DNA of 64,000 nt from Clostridia bacterium (lineage in GTDB: Bacteria > Bacillota > Clostridia > Oscillospirales > CAG-382): contig JAFYPA010000051.1 in assembly GCA_017560085.1 (NCBI GenBank), positions 6,918 to 70,917 of the forward strand, in the 5' to 3' direction. The translations under genes were made by a program, and so were the position numbers. This document shows positions 1 to 64,000 of this stretch, piece by piece. Below the pieces are notes generated by a model. The model saw only the letters and a list, made by a program, of their open reading frames with translations. It did no database searches and was not told the DNA's origin. Within the stretch, counting starts at the first letter, position 1, and every line of letters begins with the position of its first letter.

Positions 1-611
1 CAAAGTGGACAGACCCCATCGGCGATGAAATCAAGACACTTTCTCTTGACAGAACACACGAGCTCTACAAGATATGCGACACGGTAACCGAGCTTACCGA
101 CAGAATCACAAACCTTATGCCTGCATTTATGGTTAAGAACGTAAATCTCGGCGGAGCTGAAGGTGCAGAAATCATCGCAAATGAGGGCGAAAGCCTGTTT
201 GATATCGGCTATCGCTTCGGCGGAAGCCGTCACAGATGCTTCAAGGACGAGCTTGAGCTCAAGAATCCTATGGGCGTAACAATAAAGACAGGTCTTTACA
301 ATGCATTCCTCCGCTATCCGAATGGCGTTGAAATCAGCGAAGGCGAAGAGCTCGAGCTTGAGCTTGTCTTCAGAATGAAGAACAGACCCGGCTGGGTTGA
401 CGCAAAGATTTTCGCACCCGAGGACTGGGAAATCCGTCCCTCAAGAGAGCTTTCTCTCTACGGCGACTACGGCTTCAACAATTACGAGGTACATAAGATA
501 AAGCTTATCCCCCACAACATCACAAAGGGCAGATACGAATTCCCGATTCAGCTTCAGCTTGCAGAGGCAAGAATTCCGAGATATCTTCCCGTTACACTTA
601 TTGTTAAGTAA
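1..611 (+). CDS. 5'-truncated protein, possibly the C-terminal part of an ADP-ribosylglycohydrolase-family protein
   Basis: The frame is open from position 3 (KWTDPIGDEIKT...) through ORF 117..611. The KW..PIGD.I.T motif resembles the end of the catalytic region of long ADP-ribosylglycohydrolase-like proteins; the family call is weak. Confidence 0.35.
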   Translation, partial: KWTDPIGDEIKTLSLDRTHELYKICDTVTELTDRITNLMPAFMVKNVNLGGAEGAEIIANEGESLFDIGYRFGGSRHRCFKDELELKNPMGVTIKTGLYNAFLRYPNGVEISEGEELELELVFRMKNRPGWVDAKIFAPEDWEIRPSRELSLYGDYGFNNYEVHKIKLIPHNITKGRYEFPIQLQLAEARIPRYLPVTLIVK

Positions 612-618
612 AAAAATT

Positions 619-652
619 ATGCATACCGTCTTTATATGGCGGTATGCATTTT
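619..652 (+). terminator. Intrinsic terminator
   Basis: Stem ATGCATACCG/CGGTATGCAT followed by a T-tract, just after the stop at 611. Confidence 0.7.
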
Positions 653-683
653 GCTTTTATTGAAATATTCGGATACACCGAAT

Positions 684-784
684 GTGAAATGAAATCCCCC
701 CTCGCGCCCGCAAGGGCATTTCACACGCCGAAGGCGTATTTCACGCACGAAGTGCATTTCACAAATCCCGCAGGGGTTTATTTC
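684..784. repeat. Array of GNA/GNRA-loop mini-hairpins separated by ATTTCAC
   Basis: GTGAAATGAAAT, then GCCC-GCAA-GGGC, ATTTCAC, ACGCC-GAA-GGCGT, ATTTCAC, GCAC-GAA-GTGC, ATTTCAC, AAATCCC-GCA-GGGGTTT, ATTTC. Confidence 0.8.
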
Positions 785-787
785 GTT

Positions 788-820
788 AAAAAAAGACTAT
801 TCTTCCGAATAGTCTTTTTT
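788..820. terminator. Bidirectional hairpin terminator downstream of the tRNA
   Basis: AAAAAAAGACTATT-CTTCCG-AATAGTCTTTTTT, with A- and T-tracts on either side. Confidence 0.75.
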
Positions 821-821
821 C

Positions 822-896
822 TGGCACTCCCAACGGGAATCGAACCCATAACTAGCCCTTAGGAGGGGCTTGTTATATCCATTTAACTATGGGAGC
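822..896 (-). tRNA. tRNA-Arg(CCT)
   Basis: The reverse complement GCTCCCATAGTTAAATGGATATAACAAGCCCCTCCTAAGGGCTAGTTATGGGTTCGATTCCCGTTGGGAGTGCCA folds as a cloverleaf with anticodon stem AGCCC/GGGCT, loop CT-CCT-AA, T-loop TTCGATT and an encoded CCA. Confidence 0.96.
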
Positions 897-1006
897 CAAC
901 AACGAAAGTATTATATCACATCCATCCCCAAAAGTCAATACAAGAAGCAAAATATTTAAAAAAGAGCAAAGCAAAGCCGTCGACAAATTCCGACGGCTTG
1001 GATTTT

Positions 1007-2371
1007 TTATTCGTTTTCCGTGGACTCCGAACCCACTCTGCTTATTATATCCGCACCGAATTTGTATGCGAAAACAAGAAGCAGTATAAAGGATATAAGG
1101 CTTGTCCATTCCGCAAGAGACTGCAACGAATCGTACTTTACATAAACCTCAAGGCTTCCCGCCCTGTATGTGAAGGCAGTACGGATAAACTGACCGAAAT
1201 ATTCGTAGGCACTGCTTGCAAAATATACAACTCCCGAAAGAGAGAAAAGTATCTGATAAATGCTCACCGTGTCTCTGTCCGAAAGGAAGGGAAGCTCGGT
1301 AAGAGTCTTTATCACAATACCGCATATGATTGCGAGTACGGCATATTCGATAATTATCGGAAGTATCAGCCCCGGAAGAGAATCGGTTGTCTGAAGAAGC
1401 TTCGGAACCTCTCTTACATACATCTTTTCATAGAAAAAGTTGATTTCCGTTGCGGAAAGAAGTCTGTACTGAATCACGTTGTTATATACCGAAAGTGCCG
1501 TGAGCGGGATAAACAAGGGAAGAAGCTTTTTCAACACCTTGCATCCGAATCTTATTATAAGATAAACCATCCCCGCAAAAAGGGCAATATATGCCAGCGT
1601 GTTGGGGATTATGTTGACGTAGTCAAGTATCTGATTGAAGAGGAAAAGAATTGCAACGAAGAATAAGGACAGCGCAAAAATCATACGCCTGCGGTCTACT
1701 TCTTCAATGTTTTCGGAGATATATTCATTATATCTTTTAACCAATGCGGATGTCAGCTCTCTGTCCCTCACAAGCTTTATAAAGTATTTACCGCAGATAA
1801 CCGCAAAGTATATGCCGAAAATCAGCATCATAACAAAGAAAAGCACCTCGGCATATACCTTGAGAAATTCCATATTCTTATCGGGTGTCGGGTAAAAGTC
1901 GTAGTCGAAGCTGTCCTTCTGCGCACCTAACGAGAAAAGCTCGGGGACAAAGGACATCACCGCCCTTGCAATGGCGAATATAAAGCATATAACGGAAGCG
2001 TTTTCCGCATTCTTAAGGTGTCTCTTTTCAAGATTCTCTCTTGCGGTAATGTACTCAAGACCGCCGAAGAGCGAGGTGAATATTCCTATCATCAGCATCG
2101 CCTCAAGCACGGAAAAAGCAAACGTGCCGGGGAGAAGATATCCCTTTTCGTATACCGCAAAATAAAGGGAAAGCGGAATTTTAAGTGCGGAAACGCCCGC
2201 ATAATACTTTGTAAGCCTTCTTGCAGTGTCTATTCTGTGGTCAATATAGGAAAGCTTTGTCGTACCGATTATGATAAGTATGCACCCGATAAGGTCGGGC
2301 ATAAAGTCGAGCATACGGAAAAAGGGATTCATAAAGAACAGAATTCCTATAAAAATACATAGTATACCCAT
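1007..2371 (-). CDS. Polytopic membrane protein, function unknown
   Basis: 454-aa ORF with about 10-12 hydrophobic segments. Confidence 0.8.
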   Translation of the reverse strand: MGILCIFIGILFFMNPFFRMLDFMPDLIGCILIIIGTTKLSYIDHRIDTARRLTKYYAGVSALKIPLSLYFAVYEKGYLLPGTFAFSVLEAMLMIGIFTSLFGGLEYITARENLEKRHLKNAENASVICFIFAIARAVMSFVPELFSLGAQKDSFDYDFYPTPDKNMEFLKVYAEVLFFVMMLIFGIYFAVICGKYFIKLVRDRELTSALVKRYNEYISENIEEVDRRRMIFALSLFFVAILFLFNQILDYVNIIPNTLAYIALFAGMVYLIIRFGCKVLKKLLPLFIPLTALSVYNNVIQYRLLSATEINFFYEKMYVREVPKLLQTTDSLPGLILPIIIEYAVLAIICGIVIKTLTELPFLSDRDTVSIYQILFSLSGVVYFASSAYEYFGQFIRTAFTYRAGSLEVYVKYDSLQSLAEWTSLISFILLLVFAYKFGADIISRVGSESTENE

Positions 2372-2405
2372 ATGTGTTTCCTTTCAGAAAATATTGCTTT
2401 TGGAA

Positions 2406-3014
2406 TTATTTCTTCTTTTTTGTGCCTTTGCCTCTGTTTTTGCCGAAGGTCTGCTCGAATTTTTGAAGCTTTTCCTCCTCCTTTTGCTCCGCCTCGTCGG
2501 TGGTGATGGCTCTGAAACAGCATCCCACAGCAAGCTCGGTTACAAAGAAGAGAACAAGGTAAAGCACCGTTTCCGCCGCCTTCATATACTGCGAAATCGA
2601 AGCGATATCAAGCTTTGCGATTACAAAAACAAGATAGTATACAAGCACCGATGAAAGTCCGAGCGTTGCTCTCTTTACGCCCTTTGTAAAGCCGAGAGAA
2701 TCGGAAATGGTACGAAGCGCATAAAACAGCGTTATGTAGAAGGGAAGCAGAACAAGTCTGTGCATATAAGTGAAAATATCCACGACAAAATCGCCCGTTG
2801 CTATTTTGTAAAAGTTAAGAATCCGGAATACCACATCCGCCAGAGAAAACAGCAGAATAGGGTATACAGACATCTTAGCATATTGGAAATAGCGATTGAA
2901 GGGCGAAAGCTTTTTAAGTCCCTTGAGTATGAAAAAGAAGCCTATTATTTCAACGGGTACAAGACGCAGAAAAATCAGTGTCGAATAACCCGCACATATA
3001 AGTCCGAAGCCCAT
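2406..3014 (-). CDS. Membrane protein, function unknown
   Basis: 202-aa ORF with about 5 hydrophobic segments and a charged C-terminal tail; RBS AAAGGA upstream. Confidence 0.8.
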   Translation of the reverse strand: MGFGLICAGYSTLIFLRLVPVEIIGFFFILKGLKKLSPFNRYFQYAKMSVYPILLFSLADVVFRILNFYKIATGDFVVDIFTYMHRLVLLPFYITLFYALRTISDSLGFTKGVKRATLGLSSVLVYYLVFVIAKLDIASISQYMKAAETVLYLVLFFVTELAVGCCFRAITTDEAEQKEEEKLQKFEQTFGKNRGKGTKKKK

Positions 3015-3136
3015 GATAGTCCTTTCGTTCTGCGGATTGAATGTTCTTTTTACCGCAGATTGTCATAATGCGCCTCCGTTTGTCCGAAAGCGCATTTTGT
3101 GGTTAATGTTTATTTTTCGAAAAAGCCGTCAGCGAA

Positions 3137-5941
3137 TTATTCTTCGCCCTCGTCTGCGCCCTCGGCGTTTGCCGCACCGCAGCACTTTTTGTATTTCTTG
3201 CCGCTTCCGCAGGGACAGGGATCGTTTCTGCCTATCTTTTCGGATGCCTTGAGAACTACGGGCTTCTTTGTTTCCGTGTCGGGCTTTGCCGCCTTGCCGT
3301 AGGGACTGTCTGATGCTGTGGGAACAGCAACTCTCTTTTCGGTTGCACCCTTGGAAACATCCTTCTGCTCGATCTTGGATGTGGGAACAACGGAAAGAAT
3401 CATCTTTGTTGTGCCCTCCTTGATTGTCGCAATCATCTCGTCGAACATATCCGCACCCTCGAGTCTGTACTCGTTAAGGGGATCCTTCGAGCCGTAGGAG
3501 CGGAGCGAAATACCGTCCTTGAGGTCGTCCATAGCATCGATGTGGTCAATCCAGTTGTTGTCAACATTGCGGAGAAGAACGGCTCTTTCAATTCTGCCGA
3601 AGTCCTCGCTGCCGAAGTCCTGAGCCTTTTCCTCAAGCTTTGTCATTGCTCTGTCAAGAAGCATCTCACGGATTTTTTCCGTGTTCTGGGCATTGAGCTC
3701 ATCTGTTGTATATCTGAAATCCTCGTCTGTTGTAAGCACATTGAAGAAGTAGCCTCTGAGTGCATCGAGGTTCCAGTCCTCGGGGATTTCGCTTGAAACA
3801 AAGGAGTCAACCGCCGTGTTAACAGTATCCTTAACCATAGCAACGATTGTCGCATGGATATCCACACCGTGAAGCACATCCTGACGCTGCTTGTAGATAA
3901 TCTGACGCTGAACGTTCATAACATCATCGTACTGAAGCACCGTCTTACGGCTGTTGAAGTGCATACCTTCTCTTGTCTTCTGAGCTCTTTCGATACCGCC
4001 CGAAAGAATGCTTGCATTGATTGCCTCGCCCTCGGGAAGCTTGAAGTTTTCGAAAATCTGCTCCATCTTCTGACCGCCGAAAAGACGCATAAGGTCATCC
4101 TGAAGTGAGAGATAGAACTTGGAGCATCCGGGATCACCCTGACGTCCCGCACGGCCTCGAAGCTGATTGTCAATTCGTCTTGAGTCGTGTCTTTCCGTAC
4201 CGATAATGTAAAGACCGCCCGCCTCACGAACCTTTTCCGCCTCGGGCTCGATTTCCGCCTTGAACTTGTCCTCGTAGGTGTTGAATTCCTGACGGAGCTT
4301 TAAGATTTCCTCATCCTCTGTTGCAAAGTAGCTTGTTGCAAGGCTGATTTCTTCGTCTGTTCTGCCGTGCTTTCTCATTTCGTTCTTTGCCATAAATTCG
4401 GGGTTACCGCCGAGCATAATGTCCGTACCACGGCCCGCCATGTTTGTGGCGATTGTAACCGCACCGAGCTTACCTGCCTGCGCTACGATTTCCGCTTCCT
4501 TTTCGTGGTACTTCGCATTAAGAACATTGTGAGGAACGCCGTTCTTCTTAAGAAGTGCGGAAACATATTCGGACTTGTCAATGGAAACCGTACCTACAAG
4601 CACGGGCTGCCCCTTCTTGTGGCATTCTATAATCTGATTGATAACCGCGGTATACTTTTCGTTGACCGTCTTGTAAACCTCGTCGTTGCAGTCCTTTCTT
4701 GCAAGAGGTCTGTTGGTGGGAACCTCAACTACGTCAAGTGCGTAGATTTCACGGAATTCGTCCTCCTCGGTAAGAGCGGTACCCGTCATACCGGAAAGCT
4801 TGTTGTATATTCTGAAGAAGTTCTGGAATGTGATGGTAGCAAGAGTCTTGGACTCGTTCTGAATCTTTACGCCTTCCTTTGCTTCAATTGCCTGATGAAG
4901 ACCATTGGAATAGCGTCTGCCGGGCATAATACGTCCCGTGAACTGGTCGACAATCATAACCTCGCCGTCCTTGATTGTGTAGTCAACCTCGTTTTGCATA
5001 ATGCCGTGTGCACGGATGGCCTGATTTATGTGGTGCTGAAGAGTTGCGTTTTCGGGGTCGGAAAGGTTTGTTACATGGAAGTAGCTTTCCGCCTTTCTGA
5101 TACCGTCTGCTGTGAGAACAACGGTCTTTGCCTTTTCGTCAACAACATAGTCGCCGCCGATGTTGTCGTTGTCAGCCTTGTTGTCCATTTCCTTGATTCT
5201 CTTGCAGGAAAGTGTCTTTGCGAACTTGTCCGCAATAACGTAAAGCTCTGTGGACTTGTCACCGGGGCCGGAAATGATAAGAGGAGTTCTCGCCTCGTCA
5301 ATAAGAATGGAGTCAACCTCATCGACAATGGCAAAGTTGTGCTCTCTCTGAACAAGACCTGCCTTTGATGTTGCCATATTGTCACGCAGATAATCAAAGC
5401 CGAGCTCGTTGTTTGTGCCGTAGGTGATGTCTGCGTTGTAGGCTTCCTTTCTTTCCTCGCTTGTCTTTTCGTGAACGATAAGACCTACAGTCATACCGAG
5501 GTAGTTGTAAACCTTACCCATCCATTCGCTGTCTCGCTTTGCAAGGTAGTCGTTAACCGTTACAACATGAACGCCCTTGCCGGTAAGTGCATTAAGGTAG
5601 CAGGGAAGGGTAGCCATAAGAGTCTTACCTTCACCGGTCTTCATTTCCGCGATTCTTCCCTGATGAAGAATGATACCGCCTATAAGCTGAACCTTGTAGT
5701 GACGCTTCTTGAGTACTCTCGAGGAAGCCTCACGCACCGCCGCATATGCATCGGGGAGAAGGTCGTCGAGTGTTTCACCGTTTGCAAGTCGCGCGCGAAG
5801 AACAACAGTTGTATTCTGAAGCTCCGCCTCGCTCATAGCCTTGTATTTTCCTTCGAGAGCATCTATCTGCTCAACAATCTTTTCGAGCTTTTTTACTTCA
5901 CGCTCGCTTCTTGTGCCGAATAATTTTGTTATGATTGACAT
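3137..5941 (-). CDS. secA: Preprotein translocase ATPase SecA
   Basis: [10 protein letters not shown] Walker [46 protein letters not shown] and the SEC-C motif [17 protein letters not shown]. Start placed at MSIITKLFG (5941) behind a GGAG RBS. Confidence 0.98.
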
Positions 5942-5991
5942 TATATAAAGGTCTCCTTGGATTGTGTATTGAATGTTCTGCCGTTTTACTC

Positions 5992-6591
5992 TTACTTGAG
6001 CTTGAAGGATGTAACGGCGTGGATAAGTGCGCTCTCCCACTTGTCGTAGCTTTGCGGAAGTGCGGTGTAGGTGAAGGTGTAAACCGTTCCCTCAACGATG
6101 GAAACCACCTGCGAGAACTGATAGGTCTTGTCTGCGATTTTCGCTCCGTAAACAACGCGGAGAGCGGGTGCTTCCGTGCTTCCGAGCTTTAATTCCTCGC
6201 GGGAGAATTCGACAAAATCTCCTCCTATTGTGTCCTGCATCTGCTTGTAATATCCGGGATTTTCCTCCGTGCCGTCGCCGTCCCAGTAGGTAAGCACCGC
6301 CATCTGCGGGTCACGGCTGTCAAAGCTTGTGCAGGAGATGGTTACGCGCTCGTCGGGATTCTGCTCGTCCGACTGAACGCTTATCATTCCGTCGTTGCGG
6401 ATAACCGACCATTCCTTGGGAAATTCGAAGGTGTAGCCGACATATTCGTTTTCGGTGGATTTGTTGTCGCCCACTTCAACACTTGCAACCGTGTAGTTTT
6501 CCGATGTTCCTTCGTTGGGCTTTTCACTGCAGGAGCAAAGAAGCACAAGTGAGGTGAGAGCTATTGCACCGATTTTTACGCTTTTCTTCAT
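5992..6591 (-). CDS. Lipoprotein, PsbP/DcrB-like fold
   Basis: Basic N-terminus, hydrophobic stretch and lipobox-like [15 protein letters not shown] and a C-terminal YTFTYTA..Y...F pattern resemble PsbP/DcrB-type proteins. Confidence 0.6.
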
Positions 6592-6771
6592 TTTTCTGTC
6601 CTTTCCTTGAAGTTATCAAACAATCATTCAATTATTAAAATTTGATTATTTTTTCGTCGGAGGTATAATCAAACAATACTCCAACATAATAATTATAACC
6701 CGATATCTTTTTTTATTAAACATCAATTTGTAAACATATTGGCAACTATTAAAAATTTAATATAAAATATG

Positions 6772-6800
6772 TTGACTTTACGAAAAAAAGAGTGCATAAT
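6772..6800 (+). promoter_or_regulatory. Sigma-A promoter upstream of the rnj leader
   Basis: TTGACT-17 nt-CATAAT. A second candidate, extended -10 TGaTAAAAT, lies at 6822-6830. Confidence 0.6.
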
Positions 6801-6830
6801 ATATGACAGTGTATTTGTTCGTGATAAAAT

Positions 6831-7027
6831 CCGTTCCGTTTTTCGGGCGATAAAGGATTTTCCGACGGCAGTTTTCCCCTCGATTCTCGTTGGGCGTTAT
6901 GCGAGAGGCGGGCGGAATGCTCACTCTGCCGTAAGGATTGCCTTTATCGGTCGGACGGTCTTGCATCCCCACTTCGGAAGGTGTATGTGCACCTTGCGGA
7001 GCAATTGGGCTTTTTATGCCCAATTGC
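6831..7027 (+). ncRNA. Candidate structured RNA (long rod hairpin plus two 3' hairpins) upstream of rnj
   Basis: Nested complementary blocks CCGT(T)CCG/CGGACGG, CGATAAAGG/CCTTTATCG, ACGGCAG/CTGCCGT and CTCGT/GCGAG, then GCAATTGGGC/GCCCAATTGC. No family assignment. Confidence 0.45.
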
Positions 7028-7112
7028 GGGCATTTATCGGATTTTCAGCGTTAAAACCGTTATTTTTATGTACGAAAAAATATAAACTTACTTACGAAAG
7101 GACAGGTGCCAT

Positions 7113-8816
7113 ATGGCAAAAAACAAAAACAAGCAGCAAAACGGCGTAAAGGCGTATACGGGCTCAAAGCTCAAGGTAATACCTCTGGGCGGTCTCGGTG
7201 AGGTCGGCAGAAATATGACTGCGGTTGAATTCGAGAACGACATTATCGTAATCGACTGCGGACTCGGCTTCCCGGATGACGATATGCTCGGTATCGACCT
7301 TGTTATCCCGGATGTATCATATCTTCAGAAAAACATTGAAAAGGTTCGTGCGATTCTTCTCACACACGGACACGAGGACCACATCGGTGCACTTCCCTAT
7401 ATTCTGCGCACGGTGAACGTTCCCGTTTACGGAACACCTCTCACACTCGGAATTCTCAACTACAAGCTCATCGAGCACGGCCTTGAGAAGACAACCTCCC
7501 TTCGCAGAATTCACGCAGGCGACACCGTAAGACTCGGCGTATTCAATGCGGAATATATAAGAGTAAACCATTCCATTGCAGACTCCTGCGCAATTGCGAT
7601 TGACACTCCCGTGGGAAAGATTCTCTTCACGGGTGACTTCAAGATTGACCTTACACCCATTTCCGGCGAGCCCATTAACTTCGCAAGACTCGGCGAGCTC
7701 GGTAACGAGGGCATTCTTGCACTCTTCTGCGAGTCCACAAACGCAGAGCGTCCCGGCTACACAATGAGTGAAAAGTATGTCGGAAAGTCCCTTGACAACA
7801 TCTTCAGAGGCTGCAATAAGAGAATAATTATCGCAACCTTCTCCTCAAATGTTCACAGAGTTCAGCAGATAATCGACTATTCCCACAAGTACGGCAGAAA
7901 GGTTGCCGTTACGGGCAGAAGCATGCTGAATGTTCTTACAGCCGCAAACGAAATGGGATATATGGATATCCCCGCAAATACACTTATAGACCTTAACGAA
8001 ATAAAGCGCTTCAAGCCCGAGGAAATCACCATCGTTACGACAGGCTCTCAGGGCGAGCCCATGAGTGCTCTTTACAGAATGGCATACGCCGAGCACGATA
8101 AGGTGCAGGTTTCCGACAGTGACCTTGTTGTAATTTCCGCATCCGCCATTCCCGGTAACGAAAAGCTTATCACAAAGATTATAAACGAGCTTCTCAAGCG
8201 AGGCGTTCAGGTGCTTAACGATTCCGTTGCGGACGTGCACGTTTCGGGTCACGGCTGTGCCGAGGAGCTGAAGCTTATGCAGGTGCTCACAAAGCCGAAG
8301 TTCTTTGTGCCCATTCACGGTGAATACAAGCATCTCAAAGCAAATGTTGACCTTGCTCACGAGGTTGGCATAGATTCAAAGCACACGCTTATTCCCGATG
8401 TGGGACACGTTATAGAATTCACCCCCGACACAATGGAAATGAACGAGGTTGTACAGTCGGGCAAGGTGCTTGTCGACGGCTTCGGTGTCGGCGATGTAGG
8501 TAACATAGTTCTCCGTGACAGAAGACATCTCGGTCAGGACGGACTTATCGTTGTCGTTGCAAGTGCGAACTTTGACGAAAAGCTTCTTCTTGCAGGTCCC
8601 GATATCGTTTCAAGAGGCTTTGTATATGTCCGCGAGGCTGAGGAGCTTATGGAAAGCGTAAGATCCCTTGCCCTTGAAATTCTCGAGGACTGCTTCGAGC
8701 GAGATATGACCGACTGGAACGAAATCAAGAACAAGCTCCGTGACGAGCTTACCTCCTTCATTTACAGCAGAACAAAGCGCAAGCCGATGATTCTTCCCGT
8801 CATTATGAACATATGA
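7113..8816 (+). CDS. rnj: Ribonuclease J
   Basis: IPLGGLGEVGRNMT, THGHEDHIGALP (metallo-beta-lactamase), TTGSQGEP, HVSGH and a C-terminal RKPMILPVI. Confidence 0.97.
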   Translation: MAKNKNKQQNGVKAYTGSKLKVIPLGGLGEVGRNMTAVEFENDIIVIDCGLGFPDDDMLGIDLVIPDVSYLQKNIEKVRAILLTHGHEDHIGALPYILRTVNVPVYGTPLTLGILNYKLIEHGLEKTTSLRRIHAGDTVRLGVFNAEYIRVNHSIADSCAIAIDTPVGKILFTGDFKIDLTPISGEPINFARLGELGNEGILALFCESTNAERPGYTMSEKYVGKSLDNIFRGCNKRIIIATFSSNVHRVQQIIDYSHKYGRKVAVTGRSMLNVLTAANEMGYMDIPANTLIDLNEIKRFKPEEITIVTTGSQGEPMSALYRMAYAEHDKVQVSDSDLVVISASAIPGNEKLITKIINELLKRGVQVLNDSVADVHVSGHGCAEELKLMQVLTKPKFFVPIHGEYKHLKANVDLAHEVGIDSKHTLIPDVGHVIEFTPDTMEMNEVVQSGKVLVDGFGVGDVGNIVLRDRRHLGQDGLIVVVASANFDEKLLLAGPDIVSRGFVYVREAEELMESVRSLALEILEDCFERDMTDWNEIKNKLRDELTSFIYSRTKRKPMILPVIMNI

Positions 8817-8866
8817 TGCGGAACAGAGGCTGAAAACACAAAATTTCGGAAAATAAAGGATTGCAA

Positions 8867-9886
8867 ATGAAAGTCAGCAAAAAAAATATATCGCTCCCCG
8901 AAAAGCTTGCCGACTATGTTGCGGATATGTCGGGCGAGGATTCGGGCGAGCTTCGTGTACTGGTGTATGTGCTGTCAGGCGGTGACGGCATGGATACCGC
9001 CGAGATTGCCGAAAGGCTCGGAATGGCGGAGCAGGATGTTGTCTCCGCCGTGTCCTTCTGGCGCGGAATGGGATTTGTGTCTTCCGGCACAAGAGCATCC
9101 GCACAAAGAAGCGCCCAAAGTGCGAAAAAAGACGAATCGCCCCGAATTGAGGCAACCGCGGAAAATCAGGGGACTGCACTTCCTCCGTCCGTAAGAGATA
9201 CGGACACAAGAACATACAGCGGTGAGGAAATCGCGGAAATACTCGACAAGAAGCCCGAGCTCAAGTCCCTTGCGGATTTTGCACAGGCAAGGCTTGAGAA
9301 GATATTCAACCGAGACGACTACGCAAAGCTTGTGTATCTTGAGGATTATGTCCTTATGACGCCACCAATGATTATGAAGGTCATAGACTACTGTGTCGAG
9401 ATGGACAAGAAGTCTATGAGATATGTGGAAAAGACAGCCCTCTCCATATACGATGAGGGCATACAGACCTACGCCGCTCTCGAGGCTTATTTTGAAAACA
9501 AGAAAAAGGCAAAGAGCAACGAGGGAACCGTCCGCAGAATTATGGGTATAGGTGAGAGAAGCTTTACCACCGCCGAAAAGGCACACATAGTAAAATGGTT
9601 CGGTGAGTACGGAAGCTCGGAGGAGCTTATCACCCTTGCCTACGATAAGACCATCGCGAGTATATCCAAGCCCTCCGTGCCCTATATGTCAAAGCTTCTT
9701 GCAAGATGGTACGAGAGCGGATACAAAACGGCACAGGATGTGGAAAACGGCAATGCTCAGAGCAGTGGCAGAAAAAATATAGATATCTCCGCCTTTGATG
9801 AATCCATCCCCCCAAAAAAGGGCGCGGGAAGTGTCGGCGAAGGTGATTCGTCGGGGCTTGACCTTGATGCCTTCTTTGAAAACTGA
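8867..9886 (+). CDS. DnaD/DnaB_2-domain replication protein
   Basis: Two DnaD-like repeats (KKSMRYVEKTALSIYDEGI and KPSVPYMSKLLARWYESG) behind an N-terminal winged-helix-like segment. Confidence 0.8.
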   Translation: MKVSKKNISLPEKLADYVADMSGEDSGELRVLVYVLSGGDGMDTAEIAERLGMAEQDVVSAVSFWRGMGFVSSGTRASAQRSAQSAKKDESPRIEATAENQGTALPPSVRDTDTRTYSGEEIAEILDKKPELKSLADFAQARLEKIFNRDDYAKLVYLEDYVLMTPPMIMKVIDYCVEMDKKSMRYVEKTALSIYDEGIQTYAALEAYFENKKKAKSNEGTVRRIMGIGERSFTTAEKAHIVKWFGEYGSSEELITLAYDKTIASISKPSVPYMSKLLARWYESGYKTAQDVENGNAQSSGRKNIDISAFDESIPPKKGAGSVGEGDSSGLDLDAFFEN

Positions 9887-9975
9887 ACGGCATTTTATTT
9901 GAATCACACGGAACAAAACGGAATCATACATAAAGAAGTATAGATTATTTTCGGGAAAATGAGGAAAACACACAG

Positions 9976-12189
9976 ATGAAAATAAAATCCTGCGAAATAA
10001 AAGACTTCGGTAAGCTCAGCGACCGCACGGTTGAATTCGGTGACGGTATAAATGTTATAAGAGGCAGAAACGAGTCCGGGAAAAGCACGCTTTCCCATTT
10101 CATAAAATACGCCTTCTACGGCTTTTACGGCAAGGGCAGAGACGAAACGGGCAACGAAAAAACCAAGTTTTCTCCCTGGAGCGGAAAAAAGGCATCGGGA
10201 GCACTCGTCCTTGAAAGAGAGGACGGCGAGGTGTTCAGAGTCGAAAGAAGCGCTGACACAAGAGGCGCAAAATGTAAAATCTACGACAGTGCAATGGATA
10301 TCTGCTATGACGGTGAGGAGGCGGGAAGCGTATTCTTCGGAATGGACGTCTGCGCCTTTTCAAAAAGTGCATTCATAGGTCAGGACGATGTAAGTCCCGA
10401 CGATATGAAGGACCTCGGAGCCGTTCTTGAAAAGCTGATTATGCGCTCGGACGACGAGGACACCGACTGCGACAAGGCAATAAAAAGCCTTACAAGCACA
10501 GGCAACAAGCTTATGAGCAAAACCGGTACCTCGGGAAAAATCCCCGAGCTTTCGGCACTTCTCACATCCCTTTGCCAAAGGCGCGAGAGTGCATCGGAGA
10601 AGTACAGAATCCTTGCCTCCTCCGAGCTTTCCGCATCCGAAACGGAGAAGAAGCTTTCGGAATGCGAGAGCCGTCTTGAAAGGCTTTACTCCGAGGCGGA
10701 AAACATAAGCGCATACAAGGCCTCCGAAATGCTTGAAAGACTGAACGAGGCAAAGGAAAAAAGCGACAGAAGTGAGGAAATCTACAGGGAAACGGCGGAA
10801 AAATCCGCAATCAACGGCTTTATTCCCGACAGAAGATTCCTTGACGAGCTTACAAGAACATATTCGGATTATATAGCCTCCGTGCCGGACTGTATATCCT
10901 CAAAAAGCAACCTTGACGATGCAAAGGAAGAACACGACAGACTGCTTGCCACTCTTTACGAGGGCAACGGCTTCAAGGGCAGTGCCGAGGAGGTCGGACA
11001 AACGGTAAACGGGCTTTGCGAGAAGGCGGACGAGCTTTGCGCTAAGGCTAAAAGGCTTAAAACGCTTGCAATCGTATTCCTGTGTCTTGTGCTTACAATT
11101 CCGATTTCGGTTGTTCTTTTTATATTGCATTCGAAAAAGAAGAAGGAGCTTTCCAATCTCCTCGGAGAATACGGAATTCCCGATGTGAAGGCACTTCTCG
11201 AATACCGCAAAAAATACGAGAGAGTATGCGAAGAGCTTAAGGCGGCAAAAAGAAACATCTCCGACAAGACGGCAATATACGAAAGCAGCAGAATAAAGTG
11301 TGCCGCAAGCGAGGAGCTTCTCTATACCTCCCTTATGAAGATAGGCTATGCAGACTCAAGGGACAAGGTTGCACAGTGTACCGAAATCATTAAGGACAGC
11401 CTTATTCCCAAAATCAGAAACGACGTATACGAAACGGAAACGGCATATTCGGTATACAAGGAGCATCTCAATGCATACAACGCTCTTTCCTCCGTTAGCA
11501 ACAGAGCGGAGCTTGAGGCACTTGCCGCCAAAAAGCAGAGCGAGCCTCCGAAGAGAGCCAAGGAGGACGTCGATACCGCAATAAGATACGACGAGGGCGC
11601 AAGGGCACTTCTCTCAAAGAAGCTTTCCGAGCTCAGAGCGGAAATCGCAAGAATGGGTGCCGTAACCGAGGACCCCGCCGACATCCGAAACGAGGTCTGC
11701 CGTGTTGAAGCAGAGCTTGAAGATGCAAAGAAGGAGCAGAAGGCAATCGCACTTGCGGTTCAGCTTCTTACGGAAGCAAGAGACGGCATAAGAGGCAATA
11801 TCTTCCCGCAGGTGTCAAAGCGGGCGAGTGAGCTTTTTGCGAAATTTACCGACGGCAAATACAGAGCCCTTTATTTTGATAAGGAATTTACCGTAAAGGT
11901 GCTTGAGGGCGGAGACACGGAAACAAGAAGTGCGGGCTTTTTAAGCTCGGGCACGGCGGATGCGGCGTATATCGCACTCCGTATAGCACTCTCGGAGGTG
12001 CTTTCCGAAAGCAAGCCTCCCATTATCTTTGACGACTCCTTTGCAAAGATGGACAGCGCAAGACTTGAAAGGATTCTTGATGTTCTGAATTCGCTTTCCT
12101 CGGAATATCAGATTATCATTCTCACCTGCCACGACAGAGAAGAAAAAATGCTTGAGGGCAAGTGCAGAGCGATTGCTTTTGACGAGTAA
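9976..12189 (+). CDS. YhaN/SbcC-like SMC-type ATPase (AAA_27) with a central hydrophobic segment
   Basis: Walker A GRNESGKST, long coiled coil, signature LSSGT, Walker B IIFDD, H-loop LTCH. Confidence 0.85.
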   Translation: MKIKSCEIKDFGKLSDRTVEFGDGINVIRGRNESGKSTLSHFIKYAFYGFYGKGRDETGNEKTKFSPWSGKKASGALVLEREDGEVFRVERSADTRGAKCKIYDSAMDICYDGEEAGSVFFGMDVCAFSKSAFIGQDDVSPDDMKDLGAVLEKLIMRSDDEDTDCDKAIKSLTSTGNKLMSKTGTSGKIPELSALLTSLCQRRESASEKYRILASSELSASETEKKLSECESRLERLYSEAENISAYKASEMLERLNEAKEKSDRSEEIYRETAEKSAINGFIPDRRFLDELTRTYSDYIASVPDCISSKSNLDDAKEEHDRLLATLYEGNGFKGSAEEVGQTVNGLCEKADELCAKAKRLKTLAIVFLCLVLTIPISVVLFILHSKKKKELSNLLGEYGIPDVKALLEYRKKYERVCEELKAAKRNISDKTAIYESSRIKCAASEELLYTSLMKIGYADSRDKVAQCTEIIKDSLIPKIRNDVYETETAYSVYKEHLNAYNALSSVSNRAELEALAAKKQSEPPKRAKEDVDTAIRYDEGARALLSKKLSELRAEIARMGAVTEDPADIRNEVCRVEAELEDAKKEQKAIALAVQLLTEARDGIRGNIFPQVSKRASELFAKFTDGKYRALYFDKEFTVKVLEGGDTETRSAGFLSSGTADAAYIALRIALSEVLSESKPPIIFDDSFAKMDSARLERILDVLNSLSSEYQIIILTCHDREEKMLEGKCRAIAFDE

Positions 12190-12330
12190 GCCTCGTTGGG
12201 GTTTTGTATGAAAAACAAAGTGAGAAACGGGATTTCGCACGGGCTGTTTGCTCTTGTTACGAATACGGCGGAGCAGCTTATACAGCTTCGTGTGAAAATC
12301 GGAAAAATCATAAGAAAGCTTGGTGAAAAA

Positions 12331-13107
12331 ATGGAACTTAAAATTATGACCTTCAACCTGCGCTGTGACTGCGGTGCGGACGGTATAAACAACTGGGTGC
12401 ACAGAACAGACCTCGTAAAGGAAGCAATTTACGGCGAAAGCCCCGACATCATCGGCTTCCAGGAGGTAACAAGAAGAATGCTTGAGGACGTAAGAGGACT
12501 TATCGAGACCGATTACGCAATATTCGGTGCGGGCAGAAATGCCGACTATACGGGAGAGGGCGTAAACATCGCCTTCAAAAAGGACAAATTCGACCTTCTC
12601 GGTCTTGAAACCTTCTGGCTCTCCGATACACCGAATGTTCCCGGCTCAAGATACGAGAGCCTCGACCAGTCCACCTGCCCGAGAACGGCGCTTATTTCGG
12701 AGCTCGCACTCCGCGGAAAAGGCAAAAAGCTTTACTTCTGCAATACTCACCTTGACCACCTCGGAGAGCAGGCTAAAATTCACGGTGCAAGACTTATCTG
12801 CGAAAAGCTTGAGGCAAAGTGCACGGACAATGATACGGTTATTATCACCGGTGATATGAACGCCACACCCGAATCGGGTCCCATAAAGGAATTCTGCAAC
12901 AGCAGCCTCGGCACAAAGGACATAACGGACGTAAACGAGGCTACCTTCCATCAGTGGGGAACACGCCTTGACGAAAGCATAAAGATAGACTACATCTTCA
13001 CCAACGCAAAAAAGAGCGACAAGCCCTGCAAAATCGTGAAGGAATACGAAAAGGACGGCGTATACTGCTCGGACCACTATCCCGTCTGCGCATATGTTGA
13101 AATCTGA
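12331..13107 (+). CDS. Endonuclease/exonuclease/phosphatase family protein
   Basis: IMTFNLR, DIIGFQEV, NTHLDH, ITGDMN, IDYIF and SDHYPV motifs. Start placed at MELKIMTFN. Confidence 0.92.
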   Translation: MELKIMTFNLRCDCGADGINNWVHRTDLVKEAIYGESPDIIGFQEVTRRMLEDVRGLIETDYAIFGAGRNADYTGEGVNIAFKKDKFDLLGLETFWLSDTPNVPGSRYESLDQSTCPRTALISELALRGKGKKLYFCNTHLDHLGEQAKIHGARLICEKLEAKCTDNDTVIITGDMNATPESGPIKEFCNSSLGTKDITDVNEATFHQWGTRLDESIKIDYIFTNAKKSDKPCKIVKEYEKDGVYCSDHYPVCAYVEI

Positions 13108-13180
13108 TTCAAAGCAAAAGAAAAACGGATGTGTACCGCAAAGGATGCACATCCGCATTTTTTATTTATTCGTTACCGTA

Positions 13181-13735
13181 TTAAGCCTTGGTGTTGAACT
13201 TGCGAAGCAGAATTACAGCTCCTATACAGGTGAATACCGTTTCGGGGAGCATATAAGCTCCGTTGTAAAGAAGCGAGTAGAGATAGGGACTCGCAAAGCC
13301 CGCATCAAGTGCGCCGGAGCTCCAGATGGTAACACCGGAAATGTAGTGGCAGGCAAATCTGACAAGGCACGCAAGCACAATACCCGAAACCTGACGCTTA
13401 AAGCCGTTATTTCCGAAAACACCTGCAAGACCGAGAGCGGAAAACGCAAGTATATAATCAAGAAGGAAGCACAGTATAAGAACTGTAACGGAAAGTCCCC
13501 ATCCCACAGCACCGGACACAAGAGCCTGAGTCCAGGAGTAAACAAATGCCGTACCAAGTCCCCACTTTACACCGTGACGAAGTGAAACCATACACACGGG
13601 AAGCATTGAGAGAAGGGTAATCGAGCCGCCAAAGGGCATTTCCCATATTTTTATAAGGCTCAGAACGAAGGACAGCGATACCATTATCGCACATTCAACA
13701 AGAATAAAAAGTCTTTTTTTGCTATTGCTTTTCAT
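13181..13735 (-). CDS. thiT: ECF-type thiamine transporter S component ThiT
   Basis: MPFGGSIT, LLDYILAF, RFACHYISGVTIW and YSLLYNGAYM; preceded by a TPP riboswitch. Confidence 0.93.
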   Translation of the reverse strand: MKSNSKKRLFILVECAIMVSLSFVLSLIKIWEMPFGGSITLLSMLPVCMVSLRHGVKWGLGTAFVYSWTQALVSGAVGWGLSVTVLILCFLLDYILAFSALGLAGVFGNNGFKRQVSGIVLACLVRFACHYISGVTIWSSGALDAGFASPYLYSLLYNGAYMLPETVFTCIGAVILLRKFNTKA

Positions 13736-13769
13736 AAAATATCACCTTTCTTTTGTAAAAGTAAAATGT

Positions 13770-13805
13770 AAAAAATAAAACCGCACTCCTTAATATCGGT
13801 GCGGT
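13770..13805 (-). terminator. Expression-platform terminator of the TPP riboswitch
   Basis: On the minus strand, stem ACCGCAC/GTGCGGT followed by TTTATTTTT. Confidence 0.75.
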
Positions 13806-13831
13806 AAAAATACATTTCTCTTACAAAATAA

Positions 13832-13920
13832 TTCTTCCTACGCCGGTATTATCCGAACAGGTTAAAAGGGTTCGGAAAAATTTCCGTCTCAGCCGGGAAA
13901 ATACCCAGCACCCCTGAATA
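13832..13920 (-). ncRNA. TPP riboswitch
   Basis: Minus strand reads CAGGGGTGC...GCTGAGA...ACCCTTTTAACCTGTTCGGATAATACCGGCGTAGGAAG, matching the THI-element consensus, upstream of thiT. Confidence 0.95.
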
Positions 13921-13990
13921 TTAAGTATTGCGGTGATATATGCCGTTGTCGACCTCGGCATACTTGTCTGATAAGCTCTTATCGTGTGTT

Positions 13991-14019
13991 ATTATAGCCG
14001 TATTGCGGGCACGATTCAA
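13991..14019 (-). promoter_or_regulatory. Sigma-A promoter of the TPP-thiT transcript
   Basis: TTGAAT-17 nt-TATAAT on the minus strand. Confidence 0.7.
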
Positions 14020-14306
14020 GGTGATTTGATGAATTTTTTTAGAACAATTAGATTTTTCCTCTTTTTTGGTATGCAAAAATAACATAAACCGACAATTGGG
14101 TGTGTGCTTTGACGAATAGCACAAGGGATTGTGTCTGTCGTTTGTGCAAAGTGATAAAAATTATTTTTTTAACGAATAACTATTGCATTTTTTTGAAAAT
14201 ATGGTATACTATATATAGTAAATAATTTTGACGGAAAGGAAGCGACTGCGAAGGGTCGTTTCCTTTTTGTTGTGGTATGGCTGTATTTATGCCGGAAAGG
14301 ATTTGT

Positions 14307-14795
14307 ATGGCAAAGGAAAATTCAGTAAAGAAGGCAAAAAACATTGCAGAGCAGGTTTCACTTCTCATAAGAGACGCCGTTGAAGAATGCGGATGTACTC
14401 TCTGGAATGTTGAGCTTGTAAAGGAGGGCGCAGACCTTTCTCTTGTTATCAGCATTGACAAGGAGGGCGGCGTAAGCCTTGAGGACTGCGAAATGGTAAA
14501 CGATGCGGTAAATCCCATCATCGACGAGGCAGACCCCATTGAGGAGGGCTACTATCTTGAGGTATCCTCCGCAGGACTTGAGCGTGAGCTTTCAAAGCCC
14601 GAGCACATTCTCGCATACATAGGAAGCGACGTAAGCATAAAGCTTTATGCCCCTATGGACGGCAGAAAGAACTTTGAAGGAAAGCTTAAGGCGTACGACG
14701 AAGAAAACAAAACAGTAACCGTTCTTGAGGGCGAAAACGAAACAGTTATCGAGCAGTCCAAAATTGCGGTTATGAAGAACACCGTTGAATATTAA
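14307..14795 (+). CDS. rimP: Ribosome maturation factor RimP
   Basis: IDKEGGVSLEDCE, YYLEVSSAGLEREL; first gene of the rimP-nusA-infB operon. RBS GGAAAGGA. Confidence 0.96.
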   Translation: MAKENSVKKAKNIAEQVSLLIRDAVEECGCTLWNVELVKEGADLSLVISIDKEGGVSLEDCEMVNDAVNPIIDEADPIEEGYYLEVSSAGLERELSKPEHILAYIGSDVSIKLYAPMDGRKNFEGKLKAYDEENKTVTVLEGENETVIEQSKIAVMKNTVEY

Positions 14796-14827
14796 CTTAA
14801 TATAAATTCGAAAGGACAAAAGGAAAA

Positions 14828-16210
14828 ATGAACAAAGAGTTTTTCAAGGCACTTGATTTGCTTGAGCGTCAGAAGGGTATTCCGAAGGAGTACATGAAGG
14901 AAAAGGTTGAAGCGGCGCTTCAGGCAGCCTTCAGAAAGGAAACAGGCACAACAAACGTTAAGGTCGTTCTTGACGACGTTAAGATGGACGTTAAGGTTTA
15001 TCAGCAGCTCGCCGTAATCAACATTGAAGAGGAAGAGCGCAAGGCACAGGAGGAATACGAAAGACGCGAGGCGGAAAAGGCAGCTCTCGCAGCGGAGCTT
15101 GCTGCAGAAGCAGGCGAGGAGCCCGAGGCTGAGGACGAATTCGAAGAGGAATTCGACGAGGATGAGGACGACGGCTTCGTATTCAACAAGGAGCTTTCCA
15201 AGAAGCCCGAGGAAAAGAAGGAAAGATGGGGCTTCAGATTCAACCCCAATCTTCACATAACCGTAGAGGAAGCACAGAAGAAGAGCAAGAGATACAAGGC
15301 AGGCGACGTTTACGAAATTGAAATGAAGCCCAAGAACTTCGGCAGAATCTCCGCTCACGCCGCAAAGCAGGTTATCGTTCAGGCGATAAAGGAGGCTGAG
15401 CGCGGAATGATGATTAAGGAATACGAAAGCAAGAAGGAAGAAATCGTAACTGCAGTAGTTTCCAGAATCAATCCCATGAACGGCGACGTTACTCTTGAAA
15501 TCGGCAAGAACGCGGTTGTACTCTTCAAGAAGGAGCAGATTCCCGGTGAAGAGCTTCGCGAGGGCGATGTTATCAAGGTATTCGTTCTTGAGGTTAAGAA
15601 GGAGGCAGAGGGCAGAGGTCCCGCAGTTGTTCTTTCCAGAACTCACGCAGGCTTCGTAAAGAGACTCTTCGAGCTTGAGGTTCCCGAAATTCAGGACGGC
15701 ACGGTTATCATAAGCTCCGTTGCAAGAGAAGCGGGCTCAAGAACAAAGATTGCCGTTTACTCAAGAGATGAAAATGTTGACGCAATCGGCTCCTGCATCG
15801 GTGCAAAGGGTATGCGTAAGAACAATGTTACAAAGGAAATCGCAGGCGAAAAGATCGACATCGTTAAGTACAGCGAGGATCCCGAGGAATTCATCAAGGC
15901 GGCACTTGCTCCCGCACAGGTTGTTTCCGTAACTCTCGCAGACGACGGCACAAAGGCTTGTACGGTTCTTGTTGACGACGACCAGCTCTCCCTTGCAATC
16001 GGTAAGAAGGGTCAGAACGCAAGACTCGTTGCAAGACTTACAGGCTACAAGATAGACATCAAGAGCGCGGCTGATGCAAGAAGAGCGGCTCTTGAGGACC
16101 TTGCTACAGGCAAGACAGAGGCTTCCACATCCTTCGGTGCGGCATTCGCTCAGGCATATGCGGCAAAGATGGCAGACGAGGCTGAGGGCAAGGAAGAAAC
16201 AGAAGAATAA
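14828..16210 (+). CDS. nusA: Transcription termination/antitermination factor NusA, with an acidic insertion in the N-terminal domain
   Basis: FGRISAHAAKQVIVQ, VVLSRTH, AREAGSRTKIAV, LSLAIGKKGQNARLVARLTGYKIDI. Confidence 0.98.
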   Translation: MNKEFFKALDLLERQKGIPKEYMKEKVEAALQAAFRKETGTTNVKVVLDDVKMDVKVYQQLAVINIEEEERKAQEEYERREAEKAALAAELAAEAGEEPEAEDEFEEEFDEDEDDGFVFNKELSKKPEEKKERWGFRFNPNLHITVEEAQKKSKRYKAGDVYEIEMKPKNFGRISAHAAKQVIVQAIKEAERGMMIKEYESKKEEIVTAVVSRINPMNGDVTLEIGKNAVVLFKKEQIPGEELREGDVIKVFVLEVKKEAEGRGPAVVLSRTHAGFVKRLFELEVPEIQDGTVIISSVAREAGSRTKIAVYSRDENVDAIGSCIGAKGMRKNNVTKEIAGEKIDIVKYSEDPEEFIKAALAPAQVVSVTLADDGTKACTVLVDDDQLSLAIGKKGQNARLVARLTGYKIDIKSAADARRAALEDLATGKTEASTSFGAAFAQAYAAKMADEAEGKEETEE

Positions 16211-16294
16211 TGCAGACTGACTGCTAAGCATAAATTGACAGAAAACTGAAGTGTAATCTTCGCAATACCGGTAAGCGGTAATTTTGGAGGACTA

Positions 16295-16564
16295 ATGGTA
16301 AAGAAAATACCCGAAAGAAAATGCATGGGCTGTGCGGGAAAATTTCCCAAGGGCGAGCTTCTTCGTGTTGTAAGAAGTCCCGAGGGTGAGGTTTCCCTTG
16401 ACCTTGCAGGTAAGAAAAACGGCAGAGGCGTATATATATGTAAAAACCCCGACTGCTTCAAAAAGGTCCGCAAGGGCGATAAGCTTTCAAGAAGCCTTGA
16501 GATTAAGGTTCCGGACGAGCTTTACGACAAAATCGCGGAGTTGATAGAAGGCGGTGAGGGCTGA
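16295..16564 (+). CDS. ylxR: YlxR/RnpM family RNA-binding protein
   Basis: PERKCMGC, LLRVVR, GKKNGRGVYIC; position in the nusA operon. Confidence 0.93.
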   Translation: MVKKIPERKCMGCAGKFPKGELLRVVRSPEGEVSLDLAGKKNGRGVYICKNPDCFKKVRKGDKLSRSLEIKVPDELYDKIAELIEGGEG

Positions 16565-16941
16565 TGTACGCAAATATAGCAGAGGGTCTTGATGTCACGT
16601 CGGCAGAGGAAAAGCTTCTGGGTGCCATGGGACTTGCCAAAAGAGCGGGAAAGCTTATCACGGGTGCAGAGCTTTGCGAGGAAACAATAAGAGCGGGGAA
16701 ATCGCAGATTGCGTTCCTTTGCTCGGATATGTCGGAGAATTCATACAAGAAGCTCCACGCGGCTCTGAGAAATTCGGATTCCTCCTATATAAATCTTTCG
16801 GCTACAAAAGAGGAGCTTGCAAAGAGATTCGGGAAGAAATCCTATGTCGTTGCGTGTGTTATCACGGACAAGGGCTTTGCCGAAATAGTTTATAAGGCGC
16901 TCGGTATTACCGAAGGCAAAATTCTACACGAGAGTAAATGA
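16564..16941 (+). CDS. L7Ae/L30e-family protein (YlxQ/RplGA)
   Basis: [23 protein letters not shown]; located between ylxR and infB. Confidence 0.9.
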
Positions 16942-16955
16942 AAGGTGTGTTGTTT

Positions 16956-19900
16956 ATGGCGACAAGTTCAAATAATACAATGAAAATCAGTCAGCTTGCA
17001 AAGGATCTTAAGCTGAAAAACAAGGATATACTTGATATACTTACGGAAAACGGTATCGAGGGCAAGACTCACAGTATGGGTCTTGACGACGCTGAATTCA
17101 GCGTTGTGTTCAATGCCGTAACCAAGAAGAGCACAGCTACAGAGGCTGACTTCTTCTCCTATGATGTTGAAGCTGTTGCAAAGGCTGCCGCTGATAAGGA
17201 AGCCGCTGAAAAGGCAGCTAAGACAGCAAAGAAGACAGAAGAAAAGACAGAAGCAAAGAAGGAAGCAAAGGCAGAGGCTAAGGCAGAAGCAAAGCCCGAG
17301 GCTAAGGCAGAAGTAAAGCCCGAGGTTAAGGCAGAAGTAAAGCCCGAGGCTAAGACAGAGGCTAAGCCCGAGGTTAAGGCAGAAGCAAAGCCCGAGCCCA
17401 AGCCCGAAGTAAAGAAGGAAGAAAGACCTGCCGATAACACAAACGGCAAGCCCTTCGAAAAGAAGCCCTACGGTGACAGACCTCAGGGTGACAGACCCTA
17501 TAATGGCGAAAGAAAGCCTTACGGTGACAGACCTCAGGGCGACAGACCCTATAATGGCGAAAGAAAGCCTTACGGTGACAGACCTCAGGGTGACAGACCC
17601 GCATACGGTGAAAGAAAGCCCTACGGTGACAGACCTCAGGGCGACAGACCCGCATACGGCGAAAGAAAGCCCTACGGCGACAGACCTCAGGGTGACAGAC
17701 CCGCATACGGTGAAAGAAAGCCCTACGGTGACAGACCTCAGGGTGACAGACCCGCATACGGCGAAAAGAAGCCTTACGGTGATAAGCCTCAGGGCGGAAG
17801 CTTCGGCGGCGGATTCGGCGGAGGCTTCGGCGGTGACAAGGGTGGCTTTGGCGGAGGCTTCGGCGGTGCAGATAAGTTCGGCAAGAAGCCCCAGAACGGC
17901 AAGAACGATAAGAGAGGCGGCGGCTTCGGCGGTATGGGCAAGGAGGACGAGGATGGAAATCAGTCCGTACGTCAGCCCAGCATCAAGCCCGTATTCGATA
18001 AGGACGGACGTGCACAGAGCCGTTACAAGAGCGAAAATGTAGAAAAGAAGTCCTTCGATGCGGAAACAGAGGACGGAAATGTAAGACTCGTTGACCTTCG
18101 CGCAGGTGAGGTTGACCTTTCCAAGTACGACGAAAAGTACGATAACCTCGCAGGCGTTGTTGGTTACGATGAAAACGCTCCCAAGAAGAAGAACGCAATC
18201 CAGAACAGCCAGAAGAATGCTCAGAAGGGTCAGAACGGCAAGAACGGCAAGAATGACTTCTCCAAGGGCGAGCAGAACTTCAGAGGCAAGGACTTCAAGA
18301 AGGACAAGAACAACAAGAAGGGCAGAGGAAGCGTTCCCGCAGAGCCCCCCAAGAAGTTCACAGGTCCCGTAACAATTCCGGACGAAATTATGATTTCCGA
18401 CCTTGCGGCAACTCTCCGTATTACAACAGGTGAGGTTGTAAAGAAGCTCCTTATGATGGGACTTGATATGGCAAGCGTTGGTGCGAATAAGATTATTGAC
18501 TTTGATACAGCATATCTCGTGGCAGACGAGCTCGGCATTGTTGCAGAGCGTGAGGTTGTCGTAACTCTCGAGGAAAAGCTCTTCGCAGAGGAAGAGGAAA
18601 CAGACGATATGCGTAAGACCAGAAGCCCCGTTGTCTGCGTAATGGGTCACGTTGACCACGGTAAGACATCACTTCTCGACGCAATCCGTGATACACACGT
18701 TACAAGCGGCGAAGCAGGTGGTATTACCCAGCATATCGGTGCTTATATGGTTAACATCAACGACAGAGATATCACATTCCTTGATACTCCCGGTCACGAA
18801 GCCTTCACGGCAATGAGAGCAAGAGGTGCTCAGGCTACGGATATCGCAATCCTGGTTGTTGCGGCGGATGACGGTATCATGCCTCAGACAGTTGAAGCCA
18901 TCAACCACGCAAAGGCTGCAGGTATTCAGGTAATCGTTGCAATCAACAAGATGGACAAGCCCACAGCTAACCCCGACAGAGTTAAGCAGGAGCTTGTAAA
19001 CTACGAGCTTCTCCCCGAGGACTGGGGCGGAGATACAATCTGTGTTCCCGTTTCCGCACTAAAGAGAGAGGGTATTGACGAGCTTCTCGAAATGGTACTT
19101 CTCGTAGCGGATATGAAGGATCTCAAGGCTAACCCCGACAAGGCGGCAAAGGGTATCGTAATCGAAGCAAAGCTCGACAAGGGCAGAGGCTCTGTTGCTA
19201 CAATCCTCGTTCAGGACGGTACTCTCCACGCAGGTGATATCGTTATCGCAGGTATGGCAACAGGTAGAGTAAGAGCTATGACCAACGACAGAGGCGAAAC
19301 AGTTAAGGTTGCAGGCCCCTCTGTTCCCGTTGAAATCATCGGTCTTAACGGTGTTCCGGATGCCGGTGACGAATTCAGAGCCGTTGCAGACGAAAAGATG
19401 GCAAGAGAGCTTGTTGAAAAGAGAATCCACGAAGCTAAGGAAGCCGAATTCAAGGCTAACTCCAAGGTTTCTCTTGAGGACCTCTTCAGCCAGATTAACG
19501 AGGGTGCGAAGGAACTCACAATTATCGTTAAGGCGGACGTTCAGGGCTCTGCTGAGGCTGTTAAGTCCAGCCTTGAAAAGCTTTCCAACGAGGAAGTAAA
19601 GGTAAGAGTAATCCACTCTGCGGTAGGCGGTATCAACGAAAGCGACGTTATGCTTGCGGATGCATCCAATGCAATCATCGTAGGCTTCAATGTTCGTCCC
19701 GATAAGAATGCTACGGACAAGGCTGAAAGAAGCGGCGTAGACATCAGAACCTACAGAGTTATTTACGATATTATCGAAGAGGTTAAGGCAGCTCTTTGCG
19801 GTATGCTCGCTCCCGAATTCAAGGAGGTTGTTCTCGGACACGCTGAGGTTCGTCAGACAATCCATGTTCCCGGTGTCGGCACAATCGCAGGCTCCTATAT

Positions 19901-20144
19901 CACAGACGGTAAGGTTGCAAGAAATGCGGAAATCAGAGTTGTCCGTGACGGTATCGTTATATTCGAGGACAAGATTTCCTCTCTCAAGAGATTCAAGGAC
20001 GACGCAAAGGAAGTGGCTCAGGGCTACGAGTGCGGTATCGGTCTTGAACACTTCAACGACATCAAGGAGGGCGACATTCTCGAAGCCTTCATTATGGAAG
20101 AGGTTGAGCGCAAGCTTGAGTCTGTAAAGGGTCTTAACGCATAA
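16956..20144 (+). CDS. infB: Translation initiation factor IF-2
   Basis: [38 protein letters not shown] and [11 protein letters not shown]. Start placed at MATSSN. Confidence 0.98.
17457..17795 (+). repeat. 51-bp (17-aa) in-frame tandem repeat in infB: six full units plus one partial
   Basis: E(R/K)[12 protein letters not shown](YN/AY)G x6, then [11 protein letters not shown]. Confidence 0.95.
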
Positions 20145-20212
20145 CAGACGGATTTCATCCGATTTTAAGACAAGGAATTCATAATGAATTCAACTGAAAG
20201 GATTTCATAAGA

Positions 20213-20557
20213 ATGCCTAAGAAAAACAATTATCATACAGGCAGAGTCAACGAGGAAATGGCAAGAGAGCTTACGGAAATTCTCCGTGCCGTGAAGGACC
20301 CGAGAGTTTCTAAAAGCTTTATAAGCATACTCCGAGTTGACACAGCCGCAGACCTTCGTAATGCCACCATCCACTATAGTGTTCTGGGTGAGGGCAGAGA
20401 CGAGGTTAAAAAGGGACTTAAGAGCGCAACGGGATTTATAAGACGCGAGCTTGCTATGCGCTTAAATCTTCGTGCAACACCCGAGCTTTGCTTTGTCTAT
20501 GACGACTCCATCGAGCACGGTGCTCATATCGCAAAGCTTCTTGAGGACCTTAAGTAA
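20213..20557 (+). CDS. rbfA: Ribosome-binding factor A
   Basis: VKDPRV, DLRNATIHYSVLG, GFIRRELAMRLNLRATPELCFVYDDSIEHG. Confidence 0.96.
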   Translation: MPKKNNYHTGRVNEEMARELTEILRAVKDPRVSKSFISILRVDTAADLRNATIHYSVLGEGRDEVKKGLKSATGFIRRELAMRLNLRATPELCFVYDDSIEHGAHIAKLLEDLK

Positions 20558-20597
20558 TTTATTTTAAGAAAGAAAACGGACGAATTGGGGATTTGAT

Positions 20598-22016
20598 ATG
20601 AGGAAGGAAACTGCTGTCGGAATAATACAGAACTGTCTTGTAGTGTTGCTGTTTCTGGCAATGCTGGTTCAGTGCGTCCTTTATATCAGCTTTACAAGGG
20701 TTTACGACGACAGCACGCTGCCGCCCTTTCCCGAGGGGGAGAAGGAAATCCTTGCAAGCGGCGGCTCCTATGTGAATGATGCGGGCGGTGCATATCTCTT
20801 CCCTTATTTTGTCGCGGGTATATCGGAAAACGGCAGATGCGGCGGAGCATATGAGGATGAGGCGGCATTCGGAGTTATGGGTCTTTTTGCGGAGATTCTT
20901 GAAAATGCTCCCGAAGGCAGTGCGAAGAAAATAAGCTTTTCCGACGATGCGAAGAAATACGCATATCTTGAGGAGCTGTACACCAAAACGGAAGAATGCT
21001 ACTATGTAAAGCTTAAAAGCGGCATAGGCTTTTCCGTGCTTTGTCAGCTTGCCTCGGATACATATTCCGAGCTCCCGCAGAATCCGGATTTCGTTGTGTG
21101 CGATATGTTCCTTGTGAGCGATGCCTGGGGGCAGGCGAGCATTGTTGCCGTGGATTCAAACGGTGATGCGCTTGAAATACGCCCGTCAAAGGGTATTGCC
21201 TTCAATAAGGACTATCTGGAGATGTTCAACAGCACGGATAAGGATCTGTTTGATTTTGTCCGTCTTGAGGTAAACGCCGAAAACGGCAGAAGCTGCTATT
21301 TCCCCGTGTACAGATATACCGTTGCACACAGAAAAATTTTAAAAAGAGAGTTCTCCGATTGCTTTGACATAAGCGACGAACGAGGCGACATCCGTGATTT
21401 CCTCGGCGTATTCGGAATGAACGCGGACAATACAAGAATGTATCGCGCGGCGCGTGACGACGCCATGATTTGCGTTGAGGGTGCAACCACCTTCGAAATC
21501 GCACCGGACGGCGGATTCAGATTTTCCCCCGGGGACGGCGGAGTCAAGATAGATTCCTTCCTCGGCAGAAACGACGGAATGAGCTACGGCTTCTTTGATT
21601 ACTGCTCTGCCGCGGGAAATGTTGCAGAGGCTCTCGATGAAATAATGGAGGGCTCCTGCGCAATGCTTTCGCTTGACGGTATATACTATAACAACGGAGT
21701 ATGTACCTTCCGTTACAGCTATACCGTGGACGGAATCCCTCTGGATTTCGACGGCAGGGATTACGGACTATCACTGAGCTTCAAGGGCGACAGACTCACG
21801 GGTGCTTCGGGCTTTGTGAGTGTTATAAGGGACGGCGGCGAGGTTCGTACCGAGCTTCCGCAAAGAACGGCATACGTGCTTATGGAAAAGACCGAAGGAC
21901 CGATAAGCTATTTCGGTGGGCGCTACGTATTCGGCGAGGACGAGGAAACGGCAGATGTCGGAGTTGTCCGCTGGAGCGTGCTTTCGGAAAATAACAATAA
22001 AGGAGACGTGCAATGA
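20598..22016 (+). CDS. Membrane-anchored extracellular protein, YycH(WalH)-like
   Basis: Single N-terminal TM helix followed by a roughly 440-aa soluble domain with FRYSYTVDGIPL; paired with a YycI-like gene by an overlapping start/stop. Confidence 0.45.
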   Translation: MRKETAVGIIQNCLVVLLFLAMLVQCVLYISFTRVYDDSTLPPFPEGEKEILASGGSYVNDAGGAYLFPYFVAGISENGRCGGAYEDEAAFGVMGLFAEILENAPEGSAKKISFSDDAKKYAYLEELYTKTEECYYVKLKSGIGFSVLCQLASDTYSELPQNPDFVVCDMFLVSDAWGQASIVAVDSNGDALEIRPSKGIAFNKDYLEMFNSTDKDLFDFVRLEVNAENGRSCYFPVYRYTVAHRKILKREFSDCFDISDERGDIRDFLGVFGMNADNTRMYRAARDDAMICVEGATTFEIAPDGGFRFSPGDGGVKIDSFLGRNDGMSYGFFDYCSAAGNVAEALDEIMEGSCAMLSLDGIYYNNGVCTFRYSYTVDGIPLDFDGRDYGLSLSFKGDRLTGASGFVSVIRDGGEVRTELPQRTAYVLMEKTEGPISYFGGRYVFGEDEETADVGVVRWSVLSENNNKGDVQ

Positions 22017-22969
22017 ACTTTTCAAAGGTTAAGCTTGTAGTTTGCATAGGTCTTCTTTTGGTCAACATTGTTTTTGCGTTTATGACGGTAAGGCTTGTCG
22101 GAAATAAGAATTACATCTCCGAGGATGAGGTAATGCTGGCACAGAAGCATCTTGCAAAAAACGGCATCACCTTCATCTTTGACAAGCAGGCAAGAAGACT
22201 TTACGACCTTCCCATATACAGCATTGAAAAATCCGCTTCGGACGGAATTCCCGCAATATACAAAAGGATGACCGAGGTGTTTTTCGATGAGCTCACGGAG
22301 GAATCCGATTATATCAAGACCCCCGACGGATATTCCGTCAGTGTTAAAAACGAAAAGGGAATTCTTGTCGGAACATCCTCACTTCTCGGCGGTAACCGCT
22401 TCGAGTGCTACAGAGAGGATGCGGTCGGCTCAAGGGAAATCCGCGAAATATCAATGCTTCCCTGCGTGCTTGCTCTGTCAAAGGAAAAGAGCGAGCGCAC
22501 AGACCTTGCCTCGAATTATGTGGAAAAGGCACTTCGCGGCAACGGAATAAGATACACCTACTGCGGAGAAAGAGAATACGAGGGCGGAAGCATAGTCAGC
22601 TTCGCGGCTGAGCTTTCCGATACTGCCGTAATGAATCTTTATCTCAATGTTTATGTAAAGAAGAGCAAAATACAGTGCGTTATCGGATGTATTGCCGAGG
22701 GCAATGCAGAGAAAAAGTATGACTGTGATATCATCGACAGCATAGACATACTGTATATGCTCAGAGACGAAATCAGCGAAAAAATCAATTCTCTGACGGT
22801 TGAGAATATACGGATAAATAAAATCCGTATGGTATATAAGCTGTATGGGTACAGCCCGACGGAGGATTACCTTGTACCTACCTGGGTAATCGAGTATACC
22901 GATAAAAACGGCAACGTCGAAACTGTCGCAATGGATGCGGTGACGGGCGAAAATACAGAGTCACTGTAG
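22013..22969 (+). CDS. YycI(WalI)-like membrane-anchored protein
   Basis: MNFSKVK..ICIGLLLVNIVF N-terminal anchor and a C-terminal LVPTWVIEY....VAMDAVTG, typical of YycI/PepSY-like ends. Confidence 0.55.
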   Translation: MNFSKVKLVVCIGLLLVNIVFAFMTVRLVGNKNYISEDEVMLAQKHLAKNGITFIFDKQARRLYDLPIYSIEKSASDGIPAIYKRMTEVFFDELTEESDYIKTPDGYSVSVKNEKGILVGTSSLLGGNRFECYREDAVGSREIREISMLPCVLALSKEKSERTDLASNYVEKALRGNGIRYTYCGEREYEGGSIVSFAAELSDTAVMNLYLNVYVKKSKIQCVIGCIAEGNAEKKYDCDIIDSIDILYMLRDEISEKINSLTVENIRINKIRMVYKLYGYSPTEDYLVPTWVIEYTDKNGNVETVAMDAVTGENTESL

Positions 22970-23030
22970 GCGGCTTCGGCCTTATTAAGCAGCGTTTGGT
23001 TCGCTGTATTGAAAGGAATGAGTACAGAGT

Positions 23031-24305
23031 ATGGAGAGATTTGTAGTAAATGGCGGAAAACCGCTGTGCGGCAGCATAGAGGTCGGCGGAATGAAAAACG
23101 CCGCGGTCGCAATTATTTTTGCTACAATACTTAACGAGGATGAATGTATAATCAGAAACCTCCCGGACATCAGCGATGTGTCCGACGGCTTCGCAATACT
23201 TGAACAGATGGGTGCCGACGTTGAAAGACTCGACAGAAACACCTACAGAGTAAATACAAAAAATGTAGTCTGCGGTTCTTCTCCCTATGAACTTGTAAGA
23301 AAGATGCGTGCATCCTATTACATTCTCGGTGCAGAGCTTGGCAGATTCGGAAGAGCACACACAGCATTCCCCGGCGGATGCGACTTCGGTGTGCGTCCCA
23401 TTGACCAGCACATAAAGGGCTTCAGAGCACTCGGTGCCGATGTTACCACGGTGGAAAGCGAAAAGAGCTACATCGAATGCACAACAGAGAGCGGCCTTGA
23501 GGGAGCTACAGTCTATATGGATGTTGTTTCCGTTGGTGCCACAATAAACATAATGCTTGCGGCATCCCGTGCAAACGGCGTTACCGTAATTGAAAACGCC
23601 GCAAGAGAGCCTCACATAGTTGACCTTGCAAACTTCCTTAACGCTTCGGGAGCTATGATTTCCGGCGCGGGCACGGATACAATCAAAATCAAGGGCGTGG
23701 AAAAGCTCAGAGGCACAGACTACACTATAATTCCCGATATGATAGAGGCGGGCACCTATATGATTGCCGCAGCGGCAACCGGCGGTGACCTTACTATCAC
23801 AAACGTTATCCCCAAGCACCTTGATTCCGTTTCCGCAAAGCTTATTGATATGGGCGTTGAGGTTGAGGAATTCGATGAGGCTGTAAGAGTAAAGTCCACG
23901 GGCAAGCTCGAGGCAATCGAGGTAAAGACCCTTCCTTACCCCGGATTCCCTACGGATATGAATCCTCAGATGGGCGTGCTTATGTGCCTTGCTACAGGCA
24001 ACAGCGTTATGCGCGAGGGCGTGTGGGACAGCAGATTCAGATATGTCGAGGAGCTGAAGCTTATGGGCGCTGATATCCAGGTCGACCAGAGCGGTAAGGC
24101 GGCTACCTTCAAGGGCGTGGAAAATCTTGTCGGTGCACATGTAAGAGCGGTGGACCTTCGTGCGGGCGCGGCGGTAATCGTTGCGGGACTTGCGGCGAAG
24201 GGCACAACGGAAATCACACAGATTCATCACATCCTTCGCGGATACGAAAATATTACGGAAAAGCTCAGGGGAGTAGGAGCGGAAATTATCCTTATTCCCG
24301 ACTGA
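23031..24305 (+). CDS. murA: UDP-N-acetylglucosamine 1-carboxyvinyltransferase
   Basis: GMKNAAV, MRASYYILGA, PGGCDFGVRPIDQH, SVGATINIM, YPGFPTDM, DLRAGAA. Confidence 0.97.
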   Translation: MERFVVNGGKPLCGSIEVGGMKNAAVAIIFATILNEDECIIRNLPDISDVSDGFAILEQMGADVERLDRNTYRVNTKNVVCGSSPYELVRKMRASYYILGAELGRFGRAHTAFPGGCDFGVRPIDQHIKGFRALGADVTTVESEKSYIECTTESGLEGATVYMDVVSVGATINIMLAASRANGVTVIENAAREPHIVDLANFLNASGAMISGAGTDTIKIKGVEKLRGTDYTIIPDMIEAGTYMIAAAATGGDLTITNVIPKHLDSVSAKLIDMGVEVEEFDEAVRVKSTGKLEAIEVKTLPYPGFPTDMNPQMGVLMCLATGNSVMREGVWDSRFRYVEELKLMGADIQVDQSGKAATFKGVENLVGAHVRAVDLRAGAAVIVAGLAAKGTTEITQIHHILRGYENITEKLRGVGAEIILIPD

Positions 24306-24319
24306 TATTCAATGCTTAC

Positions 24320-24354
24320 GGGAGTCACAAATTGTGTGGCTCCCGCCGTTTTTT
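24320..24354 (+). terminator. Intrinsic terminator after murA
   Basis: Stem GGGAGTCAC/GTGGCTCCC followed by a T-tract. Confidence 0.65.
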
Positions 24355-24364
24355 ATTATAATAA

Positions 24365-24376
24365 GAATATGTGTTC
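24365..24376. promoter_or_regulatory. Putative LexA (SOS) box upstream of recA
   Basis: GAAT-ATGT-GTTC is one mismatch from the Firmicutes GAAC-N4-GTTC consensus and sits upstream of the recA promoter. Confidence 0.55.
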
Positions 24377-24413
24377 GACACAAATGTTTTCATAATTGTT
24401 CATTAAATCTGCA

Positions 24414-24442
24414 TTGTATTTGATGATGGAAAATTATATAAT
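24414..24442 (+). promoter_or_regulatory. Sigma-A promoter of recA
   Basis: TTGTAT-17 nt-TATAAT. Confidence 0.65.
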
Positions 24443-24500
24443 AAATACATAAATCGGTTAATAATCGTAAATTTATTTTTTATATACGGAGGACGAAGAA

Positions 24501-25613
24501 ATGGCTAAGGATACAAAGCCGAAGAAGGCAGCCCCCGAAGAGGTTACAGGGGAAGAAAATAAGAAAAAGGCACTTGATACCACAATTGCAAAAATAGAAA
24601 AAGACTACGGTAAGGGCGCAATCATGAAGCTTGGCGAAAACAGCAACATGAATGTAAGCGCGGTTTCCACAGGCTCACTCACACTTGACCTTGCTCTCGG
24701 TATAGGCGGTGTGCCGAAGGGCAGAATCATTGAAATCTACGGACCGGAATCCTCGGGTAAGACAACGGTTGCACTTCATGTTATCGCAGAGGTGCAGAAG
24801 CAGGGCGGCGAGGCAGCGTTCATTGACGCAGAGCACGCTCTTGACCCCGTTTACGCAAAGGCTCTCGGCATCAACATCGACGAGCTTCTCGTTTCACAGC
24901 CCGACTACGGCGAGCAGGCTCTTGAAATCACAGAGGCTCTTGTTCGCTCAGGCGCTATCGATGTTGTTGTAGTTGACTCTGTTGCGGCGCTTGTTCCCAG
25001 AGCGGAAATCGACGGCGAAATGGGTGACTCCCACGTGGGTCTTCAGGCGAGACTTATGTCTCAGGCTCTCCGTAAGCTCTCCGGCTCTATTTCAAAGTCC
25101 AACTGTACAGTTATCTTTATAAATCAGCTCCGTCAGAAGGTGGGTGTTCTTTACGGTAACCCCGAAACAACTCCCGGCGGTGTTGCTCTTAAGTACTATG
25201 CTTCCGTAAGAATTGACATAAGAAGAAGCGAGCAGATTAAGGACGGTGCCGAGGTTACCGGTAACCACACCAAGTGTAAGGTCGTAAAGAACAAGGTGGC
25301 TCCTCCCTTCAGAACAGCGGAATTCGATATTCTCTACGGCAAGGGAATCTCCAAGGAAAGCGAGCTTATCGACGTTGGTATTCAGCTTGATATCATCCAG
25401 AAGAGCGGCTCGTGGCTCTCTTATAACGGCGACAGACTCGGTCAGGGCAGAGATAAGGTAAGAGACCTCCTTTCCGAAAACAAGGCTCTTGCAGAGGAAA
25501 TCGAAGCAAAGATCAGAAAGGCATTTGCCGAATCCAACGGTGAAATTCTCGACAATATCGGAGAAGAAGAGGAAGAGGACGGACTCGTAATTACCGAATC
25601 CTTTGAAGAATAA
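24501..25613 (+). CDS. recA: Recombinase RecA
   Basis: [51 protein letters not shown]. Confidence 0.99.
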
Positions 25614-26251
25614 TGCTTATAACAAAAATATATCGCTCGGAGGGCGGCAACGAATACACGGTAGTTGACGAAGCACGGGCGAAATATACCTTGTCCGCAG
25701 GAGACTTCAAGCGCATCGGAATCGCATTTTCCGACAATGACGACGATTATCCGATAGAGCTTCCCGATAACTTCAGGGAGCATCTTGACGAAGCCTCGCA
25801 GAAGCTCAGATGTGTAAAATACCTTCAGTGGTATATTACCTCCTACGGTGAAAAAAGCATAAAAAGACTTAAGGAAAAATGCCGTGAAAACGACTATTCC
25901 GAGGAGTGTGCCGAGGAGGCGATAGAGCTTCTTTGCGAATTCTCCGTGATAAACGAGGTCGCCGCCTGCGAGCGAAGAATCGGTGCCTATGCCCGTGAAA
26001 AGCTTTACGGCAAGTACCGAATCCGTCAGGAGCTTTCCGCCAAGGGCTATATGCGTGAAAGCATAGACAGAGCCTTTGAGGAGTGCGAGGTAGACTTCTA
26101 CGAAAACGCCGCAAAAATGTACGCAAAGCTTACAAAAAACGGCACTCCGACGGACTTTCGCGAGAAAAAGAAGCTTGCGGATAAGCTTGTCAGATACGGC
26201 TATTCCTATGACGAAATAAAATATGCGTCCTCCGTGGAGTTTGAGGACTGA
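25613..26251 (+). CDS. recX: Regulatory protein RecX
   Basis: Translationally coupled to recA; KLYGKYRIRQELSAKG and KKLADKLVRYGYSYDEIK are RecX-like repeats. Confidence 0.85.
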   Translation: MLITKIYRSEGGNEYTVVDEARAKYTLSAGDFKRIGIAFSDNDDDYPIELPDNFREHLDEASQKLRCVKYLQWYITSYGEKSIKRLKEKCRENDYSEECAEEAIELLCEFSVINEVAACERRIGAYAREKLYGKYRIRQELSAKGYMRESIDRAFEECEVDFYENAAKMYAKLTKNGTPTDFREKKKLADKLVRYGYSYDEIKYASSVEFED

Positions 26252-26350
26252 AGAAAAACGGTGTATCGGAATTTTCAAAGAGGGAATACTCTTTGTGTAC
26301 AGTTTTGATACACTGTCTTTTTGATAAAAGGAAAGGACAGAACACAACAG

Positions 26351-27580
26351 ATGAAATCAGAACGAAAATTTCCCGGTGTGAAAATCACAAAGAAAGCGGA
26401 AATGTCAATAAAGAACGGTCATCCGTGGGTTTACGGTGAGGAAATCACAGAGGGCGCAGAGGATATCGTCGGCTCTCTGTATGCGGATGTTTTCTCGCAG
26501 AAGGGCTCTTATCTCGGTACGGGCTTTGTCAGCGAAAAGAGCAAAATCCGTATAAGAATCCTCTCGGATAATGCCAACGAGAGCTTCGGAAATGCCTTTT
26601 TCGAAAGACGCGTAAAGTACGCCGTTGACTACAGAAAAACGGTTATGGGCGAGGATTTCTCCGCCTGCCGTCTTATTTTCGGTGAGGCTGACGGATTCCC
26701 CGGACTTACCGTTGACAGATTCAATAATATACTTGTTGCTCAGGTGCTTTCCTACGGTACGGAGCAGGTCAAGGGTGTAATTTTCGATTATCTCATAAAG
26801 TATCTTCGCGAAAACGGAGAGGTTATTGACGGACTTTACGAGCGAAACGACGTTGCAATCCGTGAGCTTGAGGGACTGGCACAGTATAAGGGCTGGTACG
26901 AAACACCCCTTTGCAACCATCCGAGCGAAACCTCAACGGAATTTACCGAAAACGGAATAAAGTATACCGTAGACTTCGAAAACGGTCAGAAGACGGGCTT
27001 TTTCCTTGACCAGAAGTACAACAGACGCGCCGTTGCAAAAATCGCCAAGGGCAAGACCGTGCTCGACTGCTTTACTCATACGGGCTCATTCGCGCTGAAT
27101 GCCGCAATGGGTGGAGCACAGCATGTTACCGCGGTTGATATTTCCGAGAGTGCCTGCGCAATGGCAAGAAAAAATGCCGAAGCAAACGGACTCGACCCGA
27201 GAATGGACTTCCTTGCGGCGGATGTTTTCGACCTTCTCACCGACCTTTCCGAAAAGGGAAAATCACCCTATGACTTCATAATCCTCGATCCTCCCGCATT
27301 TACCAAGAGCAGAAAGACCGTGAAAAATGCGGAGAGAGGCTACAAGGAAATAAACTACAAGGCGATGAAGCTTCTGCCCCGAGGCGGCTATCTTGCAACC
27401 TGCTCCTGCTCCCACTTTATGAAGGACGAGCTGTTTGTAAAAATGCTGTTTTCGGCAGCAAAGGATGCGGGCGTACAGCTCAAGCAGATAGAAGCAAGAC
27501 AGCAGTGCTGTGACCATCCCATACTCTGGAGTGTCCCCGAGACTGATTATCTTAAGTTTTATATTTTTCAGATAGTTTAA
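26351..27580 (+). CDS. RlmI/YwbD-family SAM-dependent rRNA methyltransferase
   Basis: PUA-like GHPWVY, GQKTGFFLDQ, VLDCFTHTGSF, IILDPPAF, TCSCS. Confidence 0.92.
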   Translation: MKSERKFPGVKITKKAEMSIKNGHPWVYGEEITEGAEDIVGSLYADVFSQKGSYLGTGFVSEKSKIRIRILSDNANESFGNAFFERRVKYAVDYRKTVMGEDFSACRLIFGEADGFPGLTVDRFNNILVAQVLSYGTEQVKGVIFDYLIKYLRENGEVIDGLYERNDVAIRELEGLAQYKGWYETPLCNHPSETSTEFTENGIKYTVDFENGQKTGFFLDQKYNRRAVAKIAKGKTVLDCFTHTGSFALNAAMGGAQHVTAVDISESACAMARKNAEANGLDPRMDFLAADVFDLLTDLSEKGKSPYDFIILDPPAFTKSRKTVKNAERGYKEINYKAMKLLPRGGYLATCSCSHFMKDELFVKMLFSAAKDAGVQLKQIEARQQCCDHPILWSVPETDYLKFYIFQIV

Positions 27581-27632
27581 AGAGTGCTTTTTTGCATAAA
27601 ATGACGAAAATATTTAAAATATAAAAAAGCTA

Positions 27633-27661
27633 TTGAAAAAGCATTCTTTATATGATATAAT
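27633..27661 (+). promoter_or_regulatory. Sigma-A promoter
   Basis: TTGAAA-17 nt-TATAAT with an extended TG. Confidence 0.7.
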
Positions 27662-27713
27662 AAACAAGTTATTATTATATGCCTATAATGGCTAAGGAAT
27701 GGAGTACCTCAAT

Positions 27714-29198
27714 ATGAAAATCGGATTTGACAACGATAAATACGTCGAGCTGCAATCTAAGAATATTCTTGAGAGAATAGCAAAGTTCGGAGGAAAGCTG
27801 TACCTTGAATTCGGAGGTAAGCTTTTTGACGACCTTCACGCCGCAAGGGTTCTTCCCGGCTTTGCACCCGATGCAAAGGTAAGACTTCTTCAGACAATGA
27901 AGGATCAGACGGAAATTATCGTTACCATAAATGCCGCAGACATCGAAAAGAAGAAAATTCGTGCGGACTTCGGTATTTCCTACGATATGGACGTGCTCCG
28001 TCTTATTGACAATCTCCGTTCTCTCGATATATATGTAAGCGCAATCGTTGTTACGCAGTACACGGGTCAGCCCTCAGCCGATATCTTCAGAAAGAAGCTT
28101 GAAAGAAGAGGGGAGAGAGTATACTTCCACAAGATGATTGCGGGCTATCCCAACAATGTTGACACCATAGTTTCCGATGAGGGCTACGGTGCGAATCCTT
28201 ATGTTGAAACCACAAGACCTCTTGTTGTTATAACAGCACCCGGTCCCGGAAGCGGAAAGCTTGCAACCTGCCTTTCACAGATGTACCACGACCATAAGAG
28301 AGGTATAAATGCGGGCTACGCAAAGTTTGAAACCTTCCCGATATGGAATATTCCGCTCAAGCACCCCGTAAACCTCGCATACGAATCCGCAACCTGCGAC
28401 CTTCGTGACGTCAATATGATTGACCCCTATCACCTTGAGGCATACGGTCAGACAACGGTTAACTACAACAGAGACGTTGAGGCGTTCCCCGTTGTAAAGA
28501 CAATCATTTCAAAAATCACGGGCGATGACAACCTTTACCGTTCACCCACAGATATGGGCGTTAATATGGCAGGTCTTGCCATCTGTGACGATGAAGTCGT
28601 AAGAAATGCCGCAAAGCAGGAAATCATAAGACGTTCCTACAAGGCGTGGTGCGATTATAAGAACGGACTTGTCGACATAGAGGTTGCCCACAGAGCCGAG
28701 GCTCTTTTGCAGGAGGCGGGAATTACCGTAGCAGAACGCCCCGTAGTTGCGGCGGCACTCAAAAAGACAGAGGAAAGCGGAGTTCAGGCAATCGCAATCC
28801 AGCTTGACGACGGCAAGATTGTTACCGGTAAATCCGGCGATATGCTCGGTGCACCTGCGGCGGCTGTCATAAACGCAATAAAGTATCTTGCGGGCATCAA
28901 GGACGAAATGCTTCTTATTTCTCCCGTTATTCTTGAGCCGATAAGAAATATGAAGAAGAACACCCTCGGCAGAAATGTAACAAAGCTGAATCTCGAGGAA
29001 GCACTTATCGCTATGAGCATCTGCGCGGCTACCAACCCTATGGTTGAGGAAGCCCTCAAGCAGCTTGAAAAGCTCAAGTACACCGAGGCACACTACACCA
29101 AGATGCTTAACCCCCAGGACGAAATTACATTCAGAAAGCTCAACATAAATATTACCTGCGAGCCTGAATTTATGTCCAAGAATCTCTACAATCAATAA
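27714..29198 (+). CDS. DUF1846 (UPF0371) family protein
   Basis: MKIGFDNDKY, KLYLEFGGKLFDDLHAARVLPGF, APGPGSGKLATCLSQ, YAKFETFP. Confidence 0.93.
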   Translation: MKIGFDNDKYVELQSKNILERIAKFGGKLYLEFGGKLFDDLHAARVLPGFAPDAKVRLLQTMKDQTEIIVTINAADIEKKKIRADFGISYDMDVLRLIDNLRSLDIYVSAIVVTQYTGQPSADIFRKKLERRGERVYFHKMIAGYPNNVDTIVSDEGYGANPYVETTRPLVVITAPGPGSGKLATCLSQMYHDHKRGINAGYAKFETFPIWNIPLKHPVNLAYESATCDLRDVNMIDPYHLEAYGQTTVNYNRDVEAFPVVKTIISKITGDDNLYRSPTDMGVNMAGLAICDDEVVRNAAKQEIIRRSYKAWCDYKNGLVDIEVAHRAEALLQEAGITVAERPVVAAALKKTEESGVQAIAIQLDDGKIVTGKSGDMLGAPAAAVINAIKYLAGIKDEMLLISPVILEPIRNMKKNTLGRNVTKLNLEEALIAMSICAATNPMVEEALKQLEKLKYTEAHYTKMLNPQDEITFRKLNINITCEPEFMSKNLYNQ

Positions 29199-29204
29199 AA
29201 ATAT

Positions 29205-29236
29205 GAGCTGTACGAAAATTCCGTACAGCTCTTTTC
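29205..29236. terminator. Bidirectional terminator between convergent genes
   Basis: GAGCTGTACG/CGTACAGCTC stem, with A-rich and T-rich flanks. Confidence 0.75.
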
Positions 29237-29242
29237 TTTGCG

Positions 29243-32200
29243 TTAAATTTTGATTTCAACCTCTCTTGAAAGGGCAAAGGAGTAAAGGTAAACCTTGGAA
29301 ACGGTCTTTGCGGTGATTTCCTCAACGGCACGCTTGTAGTAGCGAAGCTGCTCCGTGTGACGGTTACGAAGAATTTCCTCACCGTCCGCCTCCCTTACGT
29401 TGTCCGTCTTGAAGTCCACAAGAGTAAGTGTCCCGTCGGGATTTTCAAAGTAAAGGTCGGATACTCCCTGAACAAGAATGAACTCATCCTTTAGTCTTTC
29501 GTCGTATTTCTCCGTAAACTCCGATGCGGGAAGCTTCAGATTGAAGCGTCTTTCACGGTAGAGCTTGGGAGCGTTCTTCATCATACCGAAGAGCTTGCTT
29601 CCTACGAAGGCATCAAGAGGCTCGGTGTCAAGAATTCTGTGCATTCTTGCGGTTATAAAGCCGAGGGAGAGAAGTCTGTCCGCCTCGCTCTGTGAACCCT
29701 TTTCGGAAAGCCTGTCGAAGTCGGCAAACTGCATAAAGGTGTGTGCCGCAGTACCCTTTTCGGCGGCGTCCGCCTCTGCTTTGTCAAGCATAAAGCTTGG
29801 CTTTTTCTTTACAGTAACCTTCATTCCGAGAGTCTGCTCCTCATCAAGCAAGCCCTTTTTGAGTCTGGAAACCGAAAGCTTTGCGGAGATTTTTGAAAGG
29901 GCGCTGGAATAGTGTCCGTTCTTTTTAGCCTCGGAAATTGCTCTTGAATAGGCGTCTATCTTTGTGCTGTCAAGCTCGGGAGCCTTCCGCTCTGCCTCGT
30001 CCTTCGCCGCCTTCTTTTTGAGAATGGAGTTTGATACATCTGCGGTGAAGCACTTGAAGGCTCCGTCATAGACTTCGGCTTCAGCCTTTTGCATATCCGA
30101 AAATTCCTTGTCGGTCAGTGCGTGATACAGAAAATCAAAATAGCACATTGCATACTTTCCGTAGGATTCAAAGCCACCCTCACGGCGGATACCTGCGTTT
30201 CCGAAGGTCTTTTCCTTGTCCTTCGTGTTTGCCACAAGAATAAGACGGTCTCTCGCGCGGGTCATCGCAACATAAAGAAGCCTCTTTTCCTCCTCAAGCA
30301 TAAGAGCACGCTCACCGCCTCTTATAGCCTCCCTGAAGGGGGTGTTGATAGAGGAGAAGTTACGCCTTGTCTCTGTGATTCCTGAGTCCTCCGTGTCGCG
30401 CAGCTTTACGCCTATGCCGTACTTCGAGCTGAATATAATCGGCTCCCGCTCGTCGGCAAGATTGAATTCACGCATAAGACCGCCAACGAACACAACGGGA
30501 AATTCAAGACCCTTGGAGCGGTGTATGCTCATAAATTTTACACTGTCCGTCTTTGCATCAGGTCTCGAGCCCGAATCCCCCTGCGAGAGGTCGACAAGAT
30601 AGTCGAGAATGGCGGAAAGTCCTCTGAAGGAGGTCTTTTCAAAGGTGCGTGCCATCTCGTAAAGCTTTCTGACGTTTTTCCTCTTTTCGGGACTGCTGTT
30701 GTAAATATCGTACATTCCGAGCTCCTCGAACATTTCCGCTACGAGAATGTCCGTGGGAGTACCTCTTGACCTGCTTCTGAATCGGGACAGCGTTTCAAGA
30801 AAGGCGCATACCTTGTCCTTGAGCTCTCCGTCCTCTGCATTTTCGGCATAAAGCGAGACACTGCCGAAGAAGGATGTTTTTCTGTCAGTGCATCTTATAA
30901 TCGCAAGGTCGTCTGCGGTAAAGCCGAAGAGGGGAGAGTACATAAGTCCCGCCGTGTAAATATCCCTTTGCGGATTGTCCACACAGTTGAAAAGACACAT
31001 CGCAAGAAGCACCTCGGGAAGCTTGAAGAAGTCCTCGGGAGTGTCGCTGGTGAAGGGCACTCTCATCTTGCGGAATGCACGCCTGAAGGGGTCGGAAAGG
31101 GAGTTTGCACTTCTCTCAAGCACCGCAAAATCCGAATAGCGGTACATTTCGCCCTTCTCGTTGCGGTATTCGGGATTGTAAGCCATCTCACGGATTCTGG
31201 AGGCTATGTAGAATGCCTCATCGGGCAGAGTCTCCTCCGTTGCCGCCTCCTCGTCGGGGACGGAATTGAGTACAACAAGCTCCGTGGGAGCATTTACCTT
31301 TGTTGTCTCGTGCTTTGAATATATAAGACTGTCATCCTCCGTGTAGTCGTCCATAATTCTGAAGAAAACCTGATTTGTGGAGCGGATGACATTTTCCGAG
31401 CAACGGAAATTGTTGGAAAGATACAGCTTGTGGGTGGTAAATTCACCGTTTACATCACCGCCTACATCGGAAAACATTCTGATGTAGGAGCTGAAGATTT
31501 CGGGCTGTGCACCTCTGAAGCGGTAAATACTCTGCTTTACGTCGCCTACAAGGAAGCGGTTGGTCTCCGTGCCCTTTTCCTTGTCGTAGGTGGAAACCGC
31601 ACGGAAAATCATATCCTGAACATCGTTGGTGTCCTGGTATTCGTCTATGTAAATTTCCTTGTAGTTTGCGGATATAACCTCGGCAAGAGCCGTTCTTCTG
31701 AACTCGCCCGAGAATTCGCCCGTGTCCTCCACAAGAAGCTTCAGTGTGTACTGCTCAAGGTCGGAAAAGTCGAGTATTCCCTGCTCAAGCTTTCTTCTTG
31801 AAAATTCCGAGTCAAGCTCCGTAAGCAACGAATAAATCTCCTCAAGCACCTCACGGCTTTCCCTTGCCGCCTGCTTTACGATGCACTCGTCGGCACCCAG
31901 GTACTTTGTAAACATCGCCGACACCTTTTTGTTACTGTCCGAGCGAATGTCCTTGAGGCTGTCGATGTAATCCGAGCAGTCGCATTCCTTCGGCTTTCTC
32001 TTGCAGGTTGCCGCCTTGAAGGTGCTCGCCGCATTCCTTGTAGCCGTGTAGCCCTCGGAGAGAGCCGCCTTTACGCTTTTTATTGACTCGATATCGTGAA
32101 GGATTGCATCGTGAAGCACGGTGTATGCATCCGGCTCAAGCTCTGCTCTTGTGTCAACGCACTCGAGGTCGGCTACCGCCTTGTCAAGCTCGTAGCTGAT

Positions 32201-32869
32201 GTCGTTCTTTATAAGCTCGCCGAAATATGTGCCGAAGATTTCGTCACAGTCCTGAACCTCTCTGTATTTGTCAATGTAGGAGGCAAGCTTTTTCTGCGGG
32301 TCTGAAAGTCCGCGAAGCTTTCTGTAAAGCTTGAGAAGTGAGTCGGAAAGATTGTTGTCGTTTCTCGCACCTGAGAGAATCTCAACCGTTCTGTGGAACA
32401 CAGAGCCGTCGGGTGCTTTTTCGTATCTTTCCGAAATTATTCTGTCAAGAGTAGCCTTCAGAAGAACATTAACCTCCGTTTCCTCACCCATACGAAGAAC
32501 GCTCGGAAGGGACAACGCCTCGAAATTCGACTTTATTATATCAAGACAGAAGGAGTGAATGGTGCTGATTTTCGCAAGACCAATAAGCGAAAGCTGTCGT
32601 CTTGCGCGTCTGTTTGCGGGATTCTTGCTTACAAACTCGGAAAGCTCCTTGTAAAGCCTTGCACGAAGCTCTCCCGTTGCCGCCTTTGTAAAGGTAACCA
32701 CAAGAAACTCGGAAATGTCGCCCTCCTCGTTTTCCGAGCAAAGGCGGGAAATCAGCCTTTTGGTGAGTATGGCGGTCTTACCGCTTCCCGCAGCGGCGGC
32801 AACAAGCAGAGTTCCGCTTCTGTCGTCAACAGCGGTCTGTTGTGCTTTGGTAAGCTTTATTTCAGCCAT
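29243..32869 (-). CDS. addA: ATP-dependent helicase/nuclease subunit A
   Basis: AAAGSGKT, IDEYQDTN, VGDVKQSIYRFR, SIHRSKGLEFP, YVAMTRA and a RecB-type nuclease motif (QGVSDLYF...LVDFKT). Start MAEIKL. Confidence 0.96.
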   Translation of the reverse strand: MAEIKLTKAQQTAVDDRSGTLLVAAAAGSGKTAILTKRLISRLCSENEEGDISEFLVVTFTKAATGELRARLYKELSEFVSKNPANRRARRQLSLIGLAKISTIHSFCLDIIKSNFEALSLPSVLRMGEETEVNVLLKATLDRIISERYEKAPDGSVFHRTVEILSGARNDNNLSDSLLKLYRKLRGLSDPQKKLASYIDKYREVQDCDEIFGTYFGELIKNDISYELDKAVADLECVDTRAELEPDAYTVLHDAILHDIESIKSVKAALSEGYTATRNAASTFKAATCKRKPKECDCSDYIDSLKDIRSDSNKKVSAMFTKYLGADECIVKQAARESREVLEEIYSLLTELDSEFSRRKLEQGILDFSDLEQYTLKLLVEDTGEFSGEFRRTALAEVISANYKEIYIDEYQDTNDVQDMIFRAVSTYDKEKGTETNRFLVGDVKQSIYRFRGAQPEIFSSYIRMFSDVGGDVNGEFTTHKLYLSNNFRCSENVIRSTNQVFFRIMDDYTEDDSLIYSKHETTKVNAPTELVVLNSVPDEEAATEETLPDEAFYIASRIREMAYNPEYRNEKGEMYRYSDFAVLERSANSLSDPFRRAFRKMRVPFTSDTPEDFFKLPEVLLAMCLFNCVDNPQRDIYTAGLMYSPLFGFTADDLAIIRCTDRKTSFFGSVSLYAENAEDGELKDKVCAFLETLSRFRSRSRGTPTDILVAEMFEELGMYDIYNSSPEKRKNVRKLYEMARTFEKTSFRGLSAILDYLVDLSQGDSGSRPDAKTDSVKFMSIHRSKGLEFPVVFVGGLMREFNLADEREPIIFSSKYGIGVKLRDTEDSGITETRRNFSSINTPFREAIRGGERALMLEEEKRLLYVAMTRARDRLILVANTKDKEKTFGNAGIRREGGFESYGKYAMCYFDFLYHALTDKEFSDMQKAEAEVYDGAFKCFTADVSNSILKKKAAKDEAERKAPELDSTKIDAYSRAISEAKKNGHYSSALSKISAKLSVSRLKKGLLDEEQTLGMKVTVKKKPSFMLDKAEADAAEKGTAAHTFMQFADFDRLSEKGSQSEADRLLSLGFITARMHRILDTEPLDAFVGSKLFGMMKNAPKLYRERRFNLKLPASEFTEKYDERLKDEFILVQGVSDLYFENPDGTLTLVDFKTDNVREADGEEILRNRHTEQLRYYKRAVEEITAKTVSKVYLYSFALSREVEIKI

Positions 32870-35800
32870 TCCCTTCACCTCCCGTGGATTTTTCAAATAC
32901 CTCGTCCGTGTATTTTGTCATTGTGTATCTTGTGCCGTCCTCACCGTTTTCGTAACGGCAGAAGGGCGCAAGGTCACAGTAGGTGCAGGAGTTGTGCTCG
33001 CACCTGTAAGGATTCTTTGCTATTTTACCGCTCTTCATTTCGCCCGCAAGCTTTGAGGCAACCTCAGCCGCGCAGGAAAGAAGCCTTCCCATTGTCTCAA
33101 GGCTTATAACCGAGGAATAGGAACTGAAGCTTCCGTCCTTGTTAAGCTTTACGGGAATGTACTTACCCTCAAGATTCTTCTCCATAGCGGTAAGAGCCTC
33201 CATACGGTCAATGAGAATACCGTTGGTCTTGAAGTCGTTCTTCTCGTCCTTGCCGTTGTCCTCGCCAAGCTCGTAGCTGTAGGTCGGTCGGTGAATTGGC
33301 GTGTAAAGAACTCCCGCGGGAATTATCTCGCCGTTGCCGTATCTCGGACCTGCGTTCTTTGTAAGGCTGTAAAGATAGAGAAGCATCTGAAGATTTATAC
33401 CCGAGCTTACATCGTTCAGATTGAACTTCTTTGAGCCCGTCTTGTAGTCGTCCACACGGACGTAAACCTTGCCGTCCTTTTTGTATATGTCCGTTCTGTC
33501 AACCTTGCCGTTGATGGTGAGAGTGCCGCTTTCGTTACCGTACGAATCAAATATGGGAATACTGGAGAAGGGCACATCCGCATTTCTTCCGCCTATGGAC
33601 ATTTCAAAGTCCACGGGAACGAATTCCGCCTCCATAAGCTCCCGTGTCATAGCGTTAACGCAGGCATCGAGTGCACCCGTGAGCCTCTTGTACAGATATC
33701 TGAATCTCCTTGAAAGCTCCTTCTCTGCCTTTTCTCCCACAAGCTCTGTGACATATGCGTCAAGAAGGGCGTGCTCGCGCTCTATCGCATATTCGGGAGT
33801 TATCTCCTCACCCTTCTGCTTTTTCTCGGAAAGCTCGGCAATGAGAAGCTCAAGAATCTTATGTATGATATTGCCCGACTCCGCAGGACCCAATGATGCG
33901 GTTCTTTCGGGTGAGAGAGCAAGCGTGTAAGTGCCGAAATAGGAGCAGGCACAGTTGTTGAATTTTTCAAGCCTTGAAGGGCTGAGCATTATATCGCGAC
34001 CGAAAAGCATCCCGGACGTATTTTCCGAAAGATACTTCTGATACGAATCCGCCGCCGATTTAGGATTTATTCCCTTGGAGGCAAGATATTTCTCCAAAGC
34101 CTTTGTAAGCTCGGGATTTTCCGGTGTCATTTCGGACACAAGCGACTTATCCGAAAGGTACATCTTAAGAGCTGCAACGGCATCCGCCTTTTCCTCCTCA
34201 AGTCCGTCAAGAGCCGTTTTGCACATTGACACAACAGAGGAAGGCTTGCACTCGCTTCCGTCCATATCGGATTCCGAATAAAGCAGGAATAAGCCCTTTG
34301 ATGCGGAGGAAATCGCCTTGTAAGCAAGGAAAAGCTCGTCGTATGCAAGGTCTGCGGTAGTGCCCGAAAGCTCAAGTCCTATATCACGAAGAAGCACTCG
34401 CTCCTTGTCCGAGAAAACATTGTCCGCCGAAGGATTTCTCGGGAAATTGCCGTCGTTGAGTCCCACAATAATCGTGTAGTCGTTTTTGGTAGCTCTGAAA
34501 AGCTCCGCATTTGCAACTGTAACCTCGTCAACTGTTGCGGGAATTCTGCCCGTATCGTATGCGGAAAGAATCATTTCGAACATTGAGGCGTATTCGGTGG
34601 GAGTTATAAAGTCGCTTCCGCAGATGTCCGCAATGCAGTCGAGGGTGTCCATAACCATATTGTGGTATACGGCCTCATCCTCACTTATGGTATCGGGATT
34701 GTATTTTCCGCTCTCAAGAAGGCGTACTATCGCCTCGGAGATTTTGTTTGCCGAGGAGGCATCGCGGATTTCCTCATCAAATACGGACAGAGGTGTTATG
34801 AGAAGCTTCTGCGACTCGCGGACAATTTCAAGTATTTCAGCATTTCTCGGCGACATTTCCGAAATTGCGTTGTAGCCGTCGGGATTCATTGTCCATTCTA
34901 CGTCCGTGAAGCCCTTGCCCTTGATGTCCCAGGTTTTTATGTAGCATTCCGTAAGGTCTGCCTGCGTGTCTGAAAGAGCCGTAAGCCCCGTCTTGAGTAT
35001 ACGCAGAACCGACTGTGTGGATTTAGTCCTTGAAAATTCAAACGCCGAAACTATGTAGGAGGCAACAGGCCTTGTAAGAAGGTCATACTTTACCGAGAAG
35101 CCGAAGGGAATTTCGTTTTCGGAAAGCTCCGTATCGAATATACCGCAAAGCTCATCGGGATTTCGGGAAAGCACGGTGATATCCGAGTATCTCGCACCCT
35201 CCCGGGTAAGCTTGTTTATTATCGCCGCCGTGATTTTTGCCTCGTCGTATATGCTCTTGCACTTGTAAAGCTTCACGCCGCTGCTGCTGAAGCTGCAAAG
35301 CTCGGGCTTGTCCTCGAGAAGCTCAAAGGCAAAGGTGCGCTCGAGATTCTTGAGGTTTTCGTCAAGATAGCCGTTACCGAAGTCCGTGACAATATCCTCG
35401 GAATCAATAAAATTATCCGAGGCAAGGCGTGAGATTTTCTCATATGCCTTTTTGCCCCTCGCGAAAAGAATGTTGTCCTTGCCCTTTTCGTAAAGATAGG
35501 TAACGTAAGCCTCGTCCGCATCCCTGATAATTCTGTCAATAACGGAAATTTCGGGAACGGTAAAGCTGTAGAAGGAGTCTATAATTACACTTTTCCCACG
35601 GAAAAACTTGCTGTCGCAAAGAACGCTCGCAAGCCTCTCAAGGTCGTCGTTGCTGTCACGGCAGTCAAAATCCTTGCCGAAGATTTCCTCGGAGATTCTG
35701 TTGTACGCCGTGTATATAAGAGCAAAATCACGGAGCTTTCCGCAAAGACGCTCACTGCCCGTGCCCTCAAGCCTTTCCGAGAATTTCTCCAGTGCCTCGA

Positions 35801-36197
35801 CACTCACTCCGTAGGTTCTGAATTCGTTTATGACATGCAGAGCCTTGCCGACAAAATCGGGATTTTCGCTCGCACCCTTGTATTCGCAAAGAAGTCCGCG
35901 GGCTTCTTTTATAGCCTTGTACATCAGAAGAAGCTTGTGGGCGGAGTCGATATATTTTTGAGTAAGTCCGCCCGTCTCACGGAAGACTCTGTTGCAAAGG
36001 CGCTTGAAGCTTATAACCTCAATGTATTCGTTTGAGCGGTTGCCAAGACGCTCGATTACCCTTCGCTCATATGCAAGCGCGCCTTGCTCGGGAACAATGA
36101 GAAAGGTGTGCTTTTTCTCGTTTATAAGCCTTTCGCACAGAGAAAGAACATATTCCGTCTTTCCGCTTTTTGCTCTGCCGAGTATGTTGTGAAGCAA
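32862..36197 (-). CDS. addB: ATP-dependent helicase/nuclease subunit B
   Basis: GRAKSGKT, LSPSRLEKFNNCACSYF, GKVDRTD, DDYKTG, QMLLY and a C-terminal C..C.....C Fe-S motif. TTG start with RBS GAGGTGA. Confidence 0.94.
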   Translation of the reverse strand: MLHNILGRAKSGKTEYVLSLCERLINEKKHTFLIVPEQGALAYERRVIERLGNRSNEYIEVISFKRLCNRVFRETGGLTQKYIDSAHKLLLMYKAIKEARGLLCEYKGASENPDFVGKALHVINEFRTYGVSVEALEKFSERLEGTGSERLCGKLRDFALIYTAYNRISEEIFGKDFDCRDSNDDLERLASVLCDSKFFRGKSVIIDSFYSFTVPEISVIDRIIRDADEAYVTYLYEKGKDNILFARGKKAYEKISRLASDNFIDSEDIVTDFGNGYLDENLKNLERTFAFELLEDKPELCSFSSSGVKLYKCKSIYDEAKITAAIINKLTREGARYSDITVLSRNPDELCGIFDTELSENEIPFGFSVKYDLLTRPVASYIVSAFEFSRTKSTQSVLRILKTGLTALSDTQADLTECYIKTWDIKGKGFTDVEWTMNPDGYNAISEMSPRNAEILEIVRESQKLLITPLSVFDEEIRDASSANKISEAIVRLLESGKYNPDTISEDEAVYHNMVMDTLDCIADICGSDFITPTEYASMFEMILSAYDTGRIPATVDEVTVANAELFRATKNDYTIIVGLNDGNFPRNPSADNVFSDKERVLLRDIGLELSGTTADLAYDELFLAYKAISSASKGLFLLYSESDMDGSECKPSSVVSMCKTALDGLEEEKADAVAALKMYLSDKSLVSEMTPENPELTKALEKYLASKGINPKSAADSYQKYLSENTSGMLFGRDIMLSPSRLEKFNNCACSYFGTYTLALSPERTASLGPAESGNIIHKILELLIAELSEKKQKGEEITPEYAIEREHALLDAYVTELVGEKAEKELSRRFRYLYKRLTGALDACVNAMTRELMEAEFVPVDFEMSIGGRNADVPFSSIPIFDSYGNESGTLTINGKVDRTDIYKKDGKVYVRVDDYKTGSKKFNLNDVSSGINLQMLLYLYSLTKNAGPRYGNGEIIPAGVLYTPIHRPTYSYELGEDNGKDEKNDFKTNGILIDRMEALTAMEKNLEGKYIPVKLNKDGSFSSYSSVISLETMGRLLSCAAEVASKLAGEMKSGKIAKNPYRCEHNSCTYCDLAPFCRYENGEDGTRYTMTKYTDEVFEKSTGGEGNG

Positions 36198-36206
36198 GGT
36201 GTCACC

Positions 36207-36863
36207 TCATTTCCTTTTGTATATTTTATCAAGAAAGAAGAAACGAATCTCCTTCCGTATGCTTTTTTGCTCGTCAATAACGCCTATTTCACCGTCCGAA
36301 AAGCCGAGCCTTGCAAGCTCGCCCTCGTTTTCGTATTTCTGCACGGTAGAGCTCGCAAGACACATCGGCGGAAACAGCACGCACCACCAGTTCTTTCCCT
36401 CGGCTCTGCCGATTTTAACCCTCAGAGAGCAGTATTTCCCCGCGGGAAAGCGGTATTTTCCGTACTGTCTTTCAGGATAGATTTCGTAGCCTGTCACGGT
36501 GGAAGCACCGTAGCTGTATCCGTTTTCGCGTATGACCTCTTCTGCGATTTCTGTGATTCTGTCCGAATTCTCCGAAAGAAGCGCCTTTGCCTCGGAAACG
36601 GTTTTCGTATCCTTCAATAGCTCTGTTGTAAACATTGTCACTCTGTCGCGGACAAGAAGCTTCAGAGCCTGATCGTCATCGCTGTCGGAATTTGCCAGAA
36701 CATGAAAACGGATTACGTCACGGTAAAGCTCCGTCTCTCCGTCCATAGGCGTTATTGCCGAGTAGACAGATGCAGAAAACAGCACAAACAGAAGAAGCAC
36801 GGAAATCCACCGAATATCAAGTCTTTTGCGGACCCTTTGGAAATAAGCCTTTATACCTGTCAT
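36207..36863 (-). CDS. spoIIR: Stage II sporulation protein R
   Basis: IRFHVLANSDSDDDQALKLLVRD, FPAGKY, GKNWWCVLFPPMC. Start placed at MTGIK behind GGAGG. Confidence 0.95.
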   Translation of the reverse strand: MTGIKAYFQRVRKRLDIRWISVLLLFVLFSASVYSAITPMDGETELYRDVIRFHVLANSDSDDDQALKLLVRDRVTMFTTELLKDTKTVSEAKALLSENSDRITEIAEEVIRENGYSYGASTVTGYEIYPERQYGKYRFPAGKYCSLRVKIGRAEGKNWWCVLFPPMCLASSTVQKYENEGELARLGFSDGEIGVIDEQKSIRKEIRFFFLDKIYKRK

Positions 36864-36926
36864 ATAAACCTCCGAAAATCGAGTATGTACCAATTGTTGC
36901 CCGAAATCCGAAGGTTATTCAGAAAA

Positions 36927-37814
36927 TTATATTTTACAGATGGATTTTCTCACATCAAAGGGAAGCTCACCCAGAGCATCGTACGCCTTCTGAGCCTCGC
37001 TCTCGCTTGTGAATATACCGAATACGGCACTTCCGCTTCCCGACATCTGTGCAGTGTACGCACCGCTCCTGAGAAGCGACTTCTTGATTTTGCCAATCTC
37101 GGGCACCTCGTGAATGCAAATCGGCTCGAACTGATTTACAATGTTGTCGCAGATTCTTCCGAAGTCCTCCTGCTCGAGAGCGGCTATCATGGAATTCACC
37201 TTTACGGAAGGAAGAACGTGCTTCTTCTCGTCGAAAAGGTCATAGATATCCCTTGTGGAAAGCCCCTTGTCGGGAGTGCCTGTAACACAGTAGCACATAG
37301 GCATCATGGGAAGCTTTTTGAGAGTCGTTCCCGTGCCCGTAGCAAGAGCACAGTCGTACTTTTCAAGCATAAAGGGAACATCCGAGCCAAGCTCTGCGGC
37401 GATTTCCTCCTTTTCCTTCTCGTTTACAACGCCAAGAAGTCTTGTAAGAGCATCAAGAACAGCCGCACAGTCAGCACTTCCTCCGCCGAGACCTGCCTTG
37501 TCGGGGATGTTCTTTTCTATTTCGATTATGCAGGAGGCGATTTTTCCGCACTTCTTGTAATAAAGATCCATAAATCTTTCCGCCGCCTTGTATGCAAGGT
37601 TGTCCTTTTCCTCGCATACGGGCTTTGAGCAGATAACTCTGATTTCGCCCGCATTTTCGTCCGTTCGCTCTGTGTCAACCGTAACCTTCACAACGTCGCA
37701 AAGACCGATTTTGTGCATAACGGACTGCATATCGTGATAGCCGTCACGACGCTTGTCGAAAATTTCAAGAGTGAGATTTACCTTTGCTCTTGCGTTTATT
37801 GTCAATGATTCCAT
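36927..37814 (-). CDS. ispE: 4-diphosphocytidyl-2-C-methyl-D-erythritol kinase
   Basis: AKVNLTL, GYHDMQSVM, IPDKAGLGGGSAD, GSDVPF, MSGSGSAVFG. Confidence 0.95.
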   Translation of the reverse strand: MESLTINARAKVNLTLEIFDKRRDGYHDMQSVMHKIGLCDVVKVTVDTERTDENAGEIRVICSKPVCEEKDNLAYKAAERFMDLYYKKCGKIASCIIEIEKNIPDKAGLGGGSADCAAVLDALTRLLGVVNEKEKEEIAAELGSDVPFMLEKYDCALATGTGTTLKKLPMMPMCYCVTGTPDKGLSTRDIYDLFDEKKHVLPSVKVNSMIAALEQEDFGRICDNIVNQFEPICIHEVPEIGKIKKSLLRSGAYTAQMSGSGSAVFGIFTSESEAQKAYDALGELPFDVRKSICKI

Positions 37815-37870
37815 AATAACGCACCTTTCGTAAAAAGGGTACGAGAAAATATCCGCGTACCCTGTAAATG

Positions 37871-39043
37871 TTATTTCAAAGCTTCAATGAATTCTTCCAT
37901 TCTTTCAAGAGCCTTTTTTATATGCTCTACGGAATATGCATAGGAAATTCTCGCAAAGCCCTCGCCGGATTCACCGAAGGCTGTACCGGGAACGATTGCC
38001 ACATGCTTGGAATAAAGAAGCTTTTCGCAGAATTCCTCGCTTGTCATACCGAACTTTCCTATGTTGGGGAAAATGTAGAACGCACCCTCCGGCTCAAAGC
38101 TGTCAAGACCCATCTTCTTAAGTCCCGCGTGGATAAGCTTTCTTCTCTGGTCGTAGGATTCCTTCATAAATTCAATGTCTTCATCACCGTTACGAAGTGC
38201 CTCAATTCCCGCATACTGGCTGGTTGTGGGAGCACACATAATCGCATACTGATGAAGCTTTACCATCTGCTGCATAATTTCCTTGGGAGCGCAGGCATAA
38301 CCGAGTCTCCATCCCGTCATGGCATAAGCCTTTGAAAGACCGCTGACAAGGATTGTTCTCTCCTTCATACCGGGAAGAGAAGCAAAGGAAACGTGCTTTT
38401 TGCCGTAGGTGAGCTCTGCGTAGATTTCGTCGGAAAGAACGATAATATTTCTCTCTCTTACGATATCCGCAATTTTTTCAAGCTCCTCCTTTGTCATAAT
38501 ACCGCCCGTGGGATTTGACGGGTAGGGGAGTATAAGCATTTTAGTCTTGTCGGAAATTGCCGCAAGAAGCTTTTCGGGTGTGAGCTTGAACTTGTCCTTG
38601 AGCTCCGTATTGACAACAACGGGAATACCGCCCGCAAGACTTGCCAAGGGTCCGTAGCATACAAAGGAGGGCTCAACCACGATAACCTCGTCACCGGGCT
38701 CAAGAACCGCACGCATAGCAAGGTCAATAGCCTCACTTCCGCCAACTGTACAAAGCACCTCGGTTTCGGGAGTATAGGAAAGTCCGAAGCGTCTTTCAAG
38801 ATAGTTGCAAACCTCACGTCTGAATTCCAACAGACCGCTGTTTGATGTGTAATATGTTCTGCCGTCCTCAAGAGAGTTAATACCTGCCTCACGGATGTGC
38901 CATGGTGTATCAAAGTCGGGCTGACCTACCGTAAGGGAGATAACGTCATCCATTTCGTCAAGTATATCAAAGAATTTTCTGATTCCCGAAGGCTTTATTG
39001 AGGTGACCTTTGAGGAAAGGATTTTGCTGTAGTCTATCATCAC
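37871..39043 (-). CDS. PLP-dependent aminotransferase class I/II (YugH/AlaT-like)
   Basis: GQPDFDTP, PSNPTG, LSDEIY, SGLSKAYAMTGWRLGY. Confidence 0.93.
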   Translation of the reverse strand: MMIDYSKILSSKVTSIKPSGIRKFFDILDEMDDVISLTVGQPDFDTPWHIREAGINSLEDGRTYYTSNSGLLEFRREVCNYLERRFGLSYTPETEVLCTVGGSEAIDLAMRAVLEPGDEVIVVEPSFVCYGPLASLAGGIPVVVNTELKDKFKLTPEKLLAAISDKTKMLILPYPSNPTGGIMTKEELEKIADIVRERNIIVLSDEIYAELTYGKKHVSFASLPGMKERTILVSGLSKAYAMTGWRLGYACAPKEIMQQMVKLHQYAIMCAPTTSQYAGIEALRNGDEDIEFMKESYDQRRKLIHAGLKKMGLDSFEPEGAFYIFPNIGKFGMTSEEFCEKLLYSKHVAIVPGTAFGESGEGFARISYAYSVEHIKKALERMEEFIEALK

Positions 39044-39537
39044 ATGAGTATTCCTTTCTCTCTTTTATCCTCGGCTGCCTTTGCACCGTGTATAACGCCC
39101 TCCGTCTTGTACTTGCGGAGAACAAAGTGAGTTGCCGTGGAAATAACGCCCTCGCAGGGAGCAAGCTTTTCCGCAACGAAAAGAGCAACCTCCTTCATTG
39201 TCTTGCCTTCAATAATAACGGTGAAGTCAAAGCCGCCGGACATAAGATACATATCCTTTACCTCGGAGTATCTGTAAATCTTCTCGGCAACCTTGTCATA
39301 GCCCTTGTCTCTTGAGGGTGTAACCTTAAGCTCGATAAGAGCTGTTACGCTTTCAACGTCTGTTTCCTCCCAGTCAATGAGAGTTCTGTAGCCGACGATA
39401 ACGCCGTTCTTTTCATATTTTTCTATAATTTCCTTAATCTCGCCGATTTCCTTTTCAAGCATAACCGCAAGATTGTCCGCTGTAAGTCTGGGATCCTCTT
39501 CTATAAGGTGAAGAACCTTTTTATCAAGTGCTTTCAT
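39040..39537 (-). CDS. Lrp/AsnC family regulator (YugG/AlaR-like)
   Basis: N-terminal HTH, LMSGGFD, TATHFVLRKYK; coupled to the aminotransferase as in yugG-yugH. Confidence 0.9.
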   Translation of the reverse strand: MKALDKKVLHLIEEDPRLTADNLAVMLEKEIGEIKEIIEKYEKNGVIVGYRTLIDWEETDVESVTALIELKVTPSRDKGYDKVAEKIYRYSEVKDMYLMSGGFDFTVIIEGKTMKEVALFVAEKLAPCEGVISTATHFVLRKYKTEGVIHGAKAAEDKREKGILM

Positions 39538-39567
39538 TGTTTTATATCCTTTCGTATCTTTTTTTCG

Positions 39568-40341
39568 TTAAATTGTATTGCTATTTCCGAACAGAAATTC
39601 AAGTCCGTCGCGAATGTGCAAATCCCACCATTTCCAACTGTGGTCGCCCTCGGATTCACGGTAGGTGTGCTGTATGCCGAGCTCGGAAAGACAGTCACGG
39701 TAGCTTCTGTTGACGTGGATAAGTCTGTCCTCGGTGCCGCACCACATAAATATCTTTGGGAATTCAACACCCGCTTCCTTATTCTTACGAGCCTTGTAAT
39801 ATAAATCATGCTCCGTGCCCTCAAGCTCAAGAGGACTTTCCATACAGGGGTTGAATATCGCTCTCCAAAGAGGTAGGTCGCAAGGTCTGTTCTTTCTTGT
39901 GATATCCAGCGAGCCTGAGAGGGAAACACATCCCGCATACCTTTCGGGGCACCACATAGCCGCTTTCATAGCGCCGTAGCCACCCATCGAAAGACCTGCA
40001 ATAAAGCTGTCCTCACGCTTGTCGGAAAGCCCGAAATACATCTTGCAGGCATTTGGAAGCTCCTCTGTGAGATATGTAAAATAGTTCTCACCGAAGGTCG
40101 TGTCCGTATACCAGAATCTTCCGACGTCGGGCATTACAACAGCAATGCCGTATTCGTGGGCGTACTTTTCAATATTGGAATTGTTTCTCCAGGCGGTATG
40201 ATTGTCGGAAAGACCGTGAAGCAGATAAAGTGTCCTTATTCTGCCGATTTCCTCCCTCTTTTTTGCATCGGGGAGTATCACGTTGACCATAGTCTGCTTT
40301 TTCTGCTCCTGCGAGTAGAATTTCATTTCAATAAATGCCAT
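39568..40341 (-). CDS. Alpha/beta-hydrolase, putative esterase family
   Basis: LYLLHGLSD, AGLSMGGYGA nucleophile elbow, CGTED, GDHSWKWWD. Confidence 0.9.
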   Translation of the reverse strand: MAFIEMKFYSQEQKKQTMVNVILPDAKKREEIGRIRTLYLLHGLSDNHTAWRNNSNIEKYAHEYGIAVVMPDVGRFWYTDTTFGENYFTYLTEELPNACKMYFGLSDKREDSFIAGLSMGGYGAMKAAMWCPERYAGCVSLSGSLDITRKNRPCDLPLWRAIFNPCMESPLELEGTEHDLYYKARKNKEAGVEFPKIFMWCGTEDRLIHVNRSYRDCLSELGIQHTYRESEGDHSWKWWDLHIRDGLEFLFGNSNTI

Positions 40342-40369
40342 ATTAAAAATCCTTTCAAGCCGTACACAA

Positions 40370-41128
40370 TCAGATAACTATGCCGCCGTTGGGGCTTATA
40401 ACCTGACCCGTGATAAAGTCTCCGCCGTCACCTGCAAGGAAAAGCACCGTTTTTGCAATGTCCTCGCATTTGCCAATGCATCCCAGCGGAGTTTCATCGC
40501 AAAGAGCCTTGCGGTCATCATCCGAGAGAGCCTTGTTCATCTCCGTGTCAATGACACCTGGGGCAACGCAGTTTACCGTGATTCCCGAGGGACCCACTTC
40601 CTTTGCGAGAGCCTTTGTAAGACCGATTATCGCCGCCTTGCTTGTGGAGTAATGCACCTCGCAGGATGAACCGCATATTCCCCAGATTGAGGAAATGTTG
40701 ATTATCCTTCCGCACTTTTCACTTATCATCCTCGGTAAAGCTCTTTTTGTGCAAAGGAATACCGAATCGAGATTTGTCGCCATAGTTTCGTGCCAAGCCT
40801 CAAGCGTCAGATCCTGAAACAGGGAATAGGAGGAAACAGCCGCATTGTTCACAAGCACGTCAACTTTTCCGAAGGTCTTTTCTGCAGTATCAAACAGAGA
40901 ATTTACTTCATCCTCCCTTGATACATCCGCACCGACAGCTAAAACTCTGCCGAATTTTTCATCCTTGTTCTGTGAGGAAATTTCCTCAAGCTCCTTCTGG
41001 AGCATAGTGGCTCGCGCACCGCTTTTATTGTAGTTGATTATTACGTTGTATTCACCCGAAAGGAATGCCGAGCGTGCGATTTCTGCGCCAATTCCGCGGG
41101 ATGAGCCTGTAATAAGTATGGTTTTCAT
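40370..41128 (-). CDS. SDR reductase, FabG/YmfI(EfpI)-like
   Basis: TGSSRGIG, NNAA, ISSIWGICGSSCEVHYSTSK (YxxxK); the WG..G.SCEV.YS pattern is typical of the YmfI subgroup. Confidence 0.85.
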   Translation of the reverse strand: MKTILITGSSRGIGAEIARSAFLSGEYNVIINYNKSGARATMLQKELEEISSQNKDEKFGRVLAVGADVSREDEVNSLFDTAEKTFGKVDVLVNNAAVSSYSLFQDLTLEAWHETMATNLDSVFLCTKRALPRMISEKCGRIINISSIWGICGSSCEVHYSTSKAAIIGLTKALAKEVGPSGITVNCVAPGVIDTEMNKALSDDDRKALCDETPLGCIGKCEDIAKTVLFLAGDGGDFITGQVISPNGGIVI

Positions 41129-41145
41129 AGCATCACCTTTTTTAG

Positions 41146-41321
41146 AGGAACTAGGGATTAGGAACTAGGAACTAGGGAATGAGGATTTTACCTCGTAAAA
41201 TCTGCATTTTTATTTATTTGAAAAAGATAAAACCCAAAACTGCACATTTAACTTTAAATCCAATCGAAAATTGCGAAGCAATTATCCTTCCCTAGTTCCT
41301 AGTTCCTAATCCCTAGTTCCT
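41146..41321. mobile_element. MITE/REP-like element with perfect 34-bp terminal inverted repeats built from heptamers
   Basis: AGGAACTAGGGATTAGGAACTAGGAACTAGGGAA at 41146-41179 and its exact reverse complement at 41288-41321. Non-coding interior with GATTTTAC-CTC-GTAAAATC and AATTGC-GAA-GCAATT hairpins. Mobility is not demonstrated. Confidence 0.55.
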
Positions 41322-41340
41322 AATTCCTACTTTTCTTATG

Positions 41341-42123
41341 TCATTTCATATTGTAAAAGCTGATTGCATTGTCGAATGTCTTCGCTTCAATCTCCTCTTT
41401 TGTAAGTCCCGTGATTTCCGCAATTTTTTCTGCGGTGTTCACCATAAGACCCGAGTGATTAAGCTCACCTCTGTGAGGTACGGGTGCAAGATAGGGACAG
41501 TCCGTTTCCAGAAGAAGCCTTGAAGGACCGTCGGGAAATTCCACAAGAGCCTCAATAGCCTCAACCGTCTTTCTCGCGTTCTTGAAGGTTACCACGCCGC
41601 CCATTGAAATGTACATTCCCATTTTGAGTATCTCACGGAGCATCTCGACAGAGCCCGAGTAGCAATGGAAAAGAATCTTTACATCGGTATAATTCTTCAC
41701 GATTTCAAGACAGTCGCCGTGAGCCTCTCTGTCGTGTATAACTGCGGGAAGTCCGAGTCTTCTTGCAAGCTCGAGATGTGCGATGAAGCATTCCTTCTGC
41801 TCTGCAATGTGGTCACGGCTCCAGTAGTAGTCAAGACCTATTTCACCGACAGCAACGCATTTTTCATCACGGCAGAGAGCCTCGATTTCGGAAAGCCATT
41901 CGGGATTCTGCATATCCTCAAACGCCGATTCGGGATGAATTCCCGCGGTGAAATACATAAAGTCATACTTGTGTGCAAGCTCTCTTGAGGCGTAAGAGCC
42001 CTTGATACTCGCACCGGCATTGACTATTCTCTTTACGCCGTATTCCGGCATTTTGGGAAGAAGCTCGTCTCTTATACCGTCGAATTTTTCGTCGTCGTAG
42101 TGAGCGTGTGAATCAAAAAGCAT
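41341..42123 (-). CDS. tatD: TatD family DNase
   Basis: FDSHAHYD, GIHPE, VGEIGLDYY, IHDREA, HCYSGS, LLETDCPYLAP. Confidence 0.95.
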   Translation of the reverse strand: MLFDSHAHYDDEKFDGIRDELLPKMPEYGVKRIVNAGASIKGSYASRELAHKYDFMYFTAGIHPESAFEDMQNPEWLSEIEALCRDEKCVAVGEIGLDYYWSRDHIAEQKECFIAHLELARRLGLPAVIHDREAHGDCLEIVKNYTDVKILFHCYSGSVEMLREILKMGMYISMGGVVTFKNARKTVEAIEALVEFPDGPSRLLLETDCPYLAPVPHRGELNHSGLMVNTAEKIAEITGLTKEEIEAKTFDNAISFYNMK

Positions 42124-42162
42124 TTTGTCTGTCCTTTCGGAGTTTTCTTTTGCAATGGCACT

Positions 42163-44592
42163 TTAACCGTTTTCGTAATGTGCAACATAGGGGATTACTT
42201 CCTCGTTGTTCTCGTCACATCTCTTGTAAAGTGCGTTAAAGAGAAGCTTGAATGTGCCGTCCTGCTGGAATCTGAAGTGGGGGCTGAAGGTGTAGAGAAG
42301 AATGTCGCCCCTTGAAATTCTGCTTCTTATAATGCAGGGAGTACCCTTTATAAGCTCCTCACCTCTGATGTAACCGCATTCAAGAACATTTTCCGTCTCA
42401 AAGCTTGCAAGCACCTCACATCTGTGAACGATATCGTTGGGATAAAGCACTGTGCCGAAAATACTGTTTACACTGAAATTCTGCGGCATACCGAGAGTGA
42501 TATCGTTGGGTACATCATTCTTTTTCGCACGGAGAAGCGAGCCGAAGGTGCCGTATTCCTTGGCACTTAATCCCGCACACTTGTCCTTGAGAGCAAGATT
42601 GAAGCTGTGATTGAAATAGTCGCAGGACTTTTCCCAGGCAATTGCTCTGCCACCGCGGGCGAAGAATTTCTTCAGTTCCTCAAGCCCCTTCTTGCCGATA
42701 CCCGTCTGATATTCAATTGGCGCACGCTCGGGAGGATTGTCACCGAAGGCAATTTCGTTTTCTCTGTCGCCTGCGAAAATGATTGCTTCAACATCATCGG
42801 GAATGCCGTTTTCTCTGATTTCCTTGTCGTCGAGAGTCACATAGTCAAAGCCGTAGGTTATAAGAATATTTCTTGTGAAGCCCTCTTCGACACTTCCCGT
42901 GCTGTTACCCTTGTGGTAAAGACCAACCTTGCGGAATTTTATCTCACATCTTCCTTCGCCGTCCTCAAGGTAGAAGTTGCCATCACCGTCACGGTAAACC
43001 TTCTTGCCGGCTGAAAGCTGTTTGTTGACTTCCATATAAGAAGCATTTTCCGTAGCCTTAAGCGGGAAGGAGAGAGCCTCCTTCTTTTCGGTATATTCAA
43101 AGGGAACAAGGTCGGAATCGGAAATTTTCGTATATGCGGGAATTGTCTTAAGCCCCATGGAAAGCGCCACGGAAAGATTTGCCGAATCGGTAATTTTCGG
43201 TGTGCCGTCGGGAGTAAAGGTGTAATCGTTTACGGGGTGAGCCGTTCTGTCGGCATACAGACACGCCGCCGCATATTTCGGCTGTGCAAGGGGAACAGCG
43301 TATGTACCCTCGGGATAAATCACACCGCCGACCTCGATGGGCTTGTTTGTTCTCTTAACTCTTATTCTCTGATTGTGAAGAATACGAAGGAACCCGTCAA
43401 GAGCGGAGGAATCCTTCTGCTTTTCGGGAATAAGAATTGTGTTCTTGGGGTCAAGTCTGCCTCTCTCCGCCTGCATTCTGGACTTGAGAGCCATATTGGA
43501 AATAAGCTCGCGTCTGTTCTTTGCGGCGTGCTTTATAAGTGCAAGAGAGCCGAGCTTTATGTTTGTCACAACATCTGAAAGATGCCATTCGCCACCCTCC
43601 CACGGAACGGGACATTCGAGTGTGGGATATCTCTTTGTAACCTCAAGCTTGTCGGGATGAATGTATATGGGAGAAGCGATTCTGACATCCGCATTTTCCG
43701 CAAGAATACCGATAATATTGTGAAGTCTTGCGTGATGATGGAAGGTATTTATCGGGAAGCTTGTAAATCTCGGGTCGCCGAGAGTGATACCCTTTCTGCC
43801 GTTTCTCACAAGCTCCGAAGCCATAGCTGTGGTGCACTGTGATGTCTCAAACTCCATAAGACCGCTGAACTTCTCGAAAACGGGGTTAACAGTCGGACCT
43901 ATGGACATTCTCGGGTCATAGGGGTACTGATGATGGTAGGCAATGAAAATCTGCGGATTGTATTCTCTTATGGTTATGTCGTTGAGATATCTCGATTCGC
44001 AAAGTCTTTCGTAAATCGCATCTCTGTTGTTGCAGTGTCCCGCAAGGCTGTGACGCACATAAGGTGAGCAGAAGCCCTCAAAGCGAGTGCCCTTATACTT
44101 GTAGTAGTAGTCGTGGAACTTTATAAGTCCGTCAGGCTCTGCACAGGGCGTGAAAATACAGATTGTCTCCTCAAGAGCCTTGCAAAGCTCCGAGCCTTCT
44201 TTGGCTGTAAGAAGCTCATAAAGAATAAGCGGTACGGACTGTGCACCGCCCGTTTCGTTTGAGTGAATGCTGTAGTCCTGATGCACAATCGCTCTGCCTT
44301 CCTCGGAAAGCCTTGCTATTTCCTCATCCGTGAGTGTTTCATCGTTTGCCACGCGTCTTGAAATTTCGCTGTACTTATCAAGATTCTTAAGGTTTTCCTC
44401 GCTTGAAACGAAGATTACGAGAAACTCGTTTCCCTCGCTTGATTTTCCGGGGGAGACAACCTTGATTTTCTTGCTTTCCTTTTCAAGAAGTCTGTAGTAT
44501 TCACAGAGCCTGTTCCAGTGTATGAGAAGTCCGTCGCTTCCGGGCATTTCGCCGAAGAAGACCTCGGGCTTGGTTATGTTTGTGTTGTTCAT
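42163..44592 (-). CDS. M14-family zinc carboxypeptidase-like protein with a C-terminal GATase-like domain
   Basis: SIHSNETGG (HxxE), NNRD, YHHQ; start MNNTNI; no signal peptide visible. Confidence 0.8.
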   Translation of the reverse strand: MNNTNITKPEVFFGEMPGSDGLLIHWNRLCEYYRLLEKESKKIKVVSPGKSSEGNEFLVIFVSSEENLKNLDKYSEISRRVANDETLTDEEIARLSEEGRAIVHQDYSIHSNETGGAQSVPLILYELLTAKEGSELCKALEETICIFTPCAEPDGLIKFHDYYYKYKGTRFEGFCSPYVRHSLAGHCNNRDAIYERLCESRYLNDITIREYNPQIFIAYHHQYPYDPRMSIGPTVNPVFEKFSGLMEFETSQCTTAMASELVRNGRKGITLGDPRFTSFPINTFHHHARLHNIIGILAENADVRIASPIYIHPDKLEVTKRYPTLECPVPWEGGEWHLSDVVTNIKLGSLALIKHAAKNRRELISNMALKSRMQAERGRLDPKNTILIPEKQKDSSALDGFLRILHNQRIRVKRTNKPIEVGGVIYPEGTYAVPLAQPKYAAACLYADRTAHPVNDYTFTPDGTPKITDSANLSVALSMGLKTIPAYTKISDSDLVPFEYTEKKEALSFPLKATENASYMEVNKQLSAGKKVYRDGDGNFYLEDGEGRCEIKFRKVGLYHKGNSTGSVEEGFTRNILITYGFDYVTLDDKEIRENGIPDDVEAIIFAGDRENEIAFGDNPPERAPIEYQTGIGKKGLEELKKFFARGGRAIAWEKSCDYFNHSFNLALKDKCAGLSAKEYGTFGSLLRAKKNDVPNDITLGMPQNFSVNSIFGTVLYPNDIVHRCEVLASFETENVLECGYIRGEELIKGTPCIIRSRISRGDILLYTFSPHFRFQQDGTFKLLFNALYKRCDENNEEVIPYVAHYENG

Positions 44593-44685
44593 AGGTGTCC
44601 TCTTGTCTGGTAGTTTAATACCCATAAGGCAAGTTACAACCAACCCGCAAAGCAGGTCGATTGTAGCACTTGTTGTTATTTTGAA

Positions 44686-46704
44686 TCAGCGGATAATTGT
44701 ACCCTCTTTGATGGAATCGTCAAGGAAGGAAACTGTAATCTTTTCAGTACCGTCAGCCTGCTTTTCGCCTGCTGCAAGAATCATACCGTTGGAGTCAACT
44801 CCACGAAGTTTCGCCGGAGCAAGGTTTGCAACAACAATAACCTTCTTGCCGATAAGAGCATCGGGTGTGTAAGCCTTTGCAATGCCGGATACAACCTGTC
44901 TGGGAGTTCCGCTTCCGTCGTTGAGTGTAAGCTTTAAGAGCTTGTCGGAATTTTCAACGCTCTCACAAGCTTCAACCTTTGCACAGATAAGCTTAACCTT
45001 GCAGAAGTCCTCTATGGAGATTTCAGCGGGATATTCCGGCTCCTTGTGTGCCTTCTTTTCTTTCTTTTCCTTCTTGGGCTTTTCCTCAGTCTTGGGGGCG
45101 TTCATTGCTTCCTCACCGAAGATTTCAAGAAGCTTCTTCTTTTCGTCAAGTCTTGCGAACATTCCCTCGGGAGCGGCATTAACCTTTGCGCCGTCAACAT
45201 ATTCAAGACCAAACTTTTCAGCATCCTGCCATGTTGTAACGATGATGTTTGCTGTACCCTCTGCATTTATCTGGGACTCAATCTTCTTTGCCGTGCCGGG
45301 CATAATGGGAGTAATAAGTGTTGCCGCAATTCTGATACCCTCGATAAGGTTGTAAAGAACTGTACCGAGTACATCCCTCTTGTCCTCGTCCTTAGAGAGA
45401 GCCCAAGGCATGGTTTCGTCAATGTACTTGTTAAGACGGCGAAGAACTGCCATAATTTCATCGCAGGCATCCGCAACGTGGAATGTGTCGAGCTTTTCCG
45501 CAACAGCCTTTACGCCACCCTCAACGGTAGAAATAAGGTCTGCATCGAACTCTGTCGCAACAGTGCTCTTGGGAATAACACCGTCAAAGTACTTGTTAAT
45601 CATGGCAACCGTTCTGTTTACAAGGTTACCGAGTGTGTTTGCAAGGTCGGAGTTGAACTTTGCAATGAAGTTTTCGTATGTGATGGAGCCGTCCTGAAGG
45701 AAGGGCATTTCGGAAAGAACATAGTATCTTACAGCATCCGTTCCGAAGTGAGAAGCAAGGTCGTCCGCATAAATAGCATTACCGCGGGACTTGGAAATCT
45801 TTTCGTCACCGACAAGAAGCCACGGGTGACCGAAAATCTTCTTGGGAAGGGGCTCGCCAAGTGCCATAAGAATTACGGGCCAGTAAATTGTGTGGAATCT
45901 GAGAATATCCTTACCGATAACCTGAACGTCTGCAGGCCAGTATTTCTGATAAAGCTCACCCTTTTCGTCAACAGCATAGCCGAGAGCGGTTATGTAGTTT
46001 GAAAGAGCATCAATCCAAACGTAGATAACGTGACCGGGGTCGAATTCAACGGGAACACCCCAGGTGAATGTGGAACGGGAAATACAGAGATCCTGAACAC
46101 CGGGCTTTATGAAGTTGTTAACCATTTCCTTCTTTCTTGCCTCGGGCTCGATGAAGTCGGGATGCTCGTCAATGTACTTTTCGAGCCTTTCCTGATACTT
46201 TGAAAGCTTTAAGAAGTAAGCCTCCTCCTTGGACTTCTGAACGGGTCTGCCGCAGTCGGGACAGATGTGCTCGCCGTTTTCCGAGAGAGCCTGAGTTTCT
46301 GTCCAGAAGCTTTCGCAGGGAGTACAGTACCACCCCTCGTATTCGCCCTTGTAGATATCGCCCTGCTCGTAGAGCTTGTTGAATATCTTCTGTACAGCCT
46401 TTACGTGGTAGTCGTCTGTTGTTCTGATGAACTTGTCGTAGCTGATGTCCATAATTGACCAGATGTTCTTAAGCTCGCCCGTGATGTTGTCAACATAGCT
46501 TTGCGGTGTAATGCCCGCTTCCTTTGCGGCCTCCTCAATCTTAAGACCGTGCTCGTCTGTGCCGGTAAGGAAGAAAACGTCCTTTCCGAGAAGTCTCTGG
46601 TATCTTGCGATTGCGTCACACATAATGAGCTCGTAGGTGTTGCCTATGTGGGGCTTTCTTGAGGTGTAGGGAATCGCAGTTGTAATGAAAAATTTTTCTG
46701 CCAT
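44686..46704 (-). CDS. metG: Methionine--tRNA ligase with a C-terminal tRNA-binding domain
   Basis: PHIGN (HIGH-like), LTGTDEHGLK, CTPCE..CPDC zinc knuckle, YVWIDAL, KISKS (KMSKS), ANLAPAKLRGVDSNGMILAA. Start MAEKFF. Confidence 0.97.
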   Translation of the reverse strand: MAEKFFITTAIPYTSRKPHIGNTYELIMCDAIARYQRLLGKDVFFLTGTDEHGLKIEEAAKEAGITPQSYVDNITGELKNIWSIMDISYDKFIRTTDDYHVKAVQKIFNKLYEQGDIYKGEYEGWYCTPCESFWTETQALSENGEHICPDCGRPVQKSKEEAYFLKLSKYQERLEKYIDEHPDFIEPEARKKEMVNNFIKPGVQDLCISRSTFTWGVPVEFDPGHVIYVWIDALSNYITALGYAVDEKGELYQKYWPADVQVIGKDILRFHTIYWPVILMALGEPLPKKIFGHPWLLVGDEKISKSRGNAIYADDLASHFGTDAVRYYVLSEMPFLQDGSITYENFIAKFNSDLANTLGNLVNRTVAMINKYFDGVIPKSTVATEFDADLISTVEGGVKAVAEKLDTFHVADACDEIMAVLRRLNKYIDETMPWALSKDEDKRDVLGTVLYNLIEGIRIAATLITPIMPGTAKKIESQINAEGTANIIVTTWQDAEKFGLEYVDGAKVNAAPEGMFARLDEKKKLLEIFGEEAMNAPKTEEKPKKEKKEKKAHKEPEYPAEISIEDFCKVKLICAKVEACESVENSDKLLKLTLNDGSGTPRQVVSGIAKAYTPDALIGKKVIVVANLAPAKLRGVDSNGMILAAGEKQADGTEKITVSFLDDSIKEGTIIR

Positions 46705-46748
46705 TGTTGTATGTCCTTTCTGATAACTGTCGTATATTTTTTGAGGAA

Positions 46749-47528
46749 TCATTCCTCTGTGATTTCATTGTCCGAGCCTGTCGGTGCTGTGGATGCTATA
46801 ATGTCAAATACCCTTGTGTCGGGCGTTTCCTCGTCGTCCTCTTTTCTGCTTTTTGCATAAACGGCGTAAAGCATTACGGTTATTGGCAAGGCATATGTGA
46901 AAAACAGAATTCCGAAGGAGAGCACCGCAAGAATATAAGCGGGGATGAGTCCGAGCTGAGCCTTCAGCATTGCCGCCTTTTCCCGTATTCTGTACTTATG
47001 CATTTCACCGACCGAAAAGTCCATTGCGGAAAGCATAAATTTCACACCGAGATACACAAACCATAAATACATAAGCAGATATGCAATCGCAAGGTACGGA
47101 TTGAGATATCCGTACACAGTTCCCTCTGCCGTGTAAATCTCCGCAAATTGCAGAAGAAGCATCGGCGGAGCAACTCCCAAAATAATTCCCGGGATTTTTG
47201 AGAGAAGGAAGCCGTAGCACTTAAAAAGCCTTCTCGCACGGAAGAAGCAAAGCATATCTGAAAGCTCCGCATTCATTCCGCTTGCCGCCTTTGCAAACAG
47301 CGAGATATAGCCCATAAAAAAGGGATATATCAGAAGAAATGTTGCAATATCAAGTGTAAGCAGTGCCGTGAAAAACACATCGTCGCTCGCACTTACCGTT
47401 AAAAGCTCGAGATAGGTGTTGGATAGCAGTACAAAGCCGAAGGAAAGGGCGATGAAAAACAGCGTTGCGGGAAACAGTACTCTGTAGTGCGAGAAGAGAA
47501 GCTCCCTTGCCGTTTTCTTTTTTGTCAT
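46749..47528 (-). CDS. Membrane protein, function unknown
   Basis: ORF with about 5-6 TM segments; start uncertain (47528 or 47552). Confidence 0.7.
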   Translation of the reverse strand: MTKKKTARELLFSHYRVLFPATLFFIALSFGFVLLSNTYLELLTVSASDDVFFTALLTLDIATFLLIYPFFMGYISLFAKAASGMNAELSDMLCFFRARRLFKCYGFLLSKIPGIILGVAPPMLLLQFAEIYTAEGTVYGYLNPYLAIAYLLMYLWFVYLGVKFMLSAMDFSVGEMHKYRIREKAAMLKAQLGLIPAYILAVLSFGILFFTYALPITVMLYAVYAKSRKEDDEETPDTRVFDIIASTAPTGSDNEITEE

Positions 47529-47606
47529 TCGTGCTTTCTTTATAATCATCACTCCTTAGGGGTTTCTTCGGTATATTGTTTCCGAAAATTGGAATTCAAT
47601 ACGCAA

Positions 47607-48770
47607 TCAGTGAGCCTGCTTTCCCGCAGCAAAGGTGTGAAGAAGCTTGTAGCCCTCACCGAGAATATTAAAATCGGCACGCTTTCCGACCTCAACCGAG
47701 CCCGTTTTGCCGTAAATTCCGCAGAGCACAGCGGGGTGCTTTGTGGCACAGATAATCGCTCTTTCAAAGGGAATGCGTGCAAATTCGGAAAGATTGAGAA
47801 CTGCTCTGTGCATATCAAGCCTTGAGCCTGCGATTGTGCCGTCCTTGAGTCTTGCCTGACCGCCGGTGATTGTAACCTCCATGCCCGCACTTCCGAAGGT
47901 GTAGCCCTCAATGTCGGGAAGTCCTGCCGCCTGAATGGAGTCGGAAACGAGAACGAGATTGTCCGGTCTTGCGTGGTAAAGAATGGAAGCCGCAACCTTA
48001 TCAACGTGGAAGCCGTCGCAGATAAGCTCGGGCCAGCCGTCCTCACAGTAGAGAGCCGCACCGACAACACCGGGGTCTCTGTGTCCGAGAGGGGACATTG
48101 CGTTGAAGGTGTGGATAAATGAATTTGCACCGAGCGAAATCGCCGCTCTTGCGGTTTCGAAGTCTGTATTGGTGTGACCGATTGCGGTCATAACTCCGAG
48201 CCTTGTGCATTCCTTGATGAAGTCAAATGCACCGTCAAGCTCGGGAGCGACTGTAACTCGGAGCTTTATGTCGTCGCCCGTAATCTCAAGAGCCTTCTTT
48301 ATGAAGTCGATTTCGGGGTTCTTCAGAAGCTCGGGTCTGTGTGCGCCCTTCTTTGCGTGGGAAAGGTAAGGACCCTCAAAGTGAATGCAGTCGATGTTCA
48401 CGGAAGCATCCGTTCTTGCAAGCTCGCACAAATCCTTTGTCGCCTGAAGAATGGATTCGTAGGTGTCCGTTGAAACGGTAGGGAATACGGAAGCAGTACC
48501 GGTATTTGTGTAGTGCGTGAAAAGTGTCTTGTATTCTTCCTTGGTCTGTCTTTGAAAGCAAAGCTTCAATGCACCGTGAGTGTGGATGTCGATGTATGCG
48601 GGAGTGATGTATTTTCCGCTTGCATCAATTACCTCGTCACAGCCTGCGGGAACCTCGCCCGTAATATCCATAGCCGCTATTTTACCGTCGGCAACAAGGA
48701 TATTCTTATTTTCAAAGACCTCGCATTCGGAATTGAAAACCTTACCCGAATGAATGTAAATCTTACTCAT
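47607..48770 (-). CDS. nagA: N-acetylglucosamine-6-phosphate deacetylase
   Basis: YIDIHTHG, IHFEGPYL..AKKGAH, TVAPE, IGHT, HTFNAMS, ICDGFHV, LVSDS, IAGS. Confidence 0.92.
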   Translation of the reverse strand: MSKIYIHSGKVFNSECEVFENKNILVADGKIAAMDITGEVPAGCDEVIDASGKYITPAYIDIHTHGALKLCFQRQTKEEYKTLFTHYTNTGTASVFPTVSTDTYESILQATKDLCELARTDASVNIDCIHFEGPYLSHAKKGAHRPELLKNPEIDFIKKALEITGDDIKLRVTVAPELDGAFDFIKECTRLGVMTAIGHTNTDFETARAAISLGANSFIHTFNAMSPLGHRDPGVVGAALYCEDGWPELICDGFHVDKVAASILYHARPDNLVLVSDSIQAAGLPDIEGYTFGSAGMEVTITGGQARLKDGTIAGSRLDMHRAVLNLSEFARIPFERAIICATKHPAVLCGIYGKTGSVEVGKRADFNILGEGYKLLHTFAAGKQAH

Positions 48771-48823
48771 AAATAATTCTCTCCTTGATTCAAAAAGCGA
48801 AGGAAACAAAGCTTCCAACCTTT

Positions 48824-48850
48824 AATTCCGATAATTCCGAATTCCGAATT
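48824..48850. repeat. Heptamer tandem array (AATTCCG)n overlapping the stop codon of the lsrG-like gene
   Basis: AATTCCG-AT-AATTCCG-AATTCCG-AATT. Confidence 0.7.
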
Positions 48851-49151
48851 ATTCAAAGTCCTCGGGGAAAAGCGCATCGCAGGGAACACCGACTCTGGGC
48901 TCTGCCATAAATTCGGCAACACCCTCACGCCACTTCTTGTAGTGCTCGGTGTCCTTGTGAGCCTTTGCGGCTTCCTCGGTTGCGTATGCCTCGTAAAGAA
49001 TAAAGTAGTTGGGGTCCTCTCTTGAGCGAAGAACATCAAATCTGAGGTTTCCGTCCTCCTTTATTGCGTTGTCGTGATTGTACTTTGTGAACTTGAGAAA
49101 TTCCTCTGCTTTTCCGGGAATAACGTGCACGTTTACAACTGTAACTATCAT
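48849..49151 (-). CDS. LsrG-like / ABM-family dimeric alpha-beta barrel protein
   Basis: AIKEDGNLRFDVL, FILYEAY, AHKDTEHYKKWREGVAEFMAEPR, as in LsrG/YneC. Confidence 0.85.
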   Translation of the reverse strand: MIVTVVNVHVIPGKAEEFLKFTKYNHDNAIKEDGNLRFDVLRSREDPNYFILYEAYATEEAAKAHKDTEHYKKWREGVAEFMAEPRVGVPCDALFPEDFE

Positions 49152-49352
49152 ATTCTTTTTCCTTTCTTTGGGATGAAAATTTCATTATATAATATAACAG
49201 AGTATATTTTACTACTGTTTGCCGAATAAATCTACTGTTATATTGTTAACATCGGCAAAAATCGGAAAAACTTAGCGAAGCTTTTCAAAAAAAGACGCAA
49301 AAAAAGACAGGGCGTAAATATCCACCCTGCCTGTGCGGTGTTACGGAGAAAA

Positions 49353-50138
49353 TCAGATAATGTCCGCGCTTCTGCGTGTTTCCTTGGGAGTTCGTCCCGT
49401 GAATTTGCGGTAAACCCTGCGAAGGTATGAGGGCGAGGAAAATCCGCAGATATCGCATATTTCCTCAAGGGTGAGCTTGCCTCTGACAATAAGCTCCTCC
49501 GCTCTTCGTACCTTTATGAGATTCTTGTAGTCGGTGGGCGTGTAGCCGACGGTTTTTCGGAAAAGATTGTAAAACTTGGACTGACTCATACAGCAGAGCT
49601 TTGCAAGATGCGGTACGGAAATTTCCTCGGTGCAGTGTGCCTCTATGTATTCAACCGCCGCACCGATTTCGCTGTATCTCGGAATCTCCGCCTTTCGGAA
49701 TCTTTTATCCGTCACGGACAGAATTTCGTAAAAGGCAGACAGCGCAACGAGATTGTCACCACCGTCCGAGCCGGAGGAATTGTACAGCCTGTCAAAGGTG
49801 ATTTTCAGCTCGGGAGCGTGTATTTTTGAGAATTCATACATATGACTTGTTGCACTTTCCGATGCGAATTCGAAGTTCAGCGAATAGAATATCAGCTCGG
49901 GCGTTGCCTTCCATACGGATGTATAAATCTGCCCTTTCGGAATAAAAACGAGATCGCCCGGGAAAAGCTCGATTGTTCTGTCAGATGCGGTAAACACACC
50001 CGTCCCCGCAAGGATAAATCCAAAGCAAGGATTTGGAAAACCTATTGTATTTCCCGAAGTATAGCCTGTCCTGTCGTAATGCCGAAAGATATAGCATTTT
50101 GAAAGAAAGAGGGATTTGTCTATATATTTGTGTATCAT
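49353..50138 (-). CDS. AraC family transcriptional regulator
   Basis: Cupin-like N-terminus, C-terminal double HTH (LAKLCCMSQSKFYNLF; CGFSSPSYLRRVYRKFTGRTP). Start could be 50147. Confidence 0.92.
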   Translation of the reverse strand: MIHKYIDKSLFLSKCYIFRHYDRTGYTSGNTIGFPNPCFGFILAGTGVFTASDRTIELFPGDLVFIPKGQIYTSVWKATPELIFYSLNFEFASESATSHMYEFSKIHAPELKITFDRLYNSSGSDGGDNLVALSAFYEILSVTDKRFRKAEIPRYSEIGAAVEYIEAHCTEEISVPHLAKLCCMSQSKFYNLFRKTVGYTPTDYKNLIKVRRAEELIVRGKLTLEEICDICGFSSPSYLRRVYRKFTGRTPKETRRSADII

Positions 50139-50188
50139 AAATGTCACCTTAAAATATTTCGATTTGCAGAATTGTACCCTTTTATGAT

Positions 50189-50217
50189 AGTATACTGTCT
50201 TGTGTGTTATTTGTCAA
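50189..50217 (-). promoter_or_regulatory. Sigma-A promoter of the AraC gene (divergent from the MDR genes)
   Basis: TTGACA-17 nt-TATACT on the minus strand. Confidence 0.7.
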
Positions 50218-50273
50218 TAGGTTATAATGAAAACAGAATAAAACACAATAAGTCATATACAAGGAGTAAACTT

Positions 50274-51293
50274 ATGAAAAGAAAAATAATTCTGTTTACA
50301 GAGCCCTATAAGGCAGAGCTTATCGAGCAGGAAATTGCAGATACTCCCGCCGCAAACGAGGTATATGTAAAAACCGTATATTCCACAATCAGCGCAGGCA
50401 CGGAAAAGGCAAACTTCATCGGAGATATGAATGTCAGCCCGAATCCGAATTTTGTACCTGCCTTCCCGAGATACTGCGGTTATGCAGCGGCAGGTGAAGT
50501 AATCGCCATAGGCAGCAACGTTACAAAATGTAAGGTAGGCGACAGAGTTGTCGTTGCCTGGAGCAGCCACACAAATATTAACGTAAAGGATCAGGGCAAT
50601 ATCGCTATCATCCCCGATAACGTTTCCTATTCCGAGGCTTCTCCCACACTTATTTCAATCTTCCCGCTCTCCGCAATAAGAAAAACGGTACTCGAAGCGG
50701 GTGAATCCTCGCTCGTTATGGGACTCGGTATCCTCGGATGCTTTGCGGTACATCAGCTCCGTGCCCTCGGTGCATATCCGATTATCGCCGCAGACCCCGT
50801 AAAGGAAAGAAGAGACCTTGCACTTCAGCTCGGCGCAGACTATGCCCTTGACCCCACAGAGCCCGACTTCGCAGAAAAGGTAAAGAGCCTTACAAACGGC
50901 GGTGCCGCAACCTGTATCGAGGTAACGGGCGTAGGTCAGGGACTTGACACAGCCCTCGACTGTATGGCAATGCGTGGCAGAATTGCCCTGCTCGGCTGTA
51001 CAAGAGACAAGAACTTTACCATCGACTACTACAGAAAGGTTCACGGCAGAGGCATCCAGATGTTCGGCGCCCACATTGCCGCAACACCCACACTTGAATC
51101 CTCCCACGGCTACCGCACCCAGATGGACGAGGTAAGAACTGTACTCGGACTCCTCGGCGGCGGCAGACTTAACTACAAGCAGTTCATCACAGCCCACGGA
51201 AACCCCGAGGATTGTCAGGAGATTTTCACAAGACTTGCAAACGACAGGAACTTCCCGATAGGATTTCAGTTTGACTGGGAAAACATTAAATAA
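50274..51293 (+). CDS. MDR-family (alcohol dehydrogenase-like) oxidoreductase, copy 1
   Basis: STISAGTE, GYAAAGEV, VMGLGILG (Rossmann), IEVTG, GRIALLG. Start MKRKII behind AGGAG. Confidence 0.9.
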   Translation: MKRKIILFTEPYKAELIEQEIADTPAANEVYVKTVYSTISAGTEKANFIGDMNVSPNPNFVPAFPRYCGYAAAGEVIAIGSNVTKCKVGDRVVVAWSSHTNINVKDQGNIAIIPDNVSYSEASPTLISIFPLSAIRKTVLEAGESSLVMGLGILGCFAVHQLRALGAYPIIAADPVKERRDLALQLGADYALDPTEPDFAEKVKSLTNGGAATCIEVTGVGQGLDTALDCMAMRGRIALLGCTRDKNFTIDYYRKVHGRGIQMFGAHIAATPTLESSHGYRTQMDEVRTVLGLLGGGRLNYKQFITAHGNPEDCQEIFTRLANDRNFPIGFQFDWENIK

Positions 51294-51323
51294 TGCATAA
51301 TGCATAATGCATAATGCATAATT
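51291..51323. repeat. Heptamer tandem array (TAATGCA)4 starting at the stop codon
   Basis: TAATGCA x4 plus TAATT, followed by an AAGACCG-rich hairpin (51324-51359) and GATTGC-TTC-GCAATC (51364-51378). Confidence 0.85.
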
Positions 51324-51419
51324 AAGACCGAAAAGACCGCTTGCGGTCTTCACGGTCTTGGTTGATTGCTTCGCAATCTTCATTTGATTAAAAAATAAAA
51401 TATACACGGGGACATAATT

Positions 51420-51537
51420 GCGAGACGCCCGTCGTTTGGGCGGCTTGCACGGAATACGGTAAAAATTCAGTAGACAAAAAATCAGCACAAACCACACCTG
51501 CGACGATGCCGTGGCTTGGCATCGTTGCACGGAATAC
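51420..51537. repeat. Two 38-bp hairpin repeats with a shared TTGCACGGAATAC tail
   Basis: Copies at 51420-51457 and 51500-51537 have different but self-complementary stems. Confidence 0.75.
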
Positions 51538-51709
51538 ACTCGCCCTCCAACACAGCAGGAAGGTAAGCAACAGAACACCCACAGCACCTCCTAACATATA
51601 ACCCGGCGCAAGGAGCAAAGCGAGTGAAGCCAATATGTCAAATTTTTTGCCGAGCTTTTTTATAAAAAAGCGAGCCGTCGGAGACCTCCCGTAAAAAAGG
51701 AGAATAACA

Positions 51710-52741
51710 ATGAAAAGAAAAACAATAGTATTTACAGAAATAGGAAAGGCAGAGCTTTTGGAGCAGGAGATAGCGGATGAGCCGGGGGATTATGAGGTTT
51801 ATATAAAGACGGTGCATTCGACTATCAGTGCGGGTACGGAGAAGGCTAATGTTTCGGGGGATGTTAATATCAGTATTGCTGATGCGGGAGAAGAGACTCC
51901 CAAGTTCCCGAGAACCTGCGGATATTCGTCCTCGGGAGTTGTATGGAAGGTCGGAAGTAAGGTTACCAAGGTTAAGGTAGGGGATAGGGTTATTCCCAAT
52001 TGGGGCGTCCATACTACAATTAATGTCGTGCACGAGAACGGCGCTGTTAAGATTCCTGACGGAGTTTCGCTTTCCGAGGCTTCTGCGGTTTATATTTCTA
52101 CATTCCCGCTTGCGGCTATCCGTAAGACAGGCGTTGAGGCGGGCGAATCAGCTCTTGTTATGGGACTCGGTATTCTCGGTTGCTTTGCCGTGCATCAGCT
52201 CCGTGCTATGGGTGCTTATCCTATTATCGCCGCTGACCCCGTTGAGGACAGAAGAAAGTTCGCTCTTCAGCTCGGTGCGGACTTCGCTCTTGATCCCTTC
52301 GCTCCCGATTTTGCCGAAAAGGTTAAGGAAATTACGGGTGGCGGTGCTGACACAGCGATAGAGGTTACGGGCGTCGGTCAGGCTCTCGATACTACTCTCG
52401 ACTGTATGGCAATGCGAGGCAGAATCGCTCTTCTCGGATGTACAAGAGATAAGAACTTCACCATCGACTACTACAGAAAGGTCCACGGCAGAGGCATCCA
52501 GATGTTCGGTGCTCATATTATGGCAACTCCCAAAATGGAATCCTCTCACGGCTTCAGAACAATAAGAGACGAAACAATAACCGTTATGAACCTCCTTGCA
52601 GGCGGCAGACTCAATTACAAGCAGTTCATCAACGAGCATAATTCCCCCAACGATTGCTATAATGTTTTCCAAAGACTTATCAACGACAAAAACTTCCCCA
52701 TAGGCTGCCAGTTCGACTGGGACGGCATTCAGGAGCAGTAA
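51710..52741 (+). CDS. MDR-family oxidoreductase, copy 2 (tandem paralog)
   Basis: Same motifs as copy 1, with long identical stretches (e.g. LDCMAMRGRIALLGCTRDKNFTIDYYRKVHGRGIQMFGAH). Confidence 0.92.
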   Translation: MKRKTIVFTEIGKAELLEQEIADEPGDYEVYIKTVHSTISAGTEKANVSGDVNISIADAGEETPKFPRTCGYSSSGVVWKVGSKVTKVKVGDRVIPNWGVHTTINVVHENGAVKIPDGVSLSEASAVYISTFPLAAIRKTGVEAGESALVMGLGILGCFAVHQLRAMGAYPIIAADPVEDRRKFALQLGADFALDPFAPDFAEKVKEITGGGADTAIEVTGVGQALDTTLDCMAMRGRIALLGCTRDKNFTIDYYRKVHGRGIQMFGAHIMATPKMESSHGFRTIRDETITVMNLLAGGRLNYKQFINEHNSPNDCYNVFQRLINDKNFPIGCQFDWDGIQEQ

Positions 52742-52759
52742 AATACGGAGGATACTACT

Positions 52760-53782
52760 ATGAGTAAGAAAATAAGAATTGCACAAATCGGTATCGAGCA
52801 CGACCACGGTCTGTCTACACTCGCATCCCTCAGAAAGCTTACGGATGATTTCGAGGTTGTTGCATACGCCGAGCCCGGCTTTGTCGCACAGAATGAATAT
52901 AACGACGGCCAGAAGAAGGCTATGGAAGGCCTGCCCGTGAAAACCGTAGAGGAGGTTCTCGCAATGGATGACCTCGACGCCATCTCCGTTGAGCCTCACG
53001 ATACTCTCCTTTCAAAGTACGCACAAATGGTTGCGGATAAGGGCGTGCATCTCCACGTAGATAAGCCCTGCGCTACCGATTACCCCTCTATGAAAAAGCT
53101 TATAGATACCGTAAAGGAGAAGAATATCGTGTTCCATACGGGCTATATGTACCGCTTCAATCCCGCAGTGCTCAGAGCCCGTGAAATGATGGAAAGCGGA
53201 CTTATCGGCGAGGTGTTCTCCGTTGAAGCTCATATGGACTGCGAGCATAACCCCGGAAAGCGTGAATGGCTTAACGGAATTCCCGGCGGTATGATGATGT
53301 ACCTAGGTTGTCACCTTGTTGACCTTGTGAAAATGTTTGCTGGCAATACCAAGGACGTAACCTGCCTTTCCACATCAACACACCTTGAGAACGTTCATTC
53401 CAAGGACTACGGCTTTGCACTTTTCAAATATCCCAACGGACTTTCCTTTGCAAAAACCTGCGCCCGTGAAATAGGCGGATTTGACAGACGTCAGCTTGTA
53501 ATTACGGGAAGCAACGCAACCGTTGAAATTAAGCCCCTTGAAAGATACACAAACCTCGGAATGCAGACCTATATGAGCTATGTAACCGACGAAATGACCA
53601 AGACCAGATGGGCAGACTGCAAGTACAATATCGAGTTCCCGAGCTACGACAGATACGACGGAATGATGCATAACTTCGCACAGAAAATAAGAGGCGAGGT
53701 TACGGATATGTTCACTCCCGACTATGAGCTTGAGCTTTATGAAATGGTCGCAAAGGCATGCGGTATTTTTGAGGAAAAATAA
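52760..53782 (+). CDS. Gfo/Idh/MocA family oxidoreductase
   Basis: IAQIGIEHDHG, HLHVDKP, TGYMYRFNP, MMYLGCHLVD. Confidence 0.9.
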   Translation: MSKKIRIAQIGIEHDHGLSTLASLRKLTDDFEVVAYAEPGFVAQNEYNDGQKKAMEGLPVKTVEEVLAMDDLDAISVEPHDTLLSKYAQMVADKGVHLHVDKPCATDYPSMKKLIDTVKEKNIVFHTGYMYRFNPAVLRAREMMESGLIGEVFSVEAHMDCEHNPGKREWLNGIPGGMMMYLGCHLVDLVKMFAGNTKDVTCLSTSTHLENVHSKDYGFALFKYPNGLSFAKTCAREIGGFDRRQLVITGSNATVEIKPLERYTNLGMQTYMSYVTDEMTKTRWADCKYNIEFPSYDRYDGMMHNFAQKIRGEVTDMFTPDYELELYEMVAKACGIFEEK

Positions 53783-53788
53783 CGGATA

Positions 53789-53830
53789 AGGGTACCGCAG
53801 TGTTTTATCTGTACGGTACCTTGTTTTTTT
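53789..53830 (+). terminator. Intrinsic terminator
   Basis: GGTACCG/CGGTACC stem followed by TTGTTTTTTT. Confidence 0.7.
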
Positions 53831-53850
53831 CACGAATGTGCAAATTTTGC

Positions 53851-53879
53851 TTGACATCAATAGTGCTGTATGATATAAT
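53851..53879 (+). promoter_or_regulatory. Consensus sigma-A promoter
   Basis: TTGACA-17 nt-TATAAT with an extended TG, upstream of the AAC(3)-like gene. Confidence 0.85.
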
Positions 53880-53917
53880 TTACGGTAATAACCGCTGTAT
53901 ATTCCGGGAGGGTCAAT

Positions 53918-54709
53918 GTGATATATAACACAGAACAGCTTTTGAGTCATATAAAAGCATTGGGAATAAAAGACGATGATTACATGGTCGTACATACATC
54001 CCTGAAATCCGTCGGAAAAATTGATGAATGCGGGAAAACAGGTGCCGAAGCTCTGATAGATGCTCTGCGTCTGTCCGTAAAAAACGGTCTTCTTGCGATT
54101 CCGTCCTTTACCTATTCAAATATAAGAGAAGTTCCGATATTCGACAGAAGAAACACAATGCCCTGTGTCGGTGCAGTACCAACGGTTGCGGTACAGCTTG
54201 CAAACAAGGCACACGACATCGGGGACAACACCTGCATACGCTCCTTTAATCTTTCCCATTCGGTGGTTGCCTTCGGTAAGGATGCATATGAGTTTACAAA
54301 AGACGAGGTGAAATCCGACAGTCCTATGCCTGAGTTCGGTTGCTACGGCAATCTGCTTCGTCAAAACGGCAAAATACTTCTTATCGGAGTCGGACTTACA
54401 AGCTGTTCCTTTATACATTATATTGATGCAAGAATGGCGACTACTCCAACTGAACCGTACCCCATTACAGCAATCGACTATGACGGAGCGAGGTACAGCC
54501 GCTTTGCAAGAAATGCTTACGGTCCGAAAAGCTCAGCACCCTCAAGGTACTACGGACAGTATGAGTCATATCTTCGAGATGCCGGTGCGGTTACTTACGG
54601 CAAGATAGGTGATGCCGACACAATGGTATGCGATATGCGAAAAATGAGCGACATTATTACCGATATGCACAAGAACGGATTTTATCTTGTGACGGAAGAC
54701 AGAAAATAA
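53918..54709 (+). CDS. AAC(3)/YokD-family N-acetyltransferase
   Basis: VVHTSLKSVG, LAIPSFTY, SHSVVAFG, ILLIGVG...IHY; GTG start behind GGGAGG. Confidence 0.85.
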   Translation: MIYNTEQLLSHIKALGIKDDDYMVVHTSLKSVGKIDECGKTGAEALIDALRLSVKNGLLAIPSFTYSNIREVPIFDRRNTMPCVGAVPTVAVQLANKAHDIGDNTCIRSFNLSHSVVAFGKDAYEFTKDEVKSDSPMPEFGCYGNLLRQNGKILLIGVGLTSCSFIHYIDARMATTPTEPYPITAIDYDGARYSRFARNAYGPKSSAPSRYYGQYESYLRDAGAVTYGKIGDADTMVCDMRKMSDIITDMHKNGFYLVTEDRK

Positions 54710-54744
54710 CCGTACTTTACGTAAATACAAAAAGGAGAATTAAC

Positions 54745-56469
54745 ATGGATTTCAAAATCACGGGCGGTAACGCCAATGCAAAAATCGAAATACTCAACAA
54801 AGCCGAAAAAGACGGCATTCTCACCTTCGACGTAAAAATGACACTCCCCGAGAAGGCAATTCCCGAACGCTTTCAGATAGAATGGGATTTCCCGATACAT
54901 GATTGCTATTCCACATGGGGCCCTTCAATCGGAGGAAACCGTGACCTTCGTCCTAACTGGGGAAAGAAGCGCACAGATTCAAGACTTGCGGGCTGGATGC
55001 CTGTTCATCAGATAATTTCCGTAACAGGCAGAAACAGAATGGCAATTGCTCTTTCCGATGCAAAAACTCCGACAGCAATCCTTTCCGGCGTATGCGAGGA
55101 AACAGCCGAGCTTGAATGCAGAATCGAATTCTTCACAAATCTTGTAGCACCCATTTCCGAATATACAGCAACCGTAAGAATGGACTTCCGTGATATCGCT
55201 TATTACGATTCACTCTATGCCGTTACCGAATGGTGGGAAAAGGAATGCGGCTATACTCCCGCTTTCGTTCCGGAATATGCAAAGCTCCCGATGAACTCAC
55301 TCTGGTACAGCTATCATCAGAGACTTGTTCCCGATGAAATTATAAGAGAATGCAAGCTCTCAAAGGAGCTTGGTATGGATACAGTTATTATCGACGACGG
55401 CTGGCAGACGGATGATAACTCAAGAGGTTATGCATATTGCGGTGACTGGGAGGTCGCAACCTCAAAGATTCCGGATATGAAGAAATTCGTTGACGATATT
55501 CATGCTACCGGAATGAAGATTATGATCTGGTACAGCGTATGCTTTATGGGCAAATATGCGAAGAATTACGATAAGTACAAGGATATGCTTCTTGGCGATA
55601 AGAGATACAACGGAGCATTCGATGTACTCGACCCGAGATACAAGGAAGTGCGTGATTTCCTTATAGGTCTTTACGTTAATGCGGTTAAGGACTGGAATCT
55701 TGATGGTCTGAAGCTTGACTTTATAGATTGTTTCCGCCTTATGGATCCTTCAGAGCAGAAGGACGACAGACGTGATATCGAAAGTGTCGAAGATGCAACG
55801 GATGTCCTCATGACGGATATTATGAAGGCGCTCACCGCAATAAAGCCGGACATTATGATTGAGTTCCGTCAGACATATGTAGGCCCTGCCATAAGAAAAT
55901 ACGGTAATATGCTCAGAGTCGGTGACTGCCCCAATGATGCCGTAAAGAACAGACAGGAAATAGTAAACCTCAGATTCACCTCCGGCAAGACCGCAGTTCA
56001 TTCGGATATGATAATGTGGAATGTAAACGAGCCTGTAGAATCTGCCGCACAGCAGGTGACAAACATTCTCTACAGCGTACCGCAGATTTCCGTAAAGCTT
56101 GAAACACTTCCCGAGGATCACAAGAAGATGCTGAAATTCTATCTTTCCTTCTGGAGAGAAAACAGAGAAACACTTCTTGATGGTAAGCTTCTTGCGGCAA
56201 ATCCCGAAAGCTGCTACAGTCTTGTATGCACCGAAAAGGACGGAAAGGCCGTATTTACAGCATACACCGATGCTGTTATAGATATGAAGTCTTATACCGA
56301 GGCAAGTGCTGTCAACAGTACAAGATACAAGTCTCTTATCATCAAAAACGCCGAGGGCAAGAGCTACAGAGTTGTAAACTGCATGGGCGAGGAAATCGCA
56401 AAGGGCACTATCGACGGAGTACTCTGCGAGGTTGAGGTTCCGCTTTCCGGTATTGTGTTTGTAAAATAA
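54745..56469 (+). CDS. GH36-family alpha-galactosidase-like glycoside hydrolase
   Basis: NSLWYSY, VIIDDGW, GDW, GLKLDF (nucleophile Asp), EFRQTY, LRVGD (acid/base Asp). Start MDFKIT. Confidence 0.85.
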   Translation: MDFKITGGNANAKIEILNKAEKDGILTFDVKMTLPEKAIPERFQIEWDFPIHDCYSTWGPSIGGNRDLRPNWGKKRTDSRLAGWMPVHQIISVTGRNRMAIALSDAKTPTAILSGVCEETAELECRIEFFTNLVAPISEYTATVRMDFRDIAYYDSLYAVTEWWEKECGYTPAFVPEYAKLPMNSLWYSYHQRLVPDEIIRECKLSKELGMDTVIIDDGWQTDDNSRGYAYCGDWEVATSKIPDMKKFVDDIHATGMKIMIWYSVCFMGKYAKNYDKYKDMLLGDKRYNGAFDVLDPRYKEVRDFLIGLYVNAVKDWNLDGLKLDFIDCFRLMDPSEQKDDRRDIESVEDATDVLMTDIMKALTAIKPDIMIEFRQTYVGPAIRKYGNMLRVGDCPNDAVKNRQEIVNLRFTSGKTAVHSDMIMWNVNEPVESAAQQVTNILYSVPQISVKLETLPEDHKKMLKFYLSFWRENRETLLDGKLLAANPESCYSLVCTEKDGKAVFTAYTDAVIDMKSYTEASAVNSTRYKSLIIKNAEGKSYRVVNCMGEEIAKGTIDGVLCEVEVPLSGIVFVK

Positions 56470-56481
56470 TTTGCCAATTTT

Positions 56482-56507
56482 GTAGGGAACGACCTGCGTG
56501 TCGTTCC
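56482..56507 (+). repeat. GTAG-type REP-like hairpin
   Basis: GTAG followed by GGAACGAC-CTGCGT-GTCGTTCC. Confidence 0.6.
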
Positions 56508-56558
56508 TTGCTTTTTGTATATATCGAATTTTGTTATCCAACATTTGATTTATAAAGC

Positions 56559-56606
56559 AAAAAAATCCGGCTCGGTTCATAACGAATCAAGCCGGTTTTT
56601 TATTTT
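56559..56606. terminator. Bidirectional terminator between the GH36 and NhaC genes
   Basis: A-tract, CCGGCT...AGCCGG stem, T-tract. Confidence 0.6.
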
Positions 56607-56620
56607 ACTTTAAACTGTAA

Positions 56621-58411
56621 TCAGTCCTTCTTTGTGATAGCCTTGATACCAACAAGTGCAGCAACCATAAGAACGATTGCGATGGGAAGTGCGATATATA
56701 CGTTCTGTACGAAGCCTGCGATTATGTAGGATACGAAGGAAACACCTGCAACTGTAAGTGCATAAGGAAGCTGTGTGTTAACGTGGTTGATGTGGTCGGA
56801 CTGAGCACCTGCGGAAGCCATGATTGTTGTATCGGAGATAGGTGAGCAGTGGTCACCGCAAACAGCACCTGCAAGACATGCGGACATTGCGATAATCTGA
56901 AGCTCGGGGCTGAAGCCTGCGCCGATAACAATCGGAATAAGGATACCGAATGTACCCCAGGATGTACCTGTTGCAAAAGCAAGACCTGTTGCAATAAGGA
57001 AGATGATTGCAGGAAGGAGGTTCTGAAGAGCAGATGCAGAGTTAGCGATGAAGTGAGATACAAAGTACTTCGCGCCGAGCATACCTGTCATACCGCAAAG
57101 AGTCCAAGCGAATGTAAGGATAAGAATTGCGGGAACCATTGCCTTGAAGCCCTCGGGAATTGTTTCCATAAATGTTCTGAGGGTGAAGAGTCTTCTGCAG
57201 AGGTAGTATACGAATGTGATGATAAGAGCGATGATGGAGCCGAGGGAGAGACCTACGGAAGCATCGGAGTTGGAGAATGCATCGATGAATGTTTCGCCGT
57301 CAAAGAATCCGCCTGTGTAAACCATACCGATAACGCAAGCAACGATAAGAACGATAACGGGAAGAACAAGGTCGATAACCTTACCCTTGGGGTTGGGCTC
57401 GTAGTCTTCACCCTTAGCAGCTGTGCCGGATGTGAAGAGGTCGCCGTTAGCCGCATTCTGCTCGTGCTTAACCATGGGACCGTAGTCGATACCGAGAACA
57501 GTCATAACGATGATAGCAACGATTGTAAGGAGTGAATAGAAGTTGTAGGGGATAGCCTGGCAGAAGAGCTGGATACCGTTAACTCCCTCGGGAGCGAATC
57601 CGGAAACAGCCGCAGCCCAGGAGGAGATGGGAGCAATCATACAGATAGGAGCAGCGGTTGCGTCAATGATGTAAGCAAGCTTTGCTCTGGAAATCTTCTG
57701 GCTGTCTGTAACAGGTCTCATAACAGAGCCTACGGTAAGACAGTTGAAGTAGTCGTCGATAAAGATAAGACAACCGAGAACGAATGTGGAAAGGAGCGCG
57801 CCTCTCTTTGTCTTGATGTTCTTGGAAGCCCATCTGCCGTAAGCCGCAGAGCCGCCCGCCTTGTTCATAAGAGCAACGAATGCACCGAGAACTACGAGGA
57901 ATACGATGATACCAACATTCCAGGAGTCGGAGAGGGAAGCGATGAAGCCGTCAACAACGATTGTGTTGTAAGCTGTCTCGAGGTTGAAGTTCGCATAAAG
58001 GAGTGCACCTGCAGCGATACCAACGAAGAGGGAGGAGTAAACTTCCTTTGTGATAAGCGCAAGAAGAATTGCGATTACGGGAGGAAGAAGACCCCAGATG
58101 GAAGCGAAGAAGGGAGTGGAGTTTTCTCTTACTACCGCAACTGCTTCTTCATAGTTTACAGCCTTGTTGTCGTCGGACTGAACGGCTGTGTCGTAGTTGT
58201 CGATGTATGCCTGAGCATAATCTGCGTTTTCAAGTCCTGCCTCTGCAAGCTCGTTTTCGATAACGAAGGTCGCATAGCCGGGAAGTTCAGCTGCTTCTGC
58301 CGCAGCCTCAGCGGTGTCCCCTGTCGCAAATACCGCAAAAACGGAAAGGATAGAGAGAACAAATGCCGCAAGAAGGAATCTTGAAACCTTCTTTGCTGTG
58401 TTTGTGTTCAT
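56621..58411 (-). CDS. NhaC-family transporter, probable lysine uptake (LysW-like)
   Basis: FIDDYFNCL, LAYIIDATAAP, FATGTSWGTFGIL, GAVCGDHCSPISDTTIMAS; lysine riboswitch upstream. Confidence 0.88.
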   Translation of the reverse strand: MNTNTAKKVSRFLLAAFVLSILSVFAVFATGDTAEAAAEAAELPGYATFVIENELAEAGLENADYAQAYIDNYDTAVQSDDNKAVNYEEAVAVVRENSTPFFASIWGLLPPVIAILLALITKEVYSSLFVGIAAGALLYANFNLETAYNTIVVDGFIASLSDSWNVGIIVFLVVLGAFVALMNKAGGSAAYGRWASKNIKTKRGALLSTFVLGCLIFIDDYFNCLTVGSVMRPVTDSQKISRAKLAYIIDATAAPICMIAPISSWAAAVSGFAPEGVNGIQLFCQAIPYNFYSLLTIVAIIVMTVLGIDYGPMVKHEQNAANGDLFTSGTAAKGEDYEPNPKGKVIDLVLPVIVLIVACVIGMVYTGGFFDGETFIDAFSNSDASVGLSLGSIIALIITFVYYLCRRLFTLRTFMETIPEGFKAMVPAILILTFAWTLCGMTGMLGAKYFVSHFIANSASALQNLLPAIIFLIATGLAFATGTSWGTFGILIPIVIGAGFSPELQIIAMSACLAGAVCGDHCSPISDTTIMASAGAQSDHINHVNTQLPYALTVAGVSFVSYIIAGFVQNVYIALPIAIVLMVAALVGIKAITKKD

Positions 58412-58506
58412 TTAAATGAACCTCCTTAAAATAATTTTACCGCAAGTGACGTGATTCACCTGCGGCATAAAATACACTTTGCAAAGATATGTGTAAAAAA
58501 TCTACC

Positions 58507-58663
58507 GATAGTGCTCCACATCCGTGACAGTACGCAGGATATTCTCCTGCGTCCCGACGCTCGTGCTGCGGCATCGGCACGAACATCTCGGCGCACTCCC
58601 TTTTCACGGATATACATTTTTGCCGTATACCTATCCGATACTTGTGAAGGACGCACCTCTATC
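58507..58663 (-). ncRNA. Lysine riboswitch (L-box)
   Basis: Minus strand reads GATAGAGGTGCG...GAAAAGGG...GCCGAG...CGGG...AGAAT...ACTGTC...GGAGCACTATC, matching the L-box pattern with P1 GATAG/CTATC. Confidence 0.9.
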
Positions 58664-58676
58664 ATTAGTTGATTTG

Positions 58677-58705
58677 ATTTTACCATACGGAAACGACATT
58701 GTCAA
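58677..58705 (-). promoter_or_regulatory. Sigma-A promoter of the L-box transcript
   Basis: TTGACA-17 nt-TAAAAT on the minus strand. Confidence 0.8.
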
Positions 58706-58764
58706 TAGATTTTAATAAAAATAGGACATATTCGGGAAATATTTGTCGAAAAAGGTGCGAAAGC

Positions 58765-59622
58765 CTACCTTGATTTTATATATTTTGTCGGAGAACAGCC
58801 CATTTCACGGCGGAAGCACACCGCAAAATAGTTGGCATTTGCAAAGGAAAGCCTCTCGCTGACCTCACCCACGGACAGACCGCTCTCAAGCAGTACTGCC
58901 GCCTCCTTGATTTTAAGCTTCATAAAATAGGTATGAATCCCCGTGTCGGAATATTCCGCAAATATCTTTTTGACGTAAGCCTGCGAGAAGTTGAGGCTTG
59001 CGGCTATTTCACCAACGGAAACATTCTCGTAAATGTGCTCCTTCATATACTGTACTGTCTGTCTGTATATGTCCGCACTTCGTGAGGAATACTGCTCCTT
59101 TTGCAGAAGCTCAGACTTTATTATATCGAAAAGAAAAAGCTCCGTGCGACATTTTATTGCCGTGTTCATGGGATTTTTTTCATTCCAGCTGTGCACGAAA
59201 TTGTATTTTTCGTCGGAGAGCACAGCCTCCTCGCCCGAATTTTCCGCCTCAAGCGCGCGGAATTCCTCCATAATCCGAAGCACTTGCTCGCTTTGCTCCG
59301 AATTCAGCCTTATAACCTTGTTGGATAATTTCTCCGCCAAAGCACCCGACAGCCTGAAGGAAAATATAAATGCGTGTACGGGCTTTCCCTCTATTGCCCA
59401 TATACGGTGGAATTCCATCGGCTTGTGGAAAATCATATCCTTTGCGGAAAGGGAATAAATCTTGTCGTCCGCACTGACACCCGCTTTGCTGGAGATTATG
59501 TAAACCGCCTCCCAGAAGTCGTGGTATTCCCCCGTGAAATCAAAGTCGGGACTGTATTTTGCCTCGAATGCGGACATAAAGCATTCGATTTGCAGAGAAT
59601 CGGAAAAGTGCAATTCCTCCAT
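58765..59622 (-). CDS. AraC family transcriptional regulator
   Basis: GEYHDFWE cupin motif, FHKPMEFH, C-terminal HTH LSFANANYFAVCFRREMGCSP; divergent from the GH109-like gene. Confidence 0.93.
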   Translation of the reverse strand: MEELHFSDSLQIECFMSAFEAKYSPDFDFTGEYHDFWEAVYIISSKAGVSADDKIYSLSAKDMIFHKPMEFHRIWAIEGKPVHAFIFSFRLSGALAEKLSNKVIRLNSEQSEQVLRIMEEFRALEAENSGEEAVLSDEKYNFVHSWNEKNPMNTAIKCRTELFLFDIIKSELLQKEQYSSRSADIYRQTVQYMKEHIYENVSVGEIAASLNFSQAYVKKIFAEYSDTGIHTYFMKLKIKEAAVLLESGLSVGEVSERLSFANANYFAVCFRREMGCSPTKYIKSR

Positions 59623-59785
59623 AGTGGCGTATCACCTCACAAAAGTAGCCGTTTTTATATAAAATTATATCCGATACTGTATAGACATATAATTTTGAAT
59701 GCTTTATAATAATAGCATAGGATATTGCGTTTGTCAATCCGAAAACGAATTTTTTATGAAAGATATATATGAAAGGAATTTCAGA

Positions 59786-60967
59786 ATGAAACAGGTAAGA
59801 CTTGCGGTTGTAGGCCTCGGACAGAGAGGTATGGGACTTCTCGGAGGCGTAATTCTCGGTAACGAAAAGGCTGATGTTGTTGCGGTATGCGACATATATG
59901 AGGACAGAGTCAAGGAGGGTCAGGACAAGGTCAGGGAAATGAGAAACAAGGATGTCTTCGGCTCTGTTGACTATAAGGACGTAATTGTAAGAGAGGACGT
60001 CGATGTCGTAGCCGTGCTCTCCGCATGGGAATCCCACATTCCGATTGCACTTGCCGCAATGGAGGCAGGCAAGGATGTTGCAATGGAGGTAGGCGGAGCT
60101 TACACGGTTGAGCAGTGCTGGGATCTTGTAAACACAGCGGAAAGAACCGGCAGACAGGTAATGTTCCTTGAAAACTGCTGCTACGGCAGAAAGGAGCTCA
60201 CCATCCTCAATATGGTACAAAAGGGAGTATTTGGTGAAATCGTACACTGTGCGGGCGGATATATGCACGACCTCCGTGACGAAATAGCAGAGGGCAAGGA
60301 AAGAAGACACTACAGACTCCGTAACTACCTCAACCGTAACTGCGAAAACTACCCCACACACGAGCTCGGACCGATTGCAAGAGTACTCGGCATAAACAAG
60401 GGCAACAGAATGGTTTCCCTTACATCCACAGCATCAAAGGCGGCGGGACTTCATCAGTACATTCTCGAAAAGAAGGCTGACGACAAAGAGCTTGTAAATG
60501 CAAGCTTCGCTCAGGGCGATATAGTTACAACCGTAATCAAGTGCGCAGGCGGCGAAACAATCACGCTCCAGCTTGACACAACCCTTCCCAGAGCATACTG
60601 CAGAGGCTTCACCGTAAGAGGCACAAAGGGGATGTACGAGGAAGCAAACAACTCCGTATTCCTTGACGGCGGCGACCATTTCGCAAAGAAGTGGGATAAC
60701 CTCGGCGAATACGAAAACGAATATCTCCACCCCATCTGGAAGAAGTATCTTGACGACGGCGTAAAGGGCGGTCACGACGGCATGGACTGGCTCGAATTCG
60801 ACAGATTCTTCGATTGCGCTCTTGAGGGCAGACCCTACGAAATCGACGTATACGATGCCGCAAGCTGGATGGTAATTTCCGTGCTTTCCGAGAAGTCCAT
60901 CGCACTCGGAAGTATGCCTGTTGAGATTCCCGACTTTACTAAGGGTGAGTGGATTACAAGAAGATAA
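59786..60967 (+). CDS. Gfo/Idh/MocA protein, GH109 (alpha-N-acetylgalactosaminidase)-like
   Basis: VGLGQRG, AMEVGGA, LENCCY, YPTHELGP, DTTLPRAY, GGHDGMD (the GGHGG-type motif of GH109). Start MKQVRL. Confidence 0.8.
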   Translation: MKQVRLAVVGLGQRGMGLLGGVILGNEKADVVAVCDIYEDRVKEGQDKVREMRNKDVFGSVDYKDVIVREDVDVVAVLSAWESHIPIALAAMEAGKDVAMEVGGAYTVEQCWDLVNTAERTGRQVMFLENCCYGRKELTILNMVQKGVFGEIVHCAGGYMHDLRDEIAEGKERRHYRLRNYLNRNCENYPTHELGPIARVLGINKGNRMVSLTSTASKAAGLHQYILEKKADDKELVNASFAQGDIVTTVIKCAGGETITLQLDTTLPRAYCRGFTVRGTKGMYEEANNSVFLDGGDHFAKKWDNLGEYENEYLHPIWKKYLDDGVKGGHDGMDWLEFDRFFDCALEGRPYEIDVYDAASWMVISVLSEKSIALGSMPVEIPDFTKGEWITRR

Positions 60968-60986
60968 TCTGAACGCTTTGAATTTT

Positions 60987-61019
60987 TCCCGCACTGCTTT
61001 TTCGGTGCGGGATTTTTTT
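60987..61019 (+). terminator. Intrinsic terminator
   Basis: TCCCGCACT/GGTGCGGGA stem followed by a T-tract. Confidence 0.8.
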
Positions 61020-61153
61020 GTGAACAAAGGCTAAAAAATCATCGATTGATTTATAAAATGTGCAAAAGGGGTATTGACCGATTGTGGGATTGCTGATATT
61101 ATTATAATACCATAATTATGTAGTGCCGAAATGTCGGCAGAAAGGAAATTCTT

Positions 61154-64000
61154 ATGAATATCAAGAAAATTTTGGTTTCGCTCTTTGCGGGACTTGTCGG
61201 AGCATCTGTGCTCGGTATTTCGGCAATGGCTGAAAATATCGAAATCGGAACCGCCGACGACCTCAAGGCATATGCGGAAGCTGTAAACGGCGGTGCTGAT
61301 ACCTCCGATGACGTTGTTAAGCTGACAGCAAACATCGACCTCGGTAACGCAGAATGGACTCCTATCGGTAAGGTTGTAAGAAGCGGAAGCGGATACAAGA
61401 GCGGAAGCACACCCTTCGAAGGAAAGTTCGACGGTGGCGATTACACAATTTCAAACCTTTACATTTCCGTAGGTGCTGAAAATGATGGTATCGGACTTTT
61501 CGGCGGCATTGCAGATGGTGCGGAAATTAAAAACGTAAGACTTGAAGAGGTTGACATCAATACTCCCGCTTGCAGAACAACAGGTGGCCTTGTTGGCATT
61601 ATGGCAGGCGGTACTGTTGAAAATTGTGTGGTTTACGGCGATGTAACCGCAAAGTGCGCAGGTGGTATTGTCGGCAGAATGCTTGCCGATGGTACAGTAA
61701 AGAAGTGTATTAACTTTGCAACAGTAACTGCAACCGGTTCAGGTGATACGGGTGGCGGTATTGTCGGCAAGGCATACTACACAAAAGCAGGCAAGGAAAT
61801 GAATATTATCGAATGTACCAACAACGGTAACATTATCGGCGACGGTGCTTATGGTGTAGGCGGTATCGCGGGCTTCCTTACAGGTAATGCTACAGGCTGT
61901 AAAAACAACGGTGATGTTGTTTCCGACAGCGGCGAATCCGCAGGCGGTATTATCTCCGAGCACGGTATGTACGGTGAAGTAAGCAACAACACAAACAACG
62001 GTGATGTTATAATCGAAAGCGGTGCTGCCGCAGTAGGCGGTATCATCGGCTGGCTCAGATATACAGGCAACAGCACAGATTATGAGCGCAGCGAAAAGGT
62101 TGCTGTTATCAATAACGTAAACAACGGTAATATAAGCAGCATCACAACTGCAACAACAGCACAGGGCGTTGGTGGTATTGTTGGTACGGTTTACGGTATG
62201 GCTACAATCTCCGGAAACCAGAACAGAGCCGAATCCATCATCGGAAACACTCACGCGGCAGGTGTTGTCGGTTACGCAATCAATGCCGGCGAAACAACAC
62301 CCGCAGACATTCAGATTAACGAAAACACTTCTTCCACAGCGATTGAGAATATTTCCGCAGAAAACACCGCACTCTTCACATTCACAACTCACGCGGGCGT
62401 TACTGCTGAAAACAACAGCGTTTCCTTCGTTGCAGAGGTTGACGGTGAAAAGTACACAGCACTTTCTCTCGCTGTTGAAGATGCATCCGACAAGGCTGTT
62501 ATCACAATCCTTGACGATGTCATCCTCACCGAAACAGTAACAATCCCCGAAGGCAAGACCCTCACAATCGACCTTGCGGGCAACAGCATTTCGATGGCTG
62601 AAGACATCAAAACAACAACATACGCAATCGCAAACCTCGGCACTCTTACTCTCAAGGACTCTGAGGGTGAGGGCAGTGTAAGCTCAAGAGGTATCTACAA
62701 CGGCTACGACAACGGCACTATTTATCCCAATGCTGTTCTTACAGTTGAAAGCGGTACATACAACGCACTCGGAACAAACGGCGGTGCGGCAGTATTCAAC
62801 TACGGTACAGCATATATCAACGGCGGTGACTTCACATCTATTGGTGGCTATTCACTCAACAACCAGAGCGGTGCAAGCATGACTGTTGAAGATGGTATAA
62901 CTGCAAACAACGGTATATACAACAACGGTGCAAAGCTTACAGTTAACGGTGGCGAAATAACCGGTAACAGAAGCGGTTGCCACGTTATCTATGCATGGAA
63001 CGCAAATGTAACAATCAACGGCGGTGAGTTTTTCAATTACAACAGCGGAAACGCTACGGTTATGGTTGCAGGCTCTTCCAAGGCAGAAATCAACGGCGGT
63101 ACATTCGGTATCAAGGACGGCAGAGTTCCCGGCAACGGAAATACATGGACATCCTGCCTTCTCGACACAGTTAACACCGCAACTATGGTAATCAACGACG
63201 GTGAGTTCAACGGCGGTTTCCGTGTTCAGGCCGGTACAAAAGCAACAATAAACGGCGGTAGCTTCAACGATATCTACGGAAGCAAATACAACATTTACGG
63301 AACCGTAGAAGTCAAGGGCGGTATCTTTGAGGATGCTGCAGCAAGGACGTTTGCAGGAAAGTACCTTGCAGATGGCTACAAGACAACAACCTACTCCGAC
63401 GGAACATTCACAGTTATCGAAAGCAAGATAGACGGCAACACAACAATCAAAGTAGAGTTCGTAAAGGCTGACAAGGATGATGAAGGCAAGGACACAGACA
63501 GAAACGCAGACCTTTACAATATCAACCTCGTTGCTGATGCAGACAAGGTAATCAACCGTCTTAACTCCGCAGACCTCACATTTGCTCTTACACAGGTAAG
63601 CGACAACAATGAATTCGAGATTATCGCATCCAACAAGTATATCGTAATCAATCCCGTAAACAACAGCAAGACCAGATACGAATTCCACTTTGACGGCAAG
63701 GATAATGTGGAAGACACAGCAAGAATAATTACAATCGGTCAGGTTAAGATTACAGGCTACGGCAAATATTCCTTCGGTGTAGCAACGGCTGATACAAACG
63801 CAGTTCACGCAACAGAGGCTCTTGATAACATCGTTGATACATATACACCCGACGGTGATATCACCGCAGGAGAGGGCTACCTCAATATCGGTACAGGCAC
63901 AGGCACGGTTGAAATCTTCGCTCCCACACAGAAGCTCACAATCAACGTATCCTTCCCCAACTCTGTTGAAAACAACGCAGTAGGCTATCAGGATATGACA
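61154..64000 (+). CDS. Large secreted/surface protein with GLUG-type and beta-helical repeats (3' truncated)
   Basis: Absent from the ORF track because it has no stop in the window. Open frame from ATG 61154 (MNIKKILVSLFAGLVGASVLGISAMA signal peptide), then LTANIDL..WTPIG, FDGGDYTISNL, many GGIVG/N.G.V repeats and INGG-F repeats. Confidence 0.88.
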   Translation, partial: MNIKKILVSLFAGLVGASVLGISAMAENIEIGTADDLKAYAEAVNGGADTSDDVVKLTANIDLGNAEWTPIGKVVRSGSGYKSGSTPFEGKFDGGDYTISNLYISVGAENDGIGLFGGIADGAEIKNVRLEEVDINTPACRTTGGLVGIMAGGTVENCVVYGDVTAKCAGGIVGRMLADGTVKKCINFATVTATGSGDTGGGIVGKAYYTKAGKEMNIIECTNNGNIIGDGAYGVGGIAGFLTGNATGCKNNGDVVSDSGESAGGIISEHGMYGEVSNNTNNGDVIIESGAAAVGGIIGWLRYTGNSTDYERSEKVAVINNVNNGNISSITTATTAQGVGGIVGTVYGMATISGNQNRAESIIGNTHAAGVVGYAINAGETTPADIQINENTSSTAIENISAENTALFTFTTHAGVTAENNSVSFVAEVDGEKYTALSLAVEDASDKAVITILDDVILTETVTIPEGKTLTIDLAGNSISMAEDIKTTTYAIANLGTLTLKDSEGEGSVSSRGIYNGYDNGTIYPNAVLTVESGTYNALGTNGGAAVFNYGTAYINGGDFTSIGGYSLNNQSGASMTVEDGITANNGIYNNGAKLTVNGGEITGNRSGCHVIYAWNANVTINGGEFFNYNSGNATVMVAGSSKAEINGGTFGIKDGRVPGNGNTWTSCLLDTVNTATMVINDGEFNGGFRVQAGTKATINGGSFNDIYGSKYNIYGTVEVKGGIFEDAAARTFAGKYLADGYKTTTYSDGTFTVIESKIDGNTTIKVEFVKADKDDEGKDTDRNADLYNINLVADADKVINRLNSADLTFALTQVSDNNEFEIIASNKYIVINPVNNSKTRYEFHFDGKDNVEDTARIITIGQVKITGYGKYSFGVATADTNAVHATEALDNIVDTYTPDGDITAGEGYLNIGTGTGTVEIFAPTQKLTINVSFPNSVENNAVGYQDMT

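Follow-up and report, generated by a model that had tools for sequence, protein, structure and literature searches.

Strand-asymmetric base composition in bacteria is usually read as a trace of replication on the scale of the chromosome, with a weaker contribution from transcription. Strand-specific patterns are known from other settings as well: the mitochondrial heavy strand shows C>T and A>G gradients that follow the time spent single-stranded, mammalian CpG-island promoters display GC skew and R-loops downstream, and the ColE1 plasmid origin has a downstream zone of Pol I synthesis that is R-loop-primed, unidirectional and a few hundred nucleotides long. Among interspersed repeats, the REP, BIME and REPIN elements of enterobacteria and pseudomonads are mobilized by RAYT, a Y1 HUH transposase. 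We know of no silent-site strand-skew footprint on the genes that flank a REP or BIME, and a literature search for local skew beside REP-like repeats found no report. The locus described here lies in a 64,000-nucleotide stretch of a Clostridia bacterium genome (the window), and shares with these elements the presence of short, hairpin-forming, oriented intergenic repeats that occur in tens to hundreds of copies, form mosaics with other modules, and are located at gene ends and between co-transcribed genes.

A mosaic cassette between two dehydrogenase genes

The 18-base palindrome GCTTTTTTATAAAAAAGC, confirmed at positions 51654 to 51671, is a hairpin of a repeat scattered over this gut or rumen Clostridium genome, and more precisely the apical stem-loop in one copy of an oriented, REP/BIME-like intergenic repeat. 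This copy is the last part of a mosaic cassette that opens with a heptamer array and continues with hairpins; the cassette lies between two tandem dehydrogenase paralogues, organized as follows.

50274 to 51293, plus strand: MDR copy 1, zinc-type alcohol dehydrogenase family (open reading frame and translation)
51291 to 51323, plus strand: heptamer array (TAATGCA)x4, opening with the copy 1 stop codon (read from the sequence)
51334 to 51349, no strand assigned: hairpin module AGACCGCTTGCGGTCT, a widespread repeat module (read from the sequence)
51360 to 51385, plus strand: hairpin module GGTTGATTGC-TTC-GCAATCTTCATTT, terminator-like
51419 to 51699, plus strand: full-length interspersed oriented repeat of the "core" family (BLAST, nhmmer)
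51538 to 51648, plus strand: A/C-rich arm of the repeat, the "left flank" of the first-pass annotation, conserved in 19 copies
51649 to 51676, plus strand: hairpin 1 of the repeat, with the palindrome (51654 to 51671) as inner stem and loop
51677 to 51685, plus strand: hairpin 2, GTC-GGA-GAC (GCC-GAA-GGC in most copies)
51697 to 51703, plus strand: Shine-Dalgarno-like AAGGAGA, 6 nt before the copy 2 ATG (read from the sequence)
51710 to 52741, plus strand: MDR copy 2 (open reading frame and translation)
51710 to 52415, plus strand: skewed part of copy 2, rich in G3 and poor in C3 up to about codon 60-100 and T3-rich as far as about codon 235

Copy 1, which starts at 50274, uses the C/A-ending codons typical of this genome, with third-position keto values (G+T-A-C per site) of -0.10 to -0.39 across the gene. 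Copy 2 is 72% identical to it at the amino acid level and 70% at the nucleotide level, and PF00107, PF08240 and PF16912 are found in Pfam on its homologues. The modules between the two genes are themselves repetitive: the genome contains 119 (GCATAAT)n arrays of at least two units and, among perfect period-7 arrays, 146 with three units or more, positions 30-70 of the intergenic region (the AGACCGCTTGCGGTCT module) return many BLAST matches, and a regular-expression search located 28 genome copies of the terminator-like module. A terminator scan of 51200-51800 made a sole call, the GATTGC hairpin at 51364-51378 on the plus strand; the palindrome was not called, which led us to reject an intrinsic terminator as its identity, and the minus strand of the repeat gave no call. 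To the eye, most repeat copies would present, on their reverse strand, a short GCC-TTC-GGC stem followed by GCTTTTTT. No sigma-70 promoter-like site (-35/-10 hexamers with 16-18 nt spacing) was detected in 51200-51800. Searching 50000-53000 against Rfam gave three sub-threshold matches only (the best at 26.9 bits for a gathering score of 79), none of which, even below threshold, covers the repeat at 51419-51699, and known RNA families were thus rejected as its identity.

The repeat is 100-280 nt long, oriented, and intergenic in all inspected copies. At this locus it comprises two 38-nt hairpin units, the A/C-rich arm, the palindromic hairpin, a second mini-hairpin and the terminal ...CCTCCCGTAAAAAA. 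We identified 27 genome copies containing the right end using nhmmer, and BLAST matches at 70-90% identity on more than 17 contigs; beyond the genus, only a few relatives have it. The palindrome had been proposed to be a unique cis-acting site, an idea that gives way to its membership in this family, since all three genome occurrences of the exact 18-mer and both occurrences of the 29-mer fall within copies of the one repeat. Most copies carry a CT or TC loop rather than a perfect palindrome. In the RNAalifold consensus, hairpin 1 displays compensatory double changes in 3 of 11 pairs and only one broken cell, and its outer pairs extend past a tandem G.A/A.G mismatch; variants among copies include GCTTCTTT..AAGAAGC and CTCGCTTTT..AAAAGCGAG. 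The middle pair of hairpin 2 is C-G in 13 sequences and U-A in 5. Pairing kept through compensatory changes indicates that some hairpin structure is under selection, and a multicopy, intergenic, hairpin-forming unit with conserved pairing is what places the family with REP/BIME-like elements. The A33 C30 G20 T7 composition of 51541-51630, counted by hand in the first-pass annotation and taken there as a footprint on the DNA to the left of the palindrome, was reproduced exactly, but this segment is conserved repeat sequence (arm consensus over 19 copies: A48 C44 G38 T29). Repeat copies end 12-33 nt before start codons or, beside antisense genes, -6 to +51 nt from stop codons.

Matches to PF01797 (Y1) roughly track the distribution of the repeat. 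They occur in the four genus members richest in repeat copies (G000, G001, G002 and G005), the match at C21 being weak, and are missing from G003, G004 and G006; G004 has three weak repeat copies and no Y1 gene, and the two genus members without the repeat also have no Y1 transposase gene. The candidate Y1 genes of this genome lie at C21:6592-6951 and C97:61-417. The one intact IS200-like copy, at C97, was rejected as partner of the repeat because its ends are unrelated.

Silent-site skew on the right side of the repeat

Copy 2 drew attention through its codon endings, which near the element are G/T where its paralogue uses C/A, a contrast that our analysis confirms. The underlying hand counts were recovered to the letter: C45 and G96 in 51721-52020, C67 and G72 in the homologous part of copy 1 (50281-50580), and C78 and G58 in 52441-52740. 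The last of these, presented as a local return to C-rich sequence, is correct as a count and does not hold as a local effect, since C-rich last 100 codons are common to all homologues. Over the first 60 or so codons of copy 2, 30-codon windows contain 0-2 C-ending and 12-15 G-ending codons out of 30; codons from about 60 to 235 are T3-rich, and from about codon 240 onward endings are C/A as in copy 1. Such values are rare in this genome: only 0.19% of 300-nt windows have a GC skew of at least 0.36, the GC3 skew of the first 100 codons of copy 2 ranks 4th among 1,500 genes, and its within-gene contrast (third-position GC skew of the 5' end versus the rest) ranks 1st.

The G/T-ending codons of copy 2 are the most extreme case of a genome-wide footprint, whose right-side profile their shape fits. 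To the right of the repeat, its top strand is G-rich and C-poor at silent sites for about 350 nt, with an excess of G over C per silent site of +0.36, +0.28, +0.21, +0.13 and +0.08 in successive 60-nt intervals. The G-C excess is gone by about 400 nt, the T-A excess lasts to at least 700 nt, and skew returns to about zero within 0.4-1 kb. The sign tracks the DNA strand and not the direction of the gene, so that co-oriented genes are affected at their 5' end and antisense genes at their 3' end. Twelve antisense genes abut the right end of a repeat, and over their last 33, 33 and 34 codons GC3 skew is -0.54, -0.61 and -0.52, the background values of the same bins being -0.11, -0.22 and -0.23; beyond codon 100 it is back at background. 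All 10 antisense genes long enough to test fall below the background median (z of about -6, empirical p < 5e-6), and the eight co-oriented genes, copy 2 excluded, give z values of 3.4-4.2. At fourfold sites, antisense flanks contain.57 C and.04 G compared with.32 and.15 in the rest of those genes, and co-oriented flanks.19 C and.20 G compared with.37 and.11 elsewhere. Changes in the flanks are overwhelmingly synonymous, a slight shift of the same sign as at silent sites affects codon positions 1 and 2, and the affected genes encode intact conserved proteins such as DnaN, DnaA, ProS, AspS, ThrS and IscU.

On the left side of the repeat, the within-gene contrast is about zero. A skew flip and bidirectionality had been proposed for this site; genes to the left of cassettes have no skew of opposite sign, and neither a flip nor bidirectionality is therefore demonstrable. 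Heptamer arrays and the GATTGC hairpin module show a G excess of the same sign in the nearest 120 nt to their left as well, an excess for which a purely rightward process cannot account. The right-side effect extends to related cassette modules, including cassettes without the palindromic hairpin, and an orthologue of copy 2 has the same gradient behind a different cassette, and the palindrome itself is thus not required. We infer that the palindrome is a structural part of the repeat and by itself not the trigger.

Comparison with other genomes places the origin of the footprint in this lineage, because it is missing from orthologues that have no repeat and from the flanks of the same repeat in four other genomes. 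The C3 of the last 130 or so codons of dnaN is.50-.65 in this genome and.19-.32 in relatives that have no repeat there and whose proteins are 89-90% identical. Changes to C dominate in the sense of the gene (T>C 15, A>C 9, G>C 3), and the corresponding top-strand T>G is a misfit with simple deamination. The first 80 codons of proS have GC3 skews of +0.60 and +0.50 in this genome and of +0.10 in G001, where the repeat is present, and the first 40 codons range from -0.05 to -0.50 in five genomes without it. Of the private proS changes in codons 1-100, 14 go toward G/T and a single one toward A/C (C>T 6, A>G 5), against 21 and 21 in the remainder of the gene; parsimony polarization is weak at this divergence, yet the mostly C>T and A>G changes are those anticipated for an exposed strand. 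The expectation that other copies of the motif would show decaying, strand-following silent-site skew is borne out in this genome and fails in the four others: none of 14 repeat copies in G001, G002, G004 and G014 had a right-flank effect, whether frames were called crudely or re-chosen by a coding-likeness score, which indicates that the repeat alone is insufficient. There are also relatives in which the same repeat stands before the very gene that it precedes here, yet skew is weak or absent (proS in G001, iscU in G002), which argues against a fixed functional constraint on the flank. In another species with an independent assembly, the copy 2 orthologue L021_A (82% amino acid identity) lies behind a different cassette with the order of the paralogues swapped, and its third-position keto values per 60 codons (+0.50, +0.23, +0.20, +0.13, -0.23) resemble those of copy 2 (+0.47, +0.20, +0.33, +0.13, -0.32); third-position identity between the two is 0.68-0.74 over the first 60 codons. 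Since L021_A already has the gradient, part of the copy 2 bias is inherited and was not made at this palindrome.

Explanations for the footprint

Several general causes were tried and rejected. A promoter property is contradicted by long repeat-free intergenic regions, which show no skew, and transcription-associated bias by the genome-wide lack of relation between sigma-70 promoter score and 5' skew (rho 0.016). Replication direction fails because repeat orientation is random with respect to both the +/-15-kb skew (10 of 20 copies positive) and gene-strand bias. The site had been called origin-like; no DnaA boxes lie nearby, TTATCCACA with at most one mismatch having 17 matches in the window for 11.9 expected and none between 48119 and 53031, there is no relation to large-scale skew, and a repeat with 27 copies and a skew gone within 0.4-1 kb is not a single origin. 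Template switching or palindrome extension, in which the flank would become the complement of the arm, was rejected on alignments of flanks to the reverse-complemented arm (mean z 0.10 relative to shuffled sequences). Rho acting at rut sites was discarded because the Rho RNA-binding domain PF07497 is absent from all 7 genus genomes, whereas a control search recovered this domain from 9 of 14 reference genomes. A loss of deamination repair particular to this lineage was also rejected: UDG is found in 7 of 7 genus genomes and EndoV in 0 of 7, so neither sets this genome apart.

The best explanation, which from the sequence comparisons we rate as an even call, would be a REP/BIME-like cassette repeat combined with a lineage-specific, polar, rightward DNA process that leaves a silent-site footprint. 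Such a DNA transaction would start at the cassette and proceed rightward, either exposing the top strand in single-stranded form, for example as an R-loop or displaced strand, or causing it to be repeatedly resynthesized from a strand-specific nick. Both routes would tilt the mutational equilibrium of the region toward C>T and A>G on the top strand, and purifying selection on proteins would limit the outcome mainly to silent sites. The broader proposal that the REP-like cassettes of this lineage are recurrent sites of a polar DNA transaction that rewrites the silent sites of the gene on one side is more tentative, and we place it somewhat short of even. One candidate would be a strand-specific nick from which resynthesis or strand displacement extends over a few hundred nucleotides; the other would be an R-loop that persists, in a genus with neither Rho nor endonuclease V.

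The main rival, selection at the RNA level, strikes us as unlikely without being far-fetched. It supposes that the cassettes are transcribed within untranslated regions and that the adjacent 100 codons are selected to be G-rich and C-poor, or C-rich and G-poor in reverse, the purpose being control of folding, stability or termination around the hairpins, or avoidance of R-loops there. The compensatory changes that preserve pairing and the close spacing of repeat ends to start codons (12-33 nt) and antisense stop codons (-6 to +51 nt) are in its favor, as is the marginally better duplex energy of real flanks with the arm than of shuffled ones (mean z -0.52, n=25), yet no specific complementarity exists beyond composition (the Smith-Waterman z of 0.10 given above). 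Moreover, the sign is set by the DNA orientation of the repeat and not by the gene end; the bias is absent from 3' ends before forward cassettes and from 5' ends after reverse ones; the first two codon positions drift alike; the same arrangement is weakly skewed or unskewed elsewhere (proS in G001, iscU in G002, 14 copies overall); and a Rho/rut version meets the absence of the Rho RNA-binding domain in the 7 genus genomes. A history specific to copy 2, whose 5' two-thirds would have inherited or recombined G/T-ending usage next to an irrelevant palindrome, appears improbable. L021_A, with its matching profile, third-position identity, different cassette and swapped paralogue order, would suit this account, as would the uniformly T/G-ending single-copy homologue of G006 and the peak of similarity between copies 1 and 2 at about codons 232-272 (nucleotide identity of about 0.9); but L021_A also has an upstream cassette, and so fits the cassette-linked reading equally well. 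A recombinant 5' half would leave a sharp breakpoint, and along copy 2 the sliding identity to G006, G002_b, L021_A and copy 1 reveals neither a change in which relative is nearest nor a donor-like breakpoint, copy 2 being never closer than expected to G006 or G002_b, and its C-rich 3' end being that of all homologues. Such a history would furthermore leave unexplained the same strand-specific, decaying bias in 18 other repeat-adjoining genes and the lineage-only bias of dnaN and proS.

We consider just as doubtful the model of the first-pass annotation, in which the palindrome triggers bidirectional unwinding or nicking and mirror-image skews result, the left footprint lying inside the repeat arm. 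The arm is indeed A/C-rich on the top strand, and at about 160-230 nt it is comparable in length to the distance over which the right-hand skew decays. Its variants across 19 copies go about equally often toward A/C (77) and toward G/T (70) despite more A/C bases (92 versus 67), suggesting a bias that is maintained and not decaying; this excess amounts to roughly 2.5 standard deviations by our own estimate, the copies not being independent, and any compositional equilibrium, one kept by selection on the repeat among them, should show balanced flux. Against this model, host genes on the left lack opposite-sign skew and have same-sign G excess beside arrays, copies with a CT or TC loop and cassettes without this hairpin still produce the effect, and there are no DnaA boxes nearby. 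An artefact of the metagenome-assembled genome (chimeric joins at repeats, consensus errors) or chance is very improbable. The assembly has 128 contigs and an estimated completeness of 91%, several repeat copies sit at contig ends, and the effect is missing in four other genomes; however, the flank changes are overwhelmingly synonymous and the proteins concerned are intact and conserved, the gradient recurs in the copy 2 orthologue of another species that was assembled independently, and chance has to contend with the empirical p < 5e-6. The sign also follows repeat orientation in both gene orientations, which donor codon usage cannot produce.

Significance and relation to known systems

The footprint looks like a local mutational trace of a kind not described before. 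It is one-sided, about 0.4 kb long, tied to a mobile, oriented intergenic repeat and limited to one lineage, and its strength suffices to bring fourfold sites to 57% C and 4% G and to alter codon choice in essential genes. If this reading is true, interspersed repeats would act as local directional mutators of their neighbors, among them dnaA, dnaN and tRNA synthetase genes, and would leave a cis-acting mutational footprint of a type not described in bacteria. A mutational origin would mean that the footprint marks where, and on which strand, DNA repeatedly opens or is resynthesized, and would provide a natural site-directed mutational process as well as a handle on the effect of REP-like elements on DNA. 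A selective origin would instead reveal a hidden constraint coupling repeat hairpins to adjacent coding sequence. Either way, codon-usage outliers that adjoin repeats should not be taken as signals of horizontal transfer or expression.

The repeat bears no sequence relationship to REP, BIME or REPIN elements, and the ends of the intact IS200-like copy in this genome do not resemble it. The heptamer arrays of the cassettes recall cyanobacterial STRR and other long prokaryotic heptanucleotide repeats, which are likewise intergenic period-7 arrays with several unit sequences per genome; those described here differ in beginning at stop codons, in making up one arm of hairpin cassettes and in having skew on their oriented right side. 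The excess of G over C and of T over A on the strand running 5' to 3' away from the site, and the inferred C>T and A>G substitutions, parallel the strand asymmetry around oriC; in contrast to oriC, the effect spans about 0.4 kb and not megabases, arises at about 27 or more sites and not one, proceeds in one direction only, and occurs without nearby DnaA boxes and in an orientation unrelated to large-scale skew. The mitochondrial and CpG-island cases share a strand-specific G+T enrichment that is ascribed to exposure of one strand and falls with distance from a start, but they belong to organelles and eukaryotes with defined replication or transcription starts, whereas no promoter is detectable here and the ordinary promoters of this genome leave no such trace. 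ColE1 offers an analogy for a model of nick- or R-loop-primed resynthesis, being similarly polar, restricted to one strand and on the scale of a few hundred nucleotides; it differs as a plasmid origin with a defined RNA II primer, of which no counterpart was identified here.

The palindrome and its repeat family

The tandem medium-chain dehydrogenase (MDR) paralogues copy 1 and copy 2, which share 72% protein and 70% DNA identity, are separated by a 416-nt spacer that contains the palindrome. BLAST-type sequence comparison revealed that the spacer is composed of genome-wide repeats, in the left-to-right order heptamer array, two hairpin modules and an oriented interspersed repeat holding the palindrome (the repeat); such modules together are referred to as a cassette.

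50274-51293, copy 1
51291-51323, heptamer array (TAATGCA)x4, the first unit of which starts with the copy 1 stop codon
51419-51699, 281-nt interspersed repeat, with its right end 10 nt before the copy 2 start codon
51420-51537, two 38-nt units, modules on the left side of the full-length repeat
51654-51671, 18-bp palindrome GCTTTTTTATAAAAAAGC, read from the sequence
51710-52741, copy 2

Each 38-nt unit consists of a hairpin, with stem sequences differing between units, followed by TTGCACGGAATAC, and shorter copies of the repeat begin after one or both units. An HMM search identified 27 copies with a right end in this genome; the exact 18-mer occurs three times, every time within the repeat. 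The palindrome corresponds to a stem-loop conserved across copies, and because most of these have a CT or TC loop, its perfect form here is a variant. Stem pairing is kept by compensatory changes (GCTTCTTT/AAGAAGC, CTCGCTTTT/AAAAGCGAG and an outer pair changed from C-G to G-C), and a second mini-hairpin covaries (C-G in 13 sequences, U-A in 5). The A/C-rich stretch left of the palindrome, which the first-pass annotation had taken for one side of a footprint on neighbouring DNA, belongs to the repeat itself, forming an arm that 19 copies conserve. The repeat matched no Rfam family, no DnaA box was found near the palindrome, a promoter scan detected no sigma-70-like promoter in the spacer, and one of the two spacer hairpin modules was the sole terminator-like site called by scan.

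Of the seven genus genomes, five carry the repeat: BLAST found 22 copies in this genome, 3-11 in four more and none in two. Fragments are present in a few genomes beyond the genus. Y1 (IS200/IS605-type) transposase genes occur in this genome (G000) and in G001, G002 and G005, the genus genomes with the most repeat copies, a distribution that roughly tracks that of the repeat; the ends of the IS200-like copy on C97 are unrelated to the repeat. The divergent gene on C21 could be a RAYT-like candidate.

C97:61-417, Y1 transposase gene
C21:6592-6951, Y1 transposase gene, divergent
C39:71755-71832, Y1 transposase gene, just beyond the window end
C44:4-81, Y1 transposase gene

Silent-site composition beside the repeat

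The skew noticed at copy 2 is confirmed: the four hand counts and the palindrome position were reproduced exactly, and codon alignment with the paralogue recovered the reported shift in codon endings as successive G-, T- and C/A-ending zones. Third positions in the first ~60 codons hold C at 0-2 and G at 12-15 of 30 (30-codon windows), codons ~60-235 are T-ending in the codon-by-codon alignment, and from ~codon 240 endings are C/A, as in copy 1. A comparable GC skew is seen in 0.19% of 300-nt genome windows, and the contrast between the first 100 codons and the remainder of the gene ranks first of 1,500 genes. As a separate observation, copy 2 codons ~232-272 (52405-52525) share ~90% DNA identity with copy 1 (50960-51085) against ~55-70% elsewhere, and third-position identity over these codons is raised in all homologues; the stretch could be a gene-conversion tract or reflect silent-site constraint.

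Skew is also present to the right of other repeat copies in this genome. Across the 21 with sufficient flank, mean all-site GC skew in the first 200 nt is +0.174 +/- 0.030, compared with +0.05 at control gene 5' ends and -0.06 at control antisense 3' ends. The palindrome, lying in a multicopy repeat with a footprint at other copies too, is not a unique site. In 12 antisense genes with a stop codon abutting the repeat, including dnaA, dnaN and two histidine kinases, the final 100 codons, taken in parts of 33, 33 and 34, have GC3 skews of -0.54, -0.61 and -0.52 (background -0.11, -0.22 and -0.23), and the skew is back at background beyond them; all 10 testable antisense genes fall below the background median (z ~ -6; empirical p < 5e-6). 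Eight co-oriented genes besides copy 2, including proS, aspS, thrS and mnmG, shift oppositely in their own sense, hence identically on the top strand of the repeat (z 3.4-4.2 excluding copy 2); iscU, also right of a repeat copy, was too short for this set. On the top strand, the surplus of G relative to C at silent sites is +0.36, +0.28, +0.21, +0.13 and +0.08 per site in successive 60-nt intervals and zero by ~400 nt, and an excess of T over A of about +0.1 persists to at least 700 nt; copy 2 has this same shape, G-rich near the repeat and T-rich farther away. Fourfold sites carry C.57 and G.04 in antisense flanks versus C.32 and G.15 in the remainder of the same genes, and C.19 and G.20 in co-oriented flanks versus C.37 and G.11. 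There is a slight shift at codon positions 1 and 2 as well, in the direction seen at third positions; at the latter the footprint is large, and its sign depends on the DNA strand.

Within-gene contrasts are close to zero on the left for the repeat and heptamer arrays (+0.03 +/- 0.03, n=56-60) and positive on the right for the repeat (+0.25, +0.34), the arrays (+0.18, +0.11) and the GATTGC hairpin module (+0.3 to +0.4); there is therefore no flip in host genes. Arrays and the GATTGC module even display a G excess of the same sign in the nearest 120 nt to the left, and the bidirectional strand-skew flip put forward initially was not borne out in the host genes. It is formally possible that a mirror-image process acts on the left and is hidden within the repeat arm. 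Variants in this A/C-rich arm run about equally often toward A/C (77) and G/T (70) despite its more numerous A/C bases, as such a process would have it, but balanced variants are expected under any compositional equilibrium. Cassettes without this repeat adjoin many of the gene 5' ends most enriched in G/T, and of the 3' ends most enriched in C/A, in the genome, so that the palindrome is not required. Genome-wide, the median distance between a (GCATAAT)n array and the end of the co-oriented gene to its left is 27 nt, with frequent overlap of the stop codon (e.g. 51291-51323), and the last ~20-40 codons of these genes are G3-enriched, which a one-sided model leaves without explanation.

Lineage specificity and orthologue comparisons

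Fourteen repeat copies in G001, G002, G004 and the further related genome G014 show no right-flank effect (delta +0.01 +/- 0.035), which makes the footprint a property of this lineage and not of the repeat everywhere. The repeat lies upstream of proS in this genome and in G001; in five others, a gene takes its place there. GC3 skew over the first 80 codons of proS is +0.60 and +0.50 here and ~ +0.10 in G001, and ranges from -0.05 to -0.50 (first 40 codons) in the five genomes without the repeat. Changes private to this genome in proS codons 1-100 number 14 toward G/T (C>T 6, A>G 5, A>T 3) and 1 toward A/C, versus 21 in each direction in the remainder (one-sided Fisher p ~0.003, hand calculation). 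In dnaN of this genome, the repeat directly follows the stop codon in reverse orientation, and the last ~130 codons have keto values (G+T-A-C per third position) of -0.40, -0.75 and -0.68. C3 over these codons is.50-.65, compared with.19-.32 in G001 and G002 (89-90% amino acid identity), whose dnaN is not followed by the repeat. The dnaN changes, in gene sense, are T>C 15, A>C 9 and G>C 3. The C-to-T and A-to-G pattern suggested by the first-pass annotation thus agrees with proS and fits dnaN less cleanly. On contig C78 of this genome, the stop codons of dnaN and dnaA are each immediately succeeded by a repeat copy (4703-4802 and 6546-6649) in the orientation opposite to the gene; both 3' ends are strongly C-rich, and relatives lack such an end for dnaN.

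Repeats at orthologous sites upstream of proS in G001 (C46:5673-5765) and of iscU in G002 (C140:6678-6733) indicate that at least some insertions are older than the species splits; skew at these sites is weak or absent. The copy 2 orthologue in another species, GCA_054295225.1 (82% amino acid identity; third-position identity 0.68-0.74 in the first 60 codons) has the same gradient behind a different, heptad-armed cassette and with paralogue order reversed, and the copy 2 bias is therefore partly inherited. Homologues without an upstream cassette, that in G006 and G002_b, have no 5' peak. The swapped order (3001-5366 of the GCA_054295225.1 sequence versus 50274-52741), with an AraC-type gene followed by the copy 2 and then the copy 1 orthologue, and (GGACAGT)n-armed palindromic cassettes in both spacers suggest a repeat-mediated rearrangement. 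At the dehydrogenase locus, G006 has a single gene and G002 a tandem pair just 34 nt apart.

Possible origin of the footprint

Gene 5' ends behind long repeat-free spacers show no skew enrichment, 5' skew does not vary with sigma-70 promoter score (rho 0.016), the direction in which the repeat points bears no relation to large-scale skew or gene-strand bias, and flanks have no specific complementarity to the repeat arm. Tests for an origin, promoter, terminator or rut site all failed, and the origin-like character initially assigned to the site was not retained.

A local change in mutational equilibrium fits the footprint better than a fixed functional constraint, because the footprint follows the DNA orientation of the repeat in both gene orientations and decays with distance, because most of the change is synonymous and replacement positions drift a little, and because it is lineage-specific, and weak or absent where relatives have the same repeat before the same gene. 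We give about even chances to its being the product of a mutational, polar process. The geometry would require that, right of the repeat, the top strand be exposed as single-stranded DNA or repeatedly resynthesised, for which there are two kinds of candidate: a strand-specific nick from which repair synthesis or strand displacement proceeds to the right, and an R-loop or transcription directed outward from a promoter that escaped recognition. Reasoning from established polarity rules, replication-block and double-strand-break resection models would predict the opposite strand or side. The Rho RNA-binding domain (PF07497) and endonuclease V (PF04493) are absent from, and UDG present in, all seven genus genomes (G000-G006). 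These absences are consistent with untranslated transcripts that persist and with deaminated adenine left unrepaired but, being genus-wide, do not account for why only this genome shows the footprint.

The initial interpretation is partly supported: a local, strand-specific footprint, decaying with distance and mutational in behaviour, is tied to a cis element. This footprint also occurs beyond the site, could not be demonstrated in both directions, lacks origin-like character and does not stem from the palindrome alone. We class the repeat as a new REP/BIME-like element. To our knowledge, no one-sided, strand-specific silent-site footprint in the genes beside such elements has been described, and literature searches returned no report of one. 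The footprint resembles origin-proximal and single-strand-exposure asymmetries, with which it shares its sign and type of substitution.
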